A stretch of 32,000 nt of DNA from an uncultured Alphaproteobacteria bacterium (GTDB lineage: Bacteria; Pseudomonadota; Alphaproteobacteria; Rs-D84): positions 330,001-362,000 of the forward strand of contig OZ007020.1 of assembly GCA_963931495.1 (NCBI GenBank). Direction: 5' to 3'. Positions 1-32,000 of this stretch are shown here, piece by piece. The notes under the pieces were generated by a model. The model saw only the letters and a program-made list of their open reading frames with translations, was not told the DNA's origin and made no database searches. Position numbers and translations under genes: made by a program. Each line of letters starts with the position of its first letter. Position 1 is the first letter of the stretch.

Positions 1-1334
1 GGTTGGGCGGTGGATTCAGTTTCTAAAAGGGTATCGGTTACGATTTCGCCGCGCAGTGATGCCTTGTTGGCGGCGGTTATTTTTATGTTCGCCAATTGCG
101 GTGCGTCGGATGCGGGGATGTTTACAATGCACTGCTGCATATATGGTGTACGATAAATTGTATATTTACCGGTTTTATCGGCCCCTTCGGATAAACAGGT
201 TAATTCACGCCCAATGCATGATTCGTTAAAATCGCGCTGGATTTCATTTAATAATTCATCCAGTTTGTACAGGCGTTCTGATTTTGTTTTGTCGGGGATC
301 TGATTCGGCATTGTTGCCGCCGCAGTGTGCGGGCGGGGCGAATATTTGAATGAAAAAGAATTTATGTATTTTATGCGTTTTGCAATTTTCAATGTCTGTT
401 CAAAATCCGAATCGGTTTCGCCGGGAAATCCGACAATAAAGTCACTGGATATCTGAATATCTGGGCGCGCAGCACGTAATTTGTCAACTATATCTATATA
501 TAGATTCAGTGTATACGGGCGATTCATTCTTGTCAATACATCGGGGGAGCCGCTTTGTATAGGCATGTTCAAAAAAGGCAATAATTTCGGTTCCGTGCGA
601 AACATGTCTATTAAATCATCTGTCATTTCGGTTGGATAACTGGATGTAAAACGAATGCGATGTATCGCGTCCAATTTGGCCACTTGGCGAATTAAGTCAG
701 ACAGGCGATATGTTTTGCCGTCTTCGTCCGTGTATTTATATCCATTTACGTTTTGACCCAGAAAACATATCTCGGTCGCGCCGGTGTTTGCGGCGTGAAT
801 TGCATCGTGTACGACATCGTTAAACGGACGCGATATTTCACGACCACGTGTATACGGCACAATACAGTATGTACAGCAATGATTGCAGCCTTCTTGGATG
901 GGGATATATGCCACCGCAGGTGACGTATCCATTTGTGGCATTTCATCAAATTTTTCCAGGCCGCCCAGGTCTATATTAAACAGTCGTGCGTCTGGATTTT
1001 CCAAAATTTCCGGTAATTTATGATAACTTTGTGGACCCAAAACAAAATTTAATTCTGGGACACGACGAAATGCATCCGCGCCCGATTCGCGTGCCACGCA
1101 TCCCACGATACCCATTATGGCATCGGGCTTTTTTTCTGTGCGAATACGCCCCAGGGCACTGAATACTTTGTCCGTTGCCTTGGCGCGCACGGCGCATGTG
1201 TTTAATATAATTATGTCCGCATCGGTGTAATCGTTGGTCTGGGTGTATCCACGGCCACGCAGCATGGATGCGATGCGTTGTCCGTCATAGACATTCATTT
1301 GACAACCGAATGTATGAATGAAAAATTTTTTCAT
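1..1334 (-). CDS. miaB: tRNA-i6A37 methylthiotransferase MiaB (radical SAM); C-terminal end runs off the window
   Basis: Absent from the ORF track because it is open at the window edge. My own translation from the ATG (complement of 1332-1334) gives MKKFFIHTFGCQMNVYDGQRIASML... It contains the radical-SAM CxxxCxxC motif (EGCNHCCTYCIVPYTRGRE) and QSGSPDVLTRMNRPYT. A TRAM-like tail (...SLRGEIVTDTLLETESTAQ) is still open at nt 1. Confidence 0.9.
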   Translation of the reverse strand, partial: MKKFFIHTFGCQMNVYDGQRIASMLRGRGYTQTNDYTDADIIILNTCAVRAKATDKVFSALGRIRTEKKPDAIMGIVGCVARESGADAFRRVPELNFVLGPQSYHKLPEILENPDARLFNIDLGGLEKFDEMPQMDTSPAVAYIPIQEGCNHCCTYCIVPYTRGREISRPFNDVVHDAIHAANTGATEICFLGQNVNGYKYTDEDGKTYRLSDLIRQVAKLDAIHRIRFTSSYPTEMTDDLIDMFRTEPKLLPFLNMPIQSGSPDVLTRMNRPYTLNLYIDIVDKLRAARPDIQISSDFIVGFPGETDSDFEQTLKIAKRIKYINSFSFKYSPRPHTAAATMPNQIPDKTKSERLYKLDELLNEIQRDFNESCIGRELTCLSEGADKTGKYTIYRTPYMQQCIVNIPASDAPQLANIKITAANKASLRGEIVTDTLLETESTAQ

Positions 1335-1336
1335 TT

Positions 1337-1534
1337 TTATTTTTGCTTTTGTTTTTCGGCGCGTATACGTTTTGATTTTATTGCCTGTAAGTGTTTTTGA
1401 TATGCGTCTATTTCTGTGGGGCGCAGCGTTCTGTATGGAACGCGAACTGTGCCGTATTCAACACCGGTTATTGGATCGTCTTTGACGATTGTTACAATGG
1501 AAAAAGTCTGTTCGTCTGACATTTTATCCCCCAT
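1337..1534 (-). CDS. hypothetical small protein (65 aa), basic C-terminal tail
   Basis: The ORF starts 5 nt after the gatB stop and ends 2 nt before the miaB start. An internal ATG at 1522 preceded by GGGGGA could be the true start. No family recognised; coding status rests only on the tight packing and intact frame. Confidence 0.4.
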   Translation of the reverse strand: MGDKMSDEQTFSIVTIVKDDPITGVEYGTVRVPYRTLRPTEIDAYQKHLQAIKSKRIRAEKQKQK

Positions 1535-1539
1535 TATTT

Positions 1540-3063
1540 TTATGATAATTTTTTACGCAGTATTTCATTTACAACGGCCGGATTTGCTTTGCCACCGGTT
1601 GATTTCATAACAGCACCAACAAAGAAGCCGAGCAGCCCTGTCTTGCCAGATTTATATTGTTCAACCTGGGGTGCGTTGTTGGCAATTACGTCATCTATAA
1701 CTGATTCAATTGCGGCGGTGTCCGTAATTTGCTGCATACCGAATTTTTCGGCAATCGCGCGCGGGGTGCCCGTTTCGCCGTCCAGCATTTTGATAAATAT
1801 TTCTTTGGCTTGTTTTCCGTTGATTGCGTTTTCGGCAATCATGTCAACTAATTCAGCCAAATCAGATGGGGTGATAATCCGCGCTGTGCCGCACTCAGAT
1901 GTATCCAGCGCGTTTTTTGTATCCCAATTTTCGGGGTGTGCGAACAATTCAGAAATCATCCAATTTGCAATGGATTTTGCGCGTTTTGGGTTGTTACCAA
2001 CCGCCGCATCAAACCATTTTGATATATCTGTTGTTTCGGTCAGACGCGCGGCATCATATTCAGACAGCCCGAAATCATGCACATAGCGCGCGCGGGTCGC
2101 CGCCGGCAGTTCTGGCATGGTACTGCGTATGCGTTCTATTGTTTCTTGGCTGATTTCCAGTGGCAGCAGGTCTGGGTCAGGAAAGTAACGATAATCCAAC
2201 GCGTCTTCTTTGCTGCGCATAACGGATGTTGTTCCATCAGCCTGGGAATAGCGCATTGTGTCCTGGGACACTGTGCCACCATTTTCGTATATTTCAATTT
2301 GACGGCGCGATTCGTATTCAATGGCTGATTTTATGAATTTGAACGACACCATGTTTTTTGTTTCGGTGCGTGTGCGGAATTCGGTGGAACCAACAGGACG
2401 TACAGACACGTTAACGTCGGCACGCATGGATCCTTCTTCCATATTTGCCTTGGACACGCCCAATGCACGGGCGATTTCACGAATTTCACGCAGATAACGT
2501 TCGGCTTCGTCCGGGGATGATATATATGAATTATTTTCCGGGTTCTTTGTATCCAAGAATGTCACAATTTCCAACAGTGCAACACCAGTGCGATTGTAAT
2601 CTGCAAAAGATTTTGTCGGATGTACGTCGTGTTTCAGTTTCCCGGCGTCTTGTTCCAGGTGTGCGCGTTCAATTAAAATCTTTTTCGGATTGCCATCGTC
2701 GCCCATAATTTCAACCCAGCCGCGACCAACAATTGGTGGAACTTCGGGTGGTTGGGATATCTGATATCCCTGGGGCAGGTCAGGGTAAAAATATTGTTTA
2801 CGGGCAAATATACTGCGGCGCGATATTTCGGCATTCAGCCCCAGTCCCATTTTTATCGCCTGTTCAACGCAGTATTCATTTAATACCGGCAACATGCCCG
2901 GCATGGCGACATCAACCATTGAAACCTGGGTATTGGGGGAATTTGACGGGTTATAGTCCGCAGATGCACCACTGAACAGTTTGCTGTGGGACAGTACTTC
3001 TATGTGTGTTTCCAGTCCGATAACCAATTCCCAATCTGTTGTTTTGCCCTTTATCGTAAACAT
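1540..3063 (-). CDS. gatB: Asp/Glu-tRNA amidotransferase subunit B
   Basis: The translation is GatB-like throughout (WELVIGLETHIEV, PGMLPVLN, QYFYPDLPQGYQISQ, C-terminal GKANPAVVNEILRKKL). I moved the start from 3141 to the ATG at 3063 (MFTIKGKTTDWELVIGLE). That ATG has an AAGGAAA Shine-Dalgarno, and the longer ORF would run through the tRNA gene. Confidence 0.95.
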   Translation of the reverse strand: MFTIKGKTTDWELVIGLETHIEVLSHSKLFSGASADYNPSNSPNTQVSMVDVAMPGMLPVLNEYCVEQAIKMGLGLNAEISRRSIFARKQYFYPDLPQGYQISQPPEVPPIVGRGWVEIMGDDGNPKKILIERAHLEQDAGKLKHDVHPTKSFADYNRTGVALLEIVTFLDTKNPENNSYISSPDEAERYLREIREIARALGVSKANMEEGSMRADVNVSVRPVGSTEFRTRTETKNMVSFKFIKSAIEYESRRQIEIYENGGTVSQDTMRYSQADGTTSVMRSKEDALDYRYFPDPDLLPLEISQETIERIRSTMPELPAATRARYVHDFGLSEYDAARLTETTDISKWFDAAVGNNPKRAKSIANWMISELFAHPENWDTKNALDTSECGTARIITPSDLAELVDMIAENAINGKQAKEIFIKMLDGETGTPRAIAEKFGMQQITDTAAIESVIDDVIANNAPQVEQYKSGKTGLLGFFVGAVMKSTGGKANPAVVNEILRKKLS

Positions 3064-3075
3064 TTTTATTTTTCC

Positions 3076-3104
3076 TTGCTTTTTGTGTTTTGGTATCTTA
3101 TTAT
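3076..3104 (+). promoter_or_regulatory. candidate sigma70-type promoter for tRNA-Phe
   Basis: TTGCTT (3076-3081), 17-nt spacer, TATTAT (3099-3104). This places a start about 3-4 nt upstream of the mature tRNA 5' end at 3115. The -35 overlaps the gatB SD on the other strand. Confidence 0.35.
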
Positions 3105-3114
3105 TGCTTTCGCT

Positions 3115-3190
3115 GGCCAGATAGCTCAGTTGGTAGAGCAAGGGACTGAAAATCCCTGTGTCAGTGGTTCGATTCCACTTCTGGCCACCA
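3115..3190 (+). tRNA. tRNA-Phe (anticodon GAA), 76 nt, CCA encoded
   Basis: Cloverleaf folded by hand. Acceptor GGCCAGA/TCTGGCC; D arm GCTC-AGTTGGTA-GAGC; anticodon arm AGGGA-CTGAAAA-TCCCT; variable loop GTGTC; T arm AGTGG-TTCGATT-CCACT; discriminator A; CCA. Confidence 0.92.
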
Positions 3191-3194
3191 TTTT

Positions 3195-4661
3195 TTATTT
3201 CCCCATTATTTTTGTTGGACGATTATCAATGCCGGCGCACTGTTCTATGTGCTTGGCCAATTGCATGACGCGCATGTCGTCAAATTTACGCCCGATTGTT
3301 TGCGTCCCCAGTGGTAACCCATTATCCGCAATTCCAGCCGGTACACTGCATGCCGGAATGCCAGCCAGGTTCATTGCAACGGTAAATAAATCCAGTGCAT
3401 AATATTCCAGGGGCGATAAATCTGAATCTAATGGTAATGCCGTACCGGCACCAGATGGACACACAATTAAATCGCATTGTTCAAATGCGCGGTCAAATGC
3501 GTCGGCAATCAATCGGCGAACGCGGGCGGCCTGCATAAAATAGACTTCGTACGATTCGCTGGACAAAACGGCCGTGCCGATAATGATACGGCGTTGGACT
3601 TCGGTTCCAAATCCGGCGGCACGTGTTTTTTTGTATGTGTCAATCAAGTCGTCGCCATCAACACGCAGACCATAACGCATGCCATCATAACGTGCCAGAT
3701 TGGATGAAGCCTCGGCCGGGGCAATGATATAATATGCCGCCAACGCGTCCAGAATATTCGGGATGGATACTTCAATAATTTCTGCGCCCAATGATTTCAG
3801 GTCTGCAATTCGCGCATCAAATATGCGTTTCATATCGGGCGAAATTTCAACATTTGAAAATTCTTTTATCACGCCGATACGTAATTTTTTACCGTCACCC
3901 AAAATTGGTTCAAGCGGTGTATGTGCATGAAATCCGGCATCCGCGCTGGTTGAATCCTTTGGGTCATGACCCGCCATTGCGCTTAATAACAATGCCGCAT
4001 CATCCACCGTGCGTGCAATTGGGCCCGGGGTGTCCAGGCTGGACGCAAATGCAACACAACCCCAACGGCTGCACAGGCCATATGTTGGTTTCATTCCAAC
4101 CAATCCAGTAATTGATGCCGGAAATCTGATTGAACCGCCCGTGTCTGTACCCGTGCCACCCATGGCCAGGCCAGATGCAACCGCACTGGTTGTGCCGCCG
4201 GATGAACCGCCGGCCGTTAATTTGCGTTCCAATTGCCACGGGTTAATCGGTGCGCCAAAGTAACTGGTTTTGCTGAATGTCCCCATGGCGAATTCGTCCA
4301 GGTTGGTTTTGCCCAATAATACTGTGCCGGCGTCTATGAATTTTTGCGAGACTGTTGATTCATATTGCGGGATAAAGTTTTCCAGCATGTGTGATGCCGC
4401 GGTTGTGCGAATGTCGCGGGTTGCAAATAAATCCTTCATCCCGATTGGAATGCCGTCCAAGGGCAGGGGATTTCCCGCCGCATATCGTGCGTCAGACGCA
4501 GCCGCATCCGATAACGCGCGTTCAGGTGTGGTTGTGATATAGCAATTTAATTCCGCACCATATTTTTCAATGCGTTCTAGATGTGCGCGCGTCAGTTCTG
4601 TCGCGCTGATTTCGCGTGAGTTTAATTTTTTTAATGCTTCTGTTATTGTTAAATCAATCAT
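3195..4661 (-). CDS. gatA: Asp/Glu-tRNA amidotransferase subunit A (amidase signature family)
   Basis: 488 aa with the amidase signature GGSSGGTTSAVASGLAMGGTGTDTGGSIRFPAS and a typical GatA N-terminus (LTITEALKKL...ISATELT). ATG at 4661. Confidence 0.95.
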   Translation of the reverse strand: MIDLTITEALKKLNSREISATELTRAHLERIEKYGAELNCYITTTPERALSDAAASDARYAAGNPLPLDGIPIGMKDLFATRDIRTTAASHMLENFIPQYESTVSQKFIDAGTVLLGKTNLDEFAMGTFSKTSYFGAPINPWQLERKLTAGGSSGGTTSAVASGLAMGGTGTDTGGSIRFPASITGLVGMKPTYGLCSRWGCVAFASSLDTPGPIARTVDDAALLLSAMAGHDPKDSTSADAGFHAHTPLEPILGDGKKLRIGVIKEFSNVEISPDMKRIFDARIADLKSLGAEIIEVSIPNILDALAAYYIIAPAEASSNLARYDGMRYGLRVDGDDLIDTYKKTRAAGFGTEVQRRIIIGTAVLSSESYEVYFMQAARVRRLIADAFDRAFEQCDLIVCPSGAGTALPLDSDLSPLEYYALDLFTVAMNLAGIPACSVPAGIADNGLPLGTQTIGRKFDDMRVMQLAKHIEQCAGIDNRPTKIMGK

Positions 4662-4677
4662 CGTGATTCTGCTTTTG

Positions 4678-5298
4678 TTAACGTGTTTTGATTTGTTGTA
4701 ATTTATGTTCGCTTATGGCGCGTTTTATTATCCCGGGGCGGAACATAGATAATATCCTTGCATATTCGTTAAACAATTTTTGATCCACAGGTGTCGGAAA
4801 ATTAATTGCATTAAGTGTCATATTATATAAATTGTAATCTAGTAAAAGTACACCGTATTCTTGTTCCAAAATTTCATGCAAGTCGGCAGATTTATTCCGC
4901 ATGAATTTGTCATGGTATGAATTATGCATCTGTTCGCGAATAAATTTGCCATTACGCCCCAGTTTTGCCGTTTTGCTTAAAACAGTGCCTTCGTGCAGTG
5001 GCCTGTTTGGGCGGGCGATATGGTAGTCAATCAGCATAATTGCCGCCTTGCGCGCAGCGTTGCGTTTAACATGGCGCATAAAACGAAAATACAATTGGCT
5101 AATTTCAAATTCGTATTCCCAATTACCATTTGCCACCGGGTCAGAATTTGTGTGTTTTGAATGAACAAAATTCTGTACACATTTACCATATTTTTGATTT
5201 ACAGCGGCGACAGATGCATCGTACTGTGTGCGCAATGCCGCCATAGACTTATCTATTTCATTTATTTGTTTTATGGCACGTTGGCTAAGCTTTTGCAT
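4678..5298 (-). CDS. hypothetical protein (206 aa), no family recognised
   Basis: Long intact ORF packed 16 nt upstream of gatA and 16 nt downstream of the previous ORF. The track start at 5346 is a TTG with no SD and overlaps the upstream ORF, so I use the first ATG at 5298 (MQKLSQRAIKQINEIDK...). The N-terminus looks coiled-coil. Confidence 0.6.
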   Translation of the reverse strand: MQKLSQRAIKQINEIDKSMAALRTQYDASVAAVNQKYGKCVQNFVHSKHTNSDPVANGNWEYEFEISQLYFRFMRHVKRNAARKAAIMLIDYHIARPNRPLHEGTVLSKTAKLGRNGKFIREQMHNSYHDKFMRNKSADLHEILEQEYGVLLLDYNLYNMTLNAINFPTPVDQKLFNEYARILSMFRPGIIKRAISEHKLQQIKTR

Positions 5299-5314
5299 AC
5301 TGATACCTGTGGGG

Positions 5315-5710
5315 TTATTTTGTTTTTTCTTTATACTTATTTGCAAAGAATTTCATGCCGATATTTTTTATAACAAATTCATCATGGCATTTGCCTGATT
5401 TTATGTTTTCCAGGCAACTGTAACGGTCACACTTGCTGTCCATGCCAAGATTATAGTGCACCTGCATAAAAGAATTTACTTTTCTGTCCTGGTATGTGCA
5501 GTTTCGCGTTATTTCCACGGCGTTATCAAAAGATTGATGTGCCACCGCACGCAAATTACTGATACAACAATCATCGGGTATGTTGGTATGCGCACTGAAA
5601 GATTTTATGTATTTTACGGCGCAATCGTGTGGTATTGCGCCACATGTTACAGCCTTGGCATTGCCGGCGTATAAATCATGAACAAGTAAAATAGTCGTTT
5701 TTTGCGTCAT
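5315..5710 (-). CDS. hypothetical Cys/His-rich protein (131 aa), no family recognised
   Basis: ATG at 5710 with an AAGGAAA SD, 17 nt after the gatC stop. It has 8 Cys, including CGAIPHDC and CDRYSCLENIKSGKCH, a possible metal site. Confidence 0.6.
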   Translation of the reverse strand: MTQKTTILLVHDLYAGNAKAVTCGAIPHDCAVKYIKSFSAHTNIPDDCCISNLRAVAHQSFDNAVEITRNCTYQDRKVNSFMQVHYNLGMDSKCDRYSCLENIKSGKCHDEFVIKNIGMKFFANKYKEKTK

Positions 5711-5727
5711 AATTATTTTCCTTTTGA

Positions 5728-6021
5728 TTATTCGTCCATTACCTTGGGCACAGCAAAATAACCGCGTGACACACCAGATGTATCAGGGTCGTTTGCCAGA
5801 ACGGCATCACGAATATTGCCATCTGTGACCGTGTCAGCGCGCAGTGGTAACTTATGTTCAGACGGGTTTAACAGTGGTTCAACACCATTAGTATCAATTT
5901 TTTGCAGTTTGTCCAGCCATTCAACAACAGAATCAATATTCATCTGTTCCAGTTTTTCATCAGAAATATCAATTCGTATTAAATCAGCGAATTTTTTTAA
6001 TTGTTGCTTGCTAAATGCCAT
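5728..6021 (-). CDS. gatC: Asp/Glu-tRNA amidotransferase subunit C
   Basis: 97 aa. The sequence MAFSKQQLKKFADLIRIDISDEKLEQM...VEPLLNP...LRADTV is typical of GatC in length and motif pattern. Confidence 0.9.
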   Translation of the reverse strand: MAFSKQQLKKFADLIRIDISDEKLEQMNIDSVVEWLDKLQKIDTNGVEPLLNPSEHKLPLRADTVTDGNIRDAVLANDPDTSGVSRGYFAVPKVMDE

Positions 6022-6062
6022 GTCGTATCCTATTCTTAAACAATATCAAGGGAAATTATACA

Positions 6063-6518
6063 ATGATTTTGCCGAATTTCAACGATTTTCCGCGCAGTGG
6101 GCGCATTATGGGCATAGATTGGGGTGCGCGGCGCACCGGCGTTTCCGTATCTGATGCGACGCGTGATTTTGTCTTTACGCGGCCCCCGATTTTGTCGGGG
6201 CGGGGCGGGGTGTCTGTGGCACGTCAGGTTGCCGATTTGGCGCATGATGAATGTGTTGTTGGAATTGTCTTTGGATTGCCGGTGCATGCCGATGGCACAC
6301 CGTCAGATACAACAGATGCAGTGCGTGCGTGTGTGGCGGAATTGTGCACATACACGGATTTACCGGTTGCGTTTATTGATGAAACACTGACATCACGTGC
6401 CGCCCAAGATGACATGGGGCGGGTGCGCGTATCAGATATTAAACGTGATTTGGATTCACAGTCTGCACGGATTATTTTGGAAAATGCAATTGCCATTATA
6501 CGGCGATTAAAATCGTAA
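6063..6518 (+). CDS. ruvX: YqgF/RuvX family pre-16S rRNA nuclease (putative Holliday junction resolvase)
   Basis: MGIDWGARRTGVSVSD near the N-terminus and GLPVHADGTPSD in the middle are the YqgF hallmarks. I chose the start at ATG 6063 (AAGGGAAA SD); ATG 6108 is an alternative. Confidence 0.85.
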   Translation: MILPNFNDFPRSGRIMGIDWGARRTGVSVSDATRDFVFTRPPILSGRGGVSVARQVADLAHDECVVGIVFGLPVHADGTPSDTTDAVRACVAELCTYTDLPVAFIDETLTSRAAQDDMGRVRVSDIKRDLDSQSARIILENAIAIIRRLKS

Positions 6519-6526
6519 AAAATACC

Positions 6527-6554
6527 AAAAACGGTGCATACAGCACCGTTTTTT
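6527..6554. terminator. bidirectional rho-independent terminator between ruvX and the AI-2E transporter gene
   Basis: AAAA-ACGGTGC-ataca-GCACCGT-TTTTT. The A run and T run flank a 7-bp GC-rich stem between convergent genes. Confidence 0.6.
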
Positions 6555-7599
6555 ATTCTTCACTTTTATCAGGAATATTCCCGTCGGCAGACAGCAATAT
6601 TGCAATCCAGCGTGTGGAATCAAATTGTGCCGTAATAATAAATATTGCCACCAGTAATGGAACACTGAAAAACATTCCGGCAATCCCCCAAATTGTGCCC
6701 CAGAATACCAGGTTGATTAATATCGCCAATGTGGACAGATTTAATGTCTTGCCGGTGAATTTTGGTTCCAAAATATTGCCGAATATCACTTGTAATGCAA
6801 TCAAACCAACCGCGGTCAGTAATGGTTGTTGTAATGACGGGGCGGTTACCAATGAATATAATATCGGTAATGCGCATGCCACAATTGCGCCGATTGTTGG
6901 AATATAACTGGTTACGAATACTATGAATGCCCATATGCCGGCAAATTCAACCCCAATCATTTGCAACCAGAAATACGACAGCACACCCGTGATACCAGAC
7001 AGCACAGTTTTCATAAACAAATATTTTTTCATGTTGTCATCAATACTGTCTACGATAAAGCGTGCTTTTTTGTATTCTTTTTTATTTGGAATTAATGCGG
7101 AAAATTTTTTGTTAAATGTGCTTTGTTCAATGAACATAAACAGCATATAGACGATAATCATTCCAGTTGATGTTACAATGCCTGCGACAGATGAACCGAT
7201 GTTGGTGGCAATATTTGCGATGTTGGGTAACATGCTGGCATCAAATGTTATGCCCAGTGAATTTGACAGATAATTGCCGAATTTAACAAATTGTTCTTGC
7301 AGTCCAGGCAACGCCGCAACCAGTTCTTTGTACATAGGCTGAATCTGGGTGGCAAGAAAATATATTAACCCACACATTGCCAATACGGCCAATATGTTAG
7401 ATGTCCAATCGTACACACGTGCCGCAATCGGACGTGATATACGTGAATTTTCATCGTTTAATGGAAAAATTTTTCGTACGTATGTCGCAATTGCGTTTAT
7501 CAAATACCATAAAAATGTCGCCACCAACAGCGGTATAAATATTGACCGTCCCAACCATAAAATTAGCACCAGACCAATAATCCAAATCAAATTATTCAT
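6553..7599 (-). CDS. AI-2E (PerM/YhhT) family transporter
   Basis: 348-aa polytopic membrane protein. The C-terminal half (GIWAFIVFVTSYIPTIGAIV...FGNILEPKFTGKTLNLSTLAILINLVFWGTIWGIAGMFFSVPLL) matches the AI-2E family pattern. Confidence 0.8.
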   Translation of the reverse strand: MNNLIWIIGLVLILWLGRSIFIPLLVATFLWYLINAIATYVRKIFPLNDENSRISRPIAARVYDWTSNILAVLAMCGLIYFLATQIQPMYKELVAALPGLQEQFVKFGNYLSNSLGITFDASMLPNIANIATNIGSSVAGIVTSTGMIIVYMLFMFIEQSTFNKKFSALIPNKKEYKKARFIVDSIDDNMKKYLFMKTVLSGITGVLSYFWLQMIGVEFAGIWAFIVFVTSYIPTIGAIVACALPILYSLVTAPSLQQPLLTAVGLIALQVIFGNILEPKFTGKTLNLSTLAILINLVFWGTIWGIAGMFFSVPLLVAIFIITAQFDSTRWIAILLSADGNIPDKSEE

Positions 7600-7646
7600 A
7601 TATCAACACCCTTGGTTTATGTCGAAAACGTGCATCCAGCGCGTTT

Positions 7647-8564
7647 TTAGTTCACAGTCCCAGTTACAGGAACAGTGTCTGTTATGTTCATGGTTATATC
7701 GTTGTTTCCGTATGTCGTATTGATGATTATTATGCACAGTGCAACCAATAATATTATGTTCATAATGATTGCAAACCACGCATATTTTCCCCCAATGTGT
7801 TTGGTAAAATTCTTTTGTCCTGATACACGTATCCATATTGCGGATATTACCGCCATTGTTAATGTTAATGCGATGGCGTTCAATCCAAAAAACAGCCCAG
7901 ACAGTAAAATCACAACAATCAACGACGTAATTGTTTTGATGCGTCCAGATACAATCCATTCAGTTAATTTTGTGTACCATGACGATTTTATGTGCACCTT
8001 GCGCGATGGTGATTTTTCATTATCGGGTAATAAATATCCGGGAACCCATACCAATGAAAAGCACATTGGCATGGTACATATGATTTGCCACGACTTTAAT
8101 CCCATTGCACGCCCGCGGCGGAATTTGGCATATACATTTGATAAGAACAGTCCGCACAAATACAGATAAAATATCGCAACGACCGACATTATGGCGACGA
8201 ATGATGCGCTGGCGTGTGTTTCTATCAGCATTAATTTGAACATAATTTCATTTGCGTGTGTCACAATCAGGGCGGTTGATATGGCAAATGCAACCGACAC
8301 AATCACGTTTTGTGCATTGTTCAGGGCAATAAAACTGAATCTGTCCAGGCCATCACGTGGCATTGCACGAAACATCAAAAACGCTGAAATGATAAATACG
8401 ACAATCAATGAAGTATTAAAAATGCTGTTGGATATAGGCATGCTTTGTGATATATACCCCAATACAGCCCCAACCAAAACAAATAATAAAAAAGAGCATA
8501 ATGCAAATTTTAATGGGTTCCATAAAATCCATGATATCATTGATTGTGAACGTTGCTTTGACAT
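7647..8564 (-). CDS. hypothetical polytopic membrane protein (305 aa)
   Basis: ATG at 8564 with an AAAGGA SD, 24 nt after the sufC stop. It has roughly 7-8 hydrophobic segments and is AT-rich. No family recognised. Confidence 0.6.
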   Translation of the reverse strand: MSKQRSQSMISWILWNPLKFALCSFLLFVLVGAVLGYISQSMPISNSIFNTSLIVVFIISAFLMFRAMPRDGLDRFSFIALNNAQNVIVSVAFAISTALIVTHANEIMFKLMLIETHASASFVAIMSVVAIFYLYLCGLFLSNVYAKFRRGRAMGLKSWQIICTMPMCFSLVWVPGYLLPDNEKSPSRKVHIKSSWYTKLTEWIVSGRIKTITSLIVVILLSGLFFGLNAIALTLTMAVISAIWIRVSGQKNFTKHIGGKYAWFAIIMNIILLVALCIIIINTTYGNNDITMNITDTVPVTGTVN

Positions 8565-8588
8565 GTTTACATCCTTTGATTTTTATCA

Positions 8589-9269
8589 TTATTGTATCAT
8601 AATTTTCCCGTGGGACAAAGTTGTTATGTCTGTTGGTTTAATCATTTCAGTAAATGTCGGTTGATGACTGATAATCAAAAATGTTGTATCAGGCATATCA
8701 TTGATTGTTTGTGCAATTTGCCCGCGAACATTGGCGTCAGCCCCAGAATCTGGTTCGTCCAGAATGGCCAGTTTTGGATTTGTCATTACCAATTGCAGCA
8801 ACATCAGGCGTTTGCGTTCGCCGCCAGAAAAACCAACATTTATACTGCGGTTCAGCCAGTCTTTGGGAATGTCCAGTTTTTCACGTGCCATATCCAGTTT
8901 AGATAAAAATTCGCCCATGGATAAATCGTGCCCAGTGTCAAAGTGTTTGTGCGATGCCATGGAATGTTTCAAAAAACTTAGTACAGTTAATCCTGGAATT
9001 TCTGGGACATTTTGTGCACCGATAAATATGCCCAGCAACGCACGTGTGGTTGTTGTTTCTGATGTAATATCGCGGCCATCAAATATTATATTGCCACTGG
9101 AAATTGTATATCCAGGCATTCCAGCAATCGCACCCACCAATGTGGATTTACCAGAACCATTATGACCCGCCAACAGGTGACGTGCACCATGGGCAATGTT
9201 CATATTTATATCTGTTAACAAATTTTTCCCATCCAGTGACACAGATAAATTTTTTATTTCTAGTATCAT
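8589..9269 (-). CDS. sufC: Fe-S cluster assembly ATPase SufC
   Basis: 226-aa soluble ABC ATPase. Walker A is GHNGSGKST, the signature is FSGGERKR, and Walker B is LAILDEPDSG. It lies immediately downstream of sufB. Confidence 0.9.
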   Translation of the reverse strand: MILEIKNLSVSLDGKNLLTDINMNIAHGARHLLAGHNGSGKSTLVGAIAGMPGYTISSGNIIFDGRDITSETTTTRALLGIFIGAQNVPEIPGLTVLSFLKHSMASHKHFDTGHDLSMGEFLSKLDMAREKLDIPKDWLNRSINVGFSGGERKRLMLLQLVMTNPKLAILDEPDSGADANVRGQIAQTINDMPDTTFLIISHQPTFTEMIKPTDITTLSHGKIMIQ

Positions 9270-9283
9270 TTTGTTTCCTGTTT

Positions 9284-10636
9284 TTATTTATGCGATAACG
9301 CCATTTGTATTAACTGTTTTGATTCAACCAAAAATTCCATTGGCAATCGTGCGATTATTGGCGCCGCATCTGCGCCGATAATTAATGCAGTTGCGACATC
9401 TTCGGATATGCCGGCACGCATTAAAAAATTCAACTGGGATACGTCAATTGCACCGGTGGATGCTTCGTGACTTTGGGTGTTGTCGGCATTGCTGTGAATA
9501 ATTGTTGGTAATGTATTCGCAATTGCATTTTTACCGATTAATCGTGTGTCGCATTTAGATGCATTTTTGCCGCCATGACCAGAAAAACTGACCATGCTGC
9601 GAAATGTTTGCCGTGACCAGTCGGTGGCAACACCGTATGAAACAATGTTTGAAACAGTATTGTTGCCCACATGAATCATTTTAGTACCGGTGTCAGCCTG
9701 TTGTGCGCCGCGTGTAATGGCCAGCGAATAAAAGTCACTGGATGCGCCATCGCCATATAAGATGGTTGATGGGTATTTCCATGTCATTGCCGAACCAATT
9801 TCAACCTGGGTCCAATCCAGACGTGCGTTTTTATCACAGCGTCCGCGTTTTGTAACAAAGTTTAATATTCCGCCACTGGACATTTTTTTACCATGTTCAG
9901 AATCGTTGGATGTGCTGGGGGTGCCCGCATACCAGTTTTGTACAGTTGCATATTTTACAATTGCGTTATCGCGGACGATTATTTCAACAACCCCACTGTG
10001 CAGTTGATGGTTGGGGCGGCGGGGGGCACTGCAACCTTCCATATAACTTAATTCAGCGCCACAATCGGCAATAATTAATGTACGTTCAAATTGTCCGATT
10101 TTTGCGGTTTCTATGCGAAAATAACTGGCCAAATCAATGGGACATTTGGTGTTTGGTGGAACGTACACAAATGTGCCGTCTGAAAATACAGCGGCGTTCA
10201 GTGCGGCAAAAAAATTATCGTTTGATGGGACAACTGTGCCCAAATATTGTTTTACTAAATCAGGATATTTTTGAACCGCATCTGACATCGGCAAGAATAT
10301 TATCCCAAGTTTGTTCAGTTCATCTGTATAGGATGTGTGTACAGAACGACTGTCAATCACAGTATCTGTGGCCATACCCAACAGTGCCCGTTGTTCATTT
10401 TCCGGCAGTCCCATTTTTTCGTATGTTTCACGCAGGTCAGAATTATCAATTGGGCGCTGTTCGTTGTAATAGTTCAGTGTGTCGTAATCTATTGGGGCAT
10501 AGTCTATTTCCGCCCAATGCGGTTCAGCCATTTTTTTCCATGCGTGCAATGCATCAATACGCCATTGGCATAACCATTCTGGTTCATTGCGCCGTCGCGA
10601 TATGTCGTGAATAAGTTCTTCGGATAAATGTGGCAT
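9284..10636 (-). CDS. sufB: Fe-S cluster assembly scaffold SufB
   Basis: FERTLIIADCGAELSYMEGCSAP, NFVTKRGRC, WTQVEIGSAMTWKYPS and ADTGTKMIHVGNNT align with canonical SufB blocks. There is a short insertion (GTPSTSNDSEHGKKMSSGG). Confidence 0.9.
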   Translation of the reverse strand: MPHLSEELIHDISRRRNEPEWLCQWRIDALHAWKKMAEPHWAEIDYAPIDYDTLNYYNEQRPIDNSDLRETYEKMGLPENEQRALLGMATDTVIDSRSVHTSYTDELNKLGIIFLPMSDAVQKYPDLVKQYLGTVVPSNDNFFAALNAAVFSDGTFVYVPPNTKCPIDLASYFRIETAKIGQFERTLIIADCGAELSYMEGCSAPRRPNHQLHSGVVEIIVRDNAIVKYATVQNWYAGTPSTSNDSEHGKKMSSGGILNFVTKRGRCDKNARLDWTQVEIGSAMTWKYPSTILYGDGASSDFYSLAITRGAQQADTGTKMIHVGNNTVSNIVSYGVATDWSRQTFRSMVSFSGHGGKNASKCDTRLIGKNAIANTLPTIIHSNADNTQSHEASTGAIDVSQLNFLMRAGISEDVATALIIGADAAPIIARLPMEFLVESKQLIQMALSHK

Positions 10637-10640
10637 TTTG

Positions 10641-11186
10641 TCAGTCGCTTGTTTGGGTGGCCAGTTGTCGGGCCTGGGTGAAAAATGTCAATGATTGTCC
10701 CAACAGGCCGTCTGTGAATGTTGCCGCCAATATTCCGTCTGGATCGGTTGTTGTCAAATGGTGTAAAAACGCATCCGCACGATTCATATAGTTATCAACA
10801 CTGCGGGCAACTTCGGTATCCAGTTTAATACAACGGCGCAATTTTTCCAGTGCAAATGGATTTTTTGCATATTCGTCCATTATCCCACCCAGTGCACGCC
10901 ACAGTGGGTGTTCTGATGTGTTGCGTGGCATGACATCAATCGCCGCCATGATTGGTATCAGATTTTGCAGCAAGTCTTGGTATATCATTTCGGCATTTTC
11001 GGCAACCGCATTTGTCGCAGACTTGTTTTTCAGTACTGATTGAATTTTTACAATCAAATTGTATTGATGGGTCAGGGTTTTAGACATATCACGAATACGC
11101 ATGTTTGTTCGGTATGTGTAATATAACATGCCAATCCCAAGAACAGTGATTAAGCCCATACAAACTAAGATTATGGTATCGTGCAT
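10641..11186 (-). CDS. hypothetical N-terminally membrane-anchored protein (181 aa)
   Basis: The track start at 11204 is a TTG. The ATG at 11186 has a perfect AGGAG SD. It has one N-terminal TM segment (IILVCMGLITVLGIGMLYY). The stop is 4 nt before the sufB start. No family recognised. Confidence 0.55.
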   Translation of the reverse strand: MHDTIILVCMGLITVLGIGMLYYTYRTNMRIRDMSKTLTHQYNLIVKIQSVLKNKSATNAVAENAEMIYQDLLQNLIPIMAAIDVMPRNTSEHPLWRALGGIMDEYAKNPFALEKLRRCIKLDTEVARSVDNYMNRADAFLHHLTTTDPDGILAATFTDGLLGQSLTFFTQARQLATQTSD

Positions 11187-11218
11187 AAAACAACTCCTGT
11201 GCAAAATTATTATGGTTC

Positions 11219-11227
11219 AGTATAGCA
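11219..11227 (-). promoter_or_regulatory. candidate extended -10 promoter for the 181-aa ORF/sufBC operon
   Basis: The minus strand reads TGC-TATACT (extended -10), about 30 nt upstream of the ATG at 11186. The -35 is poor. Confidence 0.35.
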
Positions 11228-11272
11228 TAATTTTGCCGATTCGCATGATTTTATCTTTTATGCGTTTTAGTC

Positions 11273-11301
11273 TTGCACAGATTCGGTCAAGTTGATATAA
11301 T
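11273..11301 (+). promoter_or_regulatory. candidate sigma70 promoter of the TcpQ-like/secretin pair
   Basis: TTGCAC (11273-11278), exact 17-nt spacer, consensus TATAAT (11296-11301). It lies 44 nt upstream of the ATG at 11345. Confidence 0.5.
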
Positions 11302-11344
11302 AATTATAATAAATATGATGAAACACTCAGGAAAGGAAGCTTTT

Positions 11345-12295
11345 ATGTTCCGCAAGATTTTGATTGTTGCAATGTTTGCAACGGCGGCTGGGTATTGCTT
11401 TGCCGCAGAAACGTTGCCCCAGGTTGTCACGTCAGAGGTTTTTTATACCCAGGCCACAGATGTTGATGTGTCCCAAGATGTCCAGGAAAATGCAAATGCA
11501 AATACCGTAACTGCGCAATCGGTGCCTGTGTGGCCAATTGCTGGTTCTGATGCAGATGTTCAAATTACATGTGAAGATGGCGCGTGCAGTGGCGGGGACA
11601 GCAAAAAAGACAACATTCGCATCGTTTCAAAAATTGGCGCGGACCTGGTTGTTGAAAATAATTTTAATCTGGGGGCATCAGACGGTGATTTTACTGGATG
11701 GTCTGGTGGGGTGAATATGCTGCATGGTACGCAAATTCCGGTGGGATTTGACGATGAATGTAAAAACGGTTCGGAAATGCCATTGCTGCATCGTGAAATG
11801 CTGGAAGATGATGGTGGAACTGTGCTGACCGTGTCGCGCAGCAGTCGGCGTGATTGTACCCAATATCGTGATGGATATGAAGCGTTCGTTGCAAAAATGG
11901 GTATGGATGCCACAGAGGTGGCCAATGCAAATGCGAATATTTCCAGTGACCTGAATGGGGTGACAACGGATAATCCGTTGGATGCGGAAATTGCGGTGGA
12001 TATATCTGCGGATGCCGAAGCGCCAATTGTCTTGACGGACCAGGTGCGTTCGTGGGTCGTTGCAAATGGCCAGACGTTACGCCAAGTGTTACAAGATTGG
12101 TGCAACAAAGAAGGTTGGGATTTGGTTTGGGCAACATCGCGTGAATACCCGATTGAGGCCAGCGCCGTATTCAAGGGACGCTTTGTTGATGTGGCGTCTG
12201 CGCTGGTGCGTAATTTTGCCCGTGCAACACCGATTCCGTATGCTAAATTTTATAAAGGAAATCGTGTTCTGGTGATATCAACATCCGAAGAATAG
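11345..12295 (+). CDS. exported protein with C-terminal TcpQ/PilL-like domain (316 aa)
   Basis: Start moved to ATG 11345 (GGAAAGGAAG SD). The Sec signal peptide is MFRKILIVAMFATAAGYCFA/AE, with no lipobox. The C-terminal 83 aa (12044-12292) read VRSWVVANGQTLRQVLQDWCNKEGWDLVWATSREYPIEASAVFKGRFVDVASALV. This matches my memory of the TcpQ/PilL secretin-partner domain. The N-terminal ~230 aa are unrecognised. Confidence 0.65.
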   Translation: MFRKILIVAMFATAAGYCFAAETLPQVVTSEVFYTQATDVDVSQDVQENANANTVTAQSVPVWPIAGSDADVQITCEDGACSGGDSKKDNIRIVSKIGADLVVENNFNLGASDGDFTGWSGGVNMLHGTQIPVGFDDECKNGSEMPLLHREMLEDDGGTVLTVSRSSRRDCTQYRDGYEAFVAKMGMDATEVANANANISSDLNGVTTDNPLDAEIAVDISADAEAPIVLTDQVRSWVVANGQTLRQVLQDWCNKEGWDLVWATSREYPIEASAVFKGRFVDVASALVRNFARATPIPYAKFYKGNRVLVISTSEE

Positions 12296-12332
12296 TTGGT
12301 TGTATTTCAGATTGCCGTAGGAGAATATAATT

Positions 12333-13961
12333 ATGACCAAACAGATAAAACTTTTTGTTATGTGCAGTGCAATGTGTGCCATTTTGGCCGGCTGTGCACG
12401 GGAAGAATCTGCCAAGGTTGCGGCATCTGTGGACCAGGACTTTATTAATGCATATGATGCGTTTGAATTGGCCAAAACACCACGTGCCCAGGTGGCAAAC
12501 GGTGATACGGTTTCTATGTCCGAAGGGGTTTGGTTGGGGGCGTCATCAACACTGTTGGAACATCGGAATAATTTACCGTCACAGTTTGAAACAAATACGG
12601 GAATAACGATTTTACTTAACGAACCTGTCAGTTTACAGGTGTTGGCAAATAATATAACATCTATCACCGGCATACCGGTTAAAATAGACAGCCAGATTGA
12701 TTCGGATAAATTAAAAAAGACGATAAATATTGCTTATACAGGACGTCTGTCGGGGCTGTTGTCCCAGATTGCCACAGATTTGGACCTGTTGTGGTATTAT
12801 GATAAATCGTCAATCGTATTTTATGAAACAGAAACAAAAACGTTCACGCTGTATGCGCTGGGGACCGACGTATCATATCAAACGGCGGTTGAAACAGATG
12901 ATGGGAATGCGGTTTCACTGGAATCAACACTGAAAGAATGGGACGAAGTTGAAAATGCAATTGAAACAATTATCGGTGATGTTGATAATGCCAGTTTCAC
13001 TGTATCGCGCAGTTTGGGTACGATTACTGTAACGGCGCCACCATCAATTCTGAATCGTGTTGGCGAATATATTGAACGCCAAAATAAACGCTTGTCACAG
13101 TTGGTAACGATTGATGTAAAGGTGTTACAGGTATCAATATCAAATGATTCGGCGTTCGGATTAAATCTGGCGGCGGCAATTAATTCGGCGTCTGGACTGA
13201 ATATTGTTGCCAATCCAAAGAATAATTTGACCAGTACCGAAGCCAGCAGTATGAATATCGCCGTGTTGTCAAATGCGGTGTCGGCGGTTACCGGGGCAAC
13301 ACATCTGGAAGATGGCGATGTGGTATCTGGGGCGTATACACAAGACCAGATTCAAAATGGTTCATTATCTGGATTGGCGGGGACGGATGCGTTGATTCAA
13401 GCATTGGCAAAACAGGGCAAGGTATCATTGGTTACCAATGTCGGTGTTACAACGCGGAATAATCGCGTTGCGCCGGTGAATAATACACGTACAACCGGAT
13501 ATATTAAGCGTTTTGAATCGCGTAACTTTACAACGGTTGAATCCAGTACGGTTGATCAAGACGATTTGGAAACAGGTTTTTCAATGCAGTTATTGCCGAA
13601 TGTTTTAGAAAATGGCAAAATATTGCTGCTGTTCAGAATGTCGGTGCGTGAATTGTTGCGTATGTCAACCCAGACGATTGGTGAAGTTACCCTGCAATTA
13701 CCAGAGGTTGAAGAACGCAGTTTCATGCAAGAAGTAATTATGGAATCTGGCCAGATGTTGGTGGTGTCTGGGTTTGAAAAACAGGGTAACACGGATACGC
13801 GCTATGGGCTGGGTGATCCGGACTTTATGGCACTGTCGGGGTCACGCGAAACATCGGCAACGCGTGATGTGTTGGTGGTTATATTGACGCCACAAGTGTT
13901 GGTCAGCCCAATGGATGCAGAACGCAGTATCCAACAGCATTGGGGGGCACCGTTGAATTAG
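12333..13961 (+). CDS. lipoprotein secretin, PilN/TcpC (type IVb pilus) type
   Basis: AGGAG SD and lipobox LAG-C21 (MCAILAGCAREE). The secretin-like C-terminal beta domain spans about aa 257-522. Its blocks are LVTIDVKVLQVSISNDSAFGLNL, GKVSLVTNVGVTTRNNRVAPV, GFSMQLLPNVLENGKILLLFRMSV, MESGQMLVVSGFEK and RDVLVVILTPQVLV. Confidence 0.75.
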   Translation: MTKQIKLFVMCSAMCAILAGCAREESAKVAASVDQDFINAYDAFELAKTPRAQVANGDTVSMSEGVWLGASSTLLEHRNNLPSQFETNTGITILLNEPVSLQVLANNITSITGIPVKIDSQIDSDKLKKTINIAYTGRLSGLLSQIATDLDLLWYYDKSSIVFYETETKTFTLYALGTDVSYQTAVETDDGNAVSLESTLKEWDEVENAIETIIGDVDNASFTVSRSLGTITVTAPPSILNRVGEYIERQNKRLSQLVTIDVKVLQVSISNDSAFGLNLAAAINSASGLNIVANPKNNLTSTEASSMNIAVLSNAVSAVTGATHLEDGDVVSGAYTQDQIQNGSLSGLAGTDALIQALAKQGKVSLVTNVGVTTRNNRVAPVNNTRTTGYIKRFESRNFTTVESSTVDQDDLETGFSMQLLPNVLENGKILLLFRMSVRELLRMSTQTIGEVTLQLPEVEERSFMQEVIMESGQMLVVSGFEKQGNTDTRYGLGDPDFMALSGSRETSATRDVLVVILTPQVLVSPMDAERSIQQHWGAPLN

Positions 13962-13965
13962 TATT

Positions 13966-13993
13966 AAAAAATCCCGCGATTGCGGGATTTTTA
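13966..13993 (+). terminator. rho-independent terminator after the secretin gene
   Basis: AAAAA-ATCCCGC-gatt-GCGGGAT-TTTT, 5 nt after the stop codon. Confidence 0.7.
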
Positions 13994-14108
13994 TCAGATT
14001 TTGATATTGTGGCATATGCATACTTGTTTCATGTTGTGTGGTGGGGACGGGCGTCAAAAAAATCATTTGTAAGCGGTGGATTAATGTGGTGTGTTGGTGG
14101 CAAATTAA

Positions 14109-14134
14109 ATACCCGCACAGAAATGTGCGGGTAT
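14109..14134 (-). terminator. hairpin terminator downstream of rpsT
   Basis: ATACCCGCACA-gaaa-TGTGCGGGTAT, an 11-bp stem 19 nt past the rpsT stop. On the minus strand it is followed by TTAATTT. Confidence 0.55.
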
Positions 14135-14152
14135 TATTATTCAAAAATTTTA

Positions 14153-14413
14153 TTATGCCATTTTTGATAATTTTTTGGTCAAACGCGAAACCTTGCGCGC
14201 GGCACGCTTTTTCGGCATAATCTTGCCAACAGATTTCATAATCTTGCTTTCTGCATTACGGACAGCCGTTGTTGCCGCTGCTTTATCCCCAGATTCAATT
14301 GCCTTTAACGCCTTTTTCGTTTCAGTTTTTACCGCACTGCGACGCGCGTTGTTTATTGCATTTTTGGTTGCAGTGACCAAAATTCTTTTCTTAGATGACT
14401 TATGATTTGCCAC
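14153..14413 (-). CDS. rpsT: 30S ribosomal protein S20
   Basis: MANHKSSKKRILVTATKNAINNARRS... is typical S20 at 86 aa. The start codon is GTG (complement of 14411-14413) with an AAGGAAA SD. Confidence 0.95.
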   Translation of the reverse strand: MANHKSSKKRILVTATKNAINNARRSAVKTETKKALKAIESGDKAAATTAVRNAESKIMKSVGKIMPKKRAARKVSRLTKKLSKMA

Positions 14414-14486
14414 GTTATTTTCCTTTTATTTAACAATGTTTTTTGATATTTTATAGAAAACAAACATAAAATCAAGGAAAAATAAA

Positions 14487-15095
14487 ATGATAGTGGATAA
14501 TATCGTCATATTTTATATTGGCGCATTGTTGATTTCGTACCTGTTGGGGTCGGTGCCAATGGGATTGATTTTAACCAGGTTGGCAGGGCGGGGTGATTTG
14601 CGCCAGGTTGGCAGTGGTAATATCGGTGCAACAAATGTATTGCGTGTCGGTGGATTGCGAATGGCCGGGTTGACATGGATTCTGGATATGGTCAAGGCAA
14701 TTGCCGCCGTTTTAATTGGTAATGCGGTTGGTGGTACGGTCTTGGGCGCGTGGTGCGGTTTTGTCGCAATTGTTGGGCATTGCTATCCAGTGTGGTTAAA
14801 ATTTCGCGGTGGCAAGGGGATTTCGTCGCTGTTTGGGGTGTTGCTGGTCACCAGTCCGTTGGCATTCGTTTTTTGTGGAATTGAATGGCTGATTGTCGCG
14901 TTAACATCGGGGTATTCTTCGTTGGGGGCGGTTGTGGCGTTCTGTTTGATGCCGGTATTTGGTTTTGTTATTGATACACATATTGGTTGGGCGTTTTTGG
15001 CAATTGCGTTGTTGTGTCTGTGGCGACACCGGGTGAATATAAATCGTTTGTTGCACGGAACAGAATCAAAAATAGAATGGAAATGGAAAAAATAA
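14487..15095 (+). CDS. plsY: glycerol-3-phosphate acyltransferase PlsY
   Basis: 202-aa membrane protein with GSGNIGATNVLR and HCYPVWLKFRGGKG motifs. AAGGAAA SD. Confidence 0.95.
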   Translation: MIVDNIVIFYIGALLISYLLGSVPMGLILTRLAGRGDLRQVGSGNIGATNVLRVGGLRMAGLTWILDMVKAIAAVLIGNAVGGTVLGAWCGFVAIVGHCYPVWLKFRGGKGISSLFGVLLVTSPLAFVFCGIEWLIVALTSGYSSLGAVVAFCLMPVFGFVIDTHIGWAFLAIALLCLWRHRVNINRLLHGTESKIEWKWKK

Positions 15096-15161
15096 TCTTG
15101 GTGCTGCGTAAATCGCGGCATCTGATTTTATATATTATTTCTTTATTTTTGGGCGATTTTA

Positions 15162-15170
15162 TGCTATAAT
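15162..15170 (+). promoter_or_regulatory. candidate extended -10 promoter for the 15197 ORF
   Basis: TGC-TATAAT (extended -10; hexamer 15165-15170), 27 nt upstream of ATG 15197. Weak -35. Confidence 0.4.
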
Positions 15171-15196
15171 AAAGTACAATCAATATGGGGACGGGA

Positions 15197-16066
15197 ATGA
15201 AAAAAATTCTGTGTTTAGTTATGCTGGCTGGATTTGTAATGCCGGCGTTCGCGGCGACGTCGTCGGCCCCGGCGCGACGTTCTGTGGCCAGTCAAATGGT
15301 TATGGCGGCACCACGCGCCACGGCATCAACAAATCAGATAACCGCAATGGCAAATGCAAATAATGCGTCGTCTGCAAAATTGGCAACAACGCCAGATATC
15401 GTGCCAAGTGCGGTGCGCGTTGATGCGGATTCCAGTGTGGATGATGATACCGTAACGGATAATCGTGAAAAAGAAAAATTGGCATGTATCAGCAATAATA
15501 TCGGAATTGGTAACACATTTGTCTGGGCGTCCAGATACAGCAATACAAATGACTATGCCACAATGGTGGAAGATGTGGAAAATCCGGAAAATAATGTTTG
15601 CTTTGTATTAGTAGAAGTAAAATCAAATGACCCAAAAATTAGTGTTTCTGATGTCCCTGGTAAATATTTCGTAATGGGGAATGATATTACGTGTGGCGAT
15701 TGGGCCGATGTTGATACACTGCGCCAGCGTATATTGGATGCCAAGAAATCTGTGCGTACATGGGCAACCGTGGGCGGTGTTGTCGGTGGTGCCGGAATTG
15801 GTGTCGGTGCAATGGAATTATTTGGTAATCGCTGGATCGGTGGTGCCGTAGAAGGCCAGGCCGCCATGGATGATGGGCAATTGTTATTATCCCAGTTATT
15901 GGTTATGCGGGATTCTGGTGACCCAGAATATGACGATTTTGTGGAAAATTTGACCGTGTTGCAGCAAGAATGCAACAGTGATGTTTGGATGGCCGGGGGC
16001 AAGCCCGCAGAATGTGATGAATTTGACTATGAATTCATATTAAATGGTCTGAAACAAATTGAATAG
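15197..16066 (+). CDS. hypothetical exported protein (289 aa) with glycine-zipper hydrophobic segment
   Basis: The signal peptide is MKKILCLVMLAGFVMPAFA/A. An Ala/Ser/Asn-rich low-complexity region follows. The Gly-zipper segment WATVGGVVGGAGIGVGAMELFG spans nt 15761-15826, and the C-terminal tail is acidic. No family recognised. Confidence 0.6.
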   Translation: MKKILCLVMLAGFVMPAFAATSSAPARRSVASQMVMAAPRATASTNQITAMANANNASSAKLATTPDIVPSAVRVDADSSVDDDTVTDNREKEKLACISNNIGIGNTFVWASRYSNTNDYATMVEDVENPENNVCFVLVEVKSNDPKISVSDVPGKYFVMGNDITCGDWADVDTLRQRILDAKKSVRTWATVGGVVGGAGIGVGAMELFGNRWIGGAVEGQAAMDDGQLLLSQLLVMRDSGDPEYDDFVENLTVLQQECNSDVWMAGGKPAECDEFDYEFILNGLKQIE

Positions 16067-16096
16067 TTTTATGCGTACATTATATATATGTATATA

Positions 16097-16118
16097 AAAA
16101 CGCCGATTCGGCGTTTTT
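16097..16118 (+). terminator. rho-independent terminator
   Basis: AAAA-CGCCG-att-CGGCG-TTTTT, 30 nt after the stop at 16066. Confidence 0.6.
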
Positions 16119-16162
16119 ATACTTTTAATATGTATGTATTTTTTCTTATAGTGGTCTATGTG

Positions 16163-17182
16163 ATGCAGGATGATTTGTTTTATAAGTTATTGTTGCTGCG
16201 CAGTCCGGGAATCGGCCCGGTGCGATATACGGAATTAATATCGCAATTCGGGGATGTTGAATCGGCGGCCCGTGCGGCCGGGGCGGCCAATAATGCGATT
16301 CGGGATTCGGTTATGCGTGAAATGGAACGCGCAAGTGATTTGGGTATAAATTATATTTGTGACGATTCGGTTTACTATCCGCAAATGTTAAAAAAAATTA
16401 AAAATCATCCGCCGGTGTTAACTGTACGTGGAAATCTGGATGCATTGACGCGGCCAACAATCAGCATCGTTGGCACACGACACGCAACCGCCGCAGGAAT
16501 GAATTTTGTGTCCAATATTGCCCAAGCGTTTGCACAACATGGAAATGTGGTTGTGTCGGGCATGGCAATGGGTACAGATACGGCCGCGCACCGTGGTGCG
16601 TTAAGTTGTCCTGGAAATGCGCAAACAATCGCGGTCGTTGCCGGTGGTGTTGATTATATTTGGCCATTGGAAAACGAATCGTTGTATTGGGAAATTGTTT
16701 CGCGCGGCGCAGTGGTCAGTGAAATGCCAGTTGGTTTTACACCAGTTGCAACGAATTTTGTTCAACGTAATCGCTGGGTCGCAGGAATCGGAGAACAATT
16801 GATTATCAGCGAGGCAGATGTTAATTCGGGCAGTATGAAAACAGCGCGATTCGCATCTGAATTTAATCGCAAAATTTGGGCAATCCCATCGCATCCGTCG
16901 GATTCACGCGCCTTTGGGCCAAATTCTTTGATTCAATCAGGGGTGGCAAAACTGTGTATGGGAATATCAGATTTTTTTGAACAAAATAAAAATAATGTAA
17001 AAAAAGAAAAAAAATTCGATTCGGAAAATTTGCTGTTGGATGCGTTGGGAACAATTCCTGTGTCAGAATCTGTATTGGCAGAAATTGTCAAAAAATCTGT
17101 TTCGGAAATAAAAGCAGATTTAGTCATCTTGGAATTGCAGGGATTGGTGCGTAAATCCAATGGTGGATATGTCCGTGCGTGA
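16163..17182 (+). CDS. dprA: DNA-processing protein DprA (Smf)
   Basis: LLLLRSPGIGPVRYTELISQFG (N-terminal HhH/SAM-like region), IVGTRHATAAG...VVSGMAMGTDTAAHRGAL (Rossmann core) and a C-terminal winged-helix-like tail. The start at ATG 16163 is uncertain (weak SD; a TATAGT at 16147-16152 would give a near-leaderless mRNA). The longer track ORF from 16088 covers the terminator hairpin. Confidence 0.85.
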   Translation: MQDDLFYKLLLLRSPGIGPVRYTELISQFGDVESAARAAGAANNAIRDSVMREMERASDLGINYICDDSVYYPQMLKKIKNHPPVLTVRGNLDALTRPTISIVGTRHATAAGMNFVSNIAQAFAQHGNVVVSGMAMGTDTAAHRGALSCPGNAQTIAVVAGGVDYIWPLENESLYWEIVSRGAVVSEMPVGFTPVATNFVQRNRWVAGIGEQLIISEADVNSGSMKTARFASEFNRKIWAIPSHPSDSRAFGPNSLIQSGVAKLCMGISDFFEQNKNNVKKEKKFDSENLLLDALGTIPVSESVLAEIVKKSVSEIKADLVILELQGLVRKSNGGYVRA

Positions 17183-17509
17183 ATAAATTCATGTCTATAC
17201 AGTGTATATACAACGCGCGGAAAACAGCCAAAAAAACGAATCGTTGTCAAAAAGTAAATGTTGAAAAATTGTTTAACAATTGGTTGCAAATACGAATTTA
17301 TCTTTTAACTTAACAGACGTATCCAAAACGATTGATGAAACATTCAATCACCAAAAGCGAGAGGGGTTATAACGTAGGAACATAACATAAACACTAAATT
17401 TTTATGACACCGTATGGTTCAGTAAAATTTAGCGTTTATGCGGGGGTGGTTTTTATACTCTTGCACAGGCGGATGACTTTTTTGAGGGGACAGGAAAAGG
17501 AGAAACGAT

Positions 17510-18796
17510 ATGCAGGCAGCGGCACAAAAAATAATGACAAACTTGGAACAAATCAAGGGGGCCATTGCCGCGAAAATGGATTCTGCAAGTTTTACTTCTT
17601 GGATTGCGCCATTGCAATTTGATGTGTGTGATGATGTTTTGGTATTGGGCGCACAAAATCAATTTTCAGCAGACTTTATAGCCAGTGTTCATATGGGGGT
17701 TTTGACGTCTGTCGCGGCCCAATTTGGTTTGGGGGTAAAATTATCTGTGCGTGGCGCGGCGAATGTGGCACCGATTGCAAATGATAATAACGCCCAGGCA
17801 TATGCGCCTGTGGCCGGGGTTTCGTCGGTGCATGTGGCCAATCAAGATGCGTTCGCGGCATTCGTATGCGCAGATGAAAACACGTTCGTTGTGTCGGCGT
17901 GCAAAAAACTGGCGGCGGGTATGGTTCCATTCTCGCCGTTGTTTATTTATGGCCCGGCAGGATGTGGAAAATCTTTATTGGCTGAATGCGTTGAACGTGC
18001 GGCGGCTGGACGTGTGATAAAAATGTCAGGCGGGCAATTTGTTTCTGAATTCACACGCAGTTTGCATGACAGAACAGTATTTGCATTCAAAGACTTTTGT
18101 CGTAACTGTGATACATTTATCTTGGATGATGTTCAAATGTTGGCAGGCAAGCGTGCAACATGTGAAGAATTTATTCAATTAATTCTTGATTTGCGTGCCG
18201 CCGGCAAGAATGTTGTTCTGACGGCGAATGCGGCACCAAATAATTTGAACGGATTTGATCGTCGGATGCAATCATTGATGGCATCTGGGCTGGTGGCGGA
18301 TGTGGTGGCACCAACAATGAATGTACGTCGCGTTATGTTGATGCGTGCGGGGGTTGCCGCTGATATGGCAGATGCAATTGCATCGCGCGTTGCGTCTGAT
18401 GGGCATTTGGTCGCCGGTGTGGCGATGAAAATTAAAACGTATGCCGAACTGATGGGTGAAACTGTGACAATGGATGTTGTGCAACGTTTGTTGTCTGATT
18501 CTTTGCAGAAGGCAAAAACACCAATTGCAATGGTTAAATCAATGTGTGAAAAATTGGCGGTGTCGTATGATGCGGTATGTGGCAAAGGGCGCAGTCGGGC
18601 AATCGTTTTGGCACGTCAAATGATGATGGCGGTATTAAAAGATGCGACAAATTTGTCACTGGCGGAAATTGGGCGTGTTTGTGGTGATCGGGATCATGCA
18701 ACTGTTCTGTACGCCATTTCACAAATTGAAAAATTAAAGAAAACAGACTTGGTTTTGGCGGCGCAAATTTCGCAAATGGTTGCAGAATATAAATAA
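17510..18796 (+). CDS. dnaA: chromosomal replication initiator DnaA (divergent, 428 aa)
   Basis: AGGAG SD. The N-terminus reads FTSWIAPLQF...LVLGAQNQFSADFI. Walker A is GPAGCGKS and Walker B is FILDDVQ. The arginine-finger block is FDRRMQSLMASGLVADVVAP. Domain IV reads RAIVLARQMMMAVL...LAEIGRVCGDRDHATVLYA. Confidence 0.85.
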   Translation: MQAAAQKIMTNLEQIKGAIAAKMDSASFTSWIAPLQFDVCDDVLVLGAQNQFSADFIASVHMGVLTSVAAQFGLGVKLSVRGAANVAPIANDNNAQAYAPVAGVSSVHVANQDAFAAFVCADENTFVVSACKKLAAGMVPFSPLFIYGPAGCGKSLLAECVERAAAGRVIKMSGGQFVSEFTRSLHDRTVFAFKDFCRNCDTFILDDVQMLAGKRATCEEFIQLILDLRAAGKNVVLTANAAPNNLNGFDRRMQSLMASGLVADVVAPTMNVRRVMLMRAGVAADMADAIASRVASDGHLVAGVAMKIKTYAELMGETVTMDVVQRLLSDSLQKAKTPIAMVKSMCEKLAVSYDAVCGKGRSRAIVLARQMMMAVLKDATNLSLAEIGRVCGDRDHATVLYAISQIEKLKKTDLVLAAQISQMVAEYK

Positions 18797-18837
18797 AAAT
18801 AATTTACGCGTATTAAAGGGCGGAACTTAATTCACTG

Positions 18838-18866
18838 TTGGAAAGACTGATATTTTGTGATAAAAT
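18838..18866 (+). promoter_or_regulatory. candidate sigma70 promoter for the Cys-rich exported protein
   Basis: TTGGAA (18838-18843), 17-nt spacer ending in TGA (extended -10 TG), TAAAAT (18861-18866). It lies 38 nt before ATG 18904. Confidence 0.5.
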
Positions 18867-18903
18867 GCAAGTAACAGTTGTGTTGGTGATGGAGCAGGGA
18901 ATT

Positions 18904-20340
18904 ATGAAAAAAATTTTACTATCTGTTATATCGGTATGTTGTTTGGCTGGGGTGCCAATGCATGCAGATGCGGCGTGTGGCGACAATTCTGTTCGTTTTT
19001 CCGGATTCAAAGGACCAGATGATAACGAATATATATATGCATTGACGTCAGATTTTGACAAGGTAAATTCTGGATATTCTGGGGCAAATAATTTTACAAC
19101 CAGCGGTTCGGTATGGGAATGTGGCAGCAACAGTTGCGCACACGGTTCTGGTATAATTGCGCCGGCGGGACACGCATGGGATAACCACAGGCAGAGAGGT
19201 GAAAGATTCTATTGGTGCAATAATGCATTTGGTGATTCATGGCAAGAATATGATTTGATTCCATGCGACGATAGTTTCTATGAAAGTTTAGCAAAAAATC
19301 CATCGTTGGAAAATCTGAATATTGATATGAATGGTACATCAGATGAGATGATTTATCGCATTGATTCTAACCGTGGTAAAACCACTGTTTTTTGCTATAC
19401 AAATCCAGAACGGGTTGCGTGTGTAACAACAGATGGGGCGCAGTGGTTTAACGGCGAATGTCAATGTCTGGAATTAAATGGCGTGGCGCGTGAATGGAAC
19501 GGGACAACCTGTGTCGCAAAGCCGAACGCAACAGGAATTTCAGACGGCAACAACACAGCAGGGCAAGACAATGCACAGGATGCCGGGCAAGAATCGGTTG
19601 TTGCGGGTGCTGGTGCACAATCTGGGGATACATTGAATCAAACAGAAAGATGCATTCGCAGTCGCTGTGGCGGGTTGACGGGAAATACATACAGCCAGTG
19701 TATTACGTGTTGTTACGTACCGGCATCTGTTGCAGTATGGAACAGTGACACACGTATTTGTGAATGTGTGGACAATCAACAGACGTTTAATCCGTCATCG
19801 TTACAGTGCGAAACAGCAAGCGTGGCACAATCAACGGGTGTCTTTGAATGTGATGCAACAATTTTGTCGCAAATAAGTAATTACGCATCACAATATGCCG
19901 GTGATGTGACGATTACAACCCAGATAAACAATATTTTAACGTATTGCAGTGGCAGTGCCCCGTCGCAAATTGTGTTTAATAATATGTATAATCAATTGTT
20001 GTCTTTGATTGGGCGGGCGGATGATGCGGCCGCCGCGGCACAACAAAATGCCCAAATAACAGCGTCGCAAAATAAAATCAAAAGCGCATATGCGTGGTTG
20101 ACAGAACAACAAGAAACACTGGATGTCAGCAAGTGGCGCAATGCCGAAGGAAACTTTAACACATCGCGTTTGTTATCTGATTCTATTGCTGGGGTCGTTC
20201 TGGGGACGGCAGGTGGGCTGATAACCAGTCATGTTGTTAAAAATGGACAGATAGAAAACGGCTTTGAAGATTTGCAATGTACGGTTGGTGGACAAGTTGT
20301 TGCCAACTGGAATGACCAGTTCCGCGTCGGTATCCAATAA
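18904..20340 (+). CDS. hypothetical Cys-rich exported protein (478 aa) with C-proximal glycine-zipper segment
   Basis: Start moved to ATG 18904 (GGAGCAGGGA SD). The signal peptide is MKKILLSVISVCCLAGVPMHADA/A. It has more than 20 Cys and two copies of a W-x(4-6)-C-x-C-x(13-14)-C module (nt 19444-19512 and 19738-19809). A Gln/Ala-rich helical stretch precedes the hydrophobic SIAGVVLGTAGGLITSHVV segment (20182-20238). Confidence 0.6.
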   Translation: MKKILLSVISVCCLAGVPMHADAACGDNSVRFSGFKGPDDNEYIYALTSDFDKVNSGYSGANNFTTSGSVWECGSNSCAHGSGIIAPAGHAWDNHRQRGERFYWCNNAFGDSWQEYDLIPCDDSFYESLAKNPSLENLNIDMNGTSDEMIYRIDSNRGKTTVFCYTNPERVACVTTDGAQWFNGECQCLELNGVAREWNGTTCVAKPNATGISDGNNTAGQDNAQDAGQESVVAGAGAQSGDTLNQTERCIRSRCGGLTGNTYSQCITCCYVPASVAVWNSDTRICECVDNQQTFNPSSLQCETASVAQSTGVFECDATILSQISNYASQYAGDVTITTQINNILTYCSGSAPSQIVFNNMYNQLLSLIGRADDAAAAAQQNAQITASQNKIKSAYAWLTEQQETLDVSKWRNAEGNFNTSRLLSDSIAGVVLGTAGGLITSHVVKNGQIENGFEDLQCTVGGQVVANWNDQFRVGIQ

Positions 20341-20356
20341 GATGGGGAAAACAAAG

Positions 20357-20385
20357 AATGCCGGACCAAAGTCCGGCATTTTTAT
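20357..20385. terminator. rho-independent terminator between convergent genes
   Basis: AATGCCGGAC-caaa-GTCCGGCATT-TTTATTTT. A 10-bp stem sits 17 nt after the stop at 20340 and directly abuts the stop of the minus-strand 135-aa ORF. Confidence 0.7.
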
Positions 20386-20386
20386 T

Positions 20387-20794
20387 TTATCTTTGTGCCA
20401 TGTTAACGAAACGTAATAATTTTTGACGAATTGCCATTTGACGGCGCAGGTCTTGGCGTGATGCATGGTTCAAATGCGACATAAAATCTGGCCGGGCATC
20501 AATTTCGTTTGTTGGGAACAAATACGCCACAGGGGTGTTTGTATATTTATCCAGATATTCAACAATTGTGCACGCCAGACGTTCACCCATAACGGGGCGC
20601 AGGTGTTCATACGCCAGTGTCATGTTATGTGCCGCCGGGTTTGGAAAGTCCGTGCTGGAAAAAAAGCTGCCACTGTTGGCGATGCGCTGGCCATTTTTAT
20701 TAACCACTGTCAACGGTGTGCAGGGGCACAGGTCAAATAATTGTGAATTTGCAAATGTAGAAAACTGTACAATATATGTGTTCTTTTTTTTCAT
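20387..20794 (-). CDS. hypothetical protein (135 aa)
   Basis: ATG at 20794 with an AAAGGA SD, 68 nt downstream of the parE stop on the same strand. No signal peptide or recognisable motif. Confidence 0.5.
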   Translation of the reverse strand: MKKKNTYIVQFSTFANSQLFDLCPCTPLTVVNKNGQRIANSGSFFSSTDFPNPAAHNMTLAYEHLRPVMGERLACTIVEYLDKYTNTPVAYLFPTNEIDARPDFMSHLNHASRQDLRRQMAIRQKLLRFVNMAQR

Positions 20795-20862
20795 ATCGTT
20801 ATCCTTTTACGGGGTAAATATAGGACGAAAAGAACAATTGTCAATCGTAAAAATGGTGTTTT

Positions 20863-22842
20863 TTATACGAACAAGTCTTTGACAAACTGGGCATGTTCGG
20901 TGATGAATTTGAATCGGAATTCAGGTTTTTTACCCATTAATTCAGAAACAATTGTACGGGTTTTTTCTGTATCTTCGGCACCATCGTCTGTGCGTGGGGG
21001 TAATTCAACGCGAATCAAGCGCCGGGTTTTTGGTGACATTGTTGTTTCTTTTAACTGGTTGGGCATCATTTCCCCCAATCCTTTGAATCGGGAAATTTCC
21101 ACTTTTTTATTTTTATATTTCGTTTCTTTTAATTTTTCTAGATCTTCGTCAGAATCAACATATACCGATTCGGTCCCACAGGTCAGTTTATACAACGGGG
21201 GACATGATAAATACAGATGACCGCCATATATCAGTTGGGGCATTACCTGGTAAAAAAACGCCATCAGTAATGATGCAATATGACTGCCATCAACGTCGGC
21301 ATCGGTCATGACAATGATTTTTTCATAGCGTAATTTTGATTCATCCCAATCCTTGGCCGTGCCGGCACCGATGATATCAATCAATTCATTTAATTCTTTG
21401 TTTGCGCTGAACCGTTCATCAGAATTTGATACGACATTTAATACCTTGCCACGCAGTGGCATAATCGCCTGGGTCGCGCGGTCGCGCGCCTGTTTCGCGG
21501 TGCCGCCGGCGGATTCACCTTCTACGATAAATAATTCTGTGCCATCAACACCGTGTTTTGAACAGTCCGCCAATTTCGCCGGCATTCTGATGCGTTTAGT
21601 TGGTGTTTTACGGGCGATTTCTTTGACCTGTTTCGTTTTTATACGGGCATTGGCCAGATTGATTACAAATTCCAATATTGCATTTGCTGTCTTGGGATCA
21701 GATGCCAGAAAGATATCCCACGGGTCGCGCAGGGCATTTTCGGTATATCGTGCAATTTCAGGGTTGGACAGTTTTTCTTTGGTCTGGCCCAGAAATTGTG
21801 GCGTTTTATAAAATACGGAAACAATTGCTGCAACAGAATCAAATACATCGTCACTGATAATTGTGGTGGCCGATTTATTGTTTACTTTTTCGCCGTATGC
21901 CTTTATCCCCTTGGTAATAGCAGATTTGAACCCTGATTCGTGCGTGCCACCATCAATTGTTGCGATTGTGTTACAGTATGATGCAAAAAATCCATCGTCG
22001 GATGCCGCACCATTTTCGTCTGTTAAAAATGTTAACGCCCATTCAACGCGACCACTGTCATCAGGAAAATCCACAGCGCCACTGAATATTTTTGGCATTA
22101 TGCGCGGTTTGTCACGTGTTTTTTCATCCAGAAAATCGGCAACACCATTTGGATAGAAAAATGTTGTCTGGACAGGAATGTTCATGTCTTCGGTTAATAA
22201 TTCAGGATTACACATCCATTCAACATGCACACCGCGTGATAAAAACGCCTTGGACCGCGCCATGCGATATATTTTGACCGGTTTGAATACGGCCGAATCG
22301 CCAAATATTTCACCATCAATTGTAAATCTGATTTTCGTTCCGTGTTTTTTTGTCGCATCGCAACGGGTCATTTGACTGGTCGGTTTTCCGCGCGAAAAAG
22401 TTTGACGCCATTCGTACCCATCGCGTGCAATGGTTACAATCATTTCAGATGATAATGCGTTTACCACAGAACTGCCCACGCCATGCAGGCCCCCACTGGT
22501 TTTATACACATTATTATTAAATTTTCCCCCAGAATGCAGGGTTGTTAAAATCACTTCCAGTGCAGATTTTCCCGGAAACTTTGGATGTTCGGCCACTGGA
22601 ATCCCACGGCCGTCATCGGTAATCTCAATCGTTTTTGAATCAATTAAATTTACAGTTATGTTTTTGGCAAAACCGGCAACAGCCTCATCAATAGAATTAT
22701 CTAGGATTTCAATTGGTAAATGATGCCATGCCTTTTCATCAGTGCCACCAATATACATCCCAGGACGCAAACGAACAGGTTCCAGTCCTTCAAGAACCTG
22801 GATATCAGATGCATCATAAGAATGATTTACTTGTTCTGCCAT
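20863..22842 (-). CDS. parE: type IIA topoisomerase B subunit, most likely topoisomerase IV ParE
   Basis: GHKL ATPase N-terminus (LEGLEPVRLRPGMYIGGTD, ILDNSIDEAVAG, DDGRGIPV, GGLHGVG) and Toprim region (ELFIVEGESAGG, IMTDADVDGSHI). The 659-aa length and the HPKFPGKSALEVI block fit ParE rather than the roughly 800-aa Gram-negative GyrB. Confidence 0.8.
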   Translation of the reverse strand: MAEQVNHSYDASDIQVLEGLEPVRLRPGMYIGGTDEKAWHHLPIEILDNSIDEAVAGFAKNITVNLIDSKTIEITDDGRGIPVAEHPKFPGKSALEVILTTLHSGGKFNNNVYKTSGGLHGVGSSVVNALSSEMIVTIARDGYEWRQTFSRGKPTSQMTRCDATKKHGTKIRFTIDGEIFGDSAVFKPVKIYRMARSKAFLSRGVHVEWMCNPELLTEDMNIPVQTTFFYPNGVADFLDEKTRDKPRIMPKIFSGAVDFPDDSGRVEWALTFLTDENGAASDDGFFASYCNTIATIDGGTHESGFKSAITKGIKAYGEKVNNKSATTIISDDVFDSVAAIVSVFYKTPQFLGQTKEKLSNPEIARYTENALRDPWDIFLASDPKTANAILEFVINLANARIKTKQVKEIARKTPTKRIRMPAKLADCSKHGVDGTELFIVEGESAGGTAKQARDRATQAIMPLRGKVLNVVSNSDERFSANKELNELIDIIGAGTAKDWDESKLRYEKIIVMTDADVDGSHIASLLMAFFYQVMPQLIYGGHLYLSCPPLYKLTCGTESVYVDSDEDLEKLKETKYKNKKVEISRFKGLGEMMPNQLKETTMSPKTRRLIRVELPPRTDDGAEDTEKTRTIVSELMGKKPEFRFKFITEHAQFVKDLFV

Positions 22843-22991
22843 GGCATAACAGTATTAGTATATTTTTCAAATTCTTGCAAGTGAAAGAATTTGTTATAAT
22901 TAATCTGTAATACCGAATGCTGTTTATAGACTTGATTTTTTTTATAATATACTTATATAAGTGGGGATAATAAAGACGATGGACAGATAAA

Positions 22992-24119
22992 ATGAACAAA
23001 AATCCTTATGAAGTTTTGGGCGTTGCGCGGAATGCGTCTGATGATGAGATTAAGAAAGCATATCATAAATTAGTTATGAAATATCATCCAGACAGAAATC
23101 CAGGCGACAAGTCAGCCGAAGAAAAATTCAAAGAAGTTAATAATGCCTTTGATATACTGAAAGATCCGCAAAAACGTGCGGCATATGACAGATTTGGTGA
23201 TGCGGCGTTTGCCGGTGGTAATGCGTCGGGCGCAAATCCGTTCGGGGCCGGGGCCAATCCGTTTGGTAATGGCGCGTTCCACTTTAATATGGGTGGGGCC
23301 GGCATGGACGATATATTACGCGAAGCAATGCGGGGATTCGGATTTGGTGATTTTGGCACAGGCAATGGGCAATCGGCGAAACGTGGTGGGCGTGACTTGT
23401 TGGACGAAGTCACCATAGATTTACGCGATGCATATTTCGGAACAACACATACGGTTAAATTTACAACAAATGTTGAATGCGACAAGTGCCACGGATATGG
23501 TACAGCAGATGGCAAGCCTGCACCAACATGTTCGCGATGTGGTGGGCGTGGATATGTTCGTACATCGCGTGGATTCTTTGCAATGGAAACGCCGTGCCCA
23601 GAATGTAATGGCACAGGTCACAAAATTGATAAAAAATGTTCACAATGTGATGGGGATGGTACAATTCGGAAAAGTCGCACGTTGGACGTGAATATTCCCG
23701 CCGGGGTTGAAGATGGTACACGGTTGCGTCTGGCGGGCCAGGGCGAAGCCGGACAAAACGGTGCGCCGGCGGGTGATTTTTACCTGGATGTGCGTGTACG
23801 CCCAGATAAACGTTTTGAACGTGATGGCGCGGATTTAATTACACGCGTTGATATACCGTTTACCACGTTGGCGTTGGGTGGCGAAATAGAAGTTGATACC
23901 ATTGATGATAAAAAATTATCGGTAAAGGTGCCGGCGGGTACCCAGGTTGGCGAAAAACTGCGTGTGCGGGGACATGGAATGCCGACACGACGTGCGGGCA
24001 GTTTTGGTGATTTGTATATAGATGTTAATATGCGTGTGCCAACAAAATTGACCGAAAAGCAAAAGAAATTATTAAATGAATTTGCCGGCACAAAAAGTGC
24101 CAAAAAAGGGTGGTTTTAA
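22992..24119 (+). CDS. dnaJ: molecular chaperone DnaJ
   Basis: J domain (YEVLGV...[16 protein letters not shown]), a G/F-rich linker, and four CxxCxGxG zinc-finger repeats ([32 protein letters not shown]). Confidence 0.95.
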
Positions 24120-24130
24120 CAATTGTAAAA

Positions 24131-24176
24131 AAAACGCGCTATGTGCATAAAAACATGTACATAGCGCGTTTTTGTT
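24131..24176. terminator. strong bidirectional rho-independent terminator (dnaJ / pgsA)
   Basis: AAAACGCGCTATGT...ACATAGCGCGTTTT forms a 14-bp perfect stem, extendable to about 18 bp with one G-U pair. It is flanked by an A run and a T run. Confidence 0.8.
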
Positions 24177-24188
24177 TTGTTGATTTTT

Positions 24189-24788
24189 TTATTTTATCTT
24201 TTTTAATTTTTCAGCGAAAGTGAATGTGTATTGTGTCGCTGACCATACAGATGCGACCAATGCCAGCCATGTTCCCCATATGCCAATTTGTGATAATACG
24301 TTCAATGATACTGTGATGGTGTTGCTGGTCGTTTCAGGGGTGATAATCGCACTTAATGCGAATAACAGCAAGAACACGGAAATGGTTATCATTTGCAGTG
24401 TTGTTTTAATCTTTCCCATTGAAAAGCGCGCCTTGGGTACCGGCATTTCCATCTTTTGGGTCCCCATAAATTCGCGCAGGCCACTGATATACAATTCACG
24501 CGCGACCATTAAAATTACAGGTACGACAATGAACCATACAGGTATCATAACCATTAACATTAAAAATGTATTAACCACCAATAACTTGTCACCAATGTGA
24601 TCCATAACGCCGCCCAGTTTTGTGCATACGTTATATTTACGTGCCAAAAATCCATCAAACCAATCAGAAACAGCGGCCAGAATAAACAATATAAATGATG
24701 TCCAATACAGACCGAACATCAGTGTCGGTATAATCGCAAATGCCGCCGCAATGCGAAACGCAGATAAAAAGTTTACAAAAAATTTCAT
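24189..24788 (-). CDS. pgsA: CDP-alcohol phosphatidyltransferase, probably phosphatidylglycerophosphate synthase
   Basis: 199-aa membrane protein with the CDP-alcohol motif DWFDGFLARKYNVCTKLGGVMDHIGDKLL (D-x2-DG-x2-AR-x8-G-x3-D-x3-D). AGGAG SD. Confidence 0.75.
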   Translation of the reverse strand: MKFFVNFLSAFRIAAAFAIIPTLMFGLYWTSFILFILAAVSDWFDGFLARKYNVCTKLGGVMDHIGDKLLVVNTFLMLMVMIPVWFIVVPVILMVARELYISGLREFMGTQKMEMPVPKARFSMGKIKTTLQMITISVFLLLFALSAIITPETTSNTITVSLNVLSQIGIWGTWLALVASVWSATQYTFTFAEKLKKIK

Positions 24789-24817
24789 GTTTGCTCCTTT
24801 CGTTATATTTATCCAGA

Positions 24818-26242
24818 TTATAGCACTTCTGAATGAAAATGGGCATATATTTTTTTTGCCGCCGCGCGCCCAAGTCCCGGGACGTGCATTAATGCATCCA
24901 AACTGGCATCAGATATGGCGCGCACCGAACCAAAATGGGTCAGCAAGGCGTGTTTTCGCTTTGGGCCAATGTCATCAATTTCATCCAATACAGATGATGT
25001 CATCTTTTTTGCGCGAACCGTGCGATGAAATGTTATTACAAAACGGTGCGCTTCGTCACGTACGGCACGCAATAATAAAAATAGTCTGGAATCTTTTGGC
25101 ATATCGCGATACACGGTGCCATCAGGCATTATAAAATGTTCGTCGCCATCACGAACAACACCCTTGGTTACACCCAGAATTGGTATGTCTGGTGCTGTTT
25201 CGTGTGCAATGTTCCATTGTGCCGGCCCACCATCAACAATTATTAAATCCAGTTTCGGACCACGTGTAATCGCACGCGATACAAATTCATTCATCATGGC
25301 GATATCGTTACCTGCGCGCGCCATATCGCGTAACTTGAAATGACGATATCCAGATTTTATAAAACCATCATGACCAAATGTTATCATTGCGCCCACAGGA
25401 TTTTTTCCAAACAGGTGTGAATTATCAAATACCCCCGCGCATTCAATTTTTATGCCCAGCCATTGTTCCAGATCGTTAACGGCATTTTGCCAATCAAAAT
25501 TCGCGCTATATACACGATTGCGCCGTATACCGCGATTTGATGTTTGTGTTAATGCTGCAATTTTATCGCGGCATTCGGCCGCCGATTCAAAGTCCATTTG
25601 TTCAGAAAATTTTTTCATTTGTTTGGTTAAATCGGCGATTATTGGTTGACTGTCCCCGGTTAAAATCCGGCGTGCCAGTGCCACGTTTTCGTTATAGTTT
25701 GTTTGTGGTAATGTGCATGGTGCACTGCATCGGCCAATTTGGTATAACAGGCATGGACGTGTGCGATTACGCATAAATGTATCAGTGCATGTACGCAGAC
25801 GGCATACCTTTTGAATCGTTTTTATTGTTTCATTTAATGCGGTAACAGATGGGTATGGACCGTATACATCACGACGCTGGGATATTTTTCCGCGGAATTT
25901 TAACAGGCGCGGAAATTCAGAATGCGTCAGGGCAATCATCGGGTACATTTTCCCATCAGTCAGCATTATGTTGTATTTGGGTTTCAGTGTTTTGATAAGT
26001 TTCTGTTCCAGAATTAATGCATCTGATTCAGTTGGGGTGATTTCCCATTCAACGCGCGCAACCAGGCTGCGCATGACCTGTTTATGGGGTTCCAGTTTTG
26101 ATATGTCCATGTATTGATTTAAGCGGTTGGACAGATTTTTTGCCTTGCCCACGTATAACAGGTTATCGCCGGCATCGTACATCTTGTATACGCCGGGTGC
26201 ACGTGGACTGTTTTCAATCAAATCAGAAAATTGAATGTTCAT
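24818..26242 (-). CDS. uvrC: excinuclease ABC subunit C (compact, 474 aa)
   Basis: GIY-YIG domain (PGVYKMYDAGDNLLYVGKAKNLSNRL), Cys block (CRLRTCTD...RPCLLYQIGRCSAPC) and UVR motif (MDFESAAECRDKIAAL). It also has an endonuclease domain (FDNSHLFGKNPVGAMITF) and a C-terminal HhH (VPGLGRAAAKKIYAHF). Start moved to ATG 26242 (MNIQFSD). Confidence 0.85.
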   Translation of the reverse strand: MNIQFSDLIENSPRAPGVYKMYDAGDNLLYVGKAKNLSNRLNQYMDISKLEPHKQVMRSLVARVEWEITPTESDALILEQKLIKTLKPKYNIMLTDGKMYPMIALTHSEFPRLLKFRGKISQRRDVYGPYPSVTALNETIKTIQKVCRLRTCTDTFMRNRTRPCLLYQIGRCSAPCTLPQTNYNENVALARRILTGDSQPIIADLTKQMKKFSEQMDFESAAECRDKIAALTQTSNRGIRRNRVYSANFDWQNAVNDLEQWLGIKIECAGVFDNSHLFGKNPVGAMITFGHDGFIKSGYRHFKLRDMARAGNDIAMMNEFVSRAITRGPKLDLIIVDGGPAQWNIAHETAPDIPILGVTKGVVRDGDEHFIMPDGTVYRDMPKDSRLFLLLRAVRDEAHRFVITFHRTVRAKKMTSSVLDEIDDIGPKRKHALLTHFGSVRAISDASLDALMHVPGLGRAAAKKIYAHFHSEVL

Positions 26243-26259
26243 GCCTTTTATGATAGAAT
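26231..26259 (+). promoter_or_regulatory. candidate strong sigma70 promoter for the pilin-like gene
   Basis: TTGAAT (26231-26236), 17-nt spacer ending in TGA (extended -10), TAGAAT (26254-26259). It lies 35 nt before ATG 26294. The -35 sits inside uvrC codons 3-4 on the opposite strand. Confidence 0.55.
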
Positions 26260-26293
26260 AGAAAATAATAAATAGCAAATAGAGGTCGTAAAA

Positions 26294-26758
26294 ATGAAAC
26301 AAGAATCAGGACGTTCAATGATTGAAATGATGGGTGTGTTGGCCATTATGGGGGTTATTACGGTCGCGGCAATCGCTGGGATAAACAGCGCAATGAATAT
26401 GCAAAAGCGTAATACTGTTAATGATGAGGTCTTGCAAATGGTTGCCCAAGTGCGCCAAACATTCAGCGAATATGACGATTTTTCAAACATAAATAATGCA
26501 ACAATTTTTGGCGCAATTGGCATGTCAAATCAAAATCCATATGGCGGCGCGTATGAAATTTCCGTAAATCCATCAAATTCACGCCAGTTTGTTATATCTA
26601 TCACAGGGTTATCAAAGTCTGATTGTGAATATTTTGTTACCAAGGGATGGGATGGATCGGTCGGATACGAAATGTCTGGACGTACGCAGAGTGGGGCCAG
26701 TGGCGATTGCACCAGTTCGGGGGACCAGAATGTTGTGCAAATAACATATGGCGAATGA
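26294..26758 (+). CDS. type IV pilin / pseudopilin-like protein (154 aa) with atypical class III signal peptide
   Basis: AGAGG SD. The short leader is MKQESG, followed by RSMIEMMGVLAIMGVITVAAIAGI, with Glu at +5 relative to the predicted cleavage after Gly6. The hydrophobic alpha1-N helix is followed by a C-terminal Cys pair (C111, C139) like a pilin D-region disulfide. Confidence 0.65.
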   Translation: MKQESGRSMIEMMGVLAIMGVITVAAIAGINSAMNMQKRNTVNDEVLQMVAQVRQTFSEYDDFSNINNATIFGAIGMSNQNPYGGAYEISVNPSNSRQFVISITGLSKSDCEYFVTKGWDGSVGYEMSGRTQSGASGDCTSSGDQNVVQITYGE

Positions 26759-26776
26759 TATGCTTGTGGGGCGCGT

Positions 26777-27748
26777 ATGGCGGAATTAGTAGAAGTTTCT
26801 AGGACAGAAGATGGAACGCGATTGATGCGCTGGTTTATGCGGCGGTATCCATCATTGCCCCAGCGTGAATTTTATAAACTGTGTCGTGGCGGACAGATTC
26901 GTGTGAATTCATCACGTGCCCGTGGACAAGAGATTTTGTGTGCTGGTGACGTTGTGCGGGTTCCGCCTACGTTGGCCAGTTATGCCCAATCACGTAATAC
27001 AAAAAACGAATCGGGTACGAATTTTTCATTGGCGGATTTAGAAAAACTGCGTCGGTGCATAATCCATGATGACGAAGATATTGTTGTGTTTGACAAGCCT
27101 GCTGGATTGGCGGTCCAGGGCGGAACCGGGATTCGTAAATCTGTGGATAAAATGGCGGCGGCGTTATTTCCGTATGATAAGATTTCATTGGTTCATCGCT
27201 TGGACCGGGAAACCAGTGGTGTTTTGGTCGTCGCAAAAAATCAACGTGCCGCGCAAATTTTGGCAAGCGAATTTCAAAACAAACAGGCGTATAAAGAATA
27301 TTTGGCGCTGTTAAATGGTGATGTACGACCACAACATGGGATAATTGATAATTATTTGGTAAAGGGACAAGTGTTTGACAGTCCAGAACGTATAAATGGT
27401 GGCACCGGCCAGCGGCCCCAGCATGCGGTAACCGAATATGATGTTTTGGCCACAGCCGGGGGCCATCTGTCATGGGTTTTGTTTTCGCCAAAAACAGGGC
27501 GTACACATCAATTACGTCTGCACAGTGCACAATGTTTGCATGCGCCAATCGTTGGGGATATGTTGTATGGGGCAAATAAAAAACTGGATGGGGCGTTACA
27601 GTCGCTGCTGGTAACAAATAACTTGTTTTTATTGGCATATAAGTTAACATTCCAGCACCCGTCCAGCGGAAAAATGATGACATTGCATGCGTCTGTGCCA
27701 GAATTTATGCAGCCTGTGATAACATTTTTAGAATTTCCGTTGCCGTAA
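26777..27748 (+). CDS. RluA-family 23S rRNA pseudouridine synthase (RluC/RluD-like, with N-terminal S4 domain)
   Basis: S4-like N-terminus (RLMRWFMRRYPSLPQREFYKLCRGGQIRVN), catalytic motif HRLDRETSGVLVVAKN, and TGRTHQLRLH. Confidence 0.85.
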   Translation: MAELVEVSRTEDGTRLMRWFMRRYPSLPQREFYKLCRGGQIRVNSSRARGQEILCAGDVVRVPPTLASYAQSRNTKNESGTNFSLADLEKLRRCIIHDDEDIVVFDKPAGLAVQGGTGIRKSVDKMAAALFPYDKISLVHRLDRETSGVLVVAKNQRAAQILASEFQNKQAYKEYLALLNGDVRPQHGIIDNYLVKGQVFDSPERINGGTGQRPQHAVTEYDVLATAGGHLSWVLFSPKTGRTHQLRLHSAQCLHAPIVGDMLYGANKKLDGALQSLLVTNNLFLLAYKLTFQHPSSGKMMTLHASVPEFMQPVITFLEFPLP

Positions 27749-27761
27749 AGTTTGTGAGAAT

Positions 27762-29852
27762 ATGGTTAAAAAAAAGAAAAAAAGAAGTGTTTTTTTAATA
27801 ATGATGCGCGTGTTGGGGCTGTCACTGATGGGGTTGATAGCCGCGGTGGTTATCGCGTTGTTTCATATTGATTTAGAAAGTTTGCGTGGCGATGTATTGG
27901 CGGCGTTGCGTACGTCAACAGGTTTGCCGGTGGAAATTGATGGGCCGGTGTCGTGGAATTTATCACTGCGACCACAAATTGAATTAAACCAAGTGCGGGT
28001 CGCAAATGCAGAATGGGCAAATGCCGATTATGCATTCAGTGCAGAAAAAATTGATGTTACACTGGATTTAATCTCGCTGTTCCGGGATGCACCAACTATT
28101 AAAAATATCAAAGTATATAATGCGGTTGTTAACCTGGAACAAAATGAAAATGGTGAATTTTCTGTGGTGCCAGATATGTCTGATGATAATACTGTAAATA
28201 ACACATCACAGGCATCGGTTGATGCGCCGACAGATTTTCCGTTCGTTGAATTTGGTTTGGGTGGACTGGAAGTTCAGAAACTGGATTTGAATGTTATCGG
28301 TATGAAATATAAACTGGATGCATTTCAAATCAGGTATATTCCGCGCGCGGAAAATCGCGAGTACAGCGGATGGGTTAAATCAAATAACAAAGTTTTTCCT
28401 TTTATTGTTGTATTTTCAAAATACGCCCCAGAACGTAAAGTGTACCCAGTGCGTGTCGCATTTGCCACAGGGGGGGATGCATTAATCGCAAATATCGCCC
28501 TGGAAGGAACCAGCAAGGCCCCGATTGATTTCATTATTCGTGGTGATATTCCAGATGTTTCGGCCATTGGGGCAATACTGAATACCGACTTGTCAAAAGT
28601 ATCAGATATTACCGTGAACATCGCCGGGGGATTTGATTGGAAAAAATTAACGTTGCGTTCGTCGTCAATCGCAATGCGTGGACACAGTTTGAATTTTTCT
28701 GGATATGTTGATTGGTCTGGGGCCAAGCCGCTGATTCAAGCCGATTTAGATTCTGATTACATTAATTTGTTGGAATTGATACCGGGACTGTACGGAAACA
28801 AATGGATTCACCCCAATCGCGAATTGAATGTGTTCAAAGATATTCCACTGTTTGGGCAAGAATTTGCAAAAACGGATATGGATTTGCGTGTACGATTGGA
28901 TAATTTTATTGTTTATCGTGATATGAATCTGCGCGATGTTGATGTGTCATTAAAGGTTAATGGGGGGCGGTTGCGTGCAGATGTTGGGGTGAATATCGCC
29001 GGTGGCGATGTACGGGTCGCAGGTAATGGAAATGTTGACAGCGAAGGTCGTATGTACGTTCGTGTTGGGGGGCGTGGACGTAATATATCTGTGGGACAAT
29101 TGTTGCATGAAATAAATATTGATGATTTTATTTCTGAATTGCCCGTGAACCTGGATATGTATGTTGAAGCCAGTGGTTCAAATTTGTCAGAATGGATGCA
29201 AACAATCAGTGGGCCGGTGCGTGTTTATTCGGCGGCGCCGGGATATGCCCATTCGGCATTGGTGGCAAATATGTATGGCGCGGATTTTTTAACGACTTTG
29301 CGGCACAGTATTCAAGATTTGTTCCGGTCGGAAAAGAAATATAATCAAATAAATATATCTTGTGTGGCGGTTAATACGAAATTACGTGAAGGACTGGTTG
29401 AAACACAAAATGGTGTCGCGGTTGAAACAAATGCAATAAATGTTCTGTTAACAGGTATGCTGAATTTGGGAACGGAAAAAATTCAATTGTCGTTAACAAC
29501 GGTGCCGGTGCGCGGATTAAAATTGTCGTTAACCGGTAATGTGGTGAATTCAATTGAAATTACCGGAAATCTGGCAGAACCGGATATTCAAATCAGTGGG
29601 GCGGCCATGGCGGGCAAGGTCGCGTCAGCCACAGGTATTGGATTGTTGTTGGCGCCATTTACGGGTGGAATCGGGCTGGTCGCTGGAACCGGTGTTGGAT
29701 TATTGGCGGGCGATTTAATTGAAAACTGGTTGGCGGATGATAATCCGTGTCAAACAGCGCTGGACAGTGGCGCCCCGGCACGGCCAGGTGATCCGGATTG
29801 GATGAATATGCCTGTGATGGAATTGGCAAACACTGTTCTGGATAATAATTAA
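27762..29852 (+). CDS. AsmA-family outer-membrane biogenesis protein (696 aa)
   Basis: A Lys-rich N-terminus is followed by a single TM segment, then AsmA-like repetitive beta-rich sequence (LESLRGDVLAALRTSTGLPVEIDGPVSWNLSLRPQIELNQVRVAN). The C-terminal segment is glycine-rich and hydrophobic (GIGLLLAPFTGGIGLVAGTGVGLLAG). Confidence 0.65.
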   Translation: MVKKKKKRSVFLIMMRVLGLSLMGLIAAVVIALFHIDLESLRGDVLAALRTSTGLPVEIDGPVSWNLSLRPQIELNQVRVANAEWANADYAFSAEKIDVTLDLISLFRDAPTIKNIKVYNAVVNLEQNENGEFSVVPDMSDDNTVNNTSQASVDAPTDFPFVEFGLGGLEVQKLDLNVIGMKYKLDAFQIRYIPRAENREYSGWVKSNNKVFPFIVVFSKYAPERKVYPVRVAFATGGDALIANIALEGTSKAPIDFIIRGDIPDVSAIGAILNTDLSKVSDITVNIAGGFDWKKLTLRSSSIAMRGHSLNFSGYVDWSGAKPLIQADLDSDYINLLELIPGLYGNKWIHPNRELNVFKDIPLFGQEFAKTDMDLRVRLDNFIVYRDMNLRDVDVSLKVNGGRLRADVGVNIAGGDVRVAGNGNVDSEGRMYVRVGGRGRNISVGQLLHEINIDDFISELPVNLDMYVEASGSNLSEWMQTISGPVRVYSAAPGYAHSALVANMYGADFLTTLRHSIQDLFRSEKKYNQINISCVAVNTKLREGLVETQNGVAVETNAINVLLTGMLNLGTEKIQLSLTTVPVRGLKLSLTGNVVNSIEITGNLAEPDIQISGAAMAGKVASATGIGLLLAPFTGGIGLVAGTGVGLLAGDLIENWLADDNPCQTALDSGAPARPGDPDWMNMPVMELANTVLDNN

Positions 29853-29971
29853 ACTAATTCTTTTTTGTCTGGGACATATGGGGGCTGTTTTGCCCTTGCA
29901 CCGAATCGGCATTTTTTGATAAACTGATTCACAGGATGTAGGCGTACATTTAATTTAACAGGAGTATATAA

Positions 29972-31090
29972 ATGGAATTTTCAGTATTTCGTCAGGTTTT
30001 AATACGTGCGCTGGGGCATATGCAATCTATTGTGGAAAAACGGGCAACATTGCCGATATTGATGAACGTAAAAATTGATGTCACAGATGATTTGGTTTTG
30101 TCGGCAACAAATGTTGATTTAGAATTGGTTGAACATGTCGCGGCGGATATTACACTGGGTGGACGCACGACCGTGCCGGTTCAGATGCTGTATGATATTG
30201 TTCGTAAATTGCCAGATGATGCGGAAATATCGTTCAAGCAATCTGGGGACCAGTTGGTGGTGTCCAGTGGTCGCGCAGTGTTTCATTTGCCGACATTGCC
30301 GGCGGAAAATTTTCCGGCCATGGCGGGCAGTAATTTAACCACCAGATTCCAGATGACAACGGGTGATTTGGCGCACTTGATTAACCAGACGAAGTTTGCA
30401 ATCCCAACAGATGATGTTCGTTATCATCTGGGGGGGATTTATTTCCATATCTCGGACGAAGGCAAGGAAAAAATGTTAACCGCGGTCGCAACAGATGCCC
30501 AGCGTATGGCACTGTGTGCAATTCCGGCCCCGGCGGGCAGTACAGAAATGCCGGCGGTTATTTTGCCGCGCCGCGTGATTGGTGAATTGTCAAAGTTATT
30601 GGAAGATGCAACCGTTGATGATGTTACGGTTGAATTGTCGGATACCAAGGCACGGTTCACAGTTGGGGCAGCGACATTGACCAGCAAGTTGGTTGATGCG
30701 CAATATCCAAACTATCGCGTTGTTATTCCAAAGGGTAATGACAAAATTGCTGTTATGGACAGAAAGCAATTCTTGAATGCGGTTGATTTGGTGTCGGTTG
30801 CCAGTGTTGATAAAACAAAATCAGTTCAGTTGACGTTTTCTATGAACAAGTTGGTTGTTAATGCGTCCAGTCCAGATGCCGGGACCGCGACCCAAGAACT
30901 GGATGTTGAATACAATGGTGATACCGAATTTACGGTTACGTTTAATGTAAAATTCTTGATGGATGTTGCCGGCCAGGTTGAAGGTGAAAAATTCCAAATG
31001 GAAATGCAGGATCCATTATCGCCAACAATCATTAAATCCACAGATAAAAATACAGACGCGTTGTTCATATTGATGCCGATGCGTATGTAA
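29972..31090 (+). CDS. dnaN: DNA polymerase III beta sliding clamp
   Basis: 372 aa with an AGGAG SD. ILMNVKIDVTDDLVLSATNVDLEL, RYHLGGIYFH, DAQYPNYRVVIP and C-terminal LFILMPMRM are typical of DnaN. Confidence 0.95.
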   Translation: MEFSVFRQVLIRALGHMQSIVEKRATLPILMNVKIDVTDDLVLSATNVDLELVEHVAADITLGGRTTVPVQMLYDIVRKLPDDAEISFKQSGDQLVVSSGRAVFHLPTLPAENFPAMAGSNLTTRFQMTTGDLAHLINQTKFAIPTDDVRYHLGGIYFHISDEGKEKMLTAVATDAQRMALCAIPAPAGSTEMPAVILPRRVIGELSKLLEDATVDDVTVELSDTKARFTVGAATLTSKLVDAQYPNYRVVIPKGNDKIAVMDRKQFLNAVDLVSVASVDKTKSVQLTFSMNKLVVNASSPDAGTATQELDVEYNGDTEFTVTFNVKFLMDVAGQVEGEKFQMEMQDPLSPTIIKSTDKNTDALFILMPMRM

Positions 31091-31110
31091 TCTGTTTATT
31101 TGGTATGTTG

Positions 31111-31146
31111 AACAGTTCTGCAAATATATGCGGAACTGTTTTTTTT
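31111..31146 (+). terminator. rho-independent terminator after dnaN
   Basis: AACAGTTC-(14 nt loop)-GAACTGTT followed by a T8 run, 20 nt after the stop. Confidence 0.65.
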
Positions 31147-31214
31147 GTTGGCAAGAATTGCAAACTTGATTTTTTATGATAACATCTGCGCCAGAAACAG
31201 AGAGGTTATTTTTT

Positions 31215-31757
31215 ATGAATATATCAGAAATTATTCCGGGTAAAGAACCACCAAAAAAAATGAATGCGGTCATAGAAGTGCCAGAAAATGGATATGTAAA
31301 ATATGAATTGGACAAGGATACCGGGTTGCCGCGTGTGGACAGAATTTTACATACCCCGATGGCGTATCCGGCCAATTATGGTTACTTTCCAGGCACGTTG
31401 GGTGACGATGGCGACCCACTGGATTGTGTTGTCGTTTGTAATGCGCCATTGAATCCAGGTGTGTTGATTGAAGTGCGGCCAATCGGGGCACTGTTGATGG
31501 AGGATCAATCAGGTGGCGATGAAAAAATTATATGTGTGCCACGTGATAATATTGACCCATATTATACAAATACAGAATATATTGAACAGTTACCGGAAAT
31601 ATTGCGTTCCAAGATTGAATATTTTTTTCATCACTATAAAGATTTGCAACCAAATGCATGGTCCAAGGTCAAGGGCTGGGCCAATCGCGATATGGCAGAT
31701 AAACTGATTATGGAAAGCATTGACCGATATTGGGCGCGCAAGCGTGCCGGGCAATAA
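31215..31757 (+). CDS. ppa: family I inorganic pyrophosphatase
   Basis: Start moved to ATG 31215 (AGAGG SD; MNISEIIPGKEPPKKMNAVIEVP). YELDKDTG...VDRIL...YPANYGYFPGTLGDDGDPLDCVVV is the classic PPase active-site block. Confidence 0.95.
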   Translation: MNISEIIPGKEPPKKMNAVIEVPENGYVKYELDKDTGLPRVDRILHTPMAYPANYGYFPGTLGDDGDPLDCVVVCNAPLNPGVLIEVRPIGALLMEDQSGGDEKIICVPRDNIDPYYTNTEYIEQLPEILRSKIEYFFHHYKDLQPNAWSKVKGWANRDMADKLIMESIDRYWARKRAGQ

Positions 31758-31820
31758 ATGCTTGCCAGGGATGGATTGTGATTTTATAATAACTGCGCAA
31801 AAAACAAAGGGGTATTAATT

Positions 31821-32000
31821 ATGGCATCATATATTGCAAATGATATGCGTGTGGGTTGGGTGATTTCGCACAACGGGAAAAGATATTCTGTTATGTCAAT
31901 AACCAAGGTAAAACCCGGCAAGGGTGGCGCATTTGTCCAGGCGGATTTGCGCGATATTGATTCCGGAAACAAGGATAATAATCGTTGGCGCGCCGAAGAC
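31821..32000 (+). CDS. efp: elongation factor P (N-terminal 60 codons; continues past the window)
   Basis: My own translation from ATG 31821 is MASYIANDMRVGWVISHNGKRYSVMSITKVKPGKGGAFVQADLRDIDSGNKDNNRWRAED. It contains the EF-P KPGKG loop. It is not in the ORF track because it is open at the edge. Confidence 0.9.
   Translation, partial: MASYIANDMRVGWVISHNGKRYSVMSITKVKPGKGGAFVQADLRDIDSGNKDNNRWRAED

Follow-up and report, generated by a model that had tools for sequence, protein, structure and literature searches.

ORF1 and ORF2, two adjacent genes in the 32 kb stretch of DNA analysed here (the window), very probably code for the outer-membrane part of a type IVb pilus (T4bP) machine whose genes lie scattered on the chromosome. 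Each protein has its counterpart in one chain of the EPEC BfpB-BfpG complex, whose structure is solved (PDB 9u5s). The pair is not an orphan pore but belongs, as a divergent member, to a known kind of system; what is unusual is the scattered layout of the genes. The source organism is a gut alphaproteobacterium with a reduced genome of roughly 0.96 Mb, by similarity of the genus Candidatus Enterousia (order Rs-D84). The first-pass annotation had offered two readings of the pair, either as the portal in the outer membrane for a pilus whose genes are dispersed over the genome, or as a domesticated secretin whose function has yet to be described. The first is supported by a distant motor operon in congeners and by a pilin gene in the window itself; the second finds no support. 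The coordinates of all features are collected in Table 1.

Table 1. Features of the two-gene unit and of the pilin-like gene, in window coordinates.
Feature	Position	Strand	Basis
Sigma-70-like promoter candidate, TTGCAC/TGCACA, spacer, TG-TATAAT	11273..11301	+	Pattern match, 10/12 positions, extended -10 TG
ORF1, secreted TcpQ/BfpG/PilL-family secretin partner, 316 aa	11345..12295	+	PF10671, BfpG match
ORF1 Sec signal peptide MFRKILIVAMFATAAGYCFA, predicted cleavage before AE	11345..11404	+	Read from sequence
ORF1 conserved middle domain, residues ~61-190, four largely conserved Cys	11525..11914	+	Homologue alignment
ORF1 TcpQ domain, residues 235-312	12047..12280	+	PF10671; near-invariant across clade
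ORF2, type IVb pilus lipoprotein secretin of PilN/BfpB/TcpC kind, 542 aa	12333..13961	+	PF00263, TIGR02520, BfpB
ORF2 lipobox L18-A19-G20-C21	12384..12395	+	Read from sequence
ORF2 residues 59-73 (TVSMSEGVWLGASST), aligned to BfpG-binding region of BfpB	12507..12551	+	Sequence alignment
ORF2 C-terminal secretin pore domain, residues 357-523	13401..13901	+	PF00263
Intrinsic-terminator hairpin AAAAAUCCCGC GAUU GCGGGAUUUUU, end of two-gene unit	13967..13992	+	Folding vs shuffles
Type IV pilin-like gene, 154 aa, MKQESG/RSMIEM...	26294..26758	+	Class III signal, sub-threshold PF07963

The two genes form a compact unit, with the positions and the 37-nt gap reported in the first-pass annotation, and with GGAG 5' of the ORF2 ATG. 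The ATG at 11345 is the probable start of ORF1, and public contigs call the same length of protein. The earlier start of the unit, at 11273, corresponds to the promoter hexamer and to a TTG that lies in frame upstream of this ATG. The promoter-like site stands between the suf operon and ORF1, which are divergently oriented, though such matches are common in this region (14 observed, against 8 expected from shuffles). The hairpin that had been described as closing the unit is a strong one: it has an 11-bp stem and a predicted dG of -15.9 kcal/mol (z = -4.2), and none of 200 shuffles folds equally well. It is not among the listings of a simple terminator scan.

Both the lipobox and the secretin domain that had been read in ORF2 hold up. 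Cys21, which on maturation would become residue 1 and carry the acyl group, is kept in at least 90% of the 90 family members compared. The pore domain scores 50.1 bits against Secretin PF00263 (cutoff 27.5) over profile positions 1-168 of 169, and in the AF2 model it consists of long β strands and hairpins with high pLDDT. No S domain follows it. TIGR02520, the PilN family, is by far the best NCBIfam model for ORF2, MshL being next at 96 bits. The score of 240.5 bits against TIGR02520 is however under the equivalog cutoff of 287.65, and therefore ORF2 is a divergent relative and not an equivalog by the NCBI criterion.

ORF2 aligns with the BfpB sequence in a colinear fashion (E = 4e-39; ORF2 residues 33-523, BfpB residues 14-528). 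The AF2 model of ORF2 has a pLDDT of 78 and its top Foldseek match is 9u5s_A (E = 2e-30; TM 0.57/0.65 over 537 columns), whereas T2SS, T3SS and T4aP secretins give TM values of about 0.3. In the model, Cys21 is followed by a helix (residues 23-48), a disordered stretch (56-76) and then alpha/beta domains. The predicted architecture is like that of BfpB, with a lipid-anchored N-terminal linker (LG), N0, N3 and a secretin domain with no S domain. BfpB M39-F53 aligns with ORF2 residues 59-73, placing I46-Y47-I48-G49 opposite V66-W67-L68-G69, and the W-L-G motif of this segment is present in the consensus of the 90 family members. It is with this conserved V-W-L-G segment that the BfpB residues found by experiment to be critical for BfpG binding align, by the residue numbers of PMC12531336. 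In ORF2 the segment is disordered in the AF2 monomer model, as would be expected if its strands form only upon partner binding.

The first-pass annotation described ORF1 as a Sec signal followed by a C-terminal TcpQ-like segment; the signal can be read from the sequence, and the TcpQ assignment is confirmed by a Pfam profile search, in which ORF1 scores 65.5 bits against TcpQ PF10671 (cutoff 27; profile positions 1-78 of 80). Residues 232-315 also match the BfpG chain of PDB 9u5s (E = 1e-14). The signal peptide is nearly unchanged across 45 homologues, and has a Tyr before the Cys, so that there is no lipobox. ORF1 has the features of the TcpQ family, namely predicted export and a position immediately 5' of a lipoprotein secretin gene, and an ORF1-type gene adjoins the secretin gene in all three outgroups as well as in 58 of 60 related loci. 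The middle domain contains conserved blocks including DNIRIVSKIGADLVVENNFNLG, GWSGGANMLHGTQIPVGFDDEC and SEMPLLHREMLEDDGG, and is flanked by two variable linkers. It has no family match in Pfam or NCBIfam and none among PDB sequences, and AF2 gives it no confident fold (pLDDT < 50); pLDDT reaches approximately 75-83 in the TcpQ part only. Taking profiles, BfpB and BfpG matches and fold together, the earlier family calls, of a TcpQ/PilL-like partner and a PilN/TcpC-type lipoprotein secretin, were right.

Like the EPEC BfpB-BfpG system (PDB 9u5s; PMC12531336), the pair consists of adjacent genes, one for a lipoprotein secretin and the other for its small TcpQ-fold partner in the periplasm. The likeness extends to colinearity of the two secretins over near-full length, BfpB being also the best structural match, and to the lack of any S domain or apparent separate pilotin. 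The partner-binding segment and the C-terminal strands of the partner are recognisably conserved, and strands beta3 and beta5 of BfpG align with conserved ORF1 segments (numbering of PMC12531336), which lends indirect support to a binding of ORF1 to ORF2. The differences are that identity is only about 22-27%, and that ORF1 is much longer than the BfpG chain (114 aa) and has a middle domain with no BfpG counterpart. ORF1-ORF2 is chromosomal, in an alphaproteobacterium, and does not adjoin the other pilus genes, whereas bfp is a single plasmid operon. The stoichiometry of BfpBG is 17:17, whereas for an ORF1-ORF2 multimer it is inferred.

The second close comparison is with PilL-PilN of the IncI R64 thin pilus and of ICE and plasmid PilN systems, which share with ORF2 its best NCBIfam match. 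The plasmid homologues are annotated as PilN-family and have a TcpQ-domain gene adjoining, and the gene order seen in outgroups of the present lineage (partner, secretin, PilO, PilP, ATPase, platform) is that of R64 pilL-N-O-P-Q-R. In size, ORF1 is nearer to the longer PilL than to BfpG. Unlike these systems, ORF2 falls under the equivalog cutoff and has 26-28% identity to the plasmid PilN proteins, ORF1 carries a Sec signal instead of a lipoprotein signal, and the pair lies off mobile elements in an operon split into at least three loci. The TCP pair founded the TcpQ family (PF10671) that ORF1 matches, and the TCP genes form one pathogenicity-island operon with pilin, peptidase and ATPase. 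A layout precedent for scatter is found in T4aP systems, where pilMNOPQ lies apart from pilBCD and pilA. T4aP is unlike the present pair in that its PilQ-type secretins fit the ORF2 model poorly (TM of around 0.3), and in having PilF or TsaP in place of a TcpQ-fold partner, as described in PMC12531336. Literature cited in the same paper has the TCP lipoprotein secretin accompanied by a periplasmic partner needed for secretin stability.

It had been noted that there are no motor genes near the pair, and this remains true on a wider scale: no ATPase, platform, peptidase, PilO or PilP gene was found in the window or in the 10 kb past each end, approximately 52 kb in all. These flanks also contain no canonical pilus cluster of which the pair could be the edge. 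In related genomes, on the other hand, a combined query found secretin and ATPase genes sharing a contig six times, 113-127 kb apart (ERZ1026780 NODE-1, of 935 kb, ERZ808259 NODE-1, ERZ1026868 NODE-1, CALXLG01 contig 1, CALXMU01 contig 1 and CALXXV01 contig 6). The distant locus is one conserved operon of PilO (PF06864), PilP (TIGR03021), a T2SSE ATPase and a T2SSF platform. Secretin and ATPase occur in the same assembly in 14 of the 23 GTDB genomes that have a secretin among the best 80 matches, including those of Ca. Enterousia avistercoris and Ca. E. avicola. We infer that the source genome has this operon too, extrapolating from congeners with secretins of 83-93% identity. At the locus itself the four genes that would accompany the pair in a type IVb cluster are absent; in the congeners they are found at the level of the genome.

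The first-pass annotation had singled out distribution and synteny as worth checking. The context of the pair turns out to be fixed, the order sufB-hyp181-ORF1-ORF2 being present in all 43 secretin loci that have enough flank. PilO, ATPase and platform are missing from the 10 kb around the secretin in all 60 secretin loci, and the 115 ATPase loci are in turn without any secretin or TcpQ gene. Both pil loci lie within core chromosomal synteny in all genomes examined (sufB ... rpsT/plsY for one and lpxK-lpxC ... gyrB for the other). The three nearest outgroup secretins (P0121, P0122 and P0124; 39-43% identity) each lie inside an intact TcpQ-secretin-PilO-PilP-ATPase-platform operon. Since this is so for all three, the Enterousia layout is, on this comparison, a fixed split of one ancestral operon, and the pair its first two genes. 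Both genes are under strong purifying selection, with dN/dS of about 0.05 for ORF2 and 0.12 for ORF1 across some 45 orthologues, these being rough values as dS is saturated (>1). A scan of hydrophobic ORFs for the G-x-G-D-x-K/R motif found no prepilin peptidase in 3.1 Mb of pil-locus flanks.

The first-pass annotation described the pair as having no pilus machinery nearby, but the window does contain a pilin-like gene, 12 kb downstream of ORF1-ORF2, which that annotation had missed. The protein has Gly at -1, Glu at +5, a hydrophobic N-terminal helix and two conserved C-terminal Cys. It matches N_methyl PF07963 with E = 0.0034 and 17.3 bits, below the threshold of 21.2, and has weak matches to PilA and GspH. 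Orthologues in two related loci (L043 and L076) are 59-60% identical, with the N-terminus, Cys111 and Cys139 invariant. Classical type IVb pilins do not typically have so short a leader (6 residues) or an Arg at +1. The protein is a candidate for the filament subunit of the same machine.

On the basis of these observations, we propose the following mechanism. ORF2 would be exported, lipidated at Cys21 and taken to the outer membrane via the Lol lipoprotein-sorting pathway, where it would multimerise into a gated secretin channel resembling that of BfpB. ORF1 would be exported by Sec, and its C-terminal TcpQ domain would bind the ORF2 linker (approximately V66-W67-L68-G69) from the periplasmic side, so as to hoop the ORF2 ring and stabilise the assembly, as BfpG does on BfpB. 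At the inner membrane, PilO, PilP, the GspE-family ATPase and the GspF-family platform, encoded by the separate operon about 115 kb away in this lineage, would polymerise the filament, which is probably made of the window's pilin and would exit through the ORF2 pore. The most likely role of such a pilus, judged from its analogues (BFP, TCP and the R64 thin pilus), would be in adhesion or aggregation, with host mucosa or with partner cells as the target.

The same split T4bP could instead work chiefly in DNA uptake, as a competence pilus that pulls DNA through the secretin and feeds ComEC and DprA, a reading that we consider improbable. A dprA gene (16088..17182) does lie three genes downstream of ORF2, but it adjoins the core genes plsY, rpsT and dnaA, and a terminator and an opposite-strand gene stand between it and the pair. 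An outgroup locus (L185) has a ComEC-type gene (PF03772) two genes after its pil operon. To our knowledge the competence pili characterised to date are type IVa or Com-type, with none of PilN/BfpB type, and no retraction ATPase is seen at any pil locus; both points count against uptake. DNA as a nutrient would be useful to bacteria without nucleotide biosynthesis, the condition reported in PMC12306168.

Very unlikely is a mating-pair-stabilising thin pilus, of the R64/IncI PilL-PilV or PAPI-1 ICE type, that serves a T4SS and conjugation rather than host adhesion. Plasmids with a PilN-family match are in their great majority conjugative (2476 of 2924 such records), but identity to plasmid PilN proteins is low, as given above, and the pil loci are in core chromosomal synteny in every genome examined. 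Of 115 loci, only 19 have a VirB4 gene 5' of the PilO operon, in one of them (L044) beside a resolvase. In L185 a T4SS coupling protein and a weak TrbC match come immediately before the pil operon; the window itself has no integrase, relaxase or repeat hallmarks. We give almost no credence to an orphan or re-purposed secretin with no pilus motor, acting as a phage or protein exit pore or persisting as a decaying remnant: secretins used by phages and other systems exist, and the source genome has no motor gene within about 52 kb of the pair, but the motor operon shares contigs with the pair in congeners and ancestrally began with it, purifying selection and constant length exclude decay, and the flanks have no phage genes and a fixed synteny of core genes.

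The split T4bP thus favoured here has consequences for how such systems are recognised. Type IVb clusters are usually described as single operons on plasmids or islands; here they prove able to stay divided among three or more chromosomal loci, and a cluster-based detector built on co-localisation may for that reason overlook such systems. The finding would also add a surface organelle to Ca. Enterousia, a widespread, uncultured, reduced-genome member of Rs-D84. A genome analysis of the lineage proposes a partner-dependent life (PMC12306168), and where it mentions pili and secretion systems, it assigns type IV pili to another lineage but not to Rs-D84. The genomes concerned are under 1 Mb in size and unable to make amino acids, nucleotides or lipids, and would still keep a pilus. 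It may serve Ca. Enterousia in attachment to, or exploitation of, a partner cell or host surface, or in importing DNA as food, with the clade-specific ORF1 middle domain adapting the secretin complex to this lifestyle; this is a speculative and rather unlikely combination. A pilus maintained at a dN/dS of about 0.05 in so small a genome is a sensible first target for questions of host or partner attachment.

The region is made up, on reading the sequence, of two ORFs on the same strand, which are a divergent type IVb pilus secretin (ORF2) and its TcpQ-family partner (ORF1). The pair is thus of a known kind; the unusual feature is the way the pilus genes lie scattered, and stably so, in the reduced genome of an uncultured gut lineage. 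ORF1 has an N-terminal Sec-type signal peptide and, by profile search, a C-terminal TcpQ domain (residues 235-312; PF10671 at 65.5 bits, cutoff 27). ORF2 carries the lipobox L-A-G-C21, and its secretin domain matches PF00263 at 50.1 bits. A strong hairpin is found at 13967-13992 (dG -15.9 kcal/mol, z = -4.2). The ORFs, domains, lipobox and hairpin described in the first-pass annotation are therefore borne out. The Secretin and TcpQ profiles are matched, but the PilN-family type IVb secretin model, although the top NCBIfam match of ORF2, scores 240.5 bits, below its equivalog cutoff of 287.65. The near-consensus promoter does exist as a promoter-like site at 11273-11301, but sites of this kind are common here, with 14 found where 8 would be expected.

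Features of the window and of related loci (window coordinates unless a fetched locus is named)
Feature	Coordinates	Strand	Remarks
ORF1	11345..12295	+	316 aa, length also called on public contigs; likeliest start ATG 11345
ORF1 conserved middle domain	11525..11914	+	residues ~61-190; four cysteines; between two hypervariable acidic linkers
ORF2	12333..13961	+	542 aa; 37 nt 3' of ORF1; GGAG motif upstream
Type IV pilin-like gene	26294..26758	+	154 aa; between uvrC and pseudouridine synthase gene
Hypothetical protein	10641..11204	-	181-187 aa
Two ORFs in gatCAB operon	4678..5710	-	206-222 aa and 131 aa
Cys-rich secreted protein	15185..16066	+	
Cys-rich secreted protein	18838..20340	+	
Cys-rich secreted protein, L007	13679..15136		
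DnaA	17510..18796	+	428 aa
UvrC	24818..26302	-	474-494 aa
Two-helix membrane protein, L007	15787..16167		126 aa; downstream of window
Small lipoprotein before PilO, L044	7486..7902		
Small lipoprotein before PilO, L016	7491..7955		
Small lipoprotein before PilO, L020	7510..7941		
VirB4-type ATPase and serine recombinase, L044	356..4397		
VirB4-type ATPase, L016	1..1083		
Coupling protein and weak TrbC match, L185	6612..9215		
ComEC-type channel, L185	17496..19133		
TPR protein and short secretin, L186	2281..5317		661 aa and 341 aa

The closest structural counterpart comes from the EPEC bundle-forming pilus, whose secretin complex of BfpB and BfpG (17:17) has a solved structure (PDB 9u5s; PMC12531336). 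Sequence searches pair ORF2 with the BfpB chain (E = 4e-39) and the last 84 residues of ORF1 with the BfpG chain of 114 aa (E = 1e-14). An AlphaFold2 model of ORF2, built from a 90-sequence alignment (pLDDT 78, pTM 0.65), has 9u5s_A as its top Foldseek match (E = 2e-30, TM 0.57/0.65, 537 columns), whereas T3SS, T2SS, T4aP, phage and Tad secretins reach a query-normalised TM-score of about 0.2-0.33 at most. Mutagenesis placed the BfpG-binding segment of BfpB at M39-F53, including I46-Y47-I48-G49 (PMC12531336). This segment aligns with T59-T73 of ORF2, with V66-W67-L68-G69 opposite I46-Y47-I48-G49, and W-L-G lies within the family consensus (n=90 members). By homology, ORF2 is a BfpB-type lipoprotein secretin, predicted to be self-piloting, and ORF1 is its TcpQ-fold partner.

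Unlike BfpG, ORF1 has a conserved middle domain of some 130 residues, with a variable linker before it and a second linker after it, all ahead of the TcpQ domain, which is almost invariant among homologues. The middle domain has no match in Pfam, NCBIfam or PDB sequences. An AF2 model based on 45 homologues has a mean pLDDT of 48.8; it folds the TcpQ domain alone and gives the middle domain no confident fold.

Gene calls and profile searches identify the window as core chromosome, with gatB/gatA, ruvX, an AI-2E transporter, sufC/sufB, rpsT, plsY, dprA, dnaA, a GyrB/ParE-type topoisomerase, dnaJ, a CDP-alcohol phosphatidyltransferase, uvrC, a pseudouridine synthase, an AsmA-family protein, dnaN and ppa. 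The pair lies about 3.5 kb from dnaA. It is not the edge of a pil cluster just past the window, as there are no pilus genes in the 10 kb beyond either end. The first-pass annotation, which saw no pilus machinery nearby, overlooked the type IV pilin-like gene. Its product begins with a class III signal of the type IV pilin kind, MKQESG followed by RSMIEMMGVLAIMGVITV, in which Gly stands at -1 and Glu at +5; the short leader and the Arg at +1 are unusual among type IVb pilins. Orthologues in two other species are 59-60% identical overall, with the N-terminus and two C-terminal cysteines invariant, as in major pilins. No convincing pilin gene was found near the outgroup and ATPase loci. The 154-aa genes beside the PilO operon in L016 and the outgroup operon in L186 equal the window pilin in length, but encode an unrelated lipoprotein and an unrelated signal-peptide protein, respectively. 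The two-helix membrane protein of L007, suspected to be VirB2/TrbC, has no Pfam support.

Several other genes in the window deserve mention. The hypothetical protein encoded directly upstream of sufB (same strand, 4-nt gap; divergent intergenic region common with ORF1) matches no family, has a membrane helix at its N-terminus and is present in 43/43 related loci; its gene is probably the first of the suf operon. Two ORFs without family matches are inserted between gatC and gatA and are conserved on all contigs examined. Several secreted Cys-rich proteins specific to the clade (about 290-500 aa) have signal peptides and match no family, and one of them is encoded between plsY and dprA. The two that the window encodes carry a hydrophobic segment at the C-terminus as well. 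These proteins may lie on the surface of this partner-dependent bacterium. UvrC is short compared with the 594 aa of UvrC in outgroup locus L186, which together with the 428-aa DnaA is consistent with a reduced genome.

Related loci indicate where the remaining pilus genes may lie. On clustering at 50% identity, all proteins more than 50% identical to ORF2 form a single cluster, and the next relatives are 39-43% identical. Three of these (clusters P0121, P0122 and P0124) are each encoded by the second gene of a chromosomal pil operon, in the order TcpQ-secretin-PilO-(PilP-sized gene)-T2SSE ATPase-T2SSF platform. When the first outgroup's ATPase served as bait, a large set of ATPases from gut Alphaproteobacteria was retrieved, mostly >70% mutually identical, in a conserved block lpxK-lpxC-small lipoprotein-PilO-PilP-ATPase-platform ... 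gyrB that contains no secretin. A linkage query joining the window secretin to an ATPase as one artificial protein drew matches from both halves. Both genes occur on three long contigs of the metagenome collection, 114-120 kb apart (one of 935,024 bp), and on three further contigs from GTDB genomes, 113-127 kb apart. Among the best 80 matches, the ATPase is also present in 14 of the 23 GTDB genomes with a listed secretin, including Ca. Enterousia avistercoris and Ca. E. avicola. The pair, described at first as stand-alone, is thus not an orphan: in congeners, motor operon and secretin share the same genomes. Longest-contig sizes in the secretin and ATPase tables show no coincidences among the representatives listed and are uninformative; for TcpQ homologues, equal longest contigs were found for P0525 and P0318 (695,807 bp) and for P0535 and P0406 (201,727 bp).

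The split was tested by local tblastn over all fetched loci. PilO, ATPase and platform genes are absent within 10 kb in all 60 secretin loci, and secretin and TcpQ genes are absent from all 115 ATPase loci. Synteny in related genomes held up, the order sufB-hyp181-ORF1-ORF2 being kept in every secretin locus with enough flank (43/43). Given the intact outgroup operons and the invariable split loci, the operon was split once and the split fixed in the Enterousia lineage. The CDP-alcohol phosphatidyltransferase gene and uvrC flank both the pil operon of L186 and the window pilin, which may be a trace of older linkage, or chance. A motif scan of 3.1 Mb of pil-locus flanks found no prepilin peptidase, and no retraction ATPase was seen at pil loci.

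A small lipoprotein of 138-154 aa, with no family match, is encoded directly 5' of PilO in 103/115 ATPase loci, and may be an unrecognised pilus operon component. In 19/115 the lpxK-lpxC-PilO block has a VirB4-type T4SS ATPase gene a few kb 5' of it, with a serine recombinase (resolvase) gene next in L044, which suggests a variable integrated element beside the pilus motor operon. Of the outgroup loci, L185 (GCA_031549385.1) has a T4SS coupling protein and a weak TrbC match before its intact pil operon and a ComEC-type competence channel two genes after it. L186 has a second secretin, a short one, encoded after a TPR protein; uvrC comes directly downstream of it, and the intact type IVb operon of L186 is a few kb away.

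On the basis of these observations, we propose that, as in 9u5s, ORF1 would hoop the secretin ring by pairing β-strands with the linker of ORF2, and that the distant PilO-PilP-ATPase-platform operon read in congeners would assemble a filament whose subunit is probably the window pilin. The pilus would function in adhesion or aggregation. A role in DNA uptake is less well supported, the points in its favour being dprA near the pair and ComEC near one outgroup operon; so is mating-pair stabilisation, for which there are T4SS genes near some pil loci.

By the Nei-Gojobori method, with ~45 orthologues, dN/dS is about 0.05 in ORF2 and about 0.12 in ORF1, rough values because dS is saturated. Of the 120 closest clusters, nearly all have an ORF2 length of 541-543 aa. 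ORF1 and ORF2 are working genes. A filamentous-phage secretin, the edge of an ICE or plasmid, and a pseudogene are all rejected in view of synteny, flanks and dN/dS.

The exact ORF2 protein is found on many gut-metagenome contigs; on the longest, ERZ21564551 s287.ctg000449c (958,617 bp), the window corresponds to about 142-175 kb. Relatives of 83-93% identity come from human and animal gut MAGs labelled Candidatus Enterousia, uncultured Alphaproteobacteria or Rickettsiales. In PMC12306168, Enterousia (order Rs-D84) is described as having genomes below about 1 Mb that lack most biosynthesis, and is proposed to depend on partner cells; a term search of that paper found type IV pili noted for another lineage and no mention of pili in Rs-D84.
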